64,000 nucleotides of DNA from Minisyncoccota bacterium (GCA_031291825.1 JARLIG010000004.1:22240-86239), one strand, 5' to 3'. Shown: positions 1 to 64,000, counted from the first letter of the stretch. Notes: a model not told the origin generated them from the letters alone. Numbers and translations are program-made.

Positions 1-2
1 GA

Positions 3-2315
3 ACTGGAACTTATCGGGTAACGATTTGTAATGCTGGTTATTCTGCCAGTGATTCTGTTTGTACCGTTAACTCTTTTAACATTACTTCTTCTGCTGGTGC
101 TGGAGGTTCTATCTCTCCATTAGGCACAACCTCTGAGAATTATGGAAGTAGTCAAACTTATACCATAACTCCCAATACTGGTGCGGGTTACAGTATAGCC
201 AATGTTTCGGTTGATGGTTCTTCTGTTGGCGCAGTTAGTACTTATACATTTTCAAATATCACAACCAATCATACTATCAGTGCAACTTTTAACTTAATGG
301 CTGGTACTCTCACAGCTAGTCCTACTTCTTGTAGTATCGCAGTTGGAGCAAGTAGCTGTAATGTAACTCTTACTTGGACCACCACTCACCCAGTTAGTAC
401 TTCCTGGATAACTTCTTCCGTAGATAATTCTGGAAATCCTTATACAAATTTTGATGTGTCTAGCCCAAATATTAATAATGGAAGTCAGTCTGTAGTTATT
501 CCATATAGCTCTAGTGGCTCTAGAACTTTTTATCTATATAATTATAACATTTCGCTGGTTCCAACTTCTCAATTTCCAAATGGTTCTGGTATAACTGTGG
601 CCTCAAGTTGTGTTCTCAATACTGTTTGGAATGGGAGTATTTGCGCGCAATATGCTCTTACCGTCAATAAAGCTGGTACTGGTTCTGGAACGGTAGGTGG
701 TGCTGGAATATATGCTTACAACACAGTTGCACCAGCCACAGAGTCACCTAATGGCGGCTCAACTTTTACTGGTTGGAGTGGAGATTGCAGTGGAACAAAT
801 CCAACTTATGGAGTTACGATGAGTGCTGCAAAATCTTGTACCGCGACGTTTACATTAATCCCAACTGCATCCTTCACAAACACTCCATCATGTACTATCC
901 CTGCAGGAAGTAGCGGCTGTAGTGCCAACATAACATGGACGTCGTCAAACACCAGTACAGTAAATCTAACGGACGGTGGTGACGGATTTTATGCACAAAC
1001 AGGTACAGGAGCACAGTCTGGGACTGTACACATACCTTACAATTCTGGAACTTATAATATACGAAATGTAGTTAGTGGTGTAGAAGTTCCTCCGCCTGCT
1101 GGTATCTTGGCTACAGTTACTGGTACCTCTGCTTGTGCTTCTGGTAGTACTTGGATTGTAAGCAGTGGTACTTGCGTGGCAGCTCCATATGGAAGTTTTG
1201 ACAACGCTAGTCCAAACCCAGTTTATAATAATGGAGTATTATCTATGAATGGTTGGGCAGCTGATATTCAGGACGGAGCACCTGTTTCTAGTGTGCAAAT
1301 ATACATTGATGGTACTTCAATTGGTAATGCCACCCTGGGAGGGTCTAGACCAGACGTACTTGCTGCCTACCCAAGTTATCCTAGCTGGGTTAATTCAGGT
1401 TGGAATATGAATTATACGATTCCAGCTAGTTTATCGACCGGAAGTCACACAGCCAAAGCCGTTGCCTCTGACAAGGAAGGTCTATCATCTACTTTTACTT
1501 ATAATTTTACGGTTGGCACATGCACTCTTCCTTCTGTCACCACAACTGCTTCCGTTTCAAATGTAACTCAAACGAGTGGAACAAGTGGTGGAAGCATAAC
1601 CTCAAACGGAGGATGCCCTGTTACTGTTAGTGGAATTACTTGGAGTACCTCCTCAGGAAACGAAACTTACACAGTAGGAAATACAGCAACTCAAACAACT
1701 GACGGCTGGCAATCTGGTGGTCCTTGGCTCGATATTGCTGGAGGTGTCAACACTTATGTAGCTAGTACTCCTTTAACTCCAGGGACTACATATTACATTA
1801 AAGCTTATGCAGAAAACAGTGTAGGTCCTTCTTTTGGTAATGAAATACATTTTACGACCAGCGCTCCGACTCCAGTGAATGGAGTTTGTGGTACAGCCAA
1901 TGGTAAAGCATATCCATATCCTTCAAGTAGCTATGGTTCAGACACACAATGTTCTTCTGGGACTCCAAGTCCTAATAATGCTTTTCCATCTGCAGGCAAT
2001 ACGGCCTATTGGCAATGTATGGAGGCGAATGGAGGAACAAATAGTTCCACATGTTCAGCATCTCAAGGTGCTCCGTCGGTTACTTTTTCAGCCAATCCAA
2101 CAACCATAGTAAGTGGCGGATCTTCAACTCTGACTTGGTCTTCTTCTGCTACTTCTTGTACGGGAACTAATTTCAGCACAGGCACAGGGAGTCCTAATTC
2201 TGGGAGTGTTTCAGTTACTCCATCTTCAACCACTCAATATACAGTAACTTGTGGTGGCTTCCCAGCAACTCAAACTGTCACAGTCGACAAAAAGCCAGTA
2301 TATAGAGAGCACTAA
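3..2315 (+). CDS. Surface/secreted S/T/G-rich protein with an InlB B-repeat-like domain, 5'-truncated by the window edge.
   Basis: The frame of ORF 297..2315 stays open back to nt 3 with no stop. One region (GSGTVGGAG...YAYNTVAPATESPNGGSTFTGWSGDCSG) matches the bacterial InlB B-repeat pattern. The C-terminal ~80 aa is shared with the next gene. Confidence 0.6.
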   Translation, partial: TGTYRVTICNAGYSASDSVCTVNSFNITSSAGAGGSISPLGTTSENYGSSQTYTITPNTGAGYSIANVSVDGSSVGAVSTYTFSNITTNHTISATFNLMAGTLTASPTSCSIAVGASSCNVTLTWTTTHPVSTSWITSSVDNSGNPYTNFDVSSPNINNGSQSVVIPYSSSGSRTFYLYNYNISLVPTSQFPNGSGITVASSCVLNTVWNGSICAQYALTVNKAGTGSGTVGGAGIYAYNTVAPATESPNGGSTFTGWSGDCSGTNPTYGVTMSAAKSCTATFTLIPTASFTNTPSCTIPAGSSGCSANITWTSSNTSTVNLTDGGDGFYAQTGTGAQSGTVHIPYNSGTYNIRNVVSGVEVPPPAGILATVTGTSACASGSTWIVSSGTCVAAPYGSFDNASPNPVYNNGVLSMNGWAADIQDGAPVSSVQIYIDGTSIGNATLGGSRPDVLAAYPSYPSWVNSGWNMNYTIPASLSTGSHTAKAVASDKEGLSSTFTYNFTVGTCTLPSVTTTASVSNVTQTSGTSGGSITSNGGCPVTVSGITWSTSSGNETYTVGNTATQTTDGWQSGGPWLDIAGGVNTYVASTPLTPGTTYYIKAYAENSVGPSFGNEIHFTTSAPTPVNGVCGTANGKAYPYPSSSYGSDTQCSSGTPSPNNAFPSAGNTAYWQCMEANGGTNSSTCSASQGAPSVTFSANPTTIVSGGSSTLTWSSSATSCTGTNFSTGTGSPNSGSVSVTPSSTTQYTVTCGGFPATQTVTVDKKPVYREH

Positions 2316-2386
2316 AAATATTTTCTTTGTGTTATAATATATTTGTTTGATTATTATCAACGATACATAATCGCAAATATATTGTT

Positions 2387-4042
2387 ATGAAAAAAAATAT
2401 TTTGATATCTCTAAAATTTTTATCTCTGCTTTTTGTTTTCGCAGGTTTACTTTTACTCAAATCAAGCGTTGCTTTTGCTCAAGATGCAGACCCTTCGGTT
2501 AACATTCAATCTGTCTCACCAAGTTCCGCAGATACTCAAATCACAGTCAGTGGTGGAGCCACTGGAGGAGAGAGCACCACAGATGTCAGATGTGGTCATG
2601 CTCCCTATATACTCATGCCAATTACCACCGTAACTCAGCTATCTACTACTGTAAATTATTCTATAGATGGAGGTACTGTATTTTCTGCTCCTGCTGCCAC
2701 AGTCTCAGTCACAGGACAATCAAGTAATGTTTGTTCAAGCCCAACGCCAGCAGTCGGTATACAGTGGGGCTACTCATTTAGTTTCACTGACTCCACTCAT
2801 GTTGCAGCACTTTCTAATGGAACTCACACCGTCGAGGCTTGTTTGGGAACTTGGGGAAGTTTGTGTGATACAGCGACTTTTATAGTGAGTCATCCTCTTC
2901 CTGACCTGACGGCTAATCCAGTGACCCCAACTTCTGCCATTGCTAGTATTGCTACAACTTTTTCTTCAACCATTTCAAACATCGGTAATGCTTCAACGGG
3001 GGGGTCATTTTCCAACTTTTTTCAAATTGCCACAGCTACGGGTGGCGGGGGAACAATTACTGACTTAGCTTCTACTTCTATGTCTACGCTGGCATCTGGG
3101 GCTACAAATACAGCCACTAAGTCTTATACTTTTCCATCATCTGGAACGTATTCAGTGCGTGCCTGTGCAGATAAAACTTCTTCGGCTGGTGGTGGAGTGA
3201 TTAATGAGTCAAACGAAAATAATAATTGTGGAGCTTGGGTAGATGTGACGGTCAATCCAGCTACTTGCTCAAATGGAGCAACCAATCCTTTGGCTTGTAC
3301 AACTTGTGCAGCTGGTTCAGCAATGATTGGTGGAATGTGTACCCCTGTTTCGGTTTCTGTTTCTGCAACAACTCCCTACAGTACTACTCCAAGCACTAAT
3401 GTAAGTTTTGCCTACAGCGCAAATACCAACTCCAATGCTGGTACGGAGTGTCGCTTGTTAAATTATAATCAAGACACAAACAACCCTCTGACTTCTTATC
3501 AAGCAAATAGTCCAATTACATATTCTTCTGCTAGCGTTGCTGGAACATATGCTTATTATGTAGAATGTCGTGATAAAACGACGACTTCAGCTACTGCTAC
3601 TTCTAATCAGATTATCGTAAATGTTTATGTGAACGGCGGATGGAGTGGGTGGAGTGGTTGGGGAACCTGCAGTATGAGTTGCGGTGGTGGAACACAGACA
3701 GCCACTCGCACCTGTACGCATCCAGCTCCACAAAATGGCGGACAAGGTTGTTCTGGTTCAGATACTGAATCTCAGTCTTGTAATGTCCAAGCTTGTACTA
3801 CTTCTTTAACTGCGAACCCAGCAAACTTGGTTTCAGGGTCCGGTATTTCTTCAATGTTAAGTTGGTCTTCTACTGCGCCTTATTGTACAAAGAGTACTAA
3901 CTTTACTCTTCCTAACGACAATCCATCCGGCAGTCTTGCTGTCACTCCAACTTCTACTACAACATATTCAGTTACTTGTGGTGGAGTTTCGGCGACTGCA
4001 ACTGTTTCAGTGAAGAAAAAACCGATATACATAGAGCATTAA
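2387..4042 (+). CDS. Secreted protein with a signal peptide, a thrombospondin type-1-like repeat and the same C-terminal module as the preceding gene.
   Basis: The N-terminus MKKNILISLKFLSLLFVFAGLLLLKSSVAFA reads as a signal peptide. The stretch WSGWSGWGTCSMSCGGGTQTATRTCTHP...CSGS...QSCNVQAC follows the TSP1 pattern. The C-terminus ...TYSVTCGG..ATATVSVKKKPIYIEH parallels ORF1's ...QYTVTCGGFPATQTVTVDKKPVYREH. Confidence 0.6.
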   Translation: MKKNILISLKFLSLLFVFAGLLLLKSSVAFAQDADPSVNIQSVSPSSADTQITVSGGATGGESTTDVRCGHAPYILMPITTVTQLSTTVNYSIDGGTVFSAPAATVSVTGQSSNVCSSPTPAVGIQWGYSFSFTDSTHVAALSNGTHTVEACLGTWGSLCDTATFIVSHPLPDLTANPVTPTSAIASIATTFSSTISNIGNASTGGSFSNFFQIATATGGGGTITDLASTSMSTLASGATNTATKSYTFPSSGTYSVRACADKTSSAGGGVINESNENNNCGAWVDVTVNPATCSNGATNPLACTTCAAGSAMIGGMCTPVSVSVSATTPYSTTPSTNVSFAYSANTNSNAGTECRLLNYNQDTNNPLTSYQANSPITYSSASVAGTYAYYVECRDKTTTSATATSNQIIVNVYVNGGWSGWSGWGTCSMSCGGGTQTATRTCTHPAPQNGGQGCSGSDTESQSCNVQACTTSLTANPANLVSGSGISSMLSWSSTAPYCTKSTNFTLPNDNPSGSLAVTPTSTTTYSVTCGGVSATATVSVKKKPIYIEH

Positions 4043-4056
4043 AATATATTAAAAAT

Positions 4057-4093
4057 AAGTTAGCAAAAAATCCCTCCAATTTTTATTTGAGGG
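4057..4093 (+). terminator. Rho-independent terminator hairpin (AAAAAATCCCTC...GAGGGATTTTTTGC) followed by a TATACT -10-like box upstream of pilB.
   Basis: An inverted repeat is followed by a T-run, directly after the stop at 4042. Confidence 0.6.
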
Positions 4094-4115
4094 ATTTTTT
4101 GCTATACTATAGTTA

Positions 4116-5873
4116 ATGGAAATTAACGATGCACAACTAAAGAAGTTCCTTTTAGATGGGGGGCTTGTTTCTAAGAAAGATTTTGAAGATGCTTCAGAAA
4201 AAGCTGAAACTAAAAAACAAAAAGTCAGCAATATTTTGCTTTCGGATGGAAAAATATCCGAAGAAGACCTAAAGCGTACGGAAGCTTTAGTATTGGGTAT
4301 TCCATTTATAAGTTTAACTAACCAGAAAATAGATTTCTCTGTACTTTCTTTGATTCCTGAGCCAATTGCGCGCAACTACAATATTGTTGCTTATAAAAAA
4401 ACTGAAAAAAGTTTAGAAGTGGCAATGTTGGATGTGGATGATTTACCAGTTATTGATTTTATCAAGAAACGTTCTGGATTAAAAATACTTCCTCGCCTTA
4501 CTGATACAGCGTCGATGAGATTTGTTCTGGTTCAATACAGACAAAGTCTTAAAGCTGAGTTCAAAGATATCATTGAGAAAGAATCTTCTTCATTGAAAGT
4601 TTCCGCAGAAGATGGCGAAAAATCAGGAGAAAAATCGGAATCAGAATTAAAAGAAATGGCGGAAGATTTGCCGGTGGTGAAAATCGTTGATTCTTTGATT
4701 TTTCATGCTATTTTGCAAAATGCGTCTGATATCCATATTGAACCAGGGGAAAACGAGCTCACTGTGCGATATCGAATCGATGGGATATTACATGATGCCA
4801 TGGTCTTGGATAAAAATGCTGGTTCTGGCATAACCGCTCGTATTAAAGTTTTGTCCAACCTAAAGCTTGATGAAAAAAGATTGCCACAAGATGGAAGATT
4901 TAAGATAGAACAAAATGGAGAAAAGATTTCCTTCCGTGTTTCCACTCTCCCGACATTTTTTGGTGAAAAAACTGTTATTCGAGTTTTAAAAGAAACTGCG
5001 CACGGTTTTTCTTTGGAAATTCTTGGTTTTCACGGGGAGGGATTGGAACGTATTCATAATTCCTTAAAATTAAAAACTGGAATGGTTTTGGCAACTGGAC
5101 CGACGGGTAGTGGAAAGACAACAACGCTTTACACGATGTTGGATATATTAAATAGGCCAGAAGTAAATATTTCTACAGTGGAAGACCCAGTGGAATATCA
5201 AATGCCGAGAGTTAATCAAACACAAGTAAAACCAGAAATTGGACTAACTTTTGCCAACGGCCTCCGTTCGCTTTTACGTCAGGACCCAGATGTCATCATG
5301 GTTGGAGAAATTCGAGATGGAGAAACAGTCTCGCTGGCGATTAATGCTTCACTGACTGGGCACTTAGTGCTTTCGACAATTCACACCAACTCAGCGGCTG
5401 GTGCCATCCCGAGATTGATGGATATGGGCGCGGAACCATTTTTAATTACTGCGACTGTAAAAACAATTATTGCGCAAAGACTAGTGCGTCGACTTACTTC
5501 TAACAAAGAAAAATATTTTCTTTCTCCAGCCGAAATACAAAATTTAGGTAAGATTGTTGACCTTAATCGCGCACTTGGTTTTTTACAAACTGAAAAAATT
5601 ATTGGGCCAGATGCAACTTGGGATAAAATCCCCTTTTATAAACCAGTTAAATCGGCGGAATCGGAAGATGGTTATTCGGGACGAGTTGGTATTCATGAGG
5701 TACTGACTGTCAGCGCCGTTATACGAGAAATGATTTTAAAACATAGCTCCCAAGATGAAATAGAGGCACAGGCAAAAAAAGAAGGGATGATGACAATGCT
5801 TGAAGACGGTGTTTTCCAGGCGGTTTTAGGGTTGATTTCATTAGAGGAAATATTCAGAGTTGTTTCAGAATAA
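4116..5873 (+). CDS. pilB: Type IV pilus assembly ATPase of the PilB / GspE family.
   Basis: There is a GspE-type N-terminal domain, a Walker A motif LATGPTGSGKTTTLY, the segment VGEIRDGET and the histidine box LSTIHTNSAAGAIPRL. Confidence 0.85.
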   Translation: MEINDAQLKKFLLDGGLVSKKDFEDASEKAETKKQKVSNILLSDGKISEEDLKRTEALVLGIPFISLTNQKIDFSVLSLIPEPIARNYNIVAYKKTEKSLEVAMLDVDDLPVIDFIKKRSGLKILPRLTDTASMRFVLVQYRQSLKAEFKDIIEKESSSLKVSAEDGEKSGEKSESELKEMAEDLPVVKIVDSLIFHAILQNASDIHIEPGENELTVRYRIDGILHDAMVLDKNAGSGITARIKVLSNLKLDEKRLPQDGRFKIEQNGEKISFRVSTLPTFFGEKTVIRVLKETAHGFSLEILGFHGEGLERIHNSLKLKTGMVLATGPTGSGKTTTLYTMLDILNRPEVNISTVEDPVEYQMPRVNQTQVKPEIGLTFANGLRSLLRQDPDVIMVGEIRDGETVSLAINASLTGHLVLSTIHTNSAAGAIPRLMDMGAEPFLITATVKTIIAQRLVRRLTSNKEKYFLSPAEIQNLGKIVDLNRALGFLQTEKIIGPDATWDKIPFYKPVKSAESEDGYSGRVGIHEVLTVSAVIREMILKHSSQDEIEAQAKKEGMMTMLEDGVFQAVLGLISLEEIFRVVSE

Positions 5874-5898
5874 TCGGGCGAACTCACTAAAAATAAAA

Positions 5899-7119
5899 AT
5901 GCTTTTTTCATATAGAGCAAAATCAAAAACAGGAGAAATAGTTGAAAACGTGTTAGATGCATCTGATCGCTTTGCACTTTCTCGTGACTTAAGGTCTCGT
6001 GGTTTTACTCCGCTTTCAGTCACCGAAAAAAACCAAGGACTTTCTGCTAAATTTTCCGTATTTTCCTCTAGTTTATTTTCTCGAATAAAATTATCAGAAC
6101 AAATTCTTTTTACAAAAAACTTAAGTGGTATGTTAAAAGCTGGGCTACCTTTGTCTCGAGCATTATTAGTTCTCAAGAAACAGACAAAAAATCCAAAACT
6201 CAATACAATCTTAACTTCTTTTACCACGGACATAAATGGAGGTGAAACATTTTCTGCTGCCTTGGCAAAATTTCCTGAAGTTTTTTCTAAGCTTTTTGTT
6301 TCAATGATTCGCGCAGGTGAAGAGTCTGGTAATCTTGCAAACGCACTCACAGATATTGGGATTAATTTAGAAAAATCCAATGCCTTAACAAAAAGAATTA
6401 AAGGAGCGCTCATATATCCAGGTATCATCATGTCGGCAATGATTGTTATTGGTGTATTGTTGTTTGCCTTTGTTGTTCCGACCTTGGCAAATACTTTTAA
6501 ATCACTTGGTGCTACCTTACCATGGTCTACTGAGTTGATTATCTTTCTAGGTAATTTTTTCTCGCATAATTTAATCTTATCCTTTGTGATTATATTCGGC
6601 GCAGCTCTTTGTATTTATCTATTGGCGCGTGCTAAATTTATGGGTAAATATGTTGATTTTTTTATTTTAAAAATTCCCGTTGTTGGTACTCTAACTAAAG
6701 AACTTAATACTGCTCGTACAGCGCGTACCATGTCCTCACTTTTATTTTCTGGAGTTTCCATAATTAGAGCAGTAGAAATTACTGAAGATGTTGTACAAAA
6801 TATATATTTCAAAAAAGTTTTGGAGCAGGCAAAGGCAGCGATAGAAAAAGGTTCACCCTTTTCGCAAGCTTTTGAAGAAAATACTAATCTTTACCCTATT
6901 ATGATGTCTGAAATGGTTCAGGTTGGAGAAGAAACAGGGAAATTGTCAGATATGTTGCTTCAGATAGCGTTGTTTTATGAAGAGGAAGTAGAAAATAAAA
7001 CAAAAAATATGTCCACAATTATTGAACCTGTATTAATGCTTTTCATAGGAGCTGGTGTTGGTTTCTTTGCTATCTCTATGATTTCACCGCTTTACACTAT
7101 CTTGGGTAGTATTAACTAA
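5899..7119 (+). CDS. pilC: Type IV pilus inner-membrane platform protein PilC (GspF family).
   Basis: The N-terminus MLFSYRAKSKTGEIVEN is typical of PilC. Two GspF-like repeats are present (...MIRAGEESGNL... and ...MVQVGEETGKL...). The protein has multiple TM helices. The ORF track starts at 5860; the first in-frame ATG at 5899 is the likely start. Confidence 0.8.
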   Translation: MLFSYRAKSKTGEIVENVLDASDRFALSRDLRSRGFTPLSVTEKNQGLSAKFSVFSSSLFSRIKLSEQILFTKNLSGMLKAGLPLSRALLVLKKQTKNPKLNTILTSFTTDINGGETFSAALAKFPEVFSKLFVSMIRAGEESGNLANALTDIGINLEKSNALTKRIKGALIYPGIIMSAMIVIGVLLFAFVVPTLANTFKSLGATLPWSTELIIFLGNFFSHNLILSFVIIFGAALCIYLLARAKFMGKYVDFFILKIPVVGTLTKELNTARTARTMSSLLFSGVSIIRAVEITEDVVQNIYFKKVLEQAKAAIEKGSPFSQAFEENTNLYPIMMSEMVQVGEETGKLSDMLLQIALFYEEEVENKTKNMSTIIEPVLMLFIGAGVGFFAISMISPLYTILGSIN

Positions 7120-7130
7120 TATTTATTTTT

Positions 7131-7391
7131 TTATTTTTTTAGTTTTTTATAGATTGTTATTATAATAACAACTATTACTAAAGTGATAAAATAAAATAAC
7201 CAATTATTTCCACCTGTCTTATCATTTACTGGCGGATTTATAGGAGAATTATTGTTTGTATTTAAAATACTCGTCGGGTTATTGCTGGAAATATTCGTGC
7301 TTGTATTGTTTGTATTGCCAGAGACATTTGCGTGAACATCTAGGGTTGGCATAGGTTGTAATGATTGTGAATTTGGAAATATTGCTTTCAT
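7131..7391 (-). CDS. Hypothetical small N/S/T-rich protein with a C-terminal TM anchor.
   Basis: It is the last ORF of the minus-strand pilin operon. The sequence is low-complexity with a hydrophobic tail LFYFITLVIVVIIITIY, so it could be spurious. Confidence 0.3.
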   Translation of the reverse strand: MKAIFPNSQSLQPMPTLDVHANVSGNTNNTSTNISSNNPTSILNTNNNSPINPPVNDKTGGNNWLFYFITLVIVVIIITIYKKLKK

Positions 7392-7409
7392 TTTATTTTG
7401 CTGTAATTT

Positions 7410-8804
7410 TTAATTACTAGTCCAACTTAATTGTTTATAACCAGAAGAAGAAAGGGGAAAACCAGGTGGCGGAGCATATAGCAGATTATTGTCGTATGTG
7501 TCACTGGTGGTAGCATAGCCAGAAACATTATTGTTGTTTCCATCAACCCAATTCCAAGTCCATTGACCGAAAGTCATAATTGAACCGAAAATCGAAATAG
7601 AATTTTTTATTGCACTCCCATCTGGATAATAATAAAATTCCGCACTTCCGTTTTGCGCTATCAACGCGCCATCGATTTCTAAATTATTCGGAGCATTATG
7701 GGCCACGACGATACTTTGCTGTGCTAGAAGTCCCAATACATCTGTACCATCTTTTGCTTGATAGGTGAGATTATTTTGAATATAAATATTGGGAGCAGTA
7801 CTGGCGACATAAGGCAAGCTAGCTGCTACAACCATTACTCGACCATTCACCACGCCTTCCACCCAAGTATTGTCTTCAATGTAGATTATTCCATTGCTTG
7901 GTATTGCTTTTGTGTATTGTAAACTTCGAGTGTTATAGTCAATATTTTCATTATGAGCATTGTTGTATACATCCCAACCTGTTGGGTCGTTTAAGAGCGA
8001 AGTCACTTTATAAACTGAAACAGTGCCATTACTGTTAAAAACTAAAGAATATCCATTTGTATTTGATGGCGGTAAATAAAGTCCAGAACTCTGCGCGCTG
8101 CTTTTTAGGGTGGCGAGATTTGAAGTAAGTGCAGAAAAATCAACCGCTGGAACGGGGAATTGCCAAAAACTTTTCACCGCTGAACTGGCACTGCCCCAGA
8201 CTCCATTTTCGGTCGTTGGGCATGGACTGCCTTGTCCGGCAGTACAAGTATAAGTAGATTTTGCAGAACCAATCGGTGCATTTCCGACTCCATCAAAACG
8301 TACTCCGCCATTTGATTGCATTTGTCCATTAACTGTTTCCGAAGGACCAATCCAAATCACATCGTTGCTTAAAAATGAATAAACCGCTAGAGATGGGATA
8401 CCATACTTAACGGTAATGGTTTTTTTTATGTTCGGATTGCTGCTGGTGTTTCCTGTAGACGCGATTGTTACTATTGTACTCCCATTGGATGGAGGGGTTA
8501 TGACCAAGCTGTACTGTCCTAAAATATTTTGCGTATCTGTATCCACATAATTGTGTACATAGGGACCAGCCGTGTTTGTGCCATCTTGGTAGTCGGTTGG
8601 GAAATGGGCCAAATGCCATTGATAATAATTTATTCCTGCTTCCGCAATTTGTAAAGCTTGTTCTTTGACAACAGTCTCCTTGATTAATTTATCTGTGGTT
8701 ATAGCCCAGCTTATAATCGGTGGCATGACTACGGCAAAAACAGCAATCACTATAAGTATCAATACTAACGTATCTCCCTTATTTAATTTATTTTTTTTAA
8801 ACAT
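7410..8804 (-). CDS. Pilus-associated protein with an N-terminal TM helix, possibly a minor pilin / PilX-like.
   Basis: The N-terminus KGDTLVLILIVIAVFAVV is hydrophobic and pilin-like but lacks the canonical G-F-T-L-E motif. The gene lies in an operon with two bona fide prepilin genes. Confidence 0.45.
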   Translation of the reverse strand: MFKKNKLNKGDTLVLILIVIAVFAVVMPPIISWAITTDKLIKETVVKEQALQIAEAGINYYQWHLAHFPTDYQDGTNTAGPYVHNYVDTDTQNILGQYSLVITPPSNGSTIVTIASTGNTSSNPNIKKTITVKYGIPSLAVYSFLSNDVIWIGPSETVNGQMQSNGGVRFDGVGNAPIGSAKSTYTCTAGQGSPCPTTENGVWGSASSAVKSFWQFPVPAVDFSALTSNLATLKSSAQSSGLYLPPSNTNGYSLVFNSNGTVSVYKVTSLLNDPTGWDVYNNAHNENIDYNTRSLQYTKAIPSNGIIYIEDNTWVEGVVNGRVMVVAASLPYVASTAPNIYIQNNLTYQAKDGTDVLGLLAQQSIVVAHNAPNNLEIDGALIAQNGSAEFYYYPDGSAIKNSISIFGSIMTFGQWTWNWVDGNNNNVSGYATTSDTYDNNLLYAPPPGFPLSSSGYKQLSWTSN

Positions 8805-8806
8805 TT

Positions 8807-9433
8807 TTAATTACCCAAATTGGTTTTTAAGTTTCTAAGACTTGCCCCAGAGGTTACACTAAAAGTACTGGTACCATTTCGAGTTGCGTCTTTTAAAACA
8901 GTAAGATTTATTTGTATAAATCTTACCACATTGATATTGACTGGCTGAGTTAAAGGATTTCCGCTTCCATTATAATTACCATCATAATAAGAGAACAAAG
9001 AATTTCCACCCATCGACATCTGAATCAGAAGAGGAGTTATGGTTTCGGGTTGTCCGACATAAGACAGTGGGTTGCCTGCTGGATTAGTTATACCTTTATA
9101 TAAGGTATTTCCAGAGATGTAATATCTAATCTGGGAAACAGTACCATTGTTTTTAGGTGTAGTTGAAAAGAAAATTAATTGATTACTTGTGGCTTGGTTT
9201 ATTGGATATGCGCCATTTGCGCCATAGGTTGCATTACGGAGCTCGTTCACAAAAGTGCTGGCAATTATTGTAGCTTGGTTGGTATTTGATAAGATTCCAT
9301 TCTGTTGTTCGCTCACTGTAAAAATATTTTGAATCATCAAAGTTATTCCTATCATTAGGATACTAAAGATGGCAATAGTTACAAGTGTTTCTACTAAAGT
9401 AAATCCAGATTTTTTTGTAAGTTTATTTTTCAT
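8807..9433 (-). CDS. Type IV prepilin / pseudopilin.
   Basis: The N-terminus MKNKLTKKSGFTLVETLVTIAIFSILMIG matches the prepilin cleavage/methylation motif G|FTLxE. Confidence 0.8.
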   Translation of the reverse strand: MKNKLTKKSGFTLVETLVTIAIFSILMIGITLMIQNIFTVSEQQNGILSNTNQATIIASTFVNELRNATYGANGAYPINQATSNQLIFFSTTPKNNGTVSQIRYYISGNTLYKGITNPAGNPLSYVGQPETITPLLIQMSMGGNSLFSYYDGNYNGSGNPLTQPVNINVVRFIQINLTVLKDATRNGTSTFSVTSGASLRNLKTNLGN

Positions 9434-9439
9434 TTAGAT

Positions 9440-11239
9440 TTAACTCGGAGTTAATAATATCTGTAAAACTTGATATCCACTAATGTTTAAACCAGAGACT
9501 GTCTTGGTGGTGTATCCTGCCATGCTCGCAGTGACTTGGTAGCCACTTGCAGAAGTTAATCCGGGGAAGAAAACTTGTCCTGGAGTAAAACATCCAGAAA
9601 CATAATTTACTCCGATGCTGGTGATGGTTGGATTTTTGGTATTGTTAGTTGTTGAAAGATAGGCGCGATATCTTACATACCTATTGCCATTGTTTGTCGA
9701 GCCGATGGTTCCACCAGGTGTCGTGTAATATGTTCCACTTGTTCCGTCTGGTCCGACAAAATTCCAAGTAGTGTTGTCGTTGTTTGTGGCGACTTGAAAT
9801 TTTACAGTTACCGCGGGGTCTTGCGAAGTCGGTTGCCAATTCAAAGTCGTATAAGTTGTTCCATTGCTTCCTGTGTCAAAAGTTGATGAATCTAAATAGG
9901 CAGAGTTGACTAAAGTGTTGCCTCCGCTGCTGGCCAGTCTTATTGCTAAGGGCATGGTGGTTGTGTCGATTCCTCCGCTGTCTGCCCAGTACTGTGTTGT
10001 GTTGCTCCAATTAGCTTGTCCAGAACCACCATTCCAATATTGCTGGCTCCATAAGCTTCCTCCAGTTACACTACTTAAGTTCACTGAAGGACTTGTGTTT
10101 GTTAAGTTTACTGTTGCGCCTTCAATTGGATTTCCAGTTGATGAATCTTTTACAATTACCAATAAACTATTAGTTGTTTTTGTTCCGAGAATTAAATTAA
10201 ATAGTTGGGTTGTGTTTGGTAATAAATTAATTTGTTGGATTGGGGAAGAACCATAAATCATATAAGTATTGCCAGTCAAAGCGGGCGTGTAATTATCCCA
10301 TTCAATATTGGTAAGTGGAACTTGTCCACTACCACTTGAAGTAAATGTATTGTCATATTTTACAACATTGGGAGTGCCAATTAATTTTGAACCTTTAATT
10401 TCCATTCCCACCCCAGAGATAGCTCCGCAAGTTTGATTTAGTGTATTAAAGGTTAAATTACTTGTTTGGTCTATGGCAAAACTTATTTTTGTAACTTGGC
10501 CATTGGCAATAGTTGCATCTGGTTTTGTTGGACTAGGATTTGGTACAGTTATTGGATAAGTTTGGTCCGTGGAGTAACCACTTTTTGTAACTACAACATG
10601 ATAACTATTTGCGCTGTCAGGCAAACCAACCTCCACCCAATTTCCATTTGCATCACTCATTCTAGATAAATCGATACTTGGATTCACGCTACTGTTTGTG
10701 ATATTGATAGTTGCGCCCGGAACTGGTTGACCAACAGCATTGATAACTGAAAGCGATAATGCTCCACCGTTTGTCATATTTTCCAGTCCACTTGGGACGA
10801 TGTTTGTCACGAAATTGTCTATCTCGCCGGTTGCTGTATTGTTTACTGATAATTTTACTTGTTTATAATCATCTGGTGCAGCATCGGTGCCGAGCAAGGC
10901 TGTTCCGTCTGCTGGATCATCTATGTATGTCACTTCGTAATATATTTTATAGGTTGTGTTGCTTACGACAACACTAGTTGGGTTAAAAACATCTGGTAAA
11001 TTTCCGTGTGGATTTCCTTGAATGGTTCCAATTTGTGCATAGGGAATATTTCTGGCACTTTCTAGATATTGTCTGGCGAGCGATGAAATGGTTACGTTTT
11101 GCCAGTTTAGTGCTGCATCTTTGTAAACTAGAAAAAATGCTTGAGTCACGACTGTGGCTATCATTACAAAAATTGCAATGGAGACCAAACTCTCTATTAG
11201 GGAAAATCCACCTTGATGCTTTTTCGCTACGTGAATCAT
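9440..11239 (-). CDS. Large type IV pilin-like protein (599 aa) with a prepilin N-terminus.
   Basis: The N-terminus is MIHVAKKHQGGFSLIESLVSIAIFVMIA (G|FSLIE). A long S/T/N-rich globular region follows. Confidence 0.75.
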   Translation of the reverse strand: MIHVAKKHQGGFSLIESLVSIAIFVMIATVVTQAFFLVYKDAALNWQNVTISSLARQYLESARNIPYAQIGTIQGNPHGNLPDVFNPTSVVVSNTTYKIYYEVTYIDDPADGTALLGTDAAPDDYKQVKLSVNNTATGEIDNFVTNIVPSGLENMTNGGALSLSVINAVGQPVPGATINITNSSVNPSIDLSRMSDANGNWVEVGLPDSANSYHVVVTKSGYSTDQTYPITVPNPSPTKPDATIANGQVTKISFAIDQTSNLTFNTLNQTCGAISGVGMEIKGSKLIGTPNVVKYDNTFTSSGSGQVPLTNIEWDNYTPALTGNTYMIYGSSPIQQINLLPNTTQLFNLILGTKTTNSLLVIVKDSSTGNPIEGATVNLTNTSPSVNLSSVTGGSLWSQQYWNGGSGQANWSNTTQYWADSGGIDTTTMPLAIRLASSGGNTLVNSAYLDSSTFDTGSNGTTYTTLNWQPTSQDPAVTVKFQVATNNDNTTWNFVGPDGTSGTYYTTPGGTIGSTNNGNRYVRYRAYLSTTNNTKNPTITSIGVNYVSGCFTPGQVFFPGLTSASGYQVTASMAGYTTKTVSGLNISGYQVLQILLTPS

Positions 11240-11308
11240 ATCGATATTACTTATATTCTATCATATAAAATATGTAAAAGTGCTATTTTTGTGATATACT
11301 TTTGATAT

Positions 11309-12082
11309 ATGGAGAAGGTTATCAAGAAAATAATTTGCGCAAATTGGAAAATGAACCCACTTACCTTAAAAGAAGCGGAAAAATTGGTTAATGATATTGC
11401 TAAAAATATTACTACGATTAAAAAGACAGAGATTGCTGTATGCCCTCCGTTTTTGTATTTAGAGAAACTTCGTAAAATATCTAAAAAAATAATTATTGGC
11501 GCGCAAGATGCCTTTCCCGGGGATGTGGGTGCTTTTACTGGAGAAGTTTCAGCAGAAATGCTGTATCTTCTTGGGACTAAGTATGTGATTTTAGGACATT
11601 CTGAGAGGCGAGCACTTGGCGAGACAAATGATGATGTAAACAAAAAGATAAAGGCCTCTATTGCTTCTGGACTGTATCCGATTTTATGTGTCGGGGAGCG
11701 GACGCGAGACGAGAGTCATGATTATTTTAATTTAATTAAAACACAATTAGAAGTTTGTCTTTCTGGAATTTCTAAAAATTCAACCGCCAAAATAATTGTT
11801 GCCTATGAACCAATCTGGGCGATTTCCACTACCCCTGACCGAAGAGATGCGACTGCAGATGATTCTCGGGAAATGGCCGTTTTCATTCGCAAAAATCTTT
11901 TTGATAAATTTGGCAAAGATGCTACGCAAATCAGAGTCCTTTATGGTGGTTCGGTGAATGAAAAAACCGCAGGAGATTTTTTGGAAAATGGAGGAGTTGA
12001 TGGGTTACTCGTTGGACAGGCCTCTTTGGATGCAAAAAAATTCAGTACAATTATAAAAACATGCGAAGCATTAAACAAATAA
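11309..12082 (+). CDS. tpiA: Triosephosphate isomerase.
   Basis: The motifs ANWKMN, AYEPIWAI and YGGSV are present. Confidence 0.85.
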   Translation: MEKVIKKIICANWKMNPLTLKEAEKLVNDIAKNITTIKKTEIAVCPPFLYLEKLRKISKKIIIGAQDAFPGDVGAFTGEVSAEMLYLLGTKYVILGHSERRALGETNDDVNKKIKASIASGLYPILCVGERTRDESHDYFNLIKTQLEVCLSGISKNSTAKIIVAYEPIWAISTTPDRRDATADDSREMAVFIRKNLFDKFGKDATQIRVLYGGSVNEKTAGDFLENGGVDGLLVGQASLDAKKFSTIIKTCEALNK

Positions 12083-13176
12083 AAAACTTGAAAGGCCAAG
12101 TGGTACTTTTACGAGTGGATTTTAATGTTCCCCTCAAAAATGGAAAAGTAGAAGATAATTTCAGGATTATTAAAGCTTTACCTACGATAAAGTTTTTACA
12201 AAAAAGGGGAGCAAAAATAATTTTGATTACCCATTTGGGCAAGGGTGGTGATACGCTTTTACCTGTCGCTAAAGCTCTGAATAAATTTATCAAAGCAAAA
12301 TTTATACCGGAAGTTATTGGCCCTAGTGTGAAGAGTGCTGTTTCTAAAATGAAAAATGGTGAAGTTATTTTACTACAAAACTTGAGAAACAATGAAGGCG
12401 AACAAAAATGTGATAAAATTTTTGCGACTGAACTAGCAAAACTCGCAAATATCTATATAAATGAATGTTTTTCTGTCGACCACAGAGAAGATACTTCAAT
12501 TGTTCTTTTACCAAAAATCTTGCCAGCTTATGCTGGATTTCAATTAGAAGAAGAAGTAGAAAATCTATCCCATGCTTTTAAAAATCCGAAACACCCATTT
12601 TTGTTTATTTTGGGCGGAGCAAAATTTTCTACCAAGATGCCGTTAATTAAAAAATATTTAAAGCTGGCTGACTATGTTTTTATCGGCGGAGCCTTGGCAG
12701 ATGATTTTTTGAAAGCTAAGGGCTATGAAGTGGGGGAATCTTTAGTGGATAATACGAATTATGGCATTACTGGAATTATAAAAAATAAAAAATTAATTTT
12801 ACCAGAAGATGTTGTCGTCAGGTCTGGCGGAAAGTTAGTTAATAGAAAAGTTGATGAAGTAAAAAAGGGTGAAATTATTTTAGATGTTGGTATAGAAACT
12901 ATTAAAAAAATAGAACTTTTAATTAAAAAATCAAAATTAATTCTTTGGAATGGTCCACTTGGTAAATACGAAGATGGCGGAGCAACAGGAACCAAAAAAA
13001 TATTAAAATTTATAGCGAACGGAAAAGCCGAAAGTATTATTGGCGGAGGAGATACGGTAGCTATCATTTCGGCAATGAAGTTGGAGAATAAATTTTCTTT
13101 TGTTTCTACTGGCGGTGGCGCCACCTTAGATTTTCTAGCCAACGGAACCTTGCCAGGAATCAAAGTGCTTGGATGA
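12061..13176 (+). CDS. pgk: Phosphoglycerate kinase.
   Basis: The N-terminal segment VLLRVDFNVPLKNGKV matches the PGK signature. The length of 371 aa fits, and the gene is adjacent to tpiA. Confidence 0.85.
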   Translation: MRSIKQIKNLKGQVVLLRVDFNVPLKNGKVEDNFRIIKALPTIKFLQKRGAKIILITHLGKGGDTLLPVAKALNKFIKAKFIPEVIGPSVKSAVSKMKNGEVILLQNLRNNEGEQKCDKIFATELAKLANIYINECFSVDHREDTSIVLLPKILPAYAGFQLEEEVENLSHAFKNPKHPFLFILGGAKFSTKMPLIKKYLKLADYVFIGGALADDFLKAKGYEVGESLVDNTNYGITGIIKNKKLILPEDVVVRSGGKLVNRKVDEVKKGEIILDVGIETIKKIELLIKKSKLILWNGPLGKYEDGGATGTKKILKFIANGKAESIIGGGDTVAIISAMKLENKFSFVSTGGGATLDFLANGTLPGIKVLG

Positions 13177-13558
13177 TTTTCTCAATGATTTCTTTTTCTT
13201 CGCCTTCTTTGTATTTTTTTGTTGGGAACCTAGAAAAGCCATCGTTAAAATATCGTGGAATCAAATGAACATGTAAATGTGGAACATCAGTTCCACTAAT
13301 GGATAACTGTACGTAATCGCAACCAGTTGCATTTCTAATTGCAATCATTAATTTTTTAGATAACTTAAAAATCTCTGAAATTATTTCATCATCCGCTTCG
13401 TGCATCCAGACTATGTGTTCCTTGGGTATTATTAAAGTGTGACCACTGGAAACTGGTTGAATATCAAGAAAGGCCAAAAATTTCACATCATCATAAATGA
13501 ATTTCTTTGGCATCTCTCCTTTTACAATTTTACAAAAAATGCAATTCTCCATATGCAT
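13160..13558 (-). CDS. HIT-family (histidine triad) nucleotide hydrolase.
   Basis: It carries the HIT motif HLHVHLIPR and a Cys-containing N-terminus CIFCKI. Confidence 0.8.
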   Translation of the reverse strand: MHMENCIFCKIVKGEMPKKFIYDDVKFLAFLDIQPVSSGHTLIIPKEHIVWMHEADDEIISEIFKLSKKLMIAIRNATGCDYVQLSISGTDVPHLHVHLIPRYFNDGFSRFPTKKYKEGEEKEIIEKIIQAL

Positions 13559-13582
13559 CTATTGTATGCTAAAATTGGATTT

Positions 13583-15322
13583 ATGCAAAAGTATGGGGAA
13601 TTATTGAGGACGCTTTTAGAAAAAAGAGGTATTGTGGACGAAGCGGGAGCTGGTATTTTTTTAAATCCAGATTACGAGCGTGATTTTCATGACCCATTTT
13701 TGATGAGAGATATGAAAATTGCCTGTGCTCGCATTTTAGATGCGATAGAAAAGGGTGAAAAAATAATTATTTATGCGGATTACGACTGTGATGGAATCCC
13801 TGGAGCCGTTATTTTAAGTGATTTTTTTAAGCAAATCGGCTATAAAAATTATGAAGTTTATATCCCTCAAAGAAATTCTGAGGGATATGGATTAAATCTC
13901 GAGGCAATAAAACAATTCAAAGAATCAAAGGTAAAACTTTTAATTACAATTGATCTAGGTATTACCGCAGTGGAAGAAGTCGCTCAAGCTAAAAAAGACG
14001 GTATTGATGTCATAGTTACCGACCATCACATTCCTCAGGCAATTTTACCCAAAGCTTGTGCAATTTTAAATCCAAAGGTGGATGATTATCCAGAAAAAAT
14101 GTTATGCGGAGCTGGCGTAGTTTTTAAATTAATACAAGGATTAATAAAGTTTACAGAAAACGGAGAGATTGCTATTTTAGCAGACGAGGACTGTTTGAGC
14201 GAAGCGAGTTACGCAGGCAAGAAAATAGCAAGCTCTCCGTTTTTTAAGGGTTTTGAAAAATGGATGCTTGATATGGCTGGCTTGGCGACACTCTCAGACA
14301 TGGTTCCACTGACTGGTGAAAATAGAGCTATCGCTTATTTTGGGATGAAAGTTTTAAAAAAATCTCCACGGCCAGGATTGCAAAAGTTGCTTTCGAAAAT
14401 GAACATTGACCAGAGATATTTGTCGGAAGATGATGTTGGATTCATGATTACTCCGCGACTCAATGCGGCTTCTAGGATGGACAATCCAATGCGAGCTTAT
14501 GAGGTTCTTTCGACGATTGATGCAGTAGAGGCTGGTATTTTAGCAGACCATTTATCAAAAATAAATGATGAGAGAAAAAGTATTGTCACGGGAATTATGC
14601 GTGAAGCAAATAAGACATTAGAAAGAAGTTTGACCGACACCGAGCGGGGACAAAGAGAAGTTATCGTTATCGGGAATCCTGAATGGCGAGTGGGGGTGCT
14701 TGGTTTGGTGGCTGGAAAAATATCTGACCAACACAAAAAACCGGTTTTCGTCTGGGGTAAAGACGAAAATGATTGCATTAAAGGTTCTTGCCGTAGTGAT
14801 GGTTCAGTTTCGATTATGGATTTAATGAATGACGCAAGTGAATCATTTTTGGATTATGGTGGGCATGAATTAGCGGGAGGTTTTACGGTGCAGAGTGACA
14901 AGATACATTTTCTAGAAGAGGCTTTAGCTAGTTCTTTTAATAAAGTTAAAAAAGAAAAAAAAGAAGAAAAAATTAATTATGATGTTCAGGCTGACTTAAG
15001 TGTCGTGAATATGAAAAATTGGCGAGAAATAAATAAGATGGCACCTTTTGGATTTGGAAACCCTAAACCAATTTTTCTTTTTGAAGGAGTAAAAATAGAG
15101 AAGCTAAAAAAGTTTGGTAAGAATGGCTCTGGTGAACATTTGGAAATTACTTTCTCAGACGCAAACAAAAACAAAGCAGTCGCGATTTCTTTTTTCAGCA
15201 ATATTGATTCTTTTAATAATCCTTTAGTGGAAGGTTTAAATGTAAATTTATTGGCGACTTTTGATCTGTCTAGATTTAGAGGCAGAGAAGAGTTAAGATT
15301 AAGAATAGAAGATATATTTTAA
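13583..15322 (+). CDS. recJ: RecJ-like single-stranded-DNA exonuclease (DHH/DHHA1 phosphoesterase).
   Basis: DHH motifs YADYDCDGI and VTDHH and the DHHA1 motif GGHELAGG are present. The ORF track start at 13439 overlaps the HIT gene on the opposite strand, so the likely start is 13583 (MQKYGELL...) or 13553. Confidence 0.8.
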   Translation: MQKYGELLRTLLEKRGIVDEAGAGIFLNPDYERDFHDPFLMRDMKIACARILDAIEKGEKIIIYADYDCDGIPGAVILSDFFKQIGYKNYEVYIPQRNSEGYGLNLEAIKQFKESKVKLLITIDLGITAVEEVAQAKKDGIDVIVTDHHIPQAILPKACAILNPKVDDYPEKMLCGAGVVFKLIQGLIKFTENGEIAILADEDCLSEASYAGKKIASSPFFKGFEKWMLDMAGLATLSDMVPLTGENRAIAYFGMKVLKKSPRPGLQKLLSKMNIDQRYLSEDDVGFMITPRLNAASRMDNPMRAYEVLSTIDAVEAGILADHLSKINDERKSIVTGIMREANKTLERSLTDTERGQREVIVIGNPEWRVGVLGLVAGKISDQHKKPVFVWGKDENDCIKGSCRSDGSVSIMDLMNDASESFLDYGGHELAGGFTVQSDKIHFLEEALASSFNKVKKEKKEEKINYDVQADLSVVNMKNWREINKMAPFGFGNPKPIFLFEGVKIEKLKKFGKNGSGEHLEITFSDANKNKAVAISFFSNIDSFNNPLVEGLNVNLLATFDLSRFRGREELRLRIEDIF

Positions 15323-15323
15323 C

Positions 15324-15788
15324 ATGAAAAAAGGTGAAATACAGATTTATACCGACGGCGCAGCCAAGGGAAACCCCGGGAGTGCTGGTTGGGGCGCCAT
15401 TATTCTTTCGGGGAAAGATATCTTTGAAATTGGCGGAGGAGTGGACCATGCGACAAACAATCAAATGGAATTGATGGCACCAATTGAGGCATTGAAATAT
15501 GTAAAAAAGCACAAGATTACACATCCCATCGAATTTTTTTCTGATTCGAAATATGTAATTTTGGGAATTACTGAATGGATTTTTAATTGGCAAAAAAATA
15601 ATTGGCGTAATGCTGCTAAGAAGCCAGTTTTAAACCGCGAACTTTGGGAAGAACTTTACGAATTAACCAGAGAGCTAAAACCTAAGTGGACTTATGTGAA
15701 AGGGCACAATGAAGATCATTGGAACGAGCGAGCGGACGAGATAGCGACAAGTTTTGCAGAAGGTTTTCCAGTAGAACTTAAAAAATAA
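15324..15788 (+). CDS. rnhA: Ribonuclease HI.
   Basis: The segments IYTDGAAKGNPGSAGWGAI and NNQMELMA and a C-terminal H..N are present. Confidence 0.8.
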   Translation: MKKGEIQIYTDGAAKGNPGSAGWGAIILSGKDIFEIGGGVDHATNNQMELMAPIEALKYVKKHKITHPIEFFSDSKYVILGITEWIFNWQKNNWRNAAKKPVLNRELWEELYELTRELKPKWTYVKGHNEDHWNERADEIATSFAEGFPVELKK

Positions 15789-15799
15789 AGTGGAATAGA

Positions 15800-17275
15800 A
15801 TGCGTGATAGAATTTTCTACACAATCTGTTTTGGATTTTTATTTGGAGTATTGTTACGGTCTTTCATCGGCATAGATTTATATCTGACTATTTTATTTTC
15901 TGTAATTTCTCTGGCGTTAATTTTATTTTTCTCTTTAATATCTAAAAACGAATTTGGCATCTTAGCTTCTATTTTTGTTTTGACATTTTGTTTTGGTATT
16001 TTTCGATTTCATCTAGCCGATGTCGGAGCGCCGAATGTTTTTGAGTCGCAGGTTGGGCAGAAGAATACTTTTTCTGGAGTAATTGTGGATGAGCCAGATG
16101 TTCGTCCCAATGACCAATTATTGACAGTAGAAACTATTTCTGGCGCTGATAAAACAAAAGTTTTAATTTCTAGTGACTTGGACCAAGATTTTAAATATGG
16201 TGATGAGATAAATTTCACGGGTAAATTAACAAAACCCAAGAATTTTTTAACGGACCAAGGAAAAACTTTTGATTATATAAATTATTTACGCAAAGACGGA
16301 ATTTTATACACGATGAGCTATCCAGTGACAGACATCGTCTCGCGCGGCAATGGAAACAAAATAAAGGCGATGCTGTTCTTTGCAAAAGAAAAATTTCTGG
16401 ATAAAATAAATTTTTTGTTGCCTAGTCCAGAGTCCATCTTTGCCAGTGGTTTGATGTTGGGAGACAGGTCTGATTTTGACCAAACTTTAAAACAAAATTT
16501 TGTAAACACGGGAATGATTCACCTCGTCACACTTTCTGGCTATAAGGTGACGATGGTCGCTGGTTGGTTTATACAATTATTTTCCTTTTTACCGCTTGGT
16601 GTGGCCATCGGTATAGGTGTTTTAGCTGTGTGGTGTTTCGTTTTGATGACTGGAGGTATCGCGAGTGCGATTCGAGCTGGAACAATGGCTACTTTAGCAT
16701 TGATTGCTCGCGCTACCGGGAGAAATTATGATGTCGCACGGGCGCTTATCCTAACAGCTGTTCTGATGGTTCTATTTAACCCATTTATTTTATTTTATGA
16801 TGTTTCTTTTCAGCTTTCTTTTCTTGGCACCATCGCTATAATCTTTTTTACTCCAAAAATTGAGAAATATTTTACTTGGATAACACGCCGTTTTTACTTG
16901 CAAGAAATTATTACGATGACTTGCGCTATATATATTTTTGTTTTTCCTTACATCCTGTACAAAATGGGAGATTTTTCCCTCGTGACCTTACCAGCAAATA
17001 TTTTTACTATGCCTCTTTTCCCACTGACTATTATGTTTGGATTCTTGACCGGTTTTGTTGGACTTTTTTCTAACATTTTAGCGTCGCCTTTTGCCTACAT
17101 GACATATTTCTCACTTCACTACCAACTTTTTGTAATTAATTTCTTTGCCAACTTACAATTTGCCGCTTTTAATATCCCCAATTTTCCTTTATGGCTGACA
17201 CTTTTAATCTACGCATGTTTAACCTACATACTTTTTTGTAAAAATATTAAGAATTTCTTTACTGAGCGTTTTTAA
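15800..17275 (+). CDS. comEC: ComEC/Rec2-family DNA-uptake channel protein (competence domain only, no beta-lactamase domain).
   Basis: The protein is polytopic. The segment LMLGDRSDFDQTLKQNFVNTGMIHLVTLSGYKVTMVAGW matches the ComEC core. Confidence 0.7.
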   Translation: MRDRIFYTICFGFLFGVLLRSFIGIDLYLTILFSVISLALILFFSLISKNEFGILASIFVLTFCFGIFRFHLADVGAPNVFESQVGQKNTFSGVIVDEPDVRPNDQLLTVETISGADKTKVLISSDLDQDFKYGDEINFTGKLTKPKNFLTDQGKTFDYINYLRKDGILYTMSYPVTDIVSRGNGNKIKAMLFFAKEKFLDKINFLLPSPESIFASGLMLGDRSDFDQTLKQNFVNTGMIHLVTLSGYKVTMVAGWFIQLFSFLPLGVAIGIGVLAVWCFVLMTGGIASAIRAGTMATLALIARATGRNYDVARALILTAVLMVLFNPFILFYDVSFQLSFLGTIAIIFFTPKIEKYFTWITRRFYLQEIITMTCAIYIFVFPYILYKMGDFSLVTLPANIFTMPLFPLTIMFGFLTGFVGLFSNILASPFAYMTYFSLHYQLFVINFFANLQFAAFNIPNFPLWLTLLIYACLTYILFCKNIKNFFTERF

Positions 17276-17855
17276 AATTTTCTTCAATTACTTCCCAGTT
17301 TAAATTTTCAAAAAAATCTTCAACATATTGTTTCTTGCCACTTGGTTGATAGTCAGCTACATATGAATGTTCCCACATATCAAGAGCTAAAATCATTTTA
17401 CAGCCGTTTAGCTGGCCTATGTGTTGCTCATCTATCCATGAAGCTAGCACACGATTATCTTTTTTGTCATACCAAAGCACAGCCCAACCAATTCCGCGTG
17501 TTGTGGTTGCCATACTTTTAAAAGTATTTAGCCATTCTTCAAAAGACCCCCAAGCGTCAATAATTGATTTTTTAAGAGAACTTGAATCAGTAATTTTTTT
17601 TGGTCCACCTTCGAGCGAAGCAAAATATACTTCATGGTTGCGTATTCCGTTATATTCGAAACTAAATCTACGTCCAAGTTCACCCAGGATATAAGAGGTT
17701 GCTGCAGGGTCAGCATTATATTTACCAAACATTTCTATGATGCTGTTTGCATTTTTCACATAACCAGCGTATAGCTTTAAATGCTCTTCGATATTCTTCG
17801 CGGAGATGCCTTTTAGTTCTACTATATTAAATTTTTGTTCTATAAATTTTTCCAT
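17259..17855 (-). CDS. sodA: Fe/Mn-family superoxide dismutase.
   Basis: The C-terminal motif LALDMWEHSYVADYQ matches D-x-W-E-H-x-Y-Y, and NGIRNHEVYF is present. Confidence 0.7.
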   Translation of the reverse strand: MEKFIEQKFNIVELKGISAKNIEEHLKLYAGYVKNANSIIEMFGKYNADPAATSYILGELGRRFSFEYNGIRNHEVYFASLEGGPKKITDSSSLKKSIIDAWGSFEEWLNTFKSMATTTRGIGWAVLWYDKKDNRVLASWIDEQHIGQLNGCKMILALDMWEHSYVADYQPSGKKQYVEDFFENLNWEVIEENFKNAQ

Positions 17856-17942
17856 AAATTTGTCCTTATTAATTGATAATTATAGTGAAATTGTAGCATA
17901 CTTCATGATTGCAAAAAACAAGTGGGGTGGTAAACTGTAATT

Positions 17943-19199
17943 ATGCAAACTAAACTACATGATAAACTCGTTGAGAAGTTAATTAGAGGTGAGGAGAAGA
18001 GACAAGCCGAAGGGTTAGAGCTCATTCCTTCCGAAAACTATGTCTCTGAAGATGTATTAAAAGCTAATGGTTCTGTTTTTACAAATAAATATTCCGAAGG
18101 TTATCCGGGTAAGCGTTATTATGGCGGACAAGATTGGACTGACCAAGTCGAAAGATTGGCGATTGAACGTGTTTGTAAACTATTTAAATGCAAGTTTGCC
18201 AACGTGCAACCACATTCTGGTGCTCCCGCTAACTTGGCTGTTTATGCGGCGCTCCTAGAACCTGGCGATACGGTGCTTGGCATGGACTTATCACATGGCG
18301 GACACTTAACACACGGACATCCGCTGACACTTCCCGCAAAAATATATAAATTTATCGGTTATAAAATGAAAGACCCTGATACGGGCGAAATTGATTACGA
18401 TGAACTTCGTAAGTTGGCGAAAGAACACAAGCCAAAAATCATTCTGGCTGGATTTTCTGCTTATCCAAAAACTTTGGACTATAAAAAATTCGTTGATATT
18501 GCGCATGAAGTCGGAGCTATTACGATGGCTGACATGGCGCACATCGCAGGATTGATTGCTACGGGAGTTTTGCGTAATCCATTTGATGATGGTTTTGATA
18601 TCATCACTTCCACGACTCACAAGACACTTCGTGGTCCACGTGGGGGAATAATTCTTACTCGCGAAAATGAAGAGATTGCGAAAAAAATTGATAAATCTAT
18701 TTTTCCTGGCATTCAAGGCGGTCCGCATATGCATACCATTGCCGCGAAAGCTGTGGCTTTTGGAGAAGCTATGACTCCAAAATATAAAGCTTACGCAAAA
18801 CAAATTTTGAAAAATGCGAAAGCAATGGCGGAAGTTTTCAAAAAGAATAAAATTCGCATGATTGGCGGTGGTACCGAAAATCACCTTATTCTAGCTGATG
18901 TTTTTGGATCTTTAGGGGTGACCGGCAAAGAAGCGCAGACAGTGCTTGATGAAGTCGGTATTACTTTAAACATGAATTCAATTGCGGGCGACGTACGCAA
19001 ACCGATGGATCCATCTGGTATTCGTTTCGGAACTCCGGCTATCACTACTCGTGGTTTTAAAGAGAAAGATTGTAAACGTGTAGCAGAGCTGATGATAATG
19101 ACACTCAAAAATAAAGACGATAAAAAAATAAAAGAAAAAGTACACAAAGAAATTAAATCTTTGGCGAAAAAGTTTCCAATTCCAAAAAAGTTTGTTTAA
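17943..19199 (+). CDS. glyA: Serine hydroxymethyltransferase.
   Basis: The segment LELIPSENYVS and the PLP-Lys region TSTTHKTLRGPRGG are present. Confidence 0.9.
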   Translation: MQTKLHDKLVEKLIRGEEKRQAEGLELIPSENYVSEDVLKANGSVFTNKYSEGYPGKRYYGGQDWTDQVERLAIERVCKLFKCKFANVQPHSGAPANLAVYAALLEPGDTVLGMDLSHGGHLTHGHPLTLPAKIYKFIGYKMKDPDTGEIDYDELRKLAKEHKPKIILAGFSAYPKTLDYKKFVDIAHEVGAITMADMAHIAGLIATGVLRNPFDDGFDIITSTTHKTLRGPRGGIILTRENEEIAKKIDKSIFPGIQGGPHMHTIAAKAVAFGEAMTPKYKAYAKQILKNAKAMAEVFKKNKIRMIGGGTENHLILADVFGSLGVTGKEAQTVLDEVGITLNMNSIAGDVRKPMDPSGIRFGTPAITTRGFKEKDCKRVAELMIMTLKNKDDKKIKEKVHKEIKSLAKKFPIPKKFV

Positions 19200-19205
19200 A
19201 AAATT

Positions 19206-19886
19206 ATGTTAAAAAATAAAGTTGTAGTTATAACGGGGTCAACGAAAGGACTTGGTAGAGCAACCGCTTGTGCTTTTTTAAGCGAGGGCGCCAAAGTCAT
19301 TATCAATTCTCGGGATAAAAAAGAACTTGAAGCAGTATGTAAGGAGATGGGAGTAATTGGTTACGCTGGCAATGTCACAAAAGAAGCTGATATGAAAAAG
19401 CTGGTGAATTTTGCGGTGAAAAAATTCGGAAAACTAGATGTCTGGGTTAATAATGCTGGCATATGGCTACCTCATTTACCGATAGAGCAAACTGATTGGA
19501 AAAGAGCTCATGACCTAATCGAAGTTAATTTATTTGGAACAGTTTATGGCTCAAAGTCAGCCTTAGCTCAAATGCGCAAGCAGGGTTTTGGAACAATTGT
19601 TAATATTATTTCAACTAGTGGGCTTGATGGGAAAATAAACGAGACAGCTTATTGCTCCAGTAAATTTGCGGTCAGAGGATTTACTGAAGCTCTCATGAAA
19701 GAAGTAGATGAAAAGAAAATTAAAGTACTCGGAGTTTACCCTGGTGGTATGCAAACAAATTTATTTGATGAAAAAAGACCAAAAAAATATAAAGAGTTTA
19801 TGGAACCAAGTTTTGTGGCTCAAAAAATAATTCAGAACTTAAAACTAGCTAAACCAAAAGAAAAACTAGTTATAAGAAGGAAATAA
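19206..19886 (+). CDS. Short-chain dehydrogenase/reductase (SDR).
   Basis: There is a TGSTKGLGRA Rossmann motif, an NNAG segment and the catalytic YCSSK (YxxxK). Confidence 0.75.
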   Translation: MLKNKVVVITGSTKGLGRATACAFLSEGAKVIINSRDKKELEAVCKEMGVIGYAGNVTKEADMKKLVNFAVKKFGKLDVWVNNAGIWLPHLPIEQTDWKRAHDLIEVNLFGTVYGSKSALAQMRKQGFGTIVNIISTSGLDGKINETAYCSSKFAVRGFTEALMKEVDEKKIKVLGVYPGGMQTNLFDEKRPKKYKEFMEPSFVAQKIIQNLKLAKPKEKLVIRRK

Positions 19887-19922
19887 TTTTCTATTTAAGC
19901 TATTTTTTGCTATATTTCATAT

Positions 19923-20618
19923 ATGGCTAAAAGAGGAAAATTGATAGTAATAGACGGCACAGACGGCTCTGGGAAGGCGACACAGGTCGCGCTTTTGGCG
20001 AAGAAATTAAAGAAGGAAGGGCGTACAGTCAAAATTATTGATTTTCCAGAATACTATAAAAATTTCTTCGGAGCTTTTATCGGACATTGTCTCTCTGAAC
20101 AGTATTATAATTTTCTTAATGTTCATCCGAAGATAGCTTCAGTCCTTTATGCTGCGGACCGCTACGAATCTAGTGGAGAGGTAAGAGATTGGCTGAAAAA
20201 AGGATATATCGTGATTGCCAACCGCTATGTTTCTGCGAACCAGATTCACCAAGGCGGAAAAATCAAGAGCGCCAAAAAGAGAAATGACTTTATAAAGTGG
20301 TTAGATGAAATGGAATATGGAGTTTTTAAAATTCCGCATCCAGACATAACTTTATATTTGAGTTTGCCGATAAATATTGTCTTACAACTTTTGAAAGAAC
20401 GCGACAGTAGTAAAATGAAGCGTGCTTATCTAAAAAAGAAAAAAGATGTGCACGAAGCCGATGTGAATTTTCTTAAAAATTCCATCAAAAGCGCCTTGAA
20501 GCTAGAAAAAGAAGTTCCAAACTTTATAAAAGTGGAATGTTCAGAGGCAGGAAAGATTTTATCACGTGAACAAATTCACGAAATGATTTATGCCAAAGTT
20601 AAAAAAGTTATCAAATGA
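19923..20618 (+). CDS. tmk: Thymidylate kinase-like (dTMP kinase family).
   Basis: The P-loop IVIDGTDGSGKATQ and a DRY motif are present. The gene is adjacent to dut. Confidence 0.65.
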   Translation: MAKRGKLIVIDGTDGSGKATQVALLAKKLKKEGRTVKIIDFPEYYKNFFGAFIGHCLSEQYYNFLNVHPKIASVLYAADRYESSGEVRDWLKKGYIVIANRYVSANQIHQGGKIKSAKKRNDFIKWLDEMEYGVFKIPHPDITLYLSLPINIVLQLLKERDSSKMKRAYLKKKKDVHEADVNFLKNSIKSALKLEKEVPNFIKVECSEAGKILSREQIHEMIYAKVKKVIK

Positions 20619-21037
20619 AAATAAAGGTTAAAAAATTAAAAGAAGGTGCAAAGTTGCCGACATATCATCATCCTGGGGATATCGGTATGGATTTGTATTC
20701 AATGGAAACAGTGACCGTAAAACCCAGGGAACATTATCGTTTCTGGCACGGATTCGCGCTTGAATTCCCCGAAGGATATGGAGCTTTTATAAAAGATAAG
20801 TCTAGTATTTCTAAAGCTGGGCTACATCAATTGGGTGGAGTTTTTGACGCTGGCTATCGAGGAGAATACAATACGCATTTGGTAAATTTGTCTGATGCAT
20901 CGTATACTTTTGAAGAAGGAGACAAAGTTGCGCAGCTGGTTATTTTGCCAGTTGAAATAGTAGAGCTAGAAGAAACAGATGTTTTAAGTGACTCAGCTCG
21001 TGGAGAAGGAAAATTTGGAAGCACGGGAAAGAAATAA
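20615..21037 (+). CDS. dut: dUTP diphosphatase.
   Basis: The segments GDIGMDLYS and VFDAGYRGE and motif V SARGEGKFGSTGK are present. Confidence 0.85.
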   Translation: MKIKVKKLKEGAKLPTYHHPGDIGMDLYSMETVTVKPREHYRFWHGFALEFPEGYGAFIKDKSSISKAGLHQLGGVFDAGYRGEYNTHLVNLSDASYTFEEGDKVAQLVILPVEIVELEETDVLSDSARGEGKFGSTGKK

Positions 21038-21058
21038 ATTACGAATTGATAATTACGA

Positions 21059-22774
21059 ATGGAATCAGAAATCAAAAAATTAATAAAAGATGCGCTGAAA
21101 AATTTAGATATTGAAACCAATTCAATTGTTTTGGAACACCCGGAAGATTTGAAGAATGGAGACTATTCAACCAACGTGGCCCTGGCTATTGCCAAAGGAG
21201 TCGAAAGAAATCCCAGAGAGCTCGCAGAGAAAATAGTTGAGGAAATAAAAAGACTAAATGTAGATAAAAATATAGAAAAAGTTGAAGTCGCTGGCGCAGG
21301 ATTTATAAATTTTCACTTATCTCGAAAATTTTTTAGTCAGAGTGTGGAAGAAATTTTAAACCAAGCAGCCGATTTTGGAAAAAATAAAATCCTAGAAGGA
21401 CAAAAGATTATGGTTGAATACACTCAGCCAAATCCATTTAAGCCTTTTCATATAGGGCATCTAATGAGTAATGCTATTGGTGAATCCATCTCTCGTATTG
21501 TAGAGTTTTCTGGAGCATATACAGCACGAGCAAACTATCAAGGAGATGTTGGGCTTCATGTGGCCAAAGCCATCTACGGTCTTTTGCAAAAAGAAGAATT
21601 GCAGGGTAAAGCAGGCACTCACAATTTACAAGCATCCAATATCGGACAAGCATATATCTATGGAGCGAATACTTACGAGAACGATGAAAAAGCCAAAAAA
21701 GAAATTGATGAGTTAAATAAGAAAATTTATGATAGAACTGACAATAAAATAAATGAAATTTATGCTTGGGGTTTTGATGTGACGATGGAAGCTTTTGAAG
21801 ATTTATATGAAATGCTTGGCACAAAGTTTGATTATTATTTCTTGGAAAGTGCGATGGCAGACAGTGGACGAGAGATTGTTAATGCAAATATGGATAAGGT
21901 GTTTGAAAAATCTGATGGGGCCGTTGTTTTCAAGGCAGAGAAATACGACCTGAAGCTTCATACTAGAGTTTTTATAACTTCCACTGGTTTGCCGACCTAT
22001 GAGACAAAAGAACTTGGTTTGACTGAGGAGAAATTTAAAACCGAGCCAGAAATGAATTTATCTATAGTCGTGACGGCAAGTGAACAGTTGGATTATATGC
22101 GTGTTGTTGCAAAGGCAATCTCAATAATACATCCAGAGTTTGAAAATAAAATGAAACACATTACGCATGGGATGATGCGTCTGGCGACTGGAAAAATGGG
22201 TTCTCGTAAAGGCAATGCAATCACTGGTGAATCATTAATCAATGATTCACGTGAAGCTGTTTTTGAAAAAATGAAAGACCGTGAATTTGGAGAGGTAGAA
22301 AGAGAAAAAATTGTTTCTGATGTGGCTGTGGCAGCGATAAAATATTCCGTGCTGAAACAAGGGACTGGTGGAGACATCATTTATGATTTTGAAAAATCAA
22401 TTTCTTTTGAGGGAGATTCTGGTCCATACTTGCAATATTCCTATACTCGCGCAAATTCAGTTTTAGAAAAAGCACAAAAGGAAAATATTTTTCCAGATTT
22501 TGAAAATGTGCCTGCTGAAATTTTTGAAGTGGAAAAAATGTTATATAAATTTCCGGAAGTTGTTCTGCGTTCTGTCTCCGAATATGAACCGCATTATATT
22601 GCAAATTATCTTATCGAAGTCGCTCGCGCTTACAACAGCTTTTATGGGAATAATGTCATAGTGAACAAAGAGGATAAAACCTCGCCATACAAAGTGGCTC
22701 TGACCTATGCTTTTTCTTTTGTGATGAAAACTGGTTTGCATCTTCTCGGCATCGAAGCACCAAAGAAAATGTAG
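21059..22774 (+). CDS. argS: Arginyl-tRNA synthetase.
   Basis: The HIGH region PFHIGHLMSNAIGESISRI and NYQGDVGLHV are present, together with a C-terminal DALR-type region YEPHYIANYLIEVARAYNSFY. Confidence 0.8.
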   Translation: MESEIKKLIKDALKNLDIETNSIVLEHPEDLKNGDYSTNVALAIAKGVERNPRELAEKIVEEIKRLNVDKNIEKVEVAGAGFINFHLSRKFFSQSVEEILNQAADFGKNKILEGQKIMVEYTQPNPFKPFHIGHLMSNAIGESISRIVEFSGAYTARANYQGDVGLHVAKAIYGLLQKEELQGKAGTHNLQASNIGQAYIYGANTYENDEKAKKEIDELNKKIYDRTDNKINEIYAWGFDVTMEAFEDLYEMLGTKFDYYFLESAMADSGREIVNANMDKVFEKSDGAVVFKAEKYDLKLHTRVFITSTGLPTYETKELGLTEEKFKTEPEMNLSIVVTASEQLDYMRVVAKAISIIHPEFENKMKHITHGMMRLATGKMGSRKGNAITGESLINDSREAVFEKMKDREFGEVEREKIVSDVAVAAIKYSVLKQGTGGDIIYDFEKSISFEGDSGPYLQYSYTRANSVLEKAQKENIFPDFENVPAEIFEVEKMLYKFPEVVLRSVSEYEPHYIANYLIEVARAYNSFYGNNVIVNKEDKTSPYKVALTYAFSFVMKTGLHLLGIEAPKKM

Positions 22775-22785
22775 TAGAATGGGGT

Positions 22786-24204
22786 GTGACTCAAGAACAA
22801 GCTTTAGATATTTTAAAAACTGGCGCGAATGTTTTTCTCACAGGCGAGCCGGGGGCTGGGAAGACGCATACCATAAATACTTTTGTGGATTATTTGCATA
22901 GATGTGGTGTCGAGCCGGCGGTGACAGCTTCGACGGGTATTGCTGCCACGCATATCGGCGGAATGACTATTCATTCTTGGAGTGGAATCGGAATTAAAAC
23001 AAAATTGGATAAATACGATTTGGATAAAATTGCGAGCAGTGAATATATTGCCAAGCGCATTAATCGCACGAAAGTATTAATCATTGACGAGGTGTCGATG
23101 TTGTCTGCAAATACACTAGATATGGTGGATATGGTTTGTCGGGAGGTGAAACAAAGCGGTGAACCTTTTGGCGGCATCCAGATTGTTTTAGTTGGTGATT
23201 TTTTTCAATTACCACCAATCATTAAAACAGATTTTACGCAAAATAAACAAAGTTCATTTATTTCTGACAATGGAGGTTCTAAAATTTTTGCCTGTGATAG
23301 CGGAGCATGGCAGAGGGCACGGCTCGTCGTGTGCTATCTGACCGAACAACATAGACAAGACGATAAAGATTTTCTGTCGGTGCTTTCAGCTATCCGTGGC
23401 AATAATGTTTTGGAAGAGCATAGAAATTATATAAATTCTAGGCAAATTGATAATTATGATATGCCAGAAAATACCACAAAGCTTTTTTCGCACAATTTTA
23501 ATGTAGACAAAGTGAATGATGCGGAACTTTCGAAAATAGAAGATGTATCGAAGAATTTTGAAATGATTTCAACTGGGAATGACAAATTGGTAGAAATTTT
23601 AAAGAAGGGATGTTTGTCTCCAGAAAATTTAGAACTGAAAGTCGGAGCGGTGGTCATGTGTACAAAAAATAACCAGAAAGAACATTTTGTTAATGGGACG
23701 CTGGGAATTGTCATAGAATTTGATGAATTTAGCGGGTATCCAATTATCAAAACCAGAAGTGGATACAAGGTGACTATCTCGCCGATGGATTGGGCGGTTG
23801 AAGAAAATGGAAAAATTCGAGCGCAGATAACTCAAGTGCCACTCCGTTTGGCTTGGGCGATAACCGTGCACAAAAGCCAAGGCATGAGTCTAGACGCGGC
23901 AGTCATGGATTTATCGCAAGTGTTTGAATACGGGCAGGGGTATGTGGCGCTGTCTCGCGTGCGCAGACTTTCTGGGCTATACATTCTCGGCATAAATGAA
24001 CAAGCTTTAAAAGTTAGCCCAAAAATCTTAGAAAAAGATATTGATTTTAAAAAACAATCCAAAGAAGCAGTAAAAGTTTTTGGAAAATTGTCGGCAGATG
24101 AACTCAAAAAAATGCATGAGAATTTTGTCATTGCTTGTGGAGGAAAAAAGCAAAAAAGAGGAATAATGAAAAAAGAAAAATTTTATGCTAAAATCAGCAA
24201 ATAA
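22786..24204 (+). CDS. PIF1/RecD-family ATP-dependent DNA helicase; a GTG start is predicted.
   Basis: Walker A LTGEPGAGKTHT, Walker B LIIDEVSML and the segment ITVHKSQGMSLD are present. Confidence 0.65.
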   Translation: MTQEQALDILKTGANVFLTGEPGAGKTHTINTFVDYLHRCGVEPAVTASTGIAATHIGGMTIHSWSGIGIKTKLDKYDLDKIASSEYIAKRINRTKVLIIDEVSMLSANTLDMVDMVCREVKQSGEPFGGIQIVLVGDFFQLPPIIKTDFTQNKQSSFISDNGGSKIFACDSGAWQRARLVVCYLTEQHRQDDKDFLSVLSAIRGNNVLEEHRNYINSRQIDNYDMPENTTKLFSHNFNVDKVNDAELSKIEDVSKNFEMISTGNDKLVEILKKGCLSPENLELKVGAVVMCTKNNQKEHFVNGTLGIVIEFDEFSGYPIIKTRSGYKVTISPMDWAVEENGKIRAQITQVPLRLAWAITVHKSQGMSLDAAVMDLSQVFEYGQGYVALSRVRRLSGLYILGINEQALKVSPKILEKDIDFKKQSKEAVKVFGKLSADELKKMHENFVIACGGKKQKRGIMKKEKFYAKISK

Positions 24205-27200
24205 TGGCTGAAAACATAGAACACAATAAATCAGAAGCAGCTTTGCGCGAAGAACGCATTTTGGAGTTTTGGAAAGAAAATAAAATTTTTGAGAAATCTT
24301 TAAAGCAAACAGAGGGAGAAAAGGAATTTATTTTTTACGAAGGTCCACCGACAGCAAATGGAAAGCCAGGGATACATCACTTAGAAGCTCGAGCTTTTAA
24401 GGATGCGATTCCGAGATATAAAACAATGCAAGGTTTTCATGTGCGTCGCAAGGGTGGATGGGATACGCACGGTTTGCCAGTGGAACTGCAAGTGGAAAAA
24501 AAGCTTGGCTTAAATTCAAAAAAGGGAATCGAAGAATATGGCATCGCGAAATTCAATCAAGAATGTAAAGAATCCGTTTGGGAATATTTGGAAGTTTGGA
24601 ATAAATTTACCAAACGTATTGGCTATTGGGTAGACCAAGAGAATGCTTATGTCACTTATCACAATGATTACATTGAATCAGTCTGGAATATCGTCAAAAA
24701 AATAAACGAACAAAAATTACTTTATAAAGATTATAAAGTTGTGCCATGGTGTCCGCGTTGTGGCACCGCGCTTTCTTCACACGAGCTCGCGCAAGGGTAT
24801 GAAGAAGTGAAAGATTTGTCGGTGACAGCAAAATTTAAAGTTGTTCCGTCGGCACAAAAGAATCCTTCGGCATTACTCCACCCTATGGGCGGAACCTTCC
24901 GCCTTCAGGATTCTTCTGTGCCGACTTACATACTGGCTTGGACGACCACTCCGTGGACTTTACCAGGCAATGTTGCTCTTGCTGTCGGGGAAAAACTTGA
25001 TTATGTAAAAATAAAAGTTGGAAATGAATTTTTTATTCTAGCCAAAGCACGACTTTCTGTAGTGGAAGGTGAGTATGAAATTATAGAAGAAATAAAAGGT
25101 AAGGATTTGCTTGGTTTAGAATACGAACCACTTTATCCATTTCTTTCAAATACGGTTTTTGAAACTGAAAAATGGAAAATGGAAAAAGCCTACAAAGTTT
25201 ACGGAGCAGGTTTCGTGACGACCGAAGACGGTACGGGTGTGGTACACACCGCCGTGATGTATGGGCAGGACGATTTTGTCTTAGGAACAAAGGTTGGTTT
25301 GCCGAAACATCATTTGGTTGGTTTGGACGGAAGATTTTTAGCTGGCACAGGAATTTTTGAAGGTCGCTTTGTTCGCGACGAAGACGTGGCGGTGGATGTC
25401 ATTAAAGATTTAGCGCATCGCGGACTTTTATTTAAGAAAGAAAAATATGAGCACTCTTATCCGCATTGTTGGCGATGTAAAACAGCGCTGATTTATTACG
25501 CGCGAGATTCATGGTATATAAAAGTTTCCGACCCATTGATAAAAGACAAAATGATTTCCGAAAATAAAACAATCAATTGGGAGCCTTCACATATTCGCGA
25601 TGGACGTTTTGGCGAATGGTTGCGCGAGATAAAAGATTGGGCGGTTTCTCGCGAAAGATATTGGGGAACGCCGCTACCGGTTTGGACTTGTGAAGACTGC
25701 AAGACAGTCGAAGTCATCGGCAGCGTGGAGGAAATAAAAGATAAAACAAAAAAGTCTGGCAATAAGTATTTTGTGATACGTCATGGCGAAGCGGAAAACA
25801 ATGCGAAAAATATTTATTCTTCCGACCCAAATATAAATCATCTAACTGAAAAAGGAAAAGAGCAGGTTTTAAAAACAGCGAAAGAGCTTATAAATAAAAA
25901 AGTTAGTATAGTTTATTGTTCGCCCTTTTTGCGAACACGAGAAACAGTGGAAATTGTCTCGGAAAAAATTGGTTTTCCAAAAGATAAAATTATTTATGAT
26001 GACAGAATCCGTGAATTAGGACTTGGTGATTTTTCTGGAAAGTCTTCTGAGAAATATTTAGATTTTGCTGAAGGAAAAACTTGGACTTTTGATGAGAAAA
26101 TTCCAGGAGGAGAAAGTTATCAAGACACGAAGAATCGTTTCGGAGAATTTTTGTATGAAATTGATCAAAAACATCACAATGAGACAATTTTAATTGTTTC
26201 TCATGGATTGGCAGTGGAAGTAATTCCAAGCATCATTGAAGGAGCCGACAAAAAACGTTCATTAGAAATTTTTACTGCACAAGAAAGCAATAAGACCGCT
26301 TCTTTGCATAAAGAACATAATTTTATTCCAATTCCGCACAACGAAAATTACGAACTAGATTTACATCGACCATATATTGATGAAGTGAAGCTTGTTTGTT
26401 CTTGTGGTGGGAATTTGGTGCGCACCAAAGAAGTTATGGATGTCTGGCTAGATTCTGGCGCTATGCCTTTTGCTCAAGACCACTATCCTTTTGAAAACAA
26501 AAAATGGGTGGATGGAGTGGGATATCCGGCGGATTTTATTTCCGAAGCCATTGACCAAACGCGCGGATGGTTTTACACCTTGCATGCCGTCGGTGTGTTG
26601 ATGGGGCGGGGTAAGGCGTATAAAAATGTAATTTGTCTTGGGCATTTGCTTGATGCAAAGGGTAAAAAGATGTCCAAATCCTTGGGCAATATTGTGGATC
26701 CTTGGGAAGCGATGGATAAATATGGTGCGGACACACTTCGTCTTTGGATGTATTCCGTCAATCAGCCTGGCGAATCTAAAAATTTTGATGAAAAAACAGT
26801 TGCACTGCTCCACCAGCAAGTTTTTGGTTTGCTTTACAATGTTTTAGCATTCTATGAGCTTTATCGAGACAAAGAAGCAGAGAGGTCGTACCTTGAGAAT
26901 TCAAAAAGGTACAACCTCGAGAATTTAAATGTTCTAGACCAATGGATTTTGGCCAGACTCGATGAATTGATAAAAATTTCTACAGATAACTTAGACAATT
27001 ATAAACTTCTTGAACCAACGCGCGCGATTCGTGACTTTGTTGGCGACCTTTCCACTTGGTATCTACGACGCTCTCGAGACAGAATAAAAGATGCAAATAA
27101 TGAAGACAGTAAAGAAGCCAAACAAACTTTGTATTTCGTTTTAAAGACTCTTGTAAAAGTCATGGCACCATTTGCGCCCCTAGCGGCTGAAGATATTTGG

Positions 27201-27755
27201 TTGAAATTAAAAAATGAGCAAGATGTGGAAAGTGTGCATCTGACCGAATGGCCAAAAACTGAGAAAGTAAATACCCAGATTCTTGATGATATGAAAAAAG
27301 TTCGAGAAATCGTGACGCTTGGTCTTGAGGCTCGCCAAAAAGCTGGAATAAAAGTGCGTCAGCCACTAAATCAATTACAAATCAAGAATTACGAACTAGG
27401 AATTGAATACACAGAATTGATTAAAGAAGAATTGAATGTAAAAGAAATAAAAGAAAATAAAAACATCGAAAACGAAGTTTTGTTGGATGTGAAAATTGAT
27501 GAAGAATTAAAACAAGAGGGAGATTACCGTGAATTGATGCGCGCTCTGCAAGATATGCGCAAGAAAATGGGACTTACCCCAAGTGATGTTGTTTCAGTGG
27601 TTTTTGAAACCGACGAAGCAGGTAAAAATTTAATTGAAAAATTTGAAGCAGATATGAAAAAAACCATACTAGCGTCAAAAATAAAATTCAAAGAAAGCGG
27701 TGGTGAGGAAATAAAAATAGATGAGTTGGTTTTTAAAGTAAAAATAGAAAAATAA
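24204..27755 (+). CDS. ileS: Isoleucyl-tRNA synthetase (type-2/eukaryote-like) carrying an inserted histidine-phosphatase (PGAM-like) domain.
   Basis: Catalytic-core motifs PPTANGKPGIHHLEAR...GWDTHGLPVE, Zn knuckles WCPRCG and CEDCK, and DQTRGWFYTL are present. The editing domain contains TTPWTLPGN. KMSKS is present; the segment DLHRPYID is normally found in type-2 IleRS. The insert spans roughly nt 25764-26300 and contains VIRHGEAENN, SPFLRTRET, PGGES and IVSHG. Confidence 0.8.
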   Translation: MAENIEHNKSEAALREERILEFWKENKIFEKSLKQTEGEKEFIFYEGPPTANGKPGIHHLEARAFKDAIPRYKTMQGFHVRRKGGWDTHGLPVELQVEKKLGLNSKKGIEEYGIAKFNQECKESVWEYLEVWNKFTKRIGYWVDQENAYVTYHNDYIESVWNIVKKINEQKLLYKDYKVVPWCPRCGTALSSHELAQGYEEVKDLSVTAKFKVVPSAQKNPSALLHPMGGTFRLQDSSVPTYILAWTTTPWTLPGNVALAVGEKLDYVKIKVGNEFFILAKARLSVVEGEYEIIEEIKGKDLLGLEYEPLYPFLSNTVFETEKWKMEKAYKVYGAGFVTTEDGTGVVHTAVMYGQDDFVLGTKVGLPKHHLVGLDGRFLAGTGIFEGRFVRDEDVAVDVIKDLAHRGLLFKKEKYEHSYPHCWRCKTALIYYARDSWYIKVSDPLIKDKMISENKTINWEPSHIRDGRFGEWLREIKDWAVSRERYWGTPLPVWTCEDCKTVEVIGSVEEIKDKTKKSGNKYFVIRHGEAENNAKNIYSSDPNINHLTEKGKEQVLKTAKELINKKVSIVYCSPFLRTRETVEIVSEKIGFPKDKIIYDDRIRELGLGDFSGKSSEKYLDFAEGKTWTFDEKIPGGESYQDTKNRFGEFLYEIDQKHHNETILIVSHGLAVEVIPSIIEGADKKRSLEIFTAQESNKTASLHKEHNFIPIPHNENYELDLHRPYIDEVKLVCSCGGNLVRTKEVMDVWLDSGAMPFAQDHYPFENKKWVDGVGYPADFISEAIDQTRGWFYTLHAVGVLMGRGKAYKNVICLGHLLDAKGKKMSKSLGNIVDPWEAMDKYGADTLRLWMYSVNQPGESKNFDEKTVALLHQQVFGLLYNVLAFYELYRDKEAERSYLENSKRYNLENLNVLDQWILARLDELIKISTDNLDNYKLLEPTRAIRDFVGDLSTWYLRRSRDRIKDANNEDSKEAKQTLYFVLKTLVKVMAPFAPLAAEDIWLKLKNEQDVESVHLTEWPKTEKVNTQILDDMKKVREIVTLGLEARQKAGIKVRQPLNQLQIKNYELGIEYTELIKEELNVKEIKENKNIENEVLLDVKIDEELKQEGDYRELMRALQDMRKKMGLTPSDVVSVVFETDEAGKNLIEKFEADMKKTILASKIKFKESGGEEIKIDELVFKVKIEK

Positions 27756-27790
27756 TTCTTTGTGTTAAAATATCTTTAAGCTAAATAAAG

Positions 27791-28372
27791 ATGCATCATA
27801 TCTATCACACCGAAGGCTTAATATTGGGTAGTAAAAATTCTGGCGAGGCTGGAAAATATTATTCTATTTTTACTCGCGACCTTGGGATGGTTTATGCGAC
27901 AGCACAGGGGGTGAGAAAAATGTCTTCAAAGTTGCGTTTTGTTCTGCAAGATTTTTCTTATGTAAAAATTGACTTAGTTCAAGGTCGCGACTTTTGGCGA
28001 GTGACCAGCGCCTCCAAGACCAATATGCTGGAACAGGTTGTAAAAAATCGAGAAACTTTTGAAGTTTTTTATAATATTGGAAATTTATTGAAAAGATTGC
28101 TGGCAGGCGTGGAGCCGAACGAAGCCTTATTTACTGATTTAGTGAGTGGTTTATCCCTTTTAGAAAAAGTAGAGAATCAAAATGATTTAAGAAATATTGA
28201 AGCAGTTATTGTTTTACGTATCTTAAGCAATCTAGGATATATTGGCGGCAATGAGGCATTACAAAGCTTGATCAAGTCTCCATTTGAAGCTGAATTACTG
28301 TTTGAAATTTCTAAATCCAGAATAGAAGTATTACGGCAGATAAACAAAGCTCTAAAAGAGACACATCTATAA
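27791..28372 (+). CDS. recO: DNA repair protein RecO (short form).
   Basis: The N-terminal OB-fold pattern EGLILGSKNSGEAGKYYSIFTRDLGMVYATAQGVRK matches RecO. Confidence 0.65.
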   Translation: MHHIYHTEGLILGSKNSGEAGKYYSIFTRDLGMVYATAQGVRKMSSKLRFVLQDFSYVKIDLVQGRDFWRVTSASKTNMLEQVVKNRETFEVFYNIGNLLKRLLAGVEPNEALFTDLVSGLSLLEKVENQNDLRNIEAVIVLRILSNLGYIGGNEALQSLIKSPFEAELLFEISKSRIEVLRQINKALKETHL

Positions 28373-28391
28373 AAAGTATATCTTCTAATTT

Positions 28392-30344
28392 TTGCACTTA
28401 GATGATACAATTCTACATATGCCGTCTGACGACAAGAACAATCTCAATCGACTTGAAGAGCTAAAGAGTAAACTCTTTAGTAAAAATTATCAGACCAAGA
28501 TAGAACATAGAGACGTTTTTTCTCATGCGCAAAGAAATGACCTAGAGGATTCTTGGGAAAAAGTTGAAAAAGATAGTAGTGGGGTGGCGAGCAGATTTTT
28601 TATGAATACATCTCTTTTTAAAAAATTCTTTTTTTTCTCTGTCGGTGTTTTTATTTTAGCCTTGGTTTATGTCGGTTATATTTCTTTTATTGGAGGCAAT
28701 ACGGTTTCGAATAACAATATTGATATTTCTGTGGTTGGTAATAATTTTACGGCTGGCGGAGAAGCACTGCCATTGATTGTTCAGGTTACCAATAGAAATA
28801 ATTCAGCACTCGAATTAGCGGATTTGGTAATGCAATATCCAAACGGGAGCTCTTCTGATGCGTCTTCTACCTTACGCGAATCTCTGGGCACGATTGGCGC
28901 GGGGGCAGTTGTAAATGAAAATTTAAAACCTGTGCTATATGGCGAGCAGGGTAGCACCGCTACCATAACCTTTTCTTTGGAATATCATATTCCTGGCTCC
29001 AATGCGATTATCGTAAAAAGCCAACCTTACGTTGTTACTATAAATTCCACGCCGATAAATATTTCTGTAGATGCTCCACCCACCCTAAGTCCAAATCAGG
29101 CTATTGCTTTAAATGTGAAAACTACACTCAATTCCACCACTACCATTCCAAATGTTCTAGTAAAGGTTGATTATCCGATTGGATTTCAATTTTCTTCTGC
29201 TACGCCCGCTCCTTCTTTTGGCAATAACGTTTGGAGCTTGGGTGACTTAGCTCCTGGCGCAGAGCACGATATTTCTATTTCTGGAACCATGGTTGGTGTT
29301 TTTAGTGGAGACCAAAAAACTTTCAATATTTCAAGTGGTTCACAGTCTAGCACCGACAAGTCTGCAATTGACGTAGTTTTTAATTCTGTACAGCAGACGG
29401 TTGCAATACAAAAACCTTTCATCGAAGCAGACCTTGCGGTGAATGGTGTTTCAGGAAATTCTTTTACGACAACTTCTAAGACACCTATTAATGCGACCAT
29501 CAATTATGTAAATAATTTAGACACGACGGTTGATAATGTGCAAATTGTTGCCAAGATATCAGGCAATGCTTTTGATCCAAGCACTATAAATGCGTCACAG
29601 GGTTTTTATGATTCTTCAGCCAATACAATAACTTGGGATAAAAACTATCAAAAACAACTCGCTCAAGTAAATCCTGGTGATTCTGGTTCTTTGAATTTTT
29701 CTCTTAACCCTCTTTCTTTATTCTCTGCTAGGGGAGGTCTGTTACCCACGCCGACCATTAACGTGGAAATAGATATTTCAGGGCAACAGGCAAATTCTGG
29801 TTTTGCGGTGAACAATATAACTAACTCTTCTTCAGCTACAGTGAAAGTTATTTCTGATGTCGGATTTTCCGATAAAGCACTATATTATTCTGGACCTTTT
29901 ACCAATACTGGTCCGATACCTCCAGACGTTGGCAAAATTACGACTTATACTATAGTTTGGACACTTTCCAATACTGCTAATAGTATTTCCAATGCGCAAG
30001 TTATTTCGTCTCTGCCAGAATGGATAAATTTTGTTGGACCCATATCACCAACGAGTGAAAACTTAACTTATAATTCCACTACTAGACAATTAATTTGGAA
30101 TGCCGATAGAATTCCTTCTGGCGCAGGTCTCACTGGGACGGCACGCTCAGTTTCTTTTCAGGTTTCTTTTAATCCTTCACTCTCACAAGTCAGCACTACT
30201 CCGATTATTCTCAATGGTGCTGTTTTGACGGGGCACGATGATTTTGCTAATGTGGACTTAACGGTCAGCAAAGCCGCGCTCAGTACCAATTTATCCAACG
30301 ACACTGCTTTCCCGGGAGGCGGGGGGAACGTGGTAAGTAATTAA
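28392..30344 (+). CDS. Hypothetical membrane-anchored surface protein (single TM, large S/T/N-rich ectodomain).
   Basis: A TM helix FFFFSVGVFILALVYVGYISFIGG comes after about 70 aa. No recognisable catalytic motifs were seen. An alternative start is at 28419. Confidence 0.4.
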   Translation: MHLDDTILHMPSDDKNNLNRLEELKSKLFSKNYQTKIEHRDVFSHAQRNDLEDSWEKVEKDSSGVASRFFMNTSLFKKFFFFSVGVFILALVYVGYISFIGGNTVSNNNIDISVVGNNFTAGGEALPLIVQVTNRNNSALELADLVMQYPNGSSSDASSTLRESLGTIGAGAVVNENLKPVLYGEQGSTATITFSLEYHIPGSNAIIVKSQPYVVTINSTPINISVDAPPTLSPNQAIALNVKTTLNSTTTIPNVLVKVDYPIGFQFSSATPAPSFGNNVWSLGDLAPGAEHDISISGTMVGVFSGDQKTFNISSGSQSSTDKSAIDVVFNSVQQTVAIQKPFIEADLAVNGVSGNSFTTTSKTPINATINYVNNLDTTVDNVQIVAKISGNAFDPSTINASQGFYDSSANTITWDKNYQKQLAQVNPGDSGSLNFSLNPLSLFSARGGLLPTPTINVEIDISGQQANSGFAVNNITNSSSATVKVISDVGFSDKALYYSGPFTNTGPIPPDVGKITTYTIVWTLSNTANSISNAQVISSLPEWINFVGPISPTSENLTYNSTTRQLIWNADRIPSGAGLTGTARSVSFQVSFNPSLSQVSTTPIILNGAVLTGHDDFANVDLTVSKAALSTNLSNDTAFPGGGGNVVSN

Positions 30345-30372
30345 ATTACGAATTAAGAATTACGAATTAACA

Positions 30373-31716
30373 ATGAAAAGCACAGAAAAAAATAAAAAAG
30401 AAGATGATTTGATGGAAAAGATAGTCTCGCTCTGCAAGAGAAGAGGATTTATTTTTCAGGGTTCGGAAATTTACGGAGGGCTCGGTGGAACTTTTGATTG
30501 GGGTCATTTTGGCGTCGCCTTAAAAAACAATATCAAACAAAATTGGTGGAAAAAATTTGTCGAATCTCGCACCGATATGTATGGAGTGGATGCGGCGATT
30601 TTGATGCGCCAAGAAGTCTGGCAAGCTTCTGGTCACGTGGCTGGTTTTGCTGATCCGATGGTGGAATGTGAAAAATGCCACTCTAAATTTAGAGCAGACC
30701 AAATACAGGTAGAGACGTCCAATGCCTCCGGAGACGCTTCACGTCTGGCCTGCCCGAACTGTGGAGGAAAATTAGGCGAAGCGAAACAATTCAACATGAT
30801 GTTTAAGACGCATGTCGGTGCAGGAGAAGACAGTAGTTCTATTTCTTATCTTCGTCCCGAAACAGCGCAAGGTATGTTTGTTAATTTTAAAAATACGGTA
30901 GACGCTTTTCATCCAAAACTTCCTTTTGGTATGGCGCAAATAGGTAAAGCTTTCCGCAATGAAATAGCTCCGCGCGATTTTGTTTTTCGCGCTCGAGAAT
31001 TTGAGCAAATGGAAATAGAATATTTTGTTCGCTCAGCTGATTGGGAAAAATATTTTGAATATTGGAAGGGCGAGATGCTGGATTGGATGGAAGAAGTTGG
31101 AATTGATATGGGAAAAGTTCATGAGCTTGAAGTGGACAAGGAAGACCGAGCGCATTATTCTAGTCGTACAGTGGATTTTGAGTTTGATTTTCCTTTCGGC
31201 AAGAAAGAATTATTCGGTTTGGCCTATCGAACAGATTTTGATTTAAAACAACACAAACTAGAATACATCGACGAAGAAGCCAAAGAAAAGATGGTTCCGC
31301 ATGTCATCGAGCCAACCTTCGGCGTTGACCGAGCAGTGTTGACAATACTTTTATCAGCTTATACCGAAGATGATAGTGGAGAAGAAATGCGTTCCTATTT
31401 AAAACTTAAGCCAAATATTGCCCCAGTTATTTGCGCTGTTTCTCCGTTATTAAAAAACAAACTAGAATTAGTTGAATATGCTAATACAAAAGTCTATGCT
31501 CCACTCAAAGCAGAATTTGGTAAAGTTGCTTGGGATGACAACGGCAACATCGGTAAACGCTATCGCCGTCAAGATGAAATCGGCACACCATTTTGTATTG
31601 TAGTTGATTTCGATACGCTTACTGACAACACTGTGACAGTTCGCGACCGTGATACAGGTAAGCAAGAGAGAATAAAAGTAGTGGATTTGAAAAAGTATAT
31701 TCAAGAAAAAATATAA
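30373..31716 (+). CDS. glyQS: Glycyl-tRNA synthetase, alpha2 (GlyQS) type.
   Basis: The segment GSEIYGGLGGTFDWGHFGVALKNNIKQNWW is present. Class II motifs and a C-terminal anticodon-binding domain are present. Confidence 0.85.
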   Translation: MKSTEKNKKEDDLMEKIVSLCKRRGFIFQGSEIYGGLGGTFDWGHFGVALKNNIKQNWWKKFVESRTDMYGVDAAILMRQEVWQASGHVAGFADPMVECEKCHSKFRADQIQVETSNASGDASRLACPNCGGKLGEAKQFNMMFKTHVGAGEDSSSISYLRPETAQGMFVNFKNTVDAFHPKLPFGMAQIGKAFRNEIAPRDFVFRAREFEQMEIEYFVRSADWEKYFEYWKGEMLDWMEEVGIDMGKVHELEVDKEDRAHYSSRTVDFEFDFPFGKKELFGLAYRTDFDLKQHKLEYIDEEAKEKMVPHVIEPTFGVDRAVLTILLSAYTEDDSGEEMRSYLKLKPNIAPVICAVSPLLKNKLELVEYANTKVYAPLKAEFGKVAWDDNGNIGKRYRRQDEIGTPFCIVVDFDTLTDNTVTVRDRDTGKQERIKVVDLKKYIQEKI

Positions 31717-32984
31717 TGAAGTTTTCAAAAAAAGTTTTAAAAAACGGATTGCGGGTCGTGACGATTCCAATGAAAGATAATCCGACCGCGACGGTCTTGG
31801 TGTTGGTGGAAGCTGGTTCAAAATACGAGACAAAAGAAGTGAATGGAATTTCACACTTTTTAGAGCATATGTGTTTTAAAGGAACAATAAAAAGACCCAA
31901 GGCAATTGATATATCTAAAGAATTGGATGCGCTGGGAAGCCAATACAATGCCTTTACGGCGCAGGAATATACAGGATATTATGCGAAGTCTGACGCGAAA
32001 CACTTCAAGAAAATTTTTGATGTTGTTTCTGATATTTACTTAAATTCTACTTTTCCCGAAGCAGAAATGCAAAAAGAAAAAGGGGTAATTATCGAAGAGA
32101 TAAATATGTACGAAGATATGCCACAAAGGCACGTGCAAGATTTGTTGATGAAACTACTTTACGGTGACCAGCCTGCCGGGTGGAATATTGCTGGAGAAAA
32201 GAAAAATATTTTGGAAATGAAACGCGACGATTTTGTGACTTATAAGGCATCTCACTACTTACCAGAAGCGACTGTTTTAATCGTGTCGGGAGCAGTGACA
32301 GAGCGTGAAGTGATGAACGAAGTGAATAAAATTTTTGGAAAAGTTCCACGTGGTAAAAAAGATGGAAAGTTAAAAATAAAAGAAAATCAAAAGCATCCGG
32401 AGGTATTGATTAAATTTAAAGAGACTGACCAGACGCATTTTGTTTTGGGAGTACGCAGTTTTGGTCTAGTGAATAAGAATAATGCAATTTTGACTGTTTT
32501 GGGATGTATCTTGGGCGGGGGAATGAGTTCAAGGCTTTTTCAAAAACTGCGTGAGGAGATGGGCGTCGGATATTATGTGCGCGCTTATAATGATGCTTAT
32601 ACGGACCATGGATTTTTCCAGATTTCCGCCGGAGTCGATAATAAAAGAATTGAGGAAGTTATCGAGGCAGTACTCTTTGAATGTAATAAATTAAAGATAG
32701 AATTGGTAAGCGTTGATGAATTAAATAAAGTTAAAGAATATTTAGTTGGAAATATGAAACTCTCGCTAGAGTCTAGCGATGATATTGCAAATTTTTACGG
32801 CGGACAAGAACTTTTAAAGCGGGAACTGAAAAATGCGGAAGAGAAGGCAAAAGAGATACGTAAAGTTACCGCAAGTCAGATTCAAAATCTCGCTAAGAAA
32901 ATTTTTAAAAATGAAAAGCTTAATTTGGCCCTGATTGGACCATTTAAAGATAAATCCAATTTCATCAAGATGCTCAAGTTCTAG
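31716..32984 (+). CDS. M16-family (insulinase-like) zinc peptidase.
   Basis: The inverted zinc motif HFLEHMCFKGT (HxxEH) and a downstream E are present. Confidence 0.75.
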   Translation: MKFSKKVLKNGLRVVTIPMKDNPTATVLVLVEAGSKYETKEVNGISHFLEHMCFKGTIKRPKAIDISKELDALGSQYNAFTAQEYTGYYAKSDAKHFKKIFDVVSDIYLNSTFPEAEMQKEKGVIIEEINMYEDMPQRHVQDLLMKLLYGDQPAGWNIAGEKKNILEMKRDDFVTYKASHYLPEATVLIVSGAVTEREVMNEVNKIFGKVPRGKKDGKLKIKENQKHPEVLIKFKETDQTHFVLGVRSFGLVNKNNAILTVLGCILGGGMSSRLFQKLREEMGVGYYVRAYNDAYTDHGFFQISAGVDNKRIEEVIEAVLFECNKLKIELVSVDELNKVKEYLVGNMKLSLESSDDIANFYGGQELLKRELKNAEEKAKEIRKVTASQIQNLAKKIFKNEKLNLALIGPFKDKSNFIKMLKF

Positions 32985-33023
32985 ATATTTTTAGGTTGTT
33001 TATTTTTATGCTATTATGTTCAT

Positions 33024-34103
33024 ATGTTTGAAAAGAATGGTGCAAACCCTATATCAATATCTCTCGGGACGATAATCAAGTTTTTTTTGGTTGCCTTGGC
33101 TTTTTATTTGTGTTGGTATTTGCGAGAAATAATTCTTGTTCTTTTGACCGCGATAATTATCGCTTCCTTTGTGGAGTCTGGTATTCCCTACTTCAAGAAA
33201 CTAAAAATTAACAGAGTTTTAGCAGTGGTGGTTTTATATATTTTAACAATTTTGTTTTTAGCTCTTTTGTTTTATCTTTTTGCTCCACTTTTGATAACAG
33301 AAGTTTATAATTTTTCTGTTTTCTTATCTTCTTATGTTCCGAATTCTCCAGTTTTAAATTATTTCAGTAATGACGCTTTTGGTGGCGCAAAAGACATCGT
33401 GAACAATCTTTCACATAGTTTGTCTCTGACGACTCTCATCTACACCTCCAATACCTTTATCAGCAATCTTTCCGGTGGTTTTTTCCAAGTGCTTTCAGTT
33501 GCCTTTGGAAGCATCTTTAACGTAGTGCTTATTGTTTTGATTTCTTTTTATATGTCTATTCAAGAAAATGGTATGGAACATTTTCTTCGAACTATTTTCC
33601 CCTTGGAACACGAAGAATATGTTGTAGATTTATGGTTACGTTCACGCCGAAAGATTGCTTTATGGATGAAAGGACAGATGTTGCTTGGTGTTTTGATTGC
33701 TATTTTGACGTATCTAATGCTCTCTCTTTTAGGAATACAATATGCTCTTCTTTTGGCTCTTATCGCTGGAGTGATGGAATTAATCCCATATGGTATTCTT
33801 ATTGCGCTTATTCCGGCTGTTTATTTTTCTTATCTTTCTGGGGGTACCGGAAGTGCGCTCGAGGTGGCAGCAGCTTATATTATCTTGCATCAATTTGAAG
33901 TTTTTCTTTTTTCTCCTTTAGTTATTAAAAGTGTAGTTGGGCTGTCTCCACTTGTTGTAATTCTTGCTGCCTTGGTTGGTTTCAAGTTAGGTGGTCTTTG
34001 GGGTTTAGTCCTAGCAATTCCAGTTTCTGTTTTCTTGATGGAATTTCTCAGTGACCTTGAAAAAAGAAAAGTAGGCAGAAGACACAACGATTCATCCCGT
34101 TAG
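33024..34103 (+). CDS. AI-2E-family (PerM/UPF0118) membrane transporter.
   Basis: The protein is polytopic and has an ELIPYG motif region near the C-terminus. Confidence 0.5.
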   Translation: MFEKNGANPISISLGTIIKFFLVALAFYLCWYLREIILVLLTAIIIASFVESGIPYFKKLKINRVLAVVVLYILTILFLALLFYLFAPLLITEVYNFSVFLSSYVPNSPVLNYFSNDAFGGAKDIVNNLSHSLSLTTLIYTSNTFISNLSGGFFQVLSVAFGSIFNVVLIVLISFYMSIQENGMEHFLRTIFPLEHEEYVVDLWLRSRRKIALWMKGQMLLGVLIAILTYLMLSLLGIQYALLLALIAGVMELIPYGILIALIPAVYFSYLSGGTGSALEVAAAYIILHQFEVFLFSPLVIKSVVGLSPLVVILAALVGFKLGGLWGLVLAIPVSVFLMEFLSDLEKRKVGRRHNDSSR

Positions 34104-34152
34104 AAATAACATAATTCACATTCCATTTTAAAAAGATAATAATAATTTATTT

Positions 34153-35616
34153 ATGAAAATTTCTAACGGGAGGGGAAAAAATAGTTTTTACATTACCACA
34201 ACCTTGCCTTACGTGAATGCTCCACTACATATGGGGCATGCTCTTGAGTTGGTGCGTGCAGATGCGATTGCGCGTTATAAAAAACTTATCGGATGTGACG
34301 TGTATTTTAATACAGGTACCGATGAGCATGGAATCAAAATATACGAAAAAGCAGCTGAAAATAATTTAAAAGTTCAAGATTTTGTTGACCAAGGCTTTAC
34401 CACTTTTAAAGAACAGTTGAAAATGTTTGGAATCAGTGGAGATGCTCATTTTGTTCGCACGACTGACTTACACCACGAAAGTGCAGCGCAGGAATTTTGG
34501 CAGAGAGTAAATAAAAATGGTTTTATTTACAAAAAAAATTATGAATCAAAATACTGCGTCGGTTGTGAAAGTGAAAAAACTGACTCAGAGCTGGACCAAA
34601 ACGGAGAGTGTTTACTGCATCCTGGTCGCAAGGTTGAAATAATCAAGGAAGAAAATTATTTTTTTAAATATTCAGCATTTACGGAAAGGCTTTTAGAATT
34701 TTATGAAAAGAATCCAAATTTTGTGGTGCCTGATTTCCGTTACAATGAAATAAAAAGTTTTGTGAAGAATGGTTTGCAAGATTTTTCAATTTCTAGGTTG
34801 AAGTCCAAAATGCCTTGGGGGATACCCGTGCCCGGGAACTCTGAGCATGTAATGTATGTCTGGTTTGATGCTCTTACAAATTATATTTCTACGCTTGGTT
34901 GGCCAGAAAATACCGAGCAATTTGAAAAATATTGGATCAATGGCACTCCGACGCAGTATTGCGGAAAAGACAACACTCGTTTTCAGGCTGCAATGTGGCA
35001 AGCGATGTTGATGGCAGCAGAATTGCCAAATTCTTATCAGATAGTGGTGGACGGTTTTATTACTGGCGAGGGCGGAGTCCGAATGTCTAAAACTTTAGGC
35101 AATGTGATTGACCCGCGAGATGTTGTGGCCGAATACGGTGTTGAAGCACTCCGATATTTTTTATTAAAAGAAGTCAGCAGTTTTGAAGACAGTCCATTTA
35201 CGATGGAAAGATTTAAAGATGCTTACAATTCTGGCTTGGCAAATGGTCTGGGAAATCTAACGAGCCGCATTTTAACTTTGTCAGAAAAATATTTAGAAAA
35301 GTGTCCAGAAATTCCAGAGAAGTCTGATTTTACAAAATATTTTAGTTTTTACGAAAAATTTGATGTTAAACAGGCAGCAGATTTTGTTTGGAATGAAATA
35401 GCAGAATTGGATAAATTTATCCAAAAAACAGAACCGTTTAAGGTTATAAAAGTAGATGAAAAAAAAGGAAAAGAATTGATTTCAGATATGGTTGTTCGTT
35501 TATATGAAATTGCTCGAATGTTAAATCCCATTATGCCAGAAACAAATATTTTACTTAAAAAATTAATAAAAGAAAATAAAAAACCAGAACATCCATTATT
35601 CTTAAGGAAAGACTAA
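34153..35616 (+). CDS. metG: Methionyl-tRNA synthetase (short form).
   Basis: The HIGH-like motif PYVNAPLHMGHALE, the KMSKS variant RMSKTLGN and the Zn knuckle CVGCES...C are present. Confidence 0.85.
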   Translation: MKISNGRGKNSFYITTTLPYVNAPLHMGHALELVRADAIARYKKLIGCDVYFNTGTDEHGIKIYEKAAENNLKVQDFVDQGFTTFKEQLKMFGISGDAHFVRTTDLHHESAAQEFWQRVNKNGFIYKKNYESKYCVGCESEKTDSELDQNGECLLHPGRKVEIIKEENYFFKYSAFTERLLEFYEKNPNFVVPDFRYNEIKSFVKNGLQDFSISRLKSKMPWGIPVPGNSEHVMYVWFDALTNYISTLGWPENTEQFEKYWINGTPTQYCGKDNTRFQAAMWQAMLMAAELPNSYQIVVDGFITGEGGVRMSKTLGNVIDPRDVVAEYGVEALRYFLLKEVSSFEDSPFTMERFKDAYNSGLANGLGNLTSRILTLSEKYLEKCPEIPEKSDFTKYFSFYEKFDVKQAADFVWNEIAELDKFIQKTEPFKVIKVDEKKGKELISDMVVRLYEIARMLNPIMPETNILLKKLIKENKKPEHPLFLRKD

Positions 35617-35617
35617 G

Positions 35618-36460
35618 ATGAATCCTAAATATATCGATATTCATAGCCATGTTAATTTTAAAGCCTTTGACGAAGATAGAGAGGCAGTGATTGAGCGCGC
35701 TTTTGAGAATGATACTTGGGTTATCAATGTCGGCACACAAGTAGATACTTCTAAAGCAGCGATAGCATTAGCACATAAATACAAGGAGGGGGTTTATGCA
35801 ATTATTGGATTGCATCCGATTCACACTGGTGCTTCTTTTCATGATGAAAAAGAATTAGGAGAAGAAGGCGGAGAATTTACTTCGCGAGGAGAAGTTTTTG
35901 ATAAAAATATTTATCGAGAACTTTTAAAAGACGAGAAAGTTGTGGCGATTGGGGAGTGTGGACTGGACTATTACCACACTGAAAAAGAATCCATTGAAAA
36001 ACAGAAAGAAGCTTTTGTTGCACAGATAGAATTGGCGAATGAGTTTAACAAACCGCTAATGTTGCACATCCGTAATAATCCAAAAGATAAAAGCATAGAC
36101 GCCTATTTTGACTCTTTAGAACTTTTAAAAAAACATTCTAAAGTTAAAGGTGACGTTCATTTTTTTGCGGGCAACATGGAAGTGGCCAAAGCATTTTTAG
36201 ATTTCGGTTTCACTTTATCGTTTACAGGCGTCGTCACTTTTACTCATGACTATGATGAAGTCATCAGAAATACTCCACTTGATATGATTATGTCCGAGAC
36301 GGATTCTCCGTATGTTTCACCTGTGCCACATCGTGGCAAGCGCAATGAGCCGTCTTATGTCAAAGAAATTGTTAAAAAAATCGCAGAAATTAAAAATTTG
36401 CCTGAAAAAGAAGTAGCGCAGGCGATGATAGCAAACGCCAAAAGAGTCTTTGGAATTTAA
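35618..36460 (+). CDS. tatD: TatD-family metal-dependent hydrolase/DNase.
   Basis: The segments IDIHSHVNF and GECGLDYY and downstream His/Asp ligands are present. Confidence 0.8.
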   Translation: MNPKYIDIHSHVNFKAFDEDREAVIERAFENDTWVINVGTQVDTSKAAIALAHKYKEGVYAIIGLHPIHTGASFHDEKELGEEGGEFTSRGEVFDKNIYRELLKDEKVVAIGECGLDYYHTEKESIEKQKEAFVAQIELANEFNKPLMLHIRNNPKDKSIDAYFDSLELLKKHSKVKGDVHFFAGNMEVAKAFLDFGFTLSFTGVVTFTHDYDEVIRNTPLDMIMSETDSPYVSPVPHRGKRNEPSYVKEIVKKIAEIKNLPEKEVAQAMIANAKRVFGI

Positions 36461-36463
36461 ATT

Positions 36464-36507
36464 CCCAGACGTCCAACGTCTGGAAGGTTCCAGACGTTGG
36501 ACGTCTG
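36464..36507. repeat. REP-like palindromic element, a double unit: CCCAGACGTCCAACGTCTGG-AAGGTT-CCAGACGTTGGACGTCTG.
   Basis: Two inverted copies of the 19-nt hairpin unit CCAGACGTTGGACGTCTGG are seen directly. The element is intergenic between tatD and rpsF. Confidence 0.8.
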
Positions 36508-36547
36508 TAGACTAATAAACTTTACTTTTCAGCATCCTTTTGCTAAT

Positions 36548-37072
36548 ATGAATCCCATGCAAGTAAGTGAAAAAGATATTGAATTAAAAGACGAAAACGA
36601 AATGACTGAAGGTGACGGCAGAGTCTACGAGGTAGGCTACTTGTTGGCTTCCACCATTACCGAGGAAAATCTTCCGGTTGTTTTTGGTAATTTAAAGGAA
36701 TTGGTTTCTTCTCTTGGAGGAATTGCGATTGCTGACGAAATGCCAAGAATGATTCAGCTTGCTTATCCGATGGTTAAAGTTGTTGCCAATGTTCGCAATA
36801 AGTTTAACACCGCCTATTTTGGTTGGGTCAAATTTACGATGGATTCCGACAAGATTTTGGAATTAAAAAAGAAACTTGACCTTGATCCAAATTATATTCG
36901 ATTTTTAATCTTAAAAACAGTTAAAGAAAATACTATCGCCGCTAAGAGATTTGTGGGTAGGGATATGGCTCATAGGAAACCAAAGACAGAAAAAGGTGAA
37001 GACGCTGGAGTCGCTGTTCCAATAAACAAAGAAGAGATTGATAAGGAAATAGATGCGTTAGTAGAAGCTTAG
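36548..37072 (+). CDS. rpsF: Ribosomal protein S6 with a C-terminal extension.
   Basis: S6-like features (YEVGYLL..., LAYPM) are present. The gene follows the conserved rpsF-ssb-rpsR order. The ORF track start at 36497 overlaps the repeat; 36548 (MNPMQV) is more likely. Confidence 0.65.
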   Translation: MNPMQVSEKDIELKDENEMTEGDGRVYEVGYLLASTITEENLPVVFGNLKELVSSLGGIAIADEMPRMIQLAYPMVKVVANVRNKFNTAYFGWVKFTMDSDKILELKKKLDLDPNYIRFLILKTVKENTIAAKRFVGRDMAHRKPKTEKGEDAGVAVPINKEEIDKEIDALVEA

Positions 37073-37106
37073 TTAAATTACGAATTTTTAATTACGAATT
37101 ACGAAA

Positions 37107-37556
37107 ATGTATTTAAACAAAGCAATCGTTATAGGAAATCTTACTCGCGACCCAGAGCTTCGCTCTCTTCCTTCTGGTATAAAAGTTTGTACTTTTTCTT
37201 TAGCTACGAATCGTGTTTGGAAAGATAAGAACGGCGCACGCCAAGAATCAGCTGATTATCACAATATCGTAGTCTTCGGACGCCAAGCGGAAACAGTTGC
37301 TCTGTATATGAAAAAAGGAAGTTCAATATTAGTCGAAGGTAGAATGCAGACGAGAAGTTGGGATGACAAGACAAGCGGAGAAAAGAAGTACCGTACCGAG
37401 ATAGTCGCTGACCGCACCCAGTTTGGTCCTAAAGGAGGTAGCGCGCCGAGTGGAGGAACAAACAGTGTTGGTAGCAAGGCTCCATCCGCCGAAGGTGAAG
37501 TTGACGCAATCGAGTATCCAGAAGAAGACATTAATCCAGAAGACATTCCATTTTAA
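37107..37556 (+). CDS. ssb: Single-stranded DNA-binding protein.
   Basis: There is an OB fold (IGNLTRDPELR...). A Gly-rich linker and an acidic C-terminal tail ending DIPF are present. Confidence 0.85.
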   Translation: MYLNKAIVIGNLTRDPELRSLPSGIKVCTFSLATNRVWKDKNGARQESADYHNIVVFGRQAETVALYMKKGSSILVEGRMQTRSWDDKTSGEKKYRTEIVADRTQFGPKGGSAPSGGTNSVGSKAPSAEGEVDAIEYPEEDINPEDIPF

Positions 37557-37570
37557 ATTATTATAAATTT

Positions 37571-37611
37571 CCAGACGTTGGACGTCTGCAAAGCAAGACG
37601 TACAACGTCTC
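37571..37611. repeat. REP-like element: CCAGACGTTGGACGTCTG plus AAGCAAGACGTACAACGTCT.
   Basis: It is near-identical to the copy at 44710-44752. Confidence 0.8.
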
Positions 37612-37617
37612 AAAATT

Positions 37618-37818
37618 ATGAAACAAGATTATTTTTCAGCCAACAATATAAAGTATATCGATTATAAGGATGTAGAAATTCTAAAGAAATTTTTAAATCC
37701 GAACGGTAAAATCGTAAGTCACAAGCGTAGTGGTGTTACTTCCAAGAACCAACGTGCTTTGGCTTCTGCCATCAAACACGCTCGATTCCTCGGATTGCTT
37801 CCTTTCGTAATAAAATAA
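37618..37818 (+). CDS. rpsR: Ribosomal protein S18.
   Basis: The segment IDYKDVEILKKFLNPNGKI...KNQRALASAIKHARFLGLLPF matches S18. Confidence 0.85.
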   Translation: MKQDYFSANNIKYIDYKDVEILKKFLNPNGKIVSHKRSGVTSKNQRALASAIKHARFLGLLPFVIK

Positions 37819-37870
37819 AATTAAAAGTCCCCAGAAGGGGATTTTTAATTATTAATGCTATAGTGATAAT

Positions 37871-38869
37871 GTGATGAATTTTAATTCTAATTCTATTGAG
37901 GGGAAACCCACAACAGCAAAATCATGCGTTGAACTCTTGGTTGAGTATAGAAAAATGGAGGTAGAAAAAGAGATTAAACCAGAAGGAATCAAACTGAAGT
38001 TTTTAGGTGTGGAACCAAAAGATGTTTATAACATTACCCCTCCATTTTTAGTTTCTATTGAAGGGGTTGAGATTGAAGTAATCGCTGGACGCGTCGAAGC
38101 AGAAAAAGATTTTGCTAAATCTGAAGCGTATTTTTTTAAACAGCAAGATGAAAATACGTGGATTAAAATAGATGATACTCCATTTTTTCCACTCGAGGAC
38201 CCTTTTGTCACGACGGTAAATGGTGAAATTATTTTTGGTGGAGTAAGAGTTGTGCACTTAGACACGACTATAGCTGAAAAGGATCCAATTATTTTTAATA
38301 CCACATTTTATAAATGTAAAAATGGTAAAAATTTAAATGACTTAGAAGAATTTGCTGTTGGTCCGGAAGGCATGAAAGATATCAGAATTATTGATTTAAA
38401 TAACGGTAAAATTGGAGTCTTTACAAGACCACGGCTCGGGGAATTTGGTTTGGGTCAAATTGGCTACATGGAATTGAATGATTCTTCTCAAATAACTCCT
38501 GAAAAACTTATGGAAGCAAAAATTATTGAAGGTATTTTCTTGGACAAAGAATGGGGTGGTGCCAACCAATTACATTTATTAGAAGGTGGCAAGATTGGTG
38601 TTATTGGTCATATTGCTTGTCGTGATGACGACGATAATAGACATTATTATGCAACCAGTTTTATTTTTAATCCTAAAACGCGTAAAGTTGAACGGCCCAT
38701 TAAACTTATCGCAGTGAGAAATAATTTTCCGAAAGGGAAAACAAAAAGACCTGACCTTGAAGATGTCATTTTTGTCGGTGGTATTAAAAAAGAATCCGAT
38801 AAATGGTATCTTTACGCTGGTTTGAGCGATGCTGAGTCGGGGAAAATAGAAATTGATTATCCGTTTTAG
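37871..38869 (+). CDS. Hypothetical protein (332 aa).
   Basis: It is a long intact ORF with no motif I can place confidently. Confidence 0.35.
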   Translation: MMNFNSNSIEGKPTTAKSCVELLVEYRKMEVEKEIKPEGIKLKFLGVEPKDVYNITPPFLVSIEGVEIEVIAGRVEAEKDFAKSEAYFFKQQDENTWIKIDDTPFFPLEDPFVTTVNGEIIFGGVRVVHLDTTIAEKDPIIFNTTFYKCKNGKNLNDLEEFAVGPEGMKDIRIIDLNNGKIGVFTRPRLGEFGLGQIGYMELNDSSQITPEKLMEAKIIEGIFLDKEWGGANQLHLLEGGKIGVIGHIACRDDDDNRHYYATSFIFNPKTRKVERPIKLIAVRNNFPKGKTKRPDLEDVIFVGGIKKESDKWYLYAGLSDAESGKIEIDYPF

Positions 38870-38956
38870 AAGTAAAAAAAATAGGTAAAAATAATTTTGG
38901 GCGGAAGGTTCCAATCTTTAGATTGGAGTAAGACCAATATTATTTTTACCTATTTT

Positions 38957-39538
38957 CTAGACCCGTTCCACGTAGTCTCCAGTTTCAGTGTTTACACTTA
39001 TTTTATCTCCCTCTTTGATGAACATCGGAGCATTGAGAGTTGCTCCATTTTCTAGGATGATTACTTTGATTCCTCCTTTGGAAGTATCTCCACGCACTGC
39101 TGGCGGAGCTTCTTTCACGATAAATTCCATTTTAATCGGCAAACTCAATTTAATTATTCGCTCTTCGTCCTCATCATTCGTCCAAACGAGCGCTGTGACG
39201 TTCCCATTTTGTTTTAAAAATTTTCCAGACACGCCGATAAGCGCTTCGTCCAATTTAAATCTTTTACTTTTATCTTCAGGGTCGCAGAACCAGTATTCTC
39301 CTTTATTTTGATATAAAAATGTAATATCACGTTTGGTGATATCCGCTTCGTCGGCTGAGTCGGAAACGTGGTAGGTGGCAGGGAAGACCTTGCCGGAGAT
39401 GAGGCTTCGTAGCTTTACTTGGTTCTGAGGTTTACGTTGCTGAGTTCGGGCGACATGAGACTCGACGACTTCACAAGGTTCATCGGCATGAATGATAATT
39501 TTCTTTTCGCGAATTTCGCTATATTGTAATTGAGCCAT
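38957..39538 (-). CDS. efp: Elongation factor P.
   Basis: It has a three-domain EF-P pattern and a C-terminal GDKISVNTETGDYVERV. The N-terminal loop is VARTQQRKPQNQ instead of the canonical KPGKG. Confidence 0.75.
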   Translation of the reverse strand: MAQLQYSEIREKKIIIHADEPCEVVESHVARTQQRKPQNQVKLRSLISGKVFPATYHVSDSADEADITKRDITFLYQNKGEYWFCDPEDKSKRFKLDEALIGVSGKFLKQNGNVTALVWTNDEDEERIIKLSLPIKMEFIVKEAPPAVRGDTSKGGIKVIILENGATLNAPMFIKEGDKISVNTETGDYVERV

Positions 39539-39595
39539 GTTTTTTATACTAGCAGAATTTTTGCTTTTGGCAAATTTACTTTTTAAATTATTAAG

Positions 39596-39883
39596 TTAAT
39601 GACCTCCCGATTTGGAATCTATTCCAGCCTCTTTTTTGTATATGATAGTATTAGCTGCCTCCAAAGCCTCTTTTTTTGAAATTTCACCATTTTGAAATTT
39701 TTTTATTAATTCCTCAACTTCTGAAGTTTCACTACTGTTGTTTCCCAATCTATAAATTTCTTGTTTTAAAAATTTAAGTTGTAAAATTGTTTCGTCAAAA
39801 TCTTTTTTGGTAAATATTCTTTGCTCTTCTTGAGCTTTCATTATGTGGTTACTGTCAAACATATATTTATACCTCTTCCGCAA
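39596..39883 (-). CDS. Hypothetical small protein.
   Basis: It is an intact ORF between recA and efp. Confidence 0.3.
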
Positions 39884-40916
39884 ATTTCTTTTTAATCTCT
39901 TTTAGAATTTGCTCGGAGACCTTCTTTTCTTCCTTTAAGAATTTGCGAGTAGAATCATAACCTACGCCGAGTTTTATCTTTTCCTTGCCTTCGCCCTCCG
40001 GTGTAAAGAAATATGAATTGCCACTTTTTTCCACGATTTTAAATTTTTCTCCCAAGGCAATCAATTCTCCCTCTCTCGAAATACCTTCGTTGAAAATGAT
40101 ATCAAATTCTGTCTGCTTAAATGGCGCAGCGATTTTGTTTTTTACGACTTTTACGCGAGTGCGGCCGCCAACGACTTCTTCGCCCTTTTTAATTTGCGCG
40201 ATTTTGCGAATGTCGAGTCGTACAGAAGTATAAAACTTTAAAGCCTTACCTCCTGGAGTGGTTTCTGGATTGCCAAACATCACGCCGATTTGCATACGGA
40301 TTTGGTTGATGAAAATTACAACCGTCTTAGAACGCGCGACGATGGCGGTCAATTTACGAAGCGCTTGGGACATCAGTCTGGCCTGCTTGCCGACATGATA
40401 AGCTCCCATATCTCCTTCGATTTCATCTTTTGGTGTGAGCGCGGCGACAGAGTCGATGACGATGACATCAATTTTTCCAGTTCGTACCAAACTTTCCACT
40501 ATCTCTAGAGCTTGTTCTCCGTTGTCTGGTTGAGATATGAGTAAGTCATTAATATTTACTCCAAGCTTTTTGGTGTAGTCTGGGTCCATCGCATGTTCAG
40601 CATCGATGTATGCGCAGACGCCGCCTTTCTTTTGAGCTTCCGCGACGATGTGCAGTGAGAGAGTAGTTTTACCAGAAGATTCTGGTCCAAAGATTTCAAT
40701 AATTCTGCCGCGAGGTATTCCGCCGATGCCTAGAGCCATATCTAGACCGATAGAGCCAGTCGGTATGACATTGATGTCCACTTTTGGTGAATCGCCAAAT
40801 TTCATGATTGCGCCTTCTCCGAATTTTGTCTGGATGGCTTTCAGTGTGTCGTTTAGTACTGATGCATCTCCACCCACTGTTTTATCTTCTTTCTTTTCTT
40901 TTTTCTTTAGTGCCAT
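39867..40916 (-). CDS. recA: Recombinase RecA.
   Basis: The Walker A motif [10 protein letters not shown] and typical RecA core blocks are present. Confidence 0.9.
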
Positions 40917-40926
40917 AAATTTCTAG

Positions 40927-41286
40927 CTAATGCATTAATTGATAATTTTTTTCATCCACTTTCCCAAATTTATCTTGAGCTCTTAAGTTGATTATATTAT
41001 ATCCTGTTAGAAGCGCAATTGTCTCGTCAAAGTCTCCTGCTTGGTCTATTGATATTTCTCTTCCGTCCAAGGTCAGATCTACCGCATTTCTGGCAACGCC
41101 TGTTATTTCAATACTATTTGAGGTAATTGTAGCGCCATCTTGTATTGGTGCGCCATTTATTTCCACATTCCTAATTTTTACCCCAAGAATTAAATCTTTA
41201 GAACGAAAGATAGCGTAAATTATTATGAGTAGAAAAAAAATAGAAAGTCCGATTATTTTTACTACCTTTTTTATATTAGTAGTCAT
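40927..41286 (-). CDS. Hypothetical membrane-anchored protein.
   Basis: There is an N-terminal TM helix. It sits between ftsK and recA on the same strand. Confidence 0.35.
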   Translation of the reverse strand: MTTNIKKVVKIIGLSIFFLLIIIYAIFRSKDLILGVKIRNVEINGAPIQDGATITSNSIEITGVARNAVDLTLDGREISIDQAGDFDETIALLTGYNIINLRAQDKFGKVDEKNYQLMH

Positions 41287-43493
41287 ATTACATTCTCCCC
41301 ACTTTCTGTTCTTTCAATTTTTTCTAAAACCTCTCTCGGCTTAGCGCCGTCGCCTGGGCCGATGACTCCACGTTCTTCCAGCACATCCATCAGTCTGGCC
41401 GCCCTCGCATATCCCAGTTTCAATTTTCTTTGTAGGTAAGAAGTCGATGCTTTGCCAGCTTCTATCACACAAGCTCTCGCTTCTTCGTACATCTCATCAT
41501 CGTCTTCGCCGTCTTCGAGCGAAGCTTCAAAAATACTTTTATCGGCTGAGATAGAGCCAGCCGTCAAAGTTATTTCTTCGGACACTTCGTCTTTGTATGC
41601 CTCCGATAAATATTTTACGACTTTCTTTACTTCCGTCTCGGAAATGAACGCGCTCTGGAGTCTTTCTGGCTGAGCTTCGCCGGAGGAATACAGCATGTCG
41701 CCAGCGCCTAGGAGTTTTTCCGCACCGCCAGCATCCAAAATCGTGCGTGAGTCTACTTGCGATGACACCTTGAGGGCGATACGAGCAGGTATGTTTGCTT
41801 TGATGAGTCCAGTAATGACATTTACTTCTGGACGTTGAGTGGATAAGATTAAATGAATACCGACAGCTCGAGACATTTGCGCTAAGCGTACAATTGCAGA
41901 TTCTAGCTCTCTAGGATAACTGCTCATAATATCTGCCAGCTCGTCTATGATGATGACAATATAAGGCATGCGGTCTGCATTTATTTCTTCTTCTACGCCG
42001 TCGCTATTCTTTTTAGTTTTCTTTTGGTTCTTTTCGAAAACATTATTGTGATAAGACTCGATATCTCGCACAGACTCGGCTTCCAAGATATCATAACGGC
42101 GGTCCATTTCTTTTGCCGCCCACTTCAAAGCTAAAATTGTTTTTTTAGCTTCGGTGATGACTGGTGTCAGCAAGTGCGGGATATTGTTATAAAGTGTCAG
42201 CTCGACACGTTTTGGGTCTATCAAAATAAGCTTTAAATCATCGGGACCATTTCGATACAAGAGAGAAGTGACGATGGAGTGAATGGTGACTGATTTTCCA
42301 GAGCCAGTTGTTCCGGCGACTAAGGCATGTGGCATTTTCGCCAAGTTTCCAAAGGTGGCCCGTCCTGAAATATTTCGCCCCAAGGCAATCGTCAGTGGCT
42401 TTGGAGAATTTTGGAATTTTTCATCCCCCAAAAGAGTTGCCAAGCCGACGATTGATTTTGATTTGTTTGGAATCTCAATTCCAACTAAACTTTTTCCAGG
42501 GATTGGCGCTTCGATGCGTATCGGATGCGCCGCTAGTGAAAGCGAGAGGTCATTTTGCAATCCGACGATGCGTGAGAGCTTTACTCCCTCGGCTGGCTTC
42601 AGCGCATAACGGGTGACGGTCGGTCCGACGGTTATCTCGTCCATCTCCACTTCAATACCGAAGTTGGCGAGCGTTCGCTTGATGATGTTTGCATTGGCTT
42701 TAATATCTCCAGTGTTTGGTTTGCCTTTGTCTTCTTCGAGGAGTGAGAGCGGGGGAGGGACATAGGAACTAAGGATATTTTTTCTCTTTCTGATTGGCAT
42801 TTCTTCTTCTTCCACTTTCTCCTCCTTCTTCTTACCTACGCCGAGAGCATTCTTTATTTTTTCCACAGAAGAACTTTGTTCTTCTGTGTCCTGCGTAGCT
42901 TTTAGCGAAGTAGGATTTTCCTCTTCCTCTTCCTCGGCTTCTTTATTCTTAGTATCATCGAGGGATTTCTTTTTGTGAATCATTGACCAAAGTTTTTGCA
43001 AAAATGGTATTGGGTCAAACTTCGCATCAAACATTATTAAAATTGAGATGACCAAGATTGCACCGAGAAAAACGAGGCTGGCATAGATATCAAATAGCGC
43101 GACGAACGGTGTCGATAAAATTTCTCCGCACAGCCCGCCTCCATGATTGCCTGCGCCGGAAGCAATGTCAATAATTCCCAAACTGGAAAGCAGAAACATT
43201 ACTGCACTAATCACACGCCTCCATCCGATGTCTGGCACTTCGGATTTTATAAAGGAGATGCCGAGTAAAATAAAAAGAATTGGCAAAAGAATATAACCAT
43301 AGCCGAAGAGAATATCTAAAAATTCGTAAACATTTTTTCCTGCGACTCCGGCGACGTTAAATATCGACATCGACATCAAGAGAAATATTGCGAGGACAAA
43401 GGAGATGACTGCGATGATTCCGTGTTTAGTTTGAGTTTTTAATCCAGTAGATTTTTTATCATTTTTTTTCTTTCCGTTTTCTTTTTTTGCCAT
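41283..43493 (-). CDS. ftsK: DNA translocase FtsK/SpoIIIE.
   Basis: An N-terminal TM region is present. The motor domain carries Walker A VAGTTGSGKS. The C-terminal gamma (winged-helix) domain is ...TSYLQRKLKLGYARAARLMDVLEERGVIGP. Confidence 0.85.
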   Translation of the reverse strand: MAKKENGKKKNDKKSTGLKTQTKHGIIAVISFVLAIFLLMSMSIFNVAGVAGKNVYEFLDILFGYGYILLPILFILLGISFIKSEVPDIGWRRVISAVMFLLSSLGIIDIASGAGNHGGGLCGEILSTPFVALFDIYASLVFLGAILVISILIMFDAKFDPIPFLQKLWSMIHKKKSLDDTKNKEAEEEEEENPTSLKATQDTEEQSSSVEKIKNALGVGKKKEEKVEEEEMPIRKRKNILSSYVPPPLSLLEEDKGKPNTGDIKANANIIKRTLANFGIEVEMDEITVGPTVTRYALKPAEGVKLSRIVGLQNDLSLSLAAHPIRIEAPIPGKSLVGIEIPNKSKSIVGLATLLGDEKFQNSPKPLTIALGRNISGRATFGNLAKMPHALVAGTTGSGKSVTIHSIVTSLLYRNGPDDLKLILIDPKRVELTLYNNIPHLLTPVITEAKKTILALKWAAKEMDRRYDILEAESVRDIESYHNNVFEKNQKKTKKNSDGVEEEINADRMPYIVIIIDELADIMSSYPRELESAIVRLAQMSRAVGIHLILSTQRPEVNVITGLIKANIPARIALKVSSQVDSRTILDAGGAEKLLGAGDMLYSSGEAQPERLQSAFISETEVKKVVKYLSEAYKDEVSEEITLTAGSISADKSIFEASLEDGEDDDEMYEEARACVIEAGKASTSYLQRKLKLGYARAARLMDVLEERGVIGPGDGAKPREVLEKIERTESGENVI

Positions 43494-43527
43494 ACGAATA
43501 TATTAACACAAAAATTCAATTTATTTT

Positions 43528-43623
43528 AGAGACGTCCAACACCTGCTTTAGCAGATGTTGGACGTCTAGAGATTTAATTTTTCCCAGACGTTGGACATCC
43601 GCAGAGCGGGTGTCCAACGTCTG
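43528..43623. repeat. Two REP-like hairpins: AGACGTCCAACACCTGCTTTAGCAGATGTTGGACGTCT and CCCAGACGTTGGACATCCGCAGAGCGGGTGTCCAACGTCTG.
   Basis: Long imperfect palindromes are seen directly. They lie in the divergent intergenic region upstream of the ftsK start. Confidence 0.8.
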
Positions 43624-43815
43624 AAGCAAGTCATTTTAAAAATTATTCCGGAGATATCTCAAAGCAAAGAAAAAAGAGTTTTTAGAAAGCCTTGCGCAGG
43701 CGGGTAGCCGAGCAGTTCGCTCCGCAAGCTTGCGGAGATAGATTGCTTTATAAAAACCCTTTTTGTCTTTGTCCGAGTAGTTGCATTTTTATCCTGTCCG
43801 ATATATATTGGACAA

Positions 43816-44697
43816 ATGTTTGGAGAAGAAAAAAATCTCAAAGACAGTCAAAAAAGTTCTGAAAAAGACACCTTCTTTATACCGACTCTTTACGGACAAA
43901 CCGGAGCCTTTCATCTCGGCTCTTACACTAAAACTCACAAGCTTATTACCGCGCTTTACATGGTCACAGACATCATAGACAAAGACGAACCACTCAGAAA
44001 TAAATTAAGGACACTTGGCACCGGAATTATATCGGACATGCATTTGGTTCAGCAAAATAATACTGGATATACTATGTCCTTTATCTTCAACAAGGTCTCG
44101 GAAATCATGTATTTCTTGGACATTGCTTCCGCAGTGAATATTATTTCCGAAATGAATTGCAATATCTTGAGAAAAGAATTTTTTGAATTAAACGAAGCTA
44201 TAAAACAATCTATTGATAAAGACGAAATCGCAGACAGGCGTCAGATTGATTTGTCAGAATTTTTCAAAGAAGAAGTTTCTCCTCTCTTTAAGGAAGAAGA
44301 TATCCGACGTCGTACACCTGCTTTAGCAGATGTCCGACGTCAGGTTATTGGACATCATGCTTCCACCAGAATCGGAGTGCAGAAGGGTAGCACTTTAATG
44401 AAAGCTTTGAACGAAAAAATGTCCAAAAGAAATGAGACTAGTCACAATACGAGTGATGTCTTTGATGAACTAAAAAAAGAACGACGAGATAGTATCATAA
44501 GCATCATCAAGACCATCGGCACTGGTGCCACGATAAAGGACATAAAGGACAAAGCACATGCTATGCCTGAACAATTCAAATCCCTCATGTCCGTTAGCGA
44601 AAAAACTCTCCAAAGAGAACTCGTTTCTATGGTTCAAAACGGTGTCCTTAATAAGACTGGAGAAAAGCGCTGGAGCCGCTATTTCATTAAAAATTAG
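43816..44697 (+). CDS. Hypothetical protein with a C-terminal winged-helix-like region. It contains an in-frame REP-like insertion.
   Basis: A palindrome is embedded at 44303-44344 and translates to IRRRTPALADVRRQ. The C-terminus ...TLQRELVSMVQNGVLNKTGEKRWSRY resembles a wHTH domain. Confidence 0.45.
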   Translation: MFGEEKNLKDSQKSSEKDTFFIPTLYGQTGAFHLGSYTKTHKLITALYMVTDIIDKDEPLRNKLRTLGTGIISDMHLVQQNNTGYTMSFIFNKVSEIMYFLDIASAVNIISEMNCNILRKEFFELNEAIKQSIDKDEIADRRQIDLSEFFKEEVSPLFKEEDIRRRTPALADVRRQVIGHHASTRIGVQKGSTLMKALNEKMSKRNETSHNTSDVFDELKKERRDSIISIIKTIGTGATIKDIKDKAHAMPEQFKSLMSVSEKTLQRELVSMVQNGVLNKTGEKRWSRYFIKN

Positions 44698-44709
44698 AGA
44701 CGTTTAAAA

Positions 44710-44752
44710 TCAGACGTTGGACGTCTACTAAAGCAAGACGTACAACGTCTGA
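44710..44752. repeat. REP-like element: TCAGACGTTGGACGTCT...AAGCAAGACGTACAACGTCTGA.
   Basis: It is a sibling of the 37571 copy. It lies directly after the stop of ORF 43816..44697 and probably acts as a terminator. Confidence 0.8.
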
Positions 44753-45314
44753 TTTTTCTCTTTAGGCACCATTTTCTACTTGCAATTCGTATAAAAATAT
44801 GAGAACATATATGCGTGATAACTTTTCTCGCCCTTGAGTCTCTTGGGCGAGTAACTCAAATTTTATAAGCATTTTGCTTAGCAAAATTTGGCGAGTTATC
44901 CACATAATATATTGCTCTATTTTGGAGCTATATATTATAATGTGTTTGTGTCTATAGGAATGCACAAAGTTGTGTTTTCTATATTCGCGAATATTTATTT
45001 TCACCTTAATTATTGTTTGTAATTTCGTCGAAAAAATTGCAAATGATAACCTGGAGAAAATAGATATCCCGACCGAGTCGGGATTATGAAAGGTCATTGA
45101 AAACTAAATATCAATTTTGCTTCTGCATCTAAACGTGCGGATCTAGAATTGTTGTTTTTTGTTTTCAACGTTTGCTTATCTCTGTTCGTTTTTTATTTTT
45201 TCCGCTTCATTATTAAAATTTATTAGTCATTAGCGGCGGATAAAAAACGATAGGAAAAAATACGCTTTTAGTTTTGTCGAAACTAATTAATGGCGTAGAA
45301 ATTAGAAAAAATTT

Positions 45315-48300
45315 ATGAGTAATTTATTTAAATCAAAATTCTTTCTTGGAGTTATGATTGTATCAGTTTTACTCGTAGGAGGTTCTGTTGCTGTTAAGAC
45401 AGCCGCAGCCGCTACGGTAACACCTGCTACTGCAATCACACACACTTTGAAAGTAGGTTCCACATACAAGTCTGAAGTTGCATTACTTCAAACTGATTTG
45501 GGTCTTACTGCTGATGGTAGCTTCGGTCCTAAGACCAAGGCTGCTGTTGAAGCTTGGCAGACAAGCAAGGGTTTAACAGCCGATGGAGTATTTGGTCCTA
45601 AGTCAGCCGCTGCACTTGCAGGTGGTATGACTATGACTTACCCAGCAGGTTGTACTTCAGGTACAGGCTTCAGTTCTACAACTGGTCAACCATGTACTGG
45701 AACAGTCACTACGACTTACCCAGCAGGTTGTACTTCAGCTGTCGGATTCAGTCCTACTACTGGCGCATCATGTGCTACTGGTGTAGTTACTACTCCTCAA
45801 GGAACTGGCCCTCTATCAGTATCATTAGCTACAGACAACCCAGCAGCTGGAAACCTTATCCAAGGTCAAGCTACTGCTGACTTAGCTCACTACGAATTCA
45901 CTGGAACAGGTACACTTACACAGTTGACCTTACATCGAACAGGAATCTCAGATAACTCTGTCTTCCCAAACGTATACCTATACAATGGTAATACTCGTTT
46001 GACAGACTCAGCTTCTGTAAATTCAAGTGGTCAAATCATTTTCAATGGTCTTAACATCGCTGTAAATGGTTCACTTGATCTTTCTGTAAAGGCTGACATT
46101 GTTGGCGGTACTACAACAGAATCAACAGTTCAAGTTACTCTTACCAGTTATATGGTAAGTGGTGGCGCTGCTGCTACTTCTGTAAGTCTCGCTGGTAATT
46201 TGTTTTACGTAAACTCTGGTACAGGTATCCTTTCAACAGTTACTGTTGGAACAAACACTGTAGCTGTTCAAAGTATTTCAGCAGGAACTCAACAGCTTGC
46301 TCTCTGGTCAGCACCAATAAATGTTTCCCTTCACCCAGTATGGTTGAAGAGTGCATCTTTTGATGTTATCGGTTCAGCTCCATCAAATGCATTAGCAAAC
46401 GTTGGTTTGTTTGCAAATGGTGTTCAGGTTGCAACATCAACTGGTATTAACTCAATGGGTTACCTTACCTTTGATTTGTCAGCTGCTCCATTCTCAATGA
46501 CTACTGGCTCTACAACTCTTGAAGTTCGAGCTGACGTTGTAAATGGTTCATCTCGCAATATACAAGTTTCACTTCAACATGCATCTGACCTTATGGTTAC
46601 AGATTCACAAGTTGGCGTAAACATTGCTATTACGAATCTTAGTTCAACAACTTTCTCTATTAACCAAGGCGGTTTGATCACTATTCAGCAAGGTTCTCTT
46701 GTTGCTCAAAGTGATCCTACTTTCAACTCACAGACTAACGTTACTGGTGGCGCATCAAATGTCACTATCGCTAGTTACAAGTTGACTTCTTATGGAGAAG
46801 ACGTAAAAGTTAACACTGTATATGTAACTCCAACCATTTCTGGTAGTCCAGCAGCATGTAGTGCTCTCTCATCAGGTAATGTTGGATTGGAAAATGTTAC
46901 TCTCTACTACAACGGTTCTGCGATTGGCTCAAGTCAACCTGGAACAGTAAGTAGTGGTTGTACATTTAATCAATTGACATTTACTCCGGGTTCTAACCTA
47001 ACCATTTCAGGCGGCACAACTGGTACATTCCAGGTTCATGCTGACCTTATTAATGGTTCAGGTACCCCTCAGTATTCTTCAGGTACAATCGGTGCAACTA
47101 TTGTCGTTCAACAATATCAAGGAATCACTTCTGGACAAGTTAACACTTCTCCTTTGACATTGAGCGGTTCTAATACTCAAACTATTGCAACTGGTTCATT
47201 GTCAATTGCTCAGAATGCAAACTTCTTGAGTCAAACAGTCAATCCAAACAGCTCAGCTGTTCAGATTGGTTCTTTCACTCTTCAAAACCAGAGTACTTCT
47301 GAAGGTGTTGATGTTAATAGTTTGAACGTTGGCTTGTACACAAACAGTGGTTTGGGTACTGTCCTTACAAGTGGTAGCCCTGTTCCAATAACTGACATCT
47401 CAACCTTAACGTTGACTGGCATTACTGGAACTGTTACTCCTGTTGGTCAACCTACTGGATCAAACGTGTTCTCAACAAACTTCACGATTCCTGCAGGTGG
47501 CTCAGTTACTGTTGGCGTAGTTGCTAACGTTGGTTCCACAAACGGAGCTTCATTCGTTACAGCTTTGCAGCCAGTTGCTGTTGGTCATAGTTCACGTGTA
47601 ACTATTACTTCAGCAAATACTGCTGGTCAGACAATAACTCTTGGCGTAGGCGCATTGTCTACTCCAACTCTTGTTGCCAGTGGAGCAACAAATGCTCAAT
47701 TCATTTCAACAGCTGGTGCTGGTGCTCCTAATGCAGCTACAGAAACTTATAACTTCGTTTCTACTTCAGGTTCAGCAAACATTGTTGGTTTGAAGTTCGC
47801 TGCATTGTCTGGTAACTCAGGTACAGCTGGAGCACTTCCAGTTTCTGATTTCGCTGCTCCTACACTTCCTGAAACAGCATTAGTAGTAGGTTCAAACGCT
47901 GCTTCTTTTGCAGCTTGTCCTGTAGCTACCCCTTGTACATTCTTAGTTACTACTAACGGTGTTGTTGGTGGTACTAACGCTGTTGTCACTGGATACTACA
48001 ATGATGCAACTCACTTCAATGTGACTGCAATCACGACTCCAATGGTAGCAGGATGTACAACAACTGGTACATGTACTCCTGGAGTTCCTACAACTATTTA
48101 CCAGCTTGCAACTACTGGCGTAACTGGTGTTGCTCTAAACAGTCCTGGTGTTGCTACAGGTAGTGCTTCCTTCAGTGGAGGTATCGCTTATATCTCATCC
48201 ATCTCTGGTGCAACTCTTGGTACTGGTACAGCTAGTTACATTGCTGTTCCTAATAGTCCTTCCGGTATTACTATTCCTGCATTTATGTCATTCGGACCTG

Positions 48301-49022
48301 TTAACTCTGCTACAAGTGGAGGTGTCGCTTCCGGTACTAATGGACAAATTCTTCTTGAATACGTCCAATACCAGACTGGTAGTAACACATCTTACCTTGC
48401 TCCAGCAGTTCCAGGTACTGTCTTGACTCTTGTTGGTTCAAAGCCAAATATCTCTCTAACCTCTTCAGGTTCTGCTCTTACTAATAGTGCTACTGCATTC
48501 ATTGGTACATTGACAGTTACTGCAGACAATAGTGGTGATATCGCTTTGGATAAACTTCCATTATCTGTTTCTGTAAGCGTAGGTAATGGTGGTACTATCG
48601 GTACTGGCGTAGGTGTAGTTAAACTTACTGACACCAACGGTGTATCTCTTGGTTCCAACTTTACAGCTAACGCTGTATCCAGTGGTGAGTACGCAGAAGT
48701 ATTCGGTTCTGCACTTGCTAACCACTACAGAATTGCAGCTGGTCAATCAAAGACCTTTGAAATTCACGCAGACCTTAGTGGTATTACCACTTTTGGTTCA
48801 AGTGCAACTGTATCTGTTTCCCTTGGTGCTCCTGGTCACTTTGTCTGGGATGATATCAATGGTAACGATATCGCTAACGTATCAACAACTGGTACTGTAA
48901 CTGCAGTCGCTACTCCAACTCTATTCGGAGATGGTGTTAGTGCTCCAAGTTCAGCTTCAGATCTTGCTGCTGGTGGTATCTACAGTTACCCAAGTGGATC
49001 TTCAGCATCAATTCATAACTAA
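45315..49022 (+). CDS. Giant secreted surface protein (1235 aa). It has a signal peptide, two peptidoglycan-binding-like repeats, two Cys-pair mini-motifs and a long T/S/G/V-rich region.
   Basis: The signal peptide is MSNLFKSKFFLGVMIVSVLLVGGSVAV. There are two repeats of the form LxTDLGLTADGxFGPKTKAAVEAWQ. The motif YPAGCTS.(T/V)GFS.TTG..C occurs twice. Confidence 0.6.
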   Translation: MSNLFKSKFFLGVMIVSVLLVGGSVAVKTAAAATVTPATAITHTLKVGSTYKSEVALLQTDLGLTADGSFGPKTKAAVEAWQTSKGLTADGVFGPKSAAALAGGMTMTYPAGCTSGTGFSSTTGQPCTGTVTTTYPAGCTSAVGFSPTTGASCATGVVTTPQGTGPLSVSLATDNPAAGNLIQGQATADLAHYEFTGTGTLTQLTLHRTGISDNSVFPNVYLYNGNTRLTDSASVNSSGQIIFNGLNIAVNGSLDLSVKADIVGGTTTESTVQVTLTSYMVSGGAAATSVSLAGNLFYVNSGTGILSTVTVGTNTVAVQSISAGTQQLALWSAPINVSLHPVWLKSASFDVIGSAPSNALANVGLFANGVQVATSTGINSMGYLTFDLSAAPFSMTTGSTTLEVRADVVNGSSRNIQVSLQHASDLMVTDSQVGVNIAITNLSSTTFSINQGGLITIQQGSLVAQSDPTFNSQTNVTGGASNVTIASYKLTSYGEDVKVNTVYVTPTISGSPAACSALSSGNVGLENVTLYYNGSAIGSSQPGTVSSGCTFNQLTFTPGSNLTISGGTTGTFQVHADLINGSGTPQYSSGTIGATIVVQQYQGITSGQVNTSPLTLSGSNTQTIATGSLSIAQNANFLSQTVNPNSSAVQIGSFTLQNQSTSEGVDVNSLNVGLYTNSGLGTVLTSGSPVPITDISTLTLTGITGTVTPVGQPTGSNVFSTNFTIPAGGSVTVGVVANVGSTNGASFVTALQPVAVGHSSRVTITSANTAGQTITLGVGALSTPTLVASGATNAQFISTAGAGAPNAATETYNFVSTSGSANIVGLKFAALSGNSGTAGALPVSDFAAPTLPETALVVGSNAASFAACPVATPCTFLVTTNGVVGGTNAVVTGYYNDATHFNVTAITTPMVAGCTTTGTCTPGVPTTIYQLATTGVTGVALNSPGVATGSASFSGGIAYISSISGATLGTGTASYIAVPNSPSGITIPAFMSFGPVNSATSGGVASGTNGQILLEYVQYQTGSNTSYLAPAVPGTVLTLVGSKPNISLTSSGSALTNSATAFIGTLTVTADNSGDIALDKLPLSVSVSVGNGGTIGTGVGVVKLTDTNGVSLGSNFTANAVSSGEYAEVFGSALANHYRIAAGQSKTFEIHADLSGITTFGSSATVSVSLGAPGHFVWDDINGNDIANVSTTGTVTAVATPTLFGDGVSAPSSASDLAAGGIYSYPSGSSASIHN

Positions 49023-49067
49023 TAGAAGGTCGAATATTCTATTGGTCTAATCTCTTAAACGAGATTC

Positions 49068-49112
49068 AAAAAACCACTCCTCACGGAGTGGTTTTTTGTT
49101 GCCAATTTTTCC
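49068..49112 (+). terminator. Terminator-like hairpin AAAAACCACTCCTCACGGAGTGGTTTTTTGTTGCCAATTTTTC; this is copy 1 of an identical direct repeat.
   Basis: An identical ~45-nt sequence recurs at 49691-49735. It has a stem-loop plus a T-run. Confidence 0.7.
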
Positions 49113-49229
49113 AATTCACCTCACCCCAACCCCTCTCCAAAAAACTTTCTCCTTTTTGGAGAGGGGAAAAAGGGGAGAGGCAATTTTTGTTTGCATTTTT
49201 TCTTTGCCGTATGTTATAATATTTTGGAA

Positions 49230-49457
49230 ATGATTTATACACAGCATGCTAGAGAAAGGATGAGCTTGAGGGGTATTACGGAAGAAATGGTAAAGAAAGC
49301 CCTACTTGAGCCAGATGTGACTGGTGTGGGTTATCAAGGTAAGAACTTAGTGTTTAAGAAATTTAGTAAAGGGACAATTAAGGTTGTCTTTATAAAGAAA
49401 AAAAGTTCTGAGATTATTATTTCTGTTATTTGGGAATTAATAAATAATAAGAATTAA
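49230..49457 (+). CDS. DUF4258-family small protein (toxin-like partner of DUF2283).
   Basis: The N-terminus is MIYTQHARERMSLRGITEEMV. A TATAAT box lies at 49215-49220. The ORF track start at 49191 is probably too far upstream. Confidence 0.6.
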   Translation: MIYTQHARERMSLRGITEEMVKKALLEPDVTGVGYQGKNLVFKKFSKGTIKVVFIKKKSSEIIISVIWELINNKN

Positions 49458-49462
49458 AAAAT

Positions 49463-49678
49463 ATGAAAATTACTTACGACAAAACAGTGGATGTGCTATA
49501 TCTTTATTTCCAAGATGGTGTTTTTGCGCGCAATAAAGAAGTCGAAGAAGGTATCATTTTAGATATAGGCAAAGGAAATAAAGTTCTTGGTATTGAGATA
49601 CTAAATGCAAGTAAGAAAATAAAACCAAAAAATATGAATTACTTAAATTTTCAAATTCCTGTTGGAATGCCAATATAA
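49463..49678 (+). CDS. DUF2283-family small protein (antitoxin-like partner).
   Basis: The sequence is MKITYDKTVDVLYLYFQDG...GIEILNASKK. It is 71 aa and lies 5 nt downstream of its partner. Confidence 0.6.
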   Translation: MKITYDKTVDVLYLYFQDGVFARNKEVEEGIILDIGKGNKVLGIEILNASKKIKPKNMNYLNFQIPVGMPI

Positions 49679-49690
49679 TTTAATTTCTCT

Positions 49691-49735
49691 AAAAAAACCA
49701 CTCCTCACGGAGTGGTTTTTTGTTGCCAATTTTTC
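49691..49735 (+). terminator. Copy 2 of the identical terminator-like direct repeat.
   Basis: It matches 49068-49112 exactly. Confidence 0.7.
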
Positions 49736-49741
49736 TATTTT

Positions 49742-49816
49742 TGACGTTGGACATCCGCCAAAGGCGGATGTCCAACGTCGGCTCCAGACGTGGAGCGTCT
49801 TGGAGGTTTATCCACA
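49742..49816. repeat. Composite REP-like element with a TTTATCCACA tail: GACGTTGGACATCCGCCAAAGGCGGATGTCCAACGTC + GGCTCCAGACGTGGAGCGTCTTGGAGG + TTTATCCACAG.
   Basis: The same architecture recurs at 51511-51598. Confidence 0.8.
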
Positions 49817-49896
49817 GTGCATATTGTAATATGAAGACATCTGGTTCGGCATATGTGATAATGAAAGAGCTTTATTATTAATATCTTTATAATTTT

Positions 49897-50388
49897 ATGG
49901 AAAACAAAAAGAAAATGGCGGTGTATATTGTCTTGGGAGTTCTTTTAGTTGTTGTCGCTGGTTTTATTTTTTGGTCTATCGTAGTTTCTACGAGACCGCA
50001 ACCTGCTTCGACTGGCACACCTGTAGCTCTTACTCCTGCTGTAACGCCTACTCCTACAGAAGATACAACGACTGGTAGTGTACACACTGGTTCTGCTGTT
50101 ACTCTTGCTTACGCAGATGCACTAATTACATATGCAAATGCTCGTCTTCAACTCGACACGAATTGTCAGGCGTTAGCTAGTCCTTCCAACTTAGTTTTCA
50201 GAAATAACTCATTACTAATGGTTGATAATCGTGCTCCCGTCACTCGTACTGTTCACATCGGTTCGGTGTTCACGATTAAACCTTATGGTTTTAAAATTGT
50301 AAAACTTTCCAGCTCGACTCTTCCGGCCACTTGGCTCGTAGATTGTGACGCATCTCAAAACGTCGCCACGATTACTATTGAAAAATAA
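49897..50388 (+). CDS. Hypothetical membrane-anchored protein with a P/T-rich linker.
   Basis: An N-terminal TM helix is present. No catalytic motifs were recognised. Confidence 0.4.
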   Translation: MENKKKMAVYIVLGVLLVVVAGFIFWSIVVSTRPQPASTGTPVALTPAVTPTPTEDTTTGSVHTGSAVTLAYADALITYANARLQLDTNCQALASPSNLVFRNNSLLMVDNRAPVTRTVHIGSVFTIKPYGFKIVKLSSSTLPATWLVDCDASQNVATITIEK

Positions 50389-50432
50389 AATAGTCTAGAA
50401 AACGGTCAAAAAACATACGTCAGACACTTCAA

Positions 50433-50479
50433 AAACCGACGTTGTACACCCGCAAGGCGGATGTCCAACGTCGGTTTTT
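50433..50479. repeat. REP-like hairpin in a terminator configuration: AAAAACCGACGTTGTACACCCGCAAGGCGGATGTCCAACGTCGGTTTTTGTTTTT.
   Basis: A long GC-rich stem is flanked by A- and T-runs. Confidence 0.8.
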
Positions 50480-50529
50480 GTTTTTCGGAACGTCTTTATG
50501 TTTTAACCTAGTTTTGCTAAACTATATCC

Positions 50530-50715
50530 ATGTTTGACCTTTTGCTAAAAGTTGCTTTTCTGATATTTATCTTGCCTATTTACATCGCGCAGGAAGCTTA
50601 TGCAAAGTTCAAGAAACACATGAGCAAAGGGAACCGCTGGCATTATTTTCCCTATGTGCTTTTAGCTATTCTCCTAATTCTCCTTATAATCTTGCTTATT
50701 ATAGGCTACAAATAA
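50530..50715 (+). CDS. Hypothetical small two-TM membrane protein (61 aa).
   Basis: It is a short hydrophobic ORF and may not be real. Confidence 0.25.
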   Translation: MFDLLLKVAFLIFILPIYIAQEAYAKFKKHMSKGNRWHYFPYVLLAILLILLIILLIIGYK

Positions 50716-50789
50716 CTCCAGACATTCCCAGACGTTGGACGTCTGTATCCTTACAGACGTCCAACGTCTGGAGGTTTATCCACATCCGC
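50716..50789. repeat. Composite REP-like element immediately upstream of the RAYT gene: CTCCAGACATTCCCAGACGTTGGACGTCTG-TATCCTTA-CAGACGTCCAACGTCTGGAGGTTTATCCACA.
   Basis: It is a double hairpin with a TTATCCACA tail. Confidence 0.8.
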
Positions 50790-50836
50790 TTCATGAAGTA
50801 TGTATGAGATAATAAAACTGTAATTTTTATTATTTT

Positions 50837-51502
50837 ATGAGAAAACATCCACTCGTAACTAATCAATATTATCATATATACAACAGGGGAGTTGATAAAC
50901 GAGATATCTTTTCAGACAAGAAAGATCTCAATCGTTTTATTTTGAGTATCAAGCAATTCAATAAAATTTATCCAGTTGGCAGTATCCGAGACAACGTGCG
51001 AGATAAAATAGTTTCTAAATATTTAAAACGACGAGGCAAAGATGCTGATGCCTTGGTTTCTATTGTTTGTTTTTGTTTAAATCCAAATCATTTTCATTTT
51101 ATTTTAAAGCAAGAAGCTGATGGTGGTATTTCTGAATTTCTAAAACGTCTTTTGGGTGGATATACAAAATATTTTAATTTAACCCACAAACGTAGTGGCG
51201 CCCTGTTTCAGGGTAGGTTTAAATCACGCTTGATAGACAGTGAACAATATTTTTTGAAAATTTTTCCATACGTGAATATCAACCACATGATTCATGACAT
51301 ACCGGAAGAAAAAAGATTTTTGGTTTCTTCTAGTGACGTTGAATACGAAAAAATGGTCTTTGATATTGTCTCTAAAAAAGAAGCTGAAAATCTCCTCGCT
51401 TTTTATGGCAATAAAAACAATTTTAAAAATGAATGCCTAAAAGTATCTTCAATAATTAGAGAACAAAGAGAAGAGGTGTCTTCATTTCTAGAAGAAGAGT
51501 AG
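50837..51502 (+). CDS. IS200/IS605-like HuH tyrosine transposase, probably a REP-associated tyrosine transposase (RAYT / TnpA_REP).
   Basis: Motifs present are YYHIYNRGVDKRDIF, the HuH motif NPNHFHFILK, the Tyr region GGYTKYFNLTHKRSGALFQGRFKSRLI and YFLKIFPYVNINHM. The gene is flanked on both sides by REP-like elements. Confidence 0.7.
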   Translation: MRKHPLVTNQYYHIYNRGVDKRDIFSDKKDLNRFILSIKQFNKIYPVGSIRDNVRDKIVSKYLKRRGKDADALVSIVCFCLNPNHFHFILKQEADGGISEFLKRLLGGYTKYFNLTHKRSGALFQGRFKSRLIDSEQYFLKIFPYVNINHMIHDIPEEKRFLVSSSDVEYEKMVFDIVSKKEAENLLAFYGNKNNFKNECLKVSSIIREQREEVSSFLEEE

Positions 51503-51510
51503 ATTTCGTG

Positions 51511-51598
51511 TTCCAGACGTTGGACTGACGTTGTACACCCGCAAGGCGGATGTCCAACGTCGGCTCCAGACGTCCAACGTCTGGAGGGTTATCCACTT
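51511..51598. repeat. Composite REP-like element immediately downstream of the RAYT gene, ending in GGTTATCCACT.
   Basis: The sequence is TTCCAGACGTTGGACTGACGTTGTACACCCGCAAGGCGGATGTCCAACGTCGGCTCCAGACGTCCAACGTCTGGAGGGTTATCCAC. Confidence 0.8.
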
Positions 51599-51630
51599 TT
51601 ACAAATTTTTCTTAGGCATACAATTAAATC

Positions 51631-52275
51631 ATGGAAAATATAAAAACCACATGGGTCCGCAAAATTTTTAAAATTTTAAAGTGGACTTTTTTAGTTTTAA
51701 TCTGTTTATTTATTGTTGCTTGTGTTTGGCGCGGTATTTATCTTTCTAATAAAAAGAAAGAACAAGCAAAAACAGACGCCGAAGTGGAAAAAATTCATAA
51801 CACCAAACTTACATTGGCTGATGTGATGGGTACGAATCTTCCGCCTGACCCTGGAGCATTGGCTGACCAGACTATTGCCGGTGTAGATGCCAACAATAAT
51901 GGCATTCGTGACGATGTCGAGTTAGCTATTTTTAATGCTTATCCAAAATCTGCAAAAACTAGAGCCGTGCTTTTACAACTTGCCCTAGCAATGGAAATGG
52001 AAAATAAACAATCGTTCATTAATAGTGAAATAGTTGATGCTGTTCTTGATAAAGAAGACAGTGCTATTTTTTGTTCAGCAGATCTTATTCCCGGAGATGG
52101 TGCAACTGAATCAAGAATATTCTTAACTACAAATAGATATTTACGTACGCTAGCAAAGGAGCAATATAATACTGATAGTAGAATCCAAGCAGAAAAAAAA
52201 TTTATATCTTATTCGAAAAGTAAAACAGAATTAACACCATTTTGTGATATAGATTTATCTACTTTATCAAACTAA
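51631..52275 (+). CDS. Hypothetical membrane-anchored protein (214 aa).
   Basis: An N-terminal TM helix is present. No motifs were recognised. Confidence 0.35.
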   Translation: MENIKTTWVRKIFKILKWTFLVLICLFIVACVWRGIYLSNKKKEQAKTDAEVEKIHNTKLTLADVMGTNLPPDPGALADQTIAGVDANNNGIRDDVELAIFNAYPKSAKTRAVLLQLALAMEMENKQSFINSEIVDAVLDKEDSAIFCSADLIPGDGATESRIFLTTNRYLRTLAKEQYNTDSRIQAEKKFISYSKSKTELTPFCDIDLSTLSN

Positions 52276-52284
52276 AGTAAAAAT

Positions 52285-55200
52285 ATGAAGAACAATTTTA
52301 TAAAAGAATACGGCAAAGTTGTTGTATGTTTTATGTTTCTTGTTGTTTTTCTGATACCCAAGTTCTCTTTTGCTTCTGGTCAGTGCTCTAAGAGTGGATA
52401 TACGGTTTTAGTTATTAATGGAGTAAATACCACTCAACAGGAGGCTGAAAACAATGCAACTAATCTAGAATCTAAATTTAAACCAACATATAATGGAGAA
52501 AACCTTAATATTAAATATCTTTATAACCCTACTCATACTGCAATAGCCGATCTTCTTGATGCAGGAGTGCAAAAAACCGATGACCAGTCTATGTCTGACC
52601 TTCAAGATTCAGATTTTGCGCAGATGTTAAATGATGCTAGTAATAAAGTTAAAACACAGAAACTTTTACTAGTTGGTCATTCTCAGGGAAATTTTTATGC
52701 CAATACTTTTTACGATACAGTTGTTGATGCTACTGGCGGTATTCCGAGTCAGTCTATTGGTGTTTATGCGGTGGCTACGCCAGCTAACCGTGTTTCCGGA
52801 ATAAATAGTGCAAATTATATAACTTCTGACACAGACCAAGTGATAGACCATATTCCTGGCATTTTAAAACCAAATGTCCACATAGATTTTAAAGCCAGTG
52901 ACGGTGATTTAATGGGCCATGATTTTTCTAAAATATATTTAAAATATGAAGGTGCAAAAATTGTTTCCGATATAGATACCTCACTTAATAAACTAAAAAC
53001 CAACGATATTCAAAATGAAAACGTTGCTTGTATTAATCCACCGAAATTAACTTTGCCACAAAAAATACAAGGAACGATTTTGTCTACGCTTGACCATGTG
53101 ACGCTTCCATTTCAAGATGCTCTTGTTTATGTTGCTACTGGTGTAACTAATGTTACTGTCGCTATCGCTAATACGACGGTAAATCTTACCGGCTCAGCTA
53201 TTTCTGCTGTTTCTTCTTTGTTTAACCAAACTGTCAGCAATACCAATACTTTGGCGACAAGTGGCGGAGGGGATGTAATAAATTCGATAGAACCCACAAC
53301 ACTAAGTAATTCTACAAGTACTCAACTGACAGAAAATTTACAACCAACTCCACAATTTACATCACCACAAAATGTTTCAATTATAAATTCTTCACCGACG
53401 ACCGAAACCACTTCTTCAAATTCAGCAGCATCATTTGTCGGTAGGGGTGGCGGTGGAGAAGTTGCTATGGCAGAGGAAAATGACGAAGGAGCAATAATTC
53501 CACCAACCATTCCACCGATAGATAATAATCCACCATCTACTGATGTTACTCCTCCCGTCATCACTGTTTTGGGAGACAATCCTGCAGTGGTTGTGCAATA
53601 TGATACTTACACCGATGCTGGGGCTACTGCCACTGACGACGTTGATGGTGCTATTAATGTTGTTGCCAGCGGAACAGTTGATACGACAACGGTTGGCATT
53701 TACACTATTACTTACACGGCGACAGATTCCTCAGGAAATATTGCAACGGCGACTCGTAGTGTAACAGTAGTTGCTTCACAGTCCACTACGAATCCTCCTC
53801 CGTCACCACTCAGTACTTTTACGATTGATAAAGATACAACTCTGACTGCTGGTGAGTACAATTATGAAAATTTATTAATAACCAATAACGCAATATTAAC
53901 CTTACAAGGAGACCCTACTTCCTCGAGTGCTTTCAAGGGAGTAAAAATTAACGCAGATAATATTACTATCGATCCTGGTTCTTCTATTTCTGCAGATGGA
54001 GAGGGTTATGCAGGAGGTGATGGACCAGGAAATTCTTCAGTGTACTATGTCGGGGCAAGTTATGGAGGACTTAGTTATAATGGAGCTACGTATTCGCAAA
54101 CTTATGGTTCAGCTATAAAGCCTACAGACTTAGGCAGCGGAGGACATAGTTCTGGCGGTGGGGCGATTGAGCTAAATGTCTCAAATACTTTTACCGATGA
54201 TGGTACTGTCTCTGCTGATGGTAATATTTCTAGCAGTGGTGGAAGTATTTATGTGACAGCTCAAAATATTACTGGTAGTGGAATATTGCAAGCTGATGGT
54301 GGAAATCTTTTTGGGAGCGGTTATTTCCAAAGTCCAGGAGGGGGTGGAAGAATTGCCGTTTATTATCAAACATCCACTTTTAGCGGAACAGCAGAAGCAA
54401 AAGGTGGATGTGGTAGTTACGATAGTTCGACTAATTCTTGCGCGGGCGACGGAACGGTTGGTTTTTTTAACACGAGTACTAATGATTTATATCTAAACAA
54501 CTCTTGGGAATTTCTACAAGCAGATGCACCCTTTTTATTTAATAATATTTATATTTCAAATGGTGCCAAGGTAACATCGGAAAATGATGTAACGATAACA
54601 ACCAAAAATAATTTTATCGTTGATAAAAATTCTTCTTTTGCTTTAGCTGATAATCAAATATTAAATTCTCCGACACTTATAATTAGCAGTAATTCAACTT
54701 TAACTCTTTCGGGAACTGAAAAAATTACTTCCAACGACCTTATTCTTACTGGAAATTCCACTTTAACTATCGTTCCTCAAAAAATACTTTCTTTAACGAT
54801 TCCAAATATTCATATTGATTCTGGTTCTTCTATTTCTGCAGACGGAAAAGGTTATGGTCAAAGTGAAGGTCCAGGAGAACCAGCGGTAAGTGGTGCTGGC
54901 GCAAGTTATGGTGGTGTCGGTTATCAAAATTCTTTAACCTCAACATATGGATCTCAAACAAATCCAGTCGATTTAGGAAGCGGTGCGGCGTTGAGTGGTG
55001 GCGGAGCCATACAACTTATTGTTTCAAATACTTTTGAAAATGATGGAATAGTTTCTGCTTCTGGTAGCGCTTCTGGTAGTGGAGGAAGTATAAATATAAA
55101 TACAAACAGCTTGTCTGGTACTGGTGCATTTAGTGCGGACGGTGGAGGACTTTACGGCAATGGTTATTTTCAGGGCCCAGGTGGAGGGGGACGGGTTGCT

Positions 55201-55998
55201 ATTTCTTACAACGCCACTTCTTTTAGCGGAACAGTAGAAGCTAAAGGAGGATGTGGCAGTTATGATGGTTGGAGTAGTTCTTGCGCAGGTGGTGGGACGG
55301 TTTATATTCTAAATGAATCAGTTCCAGTCCAGAGTTCTTTAAAAACAATTACAGCATTTGATTTTTCAAATTTAACGCCGATTGTTTCTGGTGTTGTTGA
55401 TGAAACGAACCATGCTATTTCTTTGACTGTCCCTTATGGAACGGATATAACGACTCTCGTGCCTATGATTACTATTTCAGATAAAGCATCAATTAGTCCA
55501 ACCACAAACACGTCTCAAGATTTTACGAATCCAGTTACTTATAAAATTACTGCAGAAGATGGATCAACACAAAATTATGTTGTGAATGTGACCGTAGCGC
55601 CCAACCCAGATCCTCCAGTGACACCGCCTCAAACACCAAGCACGACACTACCTTCAATCACAAGTTATACATTTAATGGTACGGCTGGAAACATAATAAT
55701 AAATCCGACAGCAATAACCCCTTTTTCTTTAATGATGACTGCTAGTGAAAATGTAAATTGGATGTCTATAAAAATTGAAAATCAAAACGATTCAAGCACT
55801 TATAAAATTTTTCAGTCTGGGGCAGGCTGTGTGGATGGCACAAATACTTGCACAAAAAGTTGGGACGGTGCTTTGTCAAAAGGGGGGTTGTTGCAAAATG
55901 GAACTTTTCGAATAAAGGTTCATGTCAAAGACAGCGCGGGCAATGAATACGACGATTATCTTACCCCATATATAATTACAGTTGACACTTCGTTGTAA
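52285..55998 (+). CDS. Giant secreted protein (1237 aa). It has an N-terminal alpha/beta-hydrolase (lipase-like GHSQG) domain, an Ig-like domain, two tandem ~190-aa Gly-rich beta-helix-like repeats and C-terminal Ig-like domains.
   Basis: A signal peptide is present. The nucleophile elbow is LLVGHSQGNFY. The two repeats are GSGGHSSGGGAIELNVSNTF...KGGCGSYDSSTNSCAGDGTV and GSGAALSGGGAIQLIVSNTF...KGGCGSYDGWSSSCAGGGTV. Confidence 0.6.
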   Translation: MKNNFIKEYGKVVVCFMFLVVFLIPKFSFASGQCSKSGYTVLVINGVNTTQQEAENNATNLESKFKPTYNGENLNIKYLYNPTHTAIADLLDAGVQKTDDQSMSDLQDSDFAQMLNDASNKVKTQKLLLVGHSQGNFYANTFYDTVVDATGGIPSQSIGVYAVATPANRVSGINSANYITSDTDQVIDHIPGILKPNVHIDFKASDGDLMGHDFSKIYLKYEGAKIVSDIDTSLNKLKTNDIQNENVACINPPKLTLPQKIQGTILSTLDHVTLPFQDALVYVATGVTNVTVAIANTTVNLTGSAISAVSSLFNQTVSNTNTLATSGGGDVINSIEPTTLSNSTSTQLTENLQPTPQFTSPQNVSIINSSPTTETTSSNSAASFVGRGGGGEVAMAEENDEGAIIPPTIPPIDNNPPSTDVTPPVITVLGDNPAVVVQYDTYTDAGATATDDVDGAINVVASGTVDTTTVGIYTITYTATDSSGNIATATRSVTVVASQSTTNPPPSPLSTFTIDKDTTLTAGEYNYENLLITNNAILTLQGDPTSSSAFKGVKINADNITIDPGSSISADGEGYAGGDGPGNSSVYYVGASYGGLSYNGATYSQTYGSAIKPTDLGSGGHSSGGGAIELNVSNTFTDDGTVSADGNISSSGGSIYVTAQNITGSGILQADGGNLFGSGYFQSPGGGGRIAVYYQTSTFSGTAEAKGGCGSYDSSTNSCAGDGTVGFFNTSTNDLYLNNSWEFLQADAPFLFNNIYISNGAKVTSENDVTITTKNNFIVDKNSSFALADNQILNSPTLIISSNSTLTLSGTEKITSNDLILTGNSTLTIVPQKILSLTIPNIHIDSGSSISADGKGYGQSEGPGEPAVSGAGASYGGVGYQNSLTSTYGSQTNPVDLGSGAALSGGGAIQLIVSNTFENDGIVSASGSASGSGGSININTNSLSGTGAFSADGGGLYGNGYFQGPGGGGRVAISYNATSFSGTVEAKGGCGSYDGWSSSCAGGGTVYILNESVPVQSSLKTITAFDFSNLTPIVSGVVDETNHAISLTVPYGTDITTLVPMITISDKASISPTTNTSQDFTNPVTYKITAEDGSTQNYVVNVTVAPNPDPPVTPPQTPSTTLPSITSYTFNGTAGNIIINPTAITPFSLMMTASENVNWMSIKIENQNDSSTYKIFQSGAGCVDGTNTCTKSWDGALSKGGLLQNGTFRIKVHVKDSAGNEYDDYLTPYIITVDTSL

Positions 55999-56001
55999 TT
56001 T

Positions 56002-56046
56002 CTCAGACGTTGGACTGACGTTGGACGTCTGGAGGGTTATGCACAG
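56002..56046. repeat. REP-like element (deletion variant): CTCAGACGTTGGACTGACGTTGGACGTCTGGAGGGTTATGCACAG.
   Basis: It shares its 5' half with the 51511 copy and has the TTATGCACA tail. Confidence 0.8.
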
Positions 56047-56334
56047 TATGCTATAATACGCCGATGATATCTAAACATTTTTTTAAAGCACTGACAGCCT
56101 TTTTGACTATAATCGTTATTGGATTGATTAGTTTTATTATCATAAATTCTTTAAGTCAAAACAGCGGAGCATCCACTATTCCAGCTAGCCAAGTTCAGGT
56201 TGCAAAATAGCATATATGTGCTATATTATAAATACCGCAGAGAAAGTAGGCAAACATTAAGTCCTATTTAGTGGGTCGATATTTTGCGGCCTATTGGCCG
56301 TTTTTTATTTTATAGTAAAAGACAAAACAAATTT

Positions 56335-56823
56335 ATGTTACAAAAATCAAAAAAAGAAGAAATGATCAAAGACTTCGAGAAAGCCATCAAGGGCTCTCAG
56401 TCTATGGTCTTTGTTAACTTTCATGGTTTGAAAGTTAAAGACGAGACTAGCTTGCGAAGCGCCTTGCGTGGACAGGGGGTAGACTACAAAGTTGGACGAA
56501 AGACTTTGCTCAAGCGTGCACTGACCGGTAAAGCAAAAGGAGAAATTCCAGAGCTTGCTGGAGAAGTCGCGGTGGCATATTCTGCTGACCAAACAGCTTC
56601 CGCTCGTGAAATTTATAATTTCCAAAAAGCACACAAAGGACTTTTGGAAATTATCGGAGGAATTTTTGATGGAAACTTTCTTAGCAAAGAAGCCATGACT
56701 GAAATCGCCATGATTCCAAGTCGTGAAGTTCTTTACGCTCAGTTCGTCAACCTTATCAATTCACCAATTCAACGTTTCGCGGTTGTCTTGGATCAAATCG
56801 CAAACAAAAGCTCCGCTTCTTAA
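56335..56823 (+). CDS. rplJ: Ribosomal protein L10.
   Basis: The N-terminus is MLQKSKKEEMIKDFEKAIKGSQSMVFVNFHGLKVKDETSLRSALR. The gene is followed by rplL. The likely start is 56335 rather than 56284. Confidence 0.8.
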   Translation: MLQKSKKEEMIKDFEKAIKGSQSMVFVNFHGLKVKDETSLRSALRGQGVDYKVGRKTLLKRALTGKAKGEIPELAGEVAVAYSADQTASAREIYNFQKAHKGLLEIIGGIFDGNFLSKEAMTEIAMIPSREVLYAQFVNLINSPIQRFAVVLDQIANKSSAS

Positions 56824-56919
56824 AATTTTTCTCGCTCCTCCCAATCTAAAGTTGGGTCCCACGCGAATAAAAATTTTAAGAAACTACGCTTTTAATTATT
56901 AAATTAATAATATAATCAT

Positions 56920-57288
56920 ATGGAAAAATTTGCAGACCTTATAAAACAAATAGAAACTATGTCCGTCGCTGACCTTCATGCGCTCGTCAAAGCACTCGAA
57001 GAAAAGTTCGGAGTCTCGGCTGCAGCTGTCGCGGTAGCGGGTCCTGCTGCTGGAGCAGCGGATGCAGCTGAAGAGAAAGATGCATTTACTGTCGTGCTAG
57101 CCTCAGCTGGTGAACAAAAAATCGCAGTTATGAAAGTCGTAAAAGAAGCTCTTGGTCTTGGACTCAAAGATGCAAAAGATTTAGTTGATGCTGCGCCTTC
57201 CACCTTGAAAGATGGAATGAAGAAAGCTGAAGCTGAAGCTTTGAAGAAGCAGATAGAAACTGCTGGTGGCAAAGTTGAGTTGAAATAA
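56920..57288 (+). CDS. rplL: Ribosomal protein L7/L12.
   Basis: There is an Ala-rich hinge. The C-terminal domain is [27 protein letters not shown]...GGKVELK. Confidence 0.9.
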
Positions 57289-57308
57289 TAAATAGGAAAG
57301 TTTACAAT

Positions 57309-57338
57309 AAAAGCACTCCCCTCGGAGTGCTTTTAATT
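57309..57338 (+). terminator. Rho-independent terminator AAAAGCACTCCCCTCGGAGTGCTTTT after rplL.
   Basis: A 7-bp GC stem, a 4-nt loop and a T-run are present. Confidence 0.7.
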
Positions 57339-57340
57339 TT

Positions 57341-59098
57341 ATGGACAATAAATCATCTAGACAAAAAGTAGCGCTTATCTCTGTATATGACAAGACGGGC
57401 ATTAAAGAATTTGCAAAAAATCTAGTAGATTTGGGCTGGAAAATAGTCTCTTCTGGTGGCACAGCTAAACATTTAACAGAAGCGGGTATGCCCGTGACTG
57501 ACGTAGCGGAAATTACCGGCATGCCACCAATTCTTTCACACCGAGTTTTGACGCTACATCCGAAAATCCATGGCGGGCTTTTGGCGCTTGATACATCGGA
57601 GCATTTAGCAGAGCTGGAAAAATATGGGATTCCTTGGATTGATTTAGTTTGTTGTGATTTATATCCACTGGAGGAGGAAATAAAAAACTCTAGCGCGACG
57701 CGAGAATCAGTTATTGAAAAAACAGATATTGGTGGACCGACAATGCTTCGTTCGGGGGCAAAAGGGAGGCGCATAACTATTTGTGACCCGAGCGATAGAG
57801 AAAAAGTAATTGAGTGGTTAAAAAAAGGCGAGCCTGAACGTGAAGAATTTTTAAATAATTTAGCAGCTAAGGCGGAAGCAGTAATTGCAAAATACTGTTC
57901 TGCTTCTGCCGAGTATCACAGTAAAGGAGAGCTCAAAGGAATTTTTGGAAAGAAAGAAATAGAATGCGCATATGGGGAAAATGCATATCAAAAACCAGCC
58001 AGCTTATATAGAAATTTAAATGTGCATAACACTCCAGACGGTGGACGTCTGGAAGCTACCAGACGTCCAACGTCTGGAGACCCATTAGCCATACATAATT
58101 GGCAACTCGTGGCAGGCAGTCCGCTTTCCTATAATAATATTTGCGATGTGGATAGAATGATGCAAACGATGACACATATTGGCGCTGGTTTTGAGAAAAA
58201 TTTTGGAAAAGTTCCAGACATCGCGATTGGCGCAAAGCATGGCAATGCTTGTGGGGCAGCGTTTGCTGAAGAAGAAATTAATGCGATTGATAATATGCTC
58301 TTGGGAGACTTGCGCGCAATTTTCGGCGGTTCGGTGATGCTAAATTTTAATGTAGATGAAAAAATTGCGGAAGAATTAATCCATAAATATGCAGGTGCTG
58401 GGAGACGATTGCTGGACATTGTCGCGGCACCATCTTTTTCTGCCGAGGCTATAGAGATTTTATCTCGCAAAAAAGGTAAATGCAGAATTTTAGTAAATCC
58501 AAACATTTTGAAAGCAGGATTATCTTCTTTGGATACAACTTCTAGGTTTCGTTACGTGCGTGGGGGATTTTTGACTCAACCGAATTATACTTTTGTTCCA
58601 AGATTGCAAGAGCCAGAGATGTCGGTATTCCGCCAAGGCGGAAGCCCGACACCTGTGGCGATTATACAAGATGTCATTCTCGCTTGGGCTGTCGGATGCA
58701 CATCAAATAGCAATACAATTACAATTGTGAAAGATGGCAGACTTTATGGCAATGGCGTAGGACAACAAGACCGTGTAGGGGCCGCCAAGCTTGCAATTTT
58801 TCGCGCAGACGATGCCACCGCTTTTGCTGTGGATAACCCTCCAGACGTTGGACGTCTGGAAGCTTCCAGACGTCCAACGTCTGGGACAGGGGCTGATTTA
58901 GAAGGGGCTGTAGCTTGCAGTGATAGCTTCTTTCCTTTCCCAGATGCGCCGGAAGTACTAATAAATCGGGGGATAAAGACCATCTTTTCCACTAGTGGCT
59001 CAGTAAATGACGATAAAATTATAGAACTTTGCAAGACAAAAAACGTAAATCTAATAATGCTTCCAGACTCTGAAGCCAGGGGATTCTACCAGCATTAA
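57341..59098 (+). CDS. purH: Bifunctional AICAR transformylase / IMP cyclohydrolase (PurH) carrying two in-frame REP-like insertions.
   Basis: The N-terminal MGS-like motifs are ALISVYDKTGI...SSGGTAKHL...RVLTLHPKIHGG. The C-terminal AICARFT motifs are SPLSYNNICD, ACSDSFFPFPD and FYQH. The inserted peptides are PDGGRLEATRRPTSGD and PDVGRLEASRRPTSGT. Confidence 0.75.
   Translation: MDNKSSRQKVALISVYDKTGIKEFAKNLVDLGWKIVSSGGTAKHLTEAGMPVTDVAEITGMPPILSHRVLTLHPKIHGGLLALDTSEHLAELEKYGIPWIDLVCCDLYPLEEEIKNSSATRESVIEKTDIGGPTMLRSGAKGRRITICDPSDREKVIEWLKKGEPEREEFLNNLAAKAEAVIAKYCSASAEYHSKGELKGIFGKKEIECAYGENAYQKPASLYRNLNVHNTPDGGRLEATRRPTSGDPLAIHNWQLVAGSPLSYNNICDVDRMMQTMTHIGAGFEKNFGKVPDIAIGAKHGNACGAAFAEEEINAIDNMLLGDLRAIFGGSVMLNFNVDEKIAEELIHKYAGAGRRLLDIVAAPSFSAEAIEILSRKKGKCRILVNPNILKAGLSSLDTTSRFRYVRGGFLTQPNYTFVPRLQEPEMSVFRQGGSPTPVAIIQDVILAWAVGCTSNSNTITIVKDGRLYGNGVGQQDRVGAAKLAIFRADDATAFAVDNPPDVGRLEASRRPTSGTGADLEGAVACSDSFFPFPDAPEVLINRGIKTIFSTSGSVNDDKIIELCKTKNVNLIMLPDSEARGFYQH
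58024..58081. repeat. REP-like element inside purH: TGTGCATAAC-ACTCCAGACGGTGGACGTCTGG-AAGCTA-CCAGACGTCCAACGTCTGGAG.
   Basis: It is a double hairpin plus a TGTGCATAAC tail, and it is in-frame in the CDS. Confidence 0.8.
58828..58887. repeat. REP-like element inside purH: GTGGATAACC-CTCCAGACGTTGGACGTCTGG-AAGCTT-CCAGACGTCCAACGTCTGGG.
   Basis: It is a double hairpin plus a GTGGATAACC tail, and it is in-frame in the CDS. Confidence 0.8.
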
Positions 59099-59170
59099 TT
59101 TATCCCCAGACATTCCACGTCTAGAGCTCCGCGCTGTTGATTTTTTTATAAAAAGCATTACAATACAAGG

Positions 59171-59755
59171 ATGGAAATTCTAGAAAAAATATTGGGTAAT
59201 TCAGCACGAGTAAAAATCATGCGGCTTTTTCTGCTCAATAAAAACAAGATTTTTACGAATAAAGATATTGTGCAACGTAGCCGAGTAAGTGCCCAAGTTG
59301 TCCGTCGAGAGCTCAAGCTGCTTTTATCGGTTGGTTTTATAAAAAAGCGTGGTGATGCAAATTGGTCTTTTAATTTTTCTTTCAAATACGGCGAAGAATT
59401 TCAAGATTTACTAGTCAGGTCTGATAGTTTGAACAGCGAAACTATTTTAAACAATTTTAAAAAAGTCGGACGAGTGAAGTTGGTGGTTGCGGCTGGACTT
59501 TTTATCAAAAATGAAGACAGTCGAGTTGACCTGCTGATTGTCGGAGATAAATTGAGTAAGGCTAAAATCGAAGAAGGAATGCATAGACTCGAAGCTGAGA
59601 TTGGCGCTGAGTTAGTTTATGCAGTTTTCGATACAAAAGAATTTATGTATAGATTAAATATGTATGACAAGCTTGTGCGGGACATTCTGGACTATCCACA
59701 CGAGATTCTTTTGCAGGCCAAGGAGTTATCCACACAGGCTCTTAAAAAGGTTTAA
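59171..59755 (+). CDS. Hypothetical protein with an N-terminal winged-helix-like DNA-binding region.
   Basis: The N-terminus ...NKDIVQRSRVSAQVVRRELKLLLSVGFIKKRG resembles an ArsR/MarR-type wHTH domain. Confidence 0.4.
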   Translation: MEILEKILGNSARVKIMRLFLLNKNKIFTNKDIVQRSRVSAQVVRRELKLLLSVGFIKKRGDANWSFNFSFKYGEEFQDLLVRSDSLNSETILNNFKKVGRVKLVVAAGLFIKNEDSRVDLLIVGDKLSKAKIEEGMHRLEAEIGAELVYAVFDTKEFMYRLNMYDKLVRDILDYPHEILLQAKELSTQALKKV

Positions 59756-59829
59756 AAGCTGGTATAATATAGTTATAACTTTGATAAGGTCGAACTTAAA
59801 AAAGAATTTATTAGTTAAATATTTTATTT

Positions 59830-60525
59830 ATGAGTAATATTTGGATGTCATGGGGCGATGTTTTTAATACCTCGTTCCAAGGTTTGTGGTTTGGTTTTGT
59901 GCAATTTGCACCAAGACTCGTTTTGGCAATTATTTTCTTTATTATTGGTTGGATTTTGGGATCTTTGATTTCCAAAGCCATTCAACAAGTTTTCACTAGT
60001 TTAAAAATCGATAGTCTCTTTTCTTCTATCGGTGCAGATAGTGCCTTTAAAAAGGCAGGACTAACTTTAAACTCTGGATATTTTGTCGGCGAAGTCGCAC
60101 GATGGTTTGTGATTATCGTTTTCCTTCTGCCTTCACTTTCTTTGGTTGGTTTGACGGACGTAGCTTCTTATTTGACTGATGGTGTTCTTGGATTTTTACC
60201 ACAGGTGATAATTGCTGCTTTCGTTTTGATTATTTCTGCGGTTGTGTCTGAAGGGCTAGAAAAAGTTGTCTTGGCTACCGCAAAATCAGTTAACCTAAAA
60301 TCAGCTCGTGTTCTTAGCTTGGTTGCAAAATATGCTATTTGGATTTTTGCAATTATTATTGTGCTTGGCAAGCTCGGACTTGGAGACTACATGAGTGTTC
60401 TCTTCACTGGCATTGTTGCAATGCTTGCACTCGGAGGCGCCCTAGCTTTTGGTTTGGGTGGTAGAGAGGCTGCCGCAAGGTTGCTTGCAAGGCTTGGAGA
60501 AGAAGTTCCTCCTTCTCATAAGTAA
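59830..60525 (+). CDS. Hypothetical polytopic membrane protein with repeated TM-helix modules, possibly small-conductance channel-like.
   Basis: It has four to five TM helices with a repeating pattern. Confidence 0.4.
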   Translation: MSNIWMSWGDVFNTSFQGLWFGFVQFAPRLVLAIIFFIIGWILGSLISKAIQQVFTSLKIDSLFSSIGADSAFKKAGLTLNSGYFVGEVARWFVIIVFLLPSLSLVGLTDVASYLTDGVLGFLPQVIIAAFVLIISAVVSEGLEKVVLATAKSVNLKSARVLSLVAKYAIWIFAIIIVLGKLGLGDYMSVLFTGIVAMLALGGALAFGLGGREAAARLLARLGEEVPPSHK

Positions 60526-60544
60526 AAAGTTTCAATAGAATTTT

Positions 60545-60617
60545 AGACGTCGGATATCCGCTACTACGGGTGTCCGATGTCTCTGTAAAAAAGATGTCAT
60601 TTATTGACATCTTTTTT
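60545..60617. terminator. Degenerate REP-like hairpin (AGACGTCGGATATCCGCTACTACGGGTGTCCGATGTCT) followed by the terminator AAAAAAGATGTCATTTATTGACATCTTTTTT.
   Basis: Inverted repeats are seen directly after the stop at 60525. Confidence 0.65.
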
Positions 60618-60676
60618 AGTTGTTTTATAAAGCAATTCATGTTATATTCATAATCGTTAGATAGACTAGACCAGTC

Positions 60677-62038
60677 GTGTTTAGTATTATAAACGTTAAG
60701 TCTTATATAGAAATTATGAAAAAATATCTAGTTTTATTTGCTTTTGTCTTTGTTTTTGCCTTGTTTGGTTTTAATACCAAACCAGTCAGTGCTTATGATG
60801 CAGGCTGTATGCCTGGCGACCTGTTTAGCCGAACAACTGGTCAGTCATGCAGTGCTCTTCCTCCTGCTTGTTCTCCGGGAGATTTATTTAGTTCCTTAAC
60901 CGGTCAACCTTGTAGCCCGACTACGATTGGCTCAACTTCTTCTGTTGTGGTTTCTTCTGTTTCTCCAACATCTGGAGCTGTCGGTACTAGTGTCGTTATA
61001 ACTGGTAGTGGATTTACTTCTACTAACAACACCGTTGATTTTGGCGGAGGTTATCTAAATGGTTTTAGCTCAACCAATGGAAGCACTATAACTTTCACAG
61101 TGCCTAGTTCTATTTCTGGCTGTCCTTCACCAAGCTTTGGGTCACAGGCAGTGACTGCTTGTCCAGACATGCTTCGGGTCGTGACTGCTGGTAATTATGA
61201 TGTGTCTGTAATTAATGCCAACGGTAAAAGTCAGACTATTTCTTTTTCCGTGACTGGTCTTGGCACTTTACCTGAACCGCAACCAATACAGCCGACAAAG
61301 ATAAATCCTCTCGCTCCAGTCGTCAGTGGAGTAAGTGGACCTCAAACCTTGAATGTTGGCGCACCAGGCACTTGGACAGTTTCGGCCTCAGATCCAAGTA
61401 AGGGAAATCTTTCTTATTCAGTAAGTTGGGGTGACTCAGTGACTATCACTCCAGTGAGTGCAGCTATAATTGCACCTGTTACTCAACAGTCTGCAACTTT
61501 TACTCATACATACACAGCCGCAGGAATTTACAATCCGATATTTACAGTGACGGATGTCAGTGGCTTAACCGCACAGACAAGTTTGAGTGTAAATGTGGGA
61601 GGAGTGATAACTCCAGTATCATCTCCAACGTCTCCAGCACAACCATGTAATAATCTTTTTGGAAGCACTTGTCCACCAACACAATCTCCAACGTCTCCAG
61701 CACAACCACAACCAGTAGAAACAAATGGTGGCTCTGGTTCGGGTTCAGCTTCTGGAAATGGAACTCCGTCGACACAAACTTCTTCTAATAGTACAAGTCC
61801 ACTTACTATTCCATCTCCAAATTGTACGATAAGTGGAGTTCTTGGATTGGGTTCAACTGGCACCAACGTCGCTTGTTTACAAGAAAGATTAGGTTTACAG
61901 GTAGATGGAAAATTTGGTCCTCAAACCAAAGCCGCTGTCTCTGCTTTTCAGAGTAAGATGGGCTTAACACCAGATGGAATTTTTGGTCCAAAATCAATTC
62001 CAGTTCTCTTGAATAGTGCTTCAACTACAACTCAATAA
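60677..62038 (+). CDS. Secreted protein with a signal peptide, two Cys-pair mini-motifs, IPT/TIG-like and PKD-like domains, and a C-terminal peptidoglycan-binding-like domain.
   Basis: The signal peptide is MKKYLVLFAFVFVFALFG. The mini-motifs are CMPGDLFSRTTGQSC and CSPGDLFSSLTGQPC. The PKD-like segment is SYSVSWGDS...HTYTAAGIYNPIFTVTDVSG. The C-terminus is LQVDGKFGPQTKAAVSAFQSKMGLTPDGIFGPKS. Confidence 0.6.
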   Translation: MFSIINVKSYIEIMKKYLVLFAFVFVFALFGFNTKPVSAYDAGCMPGDLFSRTTGQSCSALPPACSPGDLFSSLTGQPCSPTTIGSTSSVVVSSVSPTSGAVGTSVVITGSGFTSTNNTVDFGGGYLNGFSSTNGSTITFTVPSSISGCPSPSFGSQAVTACPDMLRVVTAGNYDVSVINANGKSQTISFSVTGLGTLPEPQPIQPTKINPLAPVVSGVSGPQTLNVGAPGTWTVSASDPSKGNLSYSVSWGDSVTITPVSAAIIAPVTQQSATFTHTYTAAGIYNPIFTVTDVSGLTAQTSLSVNVGGVITPVSSPTSPAQPCNNLFGSTCPPTQSPTSPAQPQPVETNGGSGSGSASGNGTPSTQTSSNSTSPLTIPSPNCTISGVLGLGSTGTNVACLQERLGLQVDGKFGPQTKAAVSAFQSKMGLTPDGIFGPKSIPVLLNSASTTTQ

Positions 62039-62063
62039 ATTAAAATAAATAATAGTTTTTCTC

Positions 62064-62104
62064 AAAAAAGATGTCCCCAGTTAAGACTGGTTGACATCTT
62101 TTTT
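62064..62104 (+). terminator. Terminator hairpin AAAAAAGATGTC-CCCAGTTAAGACTGG-TTGACATCTTTTTT.
   Basis: It shares stem sequence with the 60587 terminator. Confidence 0.65.
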
Positions 62105-62119
62105 GTTATAGTCTATACT
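62091..62119 (+). promoter_or_regulatory. Sigma-70-type promoter TTGACA-N17-TATACT, probably the rRNA promoter.
   Basis: A consensus -35 TTGACA at 62091-62096, a 17-nt spacer and a TATACT at 62114-62119 lie about 330 nt upstream of the 23S 5' end. The promoter overlaps the 3' arm of the terminator. Confidence 0.55.
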
Positions 62120-62946
62120 CGTTTAATCAGTATGATAATCACAAGAAACAGTTTAAGAAGGCGGCGCTAAGAGCAGACTTTCTTTGTCTGTTAGGGCCGC
62201 TCAAAAAGCGGTTTTTTTTGTGGAAAAATCAGGACGAATGACACTTTGAAAACTTAATCCCTGTTCTAAAACTTTTAAGGGGTCTTTGTTGTGACGGTCA
62301 AACGTTACAGGAAGGGTCTTCCTCTTAAAAATTAGAGATAGGAAAAATTCTTTTTATTTAATTACCAGAGCGGTCTGGAATTATAATTAATTCAAAAGGA
62401 TTTGTTTTATCCCGGCGTAAAGTCGGGATTGTGATTTATAAATTTCTTAACAGGAAATTTAAGGGCGTACGGTGGATGCCTAGACTTTAAGAAGCGATGA
62501 AGGACGTGGCGTTGCTGCGATAAGCTTCGGGGAGGTGCTTAGCAACCTTTGATCCGGAGATTTCCGAATGGGGAAACCCTATCAAGTAAACCTTGATAAT
62601 TTTTATCTTTATGATAAAAGAGCGCACCCTGGGAAGTGAAACATCTCAGTACCAGGAGGAGTAGAAACAAATATGCATTTCCTTAGTAGCGGCGAGCGAA
62701 AAGGAAGAAGTCCAAACCGTTCTCGCAAGAGGGCGGGGTTGTAAGATGACAATTTTTATTTAATTAAAGAGGAGTCAAAAAATAAGTTATTAGCTTAAGT
62801 TGCTGGAAAGCAACACCATAGGAGGTGATAGTCCCGTGAGCGAAAATTTCTTATCTCTTTTATTGTTATTCTTGAGTACCCCAGGACATGAATGGCCGGG
62901 GGGAATCCAGCGGAACTAACCGCTAAGACTAAATATTCTTAAAGAT

Positions 62947-62983
<37 letters not shown>

Positions 62984-63713
62984 CAGCCCGATTAGGGCGG
63001 TGAAATAGACCTGAAACCGTATGTCTACAAGGAGTTGAAGCAGGTATTTATATCTGCGACAGCGTGCCTATTGAAGAATGAGCCAACGAGTTTATTCATG
63101 CTGCTGGTGAAGTGGACTAAAACCACAGAACCAAAGGGAAACCGAGTGTTAATAGCGCGAAATAATAGTAGCATGCATAAGACCCGAAGCCAGGTGAGCT
63201 TGCCATGAGCAGGATGAAGGAGGTCGAAAGATCTCTGGAGGTCCGAACGGGTAGATCGTACAACGTCTTCCGATGACTTGTGGTAAGGAGTGAAAAGCTA
63301 ATCGAACCTGGTAATAGCTGGTTCTCTCCGAAATAGCTTTAGGGCTAGCGTCGTATGTTTTTTCTGGGGGTAGAGCACTGGAAGGTTTCGACAGGGAGCA
63401 ATCTCGCGAAACCTATCAAACTCCGAATACCAGAGACCATAGCGCGGCAGTTAGGCCATGGGGGCGAAGCTCCATTGGCCAAAAGGGAAACAGCCCGGAT
63501 CTCAAAATAAGGTCCCTAAATATATACTAAGTGTAAGACAAGAAGGTGAGATTTCTTTAACAATGAGGAGGTTGGCTTAGAAGCAGCCATCCTTTAAAGA
63601 TAGCGTAACAGCTCACTCATCTAGAGATTTTGCGTCGAAAATAATTGGGGCTAAGTATATTACCGAATTTGAGGATTCGTAGACTTCATACAGATTTTTT
63701 GTACATTGTTTTA

Positions 63714-63790
63714 GCGGGAGTAACGAAAAGCACTCAAACAGGAGTGCCAGGCGTTAATAATTTGGGGTTCAATTCCCCCCTCCTGCGCCA
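63714..63790 (+). ncRNA. Second, non-canonical 77-nt tRNA-like element (acceptor plus T arm plus CCA; the D arm is not foldable).
   Basis: The acceptor is GCGGGAG/CTCCTGC (6 Watson-Crick pairs plus one GU). The T arm is GGGG-TTCAATT-CCCC. The discriminator is G, followed by CCA. An internal hairpin GCACTC-AAACAG-GAGTGC replaces the normal D/anticodon arms. Confidence 0.2.
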
Positions 63791-63797
63791 AGTGTGT

Positions 63798-63908
63798 CGA
63801 GACGTAGCGCAGCCCGGTAGCGCATCAGACAAGAGTAAAGTGTCTAGCTTAATCAAAGGCACTGCACCTATCTGAGGGTCGGAGGTTCAAATCCTCCCGT
63901 CTCGACCA
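63798..63908 (+). tRNA. tRNA-like element with a perfect acceptor, D and T arms and encoded CCA, but a 41-nt anticodon loop (possible ~34-nt intron).
   Basis: The acceptor is CGAGACG/CGTCTCG (7/7). The D arm is GCGC-AGCCCGGTA-GCGC. The anticodon stem is TCAGA/TCTGA. The variable region is GGGTC. The T arm is GGAGG-TTCAAAT-CCTCC. The discriminator is A, followed by CCA. Confidence 0.35.
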
Positions 63909-64000
63909 TCTTTCTCAAGTGAGAGAGTATTTGTTTTTCCCAAGCGGGATTTTAAGATTTCGTTTGGGGTCTGTATGAAGTCTACGAGTGGTAGGAGAGT

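Follow-up and report, generated by a model that had tools for sequence, protein, structure and literature searches.

tRNA-derived modules within a probable intervening sequence at helix 45 of a Patescibacteria 23S rRNA gene

The window (the whole stretch of DNA analysed, 64,000 nucleotides; G+C ∼39%) ends within the 5′ part of a 23S rRNA gene, with genes for L10, L7/L12, PurH and surface proteins as its neighbours. A promoter-like sequence, TTGACA-17-TATACT, is located upstream of the 23S gene at 62091–62119. Neither a 16S gene nor a tRNA gene was found elsewhere in the 64-kb window by Rfam and ARAGORN. The Rfam model LSU_rRNA_bacteria (RF02541) matched 62449–64000 with 960 bits over model positions 1–1237, and this match contained ∼315 surplus bases. 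The most similar 23S genes found were those of the loci L028 (91.7% identity), L042 (90.5%) and L001 (84.9%), the last being labelled Candidatus Nomurabacteria. Because these are the closest matches, the host, judged by its 23S sequence, is a Nomurabacteria-like bacterium of the Patescibacteria (CPR). The features of the region are as follows.

62449–63674, + strand: 23S rRNA gene, 5′ portion, ending at the 5′ base of helix 45 (Rfam RF02541; alignment to E. coli)
63675–63694, + strand: 5′ strand of the basal helix (an extended helix 45), candidate RNase III substrate (complementarity to 63970–63987; family covariation)
63695–63713, + strand: U-rich leader ahead of element 1, with only a degenerate copy, TGTACATT, of the family motif TGTTCTTT at 63700–63707 (sequence reading; motif census)
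63714–63790, + strand: element 1, a tRNA-like module without D arm and with an encoded CCA (Rfam tRNA, 21.4 bits; fold z = −3.8)
63798–63908, + strand: element 2, a tRNA-Pro-derived cloverleaf (intron-aware ARAGORN; minimum-energy fold; identity to E. coli tRNA-Pro)
63830–63870, + strand: 41-nt stretch in place of the anticodon loop of element 2 (ARAGORN; fold)
63910–63927, + strand: hairpin immediately 3′ of element 2 and its CCA, with a U-rich run after it; resembles a terminator or a boxB (terminator-like flag)
63938–63969, + strand: terminal hairpin adjoining the 3′ strand of the basal helix (fold)
63970–63989, + strand: 3′ strand of the basal helix (inverted repeat; family alignment)
63990–64000, + strand: 23S rRNA resumed (E. 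coli 1186 onward), to the end of the window (alignment to E. coli)

Alignment to E. coli rrlB showed that ACCGAATTTGAGG corresponds to E. coli 1151–1163 and GGTAGGAGAG to E. coli 1186–1195. The insert at 63675–63989 is 315 bases long and takes the place of E. coli 1164–1185, which is the tip of helix 45. In the Rfam alignment, the start of the insert falls within the helix-45 hairpin of the LSU model, and its first bases are aligned there. Both alignments bear out the preliminary description of this DNA, made by reading the sequence, which had placed an interruption of the 23S gene at the helix-45 site. The features it listed are all present at the positions given.

The ends of the insert are paired. 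The arms at 63677–63694 and 63970–63987, described earlier as an inverted repeat of 17–18 bp, are 100% complementary over 18 nt and are the sole such pair in the region; the basal helix extends to 20–24 bp once G–U pairs are counted. It is homologous to the consensus of the related inserts described below (core …CTTCAT… / …ATGAAG…), and the window forms one row in their helix alignment. Long, regular helices of this kind are typical substrates of RNase III. The whole insert folds with z = −8.7, none of 100 shuffles being as stable, and the two hairpins at 63910–63927 and 63938–63969 together give z = −6.2. We found no match to a group I or group II intron or a ribozyme in the insert with Rfam, either at the gathering score or at E values up to 10; at lax E, tmRNA, Y-RNA-like and other families appeared only at chance level. 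The sole ORF of the insert (63645–63872) has no Pfam match, and this is therefore not the protein-coding type of intervening sequence.

Element 1 has a 7-bp acceptor stem (GCGGGAG/CTCCTGC) with a G3–U70 pair, followed by G73 and the encoded CCA, and its T arm is GGGG-TTCAATT-CCCC. In the energy fold, a long central arm with a 6-nt loop stands in for the D and anticodon arms. The 77-nt tRNA-like minihelix with a TTCAATT T loop and CCA, as noted earlier, is thus present at 63714–63790, and its fold is more stable than that of shuffled sequences (z = −3.8). Bacterial RNase P uses the elbow of the tRNA as a recognition feature, which is incomplete in element 1 because the D loop is missing. A search of E. 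coli genomes for its parent gave no similar sequence. Element 1 resembles tmRNA only by the G3–U70 pair and the CCA, and no tmRNA was reported in the insert by Rfam or by ARAGORN in its tmRNA mode.

Element 2 retains all four stems (21 stem pairs), the bases of the tertiary interactions and the T-loop consensus. It consists of the acceptor stem CGAGACG/CGTCTCG (C1–G72) with A73 and encoded CCA, the D arm GCGC-AGCCCGGTA-GCGC with G18 and G19 present and U8 and A14 kept, the anticodon stem TCAGA/TCTGA, a 5-nt variable loop (GGGTC) and the T arm GGAGG-TTCAAAT-CCTCC. The cloverleaf that had been read from the sequence is also the unconstrained minimum-energy fold (z = −3.0; 0 of 200 shuffles as stable), and intron-aware ARAGORN agrees, reporting a tRNA(aga) with a 34-nt ‘intron’. 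When these 34 nt are removed, the element aligns over 95% of its length, at 82–84% identity, with genes annotated as tRNA-Pro in every E. coli genome, which confirms the tRNA ancestry of the cargo.

The anticodon loop of element 2 is indeed 41 nt long (63830–63870), and in the fold it forms an extra stem, AGUGUC/GGCACU. The preliminary description had also suggested that this loop holds an intron of ∼34 nt, and here the data disagree with it: none of the eight possible excision registers leaves a 7-nt loop with U33, no group I ribozyme is present, and anticodon arms in other lineages are extended by varying lengths. Known introns of bacterial tRNAs are group I ribozymes, at least a couple of hundred bases long, and a canonical loop is left after their removal; the interruption of element 2 is only 34 nt, has no match to RF00028 and gives no canonical loop. 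Because the 41-nt loop cannot be trimmed to a U33 loop and a ribozyme is absent, we consider element 2 to be a tRNA-Pro derivative unable to decode, and not an intron-containing tRNA gene.

Neither element was called a tRNA by default ARAGORN or by Rfam at its gathering score. Against the Rfam tRNA model (RF00005), element 1 obtained 21.4 bits (E = 0.039) and element 2 obtained 16.5 bits with a local match only. Both values are below the gathering score of 29, an outcome that the preliminary description had itself named as counting against its tRNA-like genes. The two elements are, therefore, better described as tRNA-derived modules that do not decode than as tRNA genes.

We scanned public genomes and metagenomes for the conserved 23S 13-mer GTAACAGCTCACT followed, 133–163 nt on, by the generic T-loop GGTTCRANTCC. 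The genome scan yielded 20 loci, all labelled Patescibacteria (Saccharibacteria, Paceibacteria, Nomura-, Kaiser-, Wolfe- and Woesebacteria), and the metagenome scan yielded 41 loci, of which 3 were non-23S. The loci L029, L041 and L039 were discarded, as they are not 23S genes. There are thus 58 true 23S loci besides the window, and 52 distinct inserts with the window's own counted. Taxonomic labels are available for 20 of the 58 loci and are Patescibacteria in all 20. E. coli and the Rfam consensus have a T where the 13-mer has a C; because the anchor is not universal, a restriction to CPR is valid just for 23S genes that share it.

ARAGORN reported 82 tRNA-type elements inside these helix-45 inserts, and all 82 were on the 23S strand; no tRNA was reported outside the inserts in the fetched loci. 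An insert carries one to three tRNAs or look-alikes, occasionally more. The cargo of seven relatives scored 40–71 bits with the Rfam tRNA model, each match being nested in an LSU match (full length in the case of L001). A native expansion of the 23S rRNA free of cloverleaf potential, which had been named as a possible outcome, was therefore not what related 23S genes contain: the same site is occupied by these real tRNAs or by look-alikes. In the longest related inserts (L024, L052 and L007), no other known RNA was found at the Rfam gathering score.

The basal helix, of ∼21 bp, is also a common property, with 19–25 contiguous bp in 49 of the 51 related inserts. When 38 distinct basal helices were aligned, 98.4% of the cells were paired, compared to 30–45% in slid controls, and 19 of the 21 pairs had changes on both sides; as the helix strands were picked by pairing, this choice contributes to the paired percentage but not to the compensatory changes. 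A terminal hairpin against the 3′ strand of the basal helix was predicted in most of the 51 inserts, and hairpins were found 3′ of 30 of 75 cargo elements, compared to 9 of 75 in shuffles. Taken by sequence, these inserts form a class of helix-45 spacers, recovered only from Patescibacteria within the anchor-sharing 23S genes. The window is a member of this class, having the homologous basal helix, the co-oriented tRNA-shaped elements and the terminal hairpin; it fails only to show an exact copy of the octamer TGTTCTTT.

This octamer occurs 33 times within the inserts versus 9 times in the other ∼350 kb, often just 3′ of the post-tRNA hairpin. Of the 60 sequences screened (the later-discarded non-23S L039 among them), 41 have precisely one copy of the heptamer GTTCTTT, where shuffles give 1.85. 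In the insert of the window, the exact TGTTCTTT motif, which 41 of these 60 sequences have, is absent and only two-mismatch versions exist, at 63700 and 63932. Since it is essentially absent from the 23S leaders of 36 of these loci (6 relaxed matches), the octamer is specific to the spacer. It is identical to the published boxA core of a 16S–23S spacer (PMC2666751), and the boxA of the Taylorella 16S–23S spacer is TGTTCTTTAACA (PMC2666751). By analogy, TGTTCTTT may act as a boxA-like antiterminator.

Among the 72 distinct cargo elements, 38 have a usable anticodon loop and 34 do not. The defects of the latter include loops of 6 or 8 nt, lack of U33, lack of a purine at 37, A34 and stop anticodons. 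The stems of the 34 non-decoding elements are paired to an extent comparable to those of the 38 usable ones (20.4 versus 20.6 bp), with the qualification that ARAGORN reports only well-paired candidates. Anticodon arms have been lengthened or deleted independently in several lineages (L002, L007, L018/L054, L038/L058, L059 and the minihelix of L010/L047), and the acceptor, D and T arms remain intact. Some of the cargo looks genuine. An example is the tRNA-Ala of L017 and L031, which is identical in the two loci and has G3–U70 and A73, while its flanking elements have been replaced; tRNA-Trp(CCA) and tRNA-Ala(UGC) are recurrent. The CCA is encoded in 42 of the 72 distinct elements and in both modules of the window; ordinary tRNA genes outside the inserts, as a control for the CCA and loop features, were present neither in the fetched loci nor in the window.

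The cargo is variable even among close relatives. The 23S genes that are 85–92% identical to that of the window have the same basal helix and other cargo. Because L028 and L042, the two closest, have entirely different cargo, the modules of the window lack conservation and may be of recent origin or in decay. From these sequence comparisons, the turnover of cargo is judged to be fast within a conserved framework.

The classical helix-45 intervening sequences of Salmonella, Campylobacter, Yersinia, Leptospira and others are located at the same site and, as in the window, have paired ends and no ribozyme. They are excised by RNase III without religation, which leaves a fragmented 23S rRNA. As far as is known, their content is limited to a stem-loop, or to a small protein gene in some species. 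The insert of the window is two to three times longer, and, unlike the classical ones, the window and its 58 CPR relatives carry co-oriented tRNAs or tRNA-shaped modules, extra hairpins and usually the boxA-like motif. The classical cases are summarised by Tsurumaki et al. (2024; PMC11270868), who also described short, ORF-less, non-intron insertions at 23IS4, a known intervening-sequence site, in CPR 23S genes, and proposed that these are intervening sequences of the RNase III type. The inserts of the present class are very probably the same objects. The word tRNA is absent from the main text of that paper, and the cargo and the framework are not reported there. Full-text literature searches gave no account of a 23S intervening sequence that carries tRNA cargo, in agreement with the earlier remark that this is not a described arrangement. 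Intervening sequences at helix 45 and spacer tRNAs are both textbook knowledge; tRNA or tRNA-shaped cargo inside a 23S intervening sequence, as these sequences suggest, is not.

By analogy, the family insert resembles a transcribed spacer in miniature, bearing tRNAs and set within the 23S gene. In the 16S–23S spacer (for example, E. coli rrnB with gltT), tRNAs are likewise co-transcribed between the strands of a long processing helix, and its boxB–boxA layout is matched by the family order of tRNA, hairpin and TGTTCTTT. That spacer is cut by RNase III and RNase P, and the same would be expected for the helix-45 spacer. The differences are that the helix-45 spacer lies within the 23S gene, that about half of its cargo is non-decoding, that the window is without the exact boxA-like motif and that TGTTCTTT is missing from the 23S leaders of the same loci.

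Processing signals with the shape of a tRNA are known from plant mitochondrial t-elements, from the mascRNA of MALAT1 and from mitochondrial tRNA punctuation, and the acceptor/T-arm half is the part recognised by RNase P and by the 3′ processing enzymes. The modules of the window are similar to t-elements and mascRNA in being non-decoding, in conserving this half and in being embedded in a transcript to be cut. The domain of life and the host transcript are different, and the likeness is one of ‘works like’ only, not of membership.

We infer the following course of events from this arrangement, and consider it probable that the insert is a helix-45 intervening sequence, that is, an excised spacer with released non-decoding tRNA-shaped modules and a two-piece 23S rRNA. 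The insert would be transcribed within the pre-23S rRNA, the basal helix would be cleaved by RNase III, the 5′ ends of both modules would be generated by RNase P and 3′ trimming would halt at the encoded CCA. The spacer would then be removed without religation, and the 23S rRNA would function as two pieces. The modules would serve at least as processing handles, and are probably also freed as small stable RNAs of ∼77 and 111 nt. [quoted passage not shown] The genes for RNase III, RNase J and PNPase (rnc, rnj and pnp) are kept in CPR genomes (PMC12641178).

A further-reaching reading, which we put forward only tentatively, is that in CPR bacteria helix 45 has become a true internal transcribed spacer within the 23S rRNA, one that is a cassette for tRNA expression and processing. 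Needed tRNAs would be kept there in some lineages, with fragmentation of the 23S rRNA coupled to tRNA processing by RNase P, and elsewhere, as in the window, the cargo would have been converted to selected non-decoding RNAs. If this is true, tRNA-Trp(CCA) and tRNA-Ala(UGC) are the candidates for the needed tRNAs, and the modules of the window could be either RNase P handles or released RNAs with a new job. The G3–U70 module, for example, could be an acceptor-stem-only substrate that is charged for non-ribosomal use.

The alternative that survives best, though we regard it as unlikely, is that the modules are neutral relics: decaying copies of tRNAs that arrived in an unconstrained region, without a processing role or any function, in an ordinary intervening sequence excised by RNase III. 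The rapid change of cargo is consistent with it, being wholly different between 23S genes of ∼91% identity and having whole elements swapped between L017 and L031, as are the non-decoding state and sub-threshold Rfam scores of both window elements and the lack of a detectable E. coli parent for element 1. However, in element 2 the 21 stem pairs and the tertiary bases are intact in spite of a ruined anticodon loop, and the non-decoding elements of the family are paired as well as the decoding-type ones. The damage hits the anticodon region repeatedly and independently, and the orientation of the cargo is that of the 23S gene in all 82 cases. CPR genomes are also strongly reduced, and would be expected to lose junk.

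It is improbable that the modules arose by insertion of mature-tRNA copies or are borne by a small mobile element targeting helix 45. The encoded CCAs, in the family as well as in both window modules, and the fast turnover of cargo in a conserved framework would fit such an origin, but many bacterial tRNA genes encode the CCA, and we found no target-site duplications, reverse transcriptase or transposase in the insert. The window has a single copy each of the two modules and the 41-nt loop, and no copy was seen in the fetched loci or in viral contigs.

Still less probable is that the insert is retained, forming a surface extension of helix 45 in the mature large subunit. The location of helix 45 on the surface of the large subunit speaks for it, but the high-scoring tRNAs of the relatives with correct identity features, such as the tRNA-Ala of L017/L031, would be functional only if cut out. 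The long, regular basal helix has the look of an RNase III substrate, and CPR ribosomes are otherwise reduced (PMC12641178).

That element 2 is a working tRNA gene, its 34-nt intron being spliced from the anticodon loop to give a decoding tRNA, is hardly credible: intron-aware ARAGORN calls it so, but the excision registers lack U33, the body with its 5-nt variable loop is tRNA-Pro-like and not Ser-like, known bacterial tRNA introns are group I ribozymes, for which RF00028 has no match in the window, and bacteria are not known to possess the archaeal/eukaryal tRNA splicing endonuclease. The group I introns in anticodon loops of Patescibacteria tRNAs (PMC13011429) provide a precedent from the same phylum for an interrupted anticodon loop; in contrast to these, the interruption of element 2 is 34–41 nt, without a ribozyme, and the canonical loop cannot be restored.

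An excised helix-45 spacer with tRNA-shaped cargo, our preferred reading, would have several consequences. With tRNA genes nested in an rRNA gene, the core translation apparatus of bacteria would have a layout that is new, and the case would show how a one-piece rRNA can become two pieces split by a spacer that has processing signals of its own. A step of the same kind is thought to underlie 5.8S/ITS2/28S in eukaryotes and 23S/4.5S in plastids. The modules would be a bacterial case of tRNA-shaped RNAs conserved for shape and not for decoding, making the concept of the tRNA as a processing signal testable in bacteria. In CPR genomes, tRNA inventories and 23S annotations may also be in error if tRNAs within the rRNA gene are discarded or if degenerate ones are mistaken for suppressor or odd-anticodon tRNAs.

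Among the helix-45 inserts of the loci retrieved from public genomes and metagenomes (L001–L061), the three-element inserts of L017 and L031 were compared directly. The two (L017 5091–5540 and L031 700–1145) have a common framework and an identical middle tRNA-Ala, whereas their first and third elements differ in sequence, the first nevertheless keeping a Trp anticodon loop in both. Because framework and tRNA-Ala are common while the flanking elements differ, the comparison points to a cassette-like replacement of individual elements.

The inserts also have a conserved boxA-like motif, TGTTCTTT, which 41 of the 60 screened sequences contain as a single copy in the insert (the 60 include L039, a non-23S sequence discarded later). 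A hairpin following the tRNA and then TGTTCTTT is a frequent order in these inserts. L038 and L058 have the version TGCTCTTT, and an example of the motif is the following.

L004, ∼99 after the conserved 23S anchor (locus-oriented): boxA-like motif inside the helix-45 insert

TGTTCTTT is identical to a boxA core published for an rRNA spacer (PMC2666751). It is missing from the leaders that precede the 23S genes of these loci. In L059, a further TGTTCTTTT lies past the insert, with ∼2341 nt separating it from the helix-45 anchor upstream, and immediately precedes a tRNA-like start, GGGGAGACGTAGTTTA; ARAGORN detected no tRNA at this site.

The 41-nt anticodon loop of element 2, the tRNA-Pro-derived cloverleaf of the window, contains TAGCTTAATCAAAGGCA (63839–63863), in which GCTT-AATCAA-AGGC, as read from the sequence, resembles the D arm of a tRNA. 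Two pieces, both of tRNA origin, may have been combined in element 2 as a chimera. The BLAST match of this loop stretch to L004 was weak.

G3-U70, the alanine identity pair, was observed in 9 of the 73 distinct cargo elements (the tRNAs or tRNA look-alikes of the inserts), at these loci:

L011/L036/L045
L020
L049
L052
L054
L056
L061

Six of the nine are without an Ala anticodon; in addition to these, the L061 element has a TGC anticodon but a defective loop. Element 1 of the window (63714–63790) also carries the pair. Such elements could be acceptor-stem-only AlaRS substrates, or the occurrence of G3-U70 could be due to chance.

Group I introns are known from 23S genes of CPR bacteria. Two were located further downstream in the same 23S genes as helix-45 inserts:

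L001 1013–1252: group I intron (Rfam RF00028, 68 bits)
L005 7512–7983: group I intron (Rfam RF00028, 53 bits)

No 16S gene was found within the 62 kb upstream of the 23S gene (window 1–62448), indicating that the rRNA genes are unlinked, and conventional tRNA genes are absent from the whole 64-kb window. At 62091–62119 there is a strong promoter-like site, TTGACA-17-TATACT.

Separately, a near-perfect palindrome of 44 nt (CCAGACGTTGGACGTCTGGAAG|CTTCCAGACGTCCAACGTCTGG) occurs exactly twice in the 64-kb window, both times in frame within a purH-like ORF (57341–59098):

58034–58077: palindrome copy
58841–58884: palindrome copy

The copies resemble the palindromic elements known, for example, from Rickettsia, where they are inserted into genes without breaking the reading frame. 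Each copy adds the peptide GRLEA(T/S)RRPTSG.
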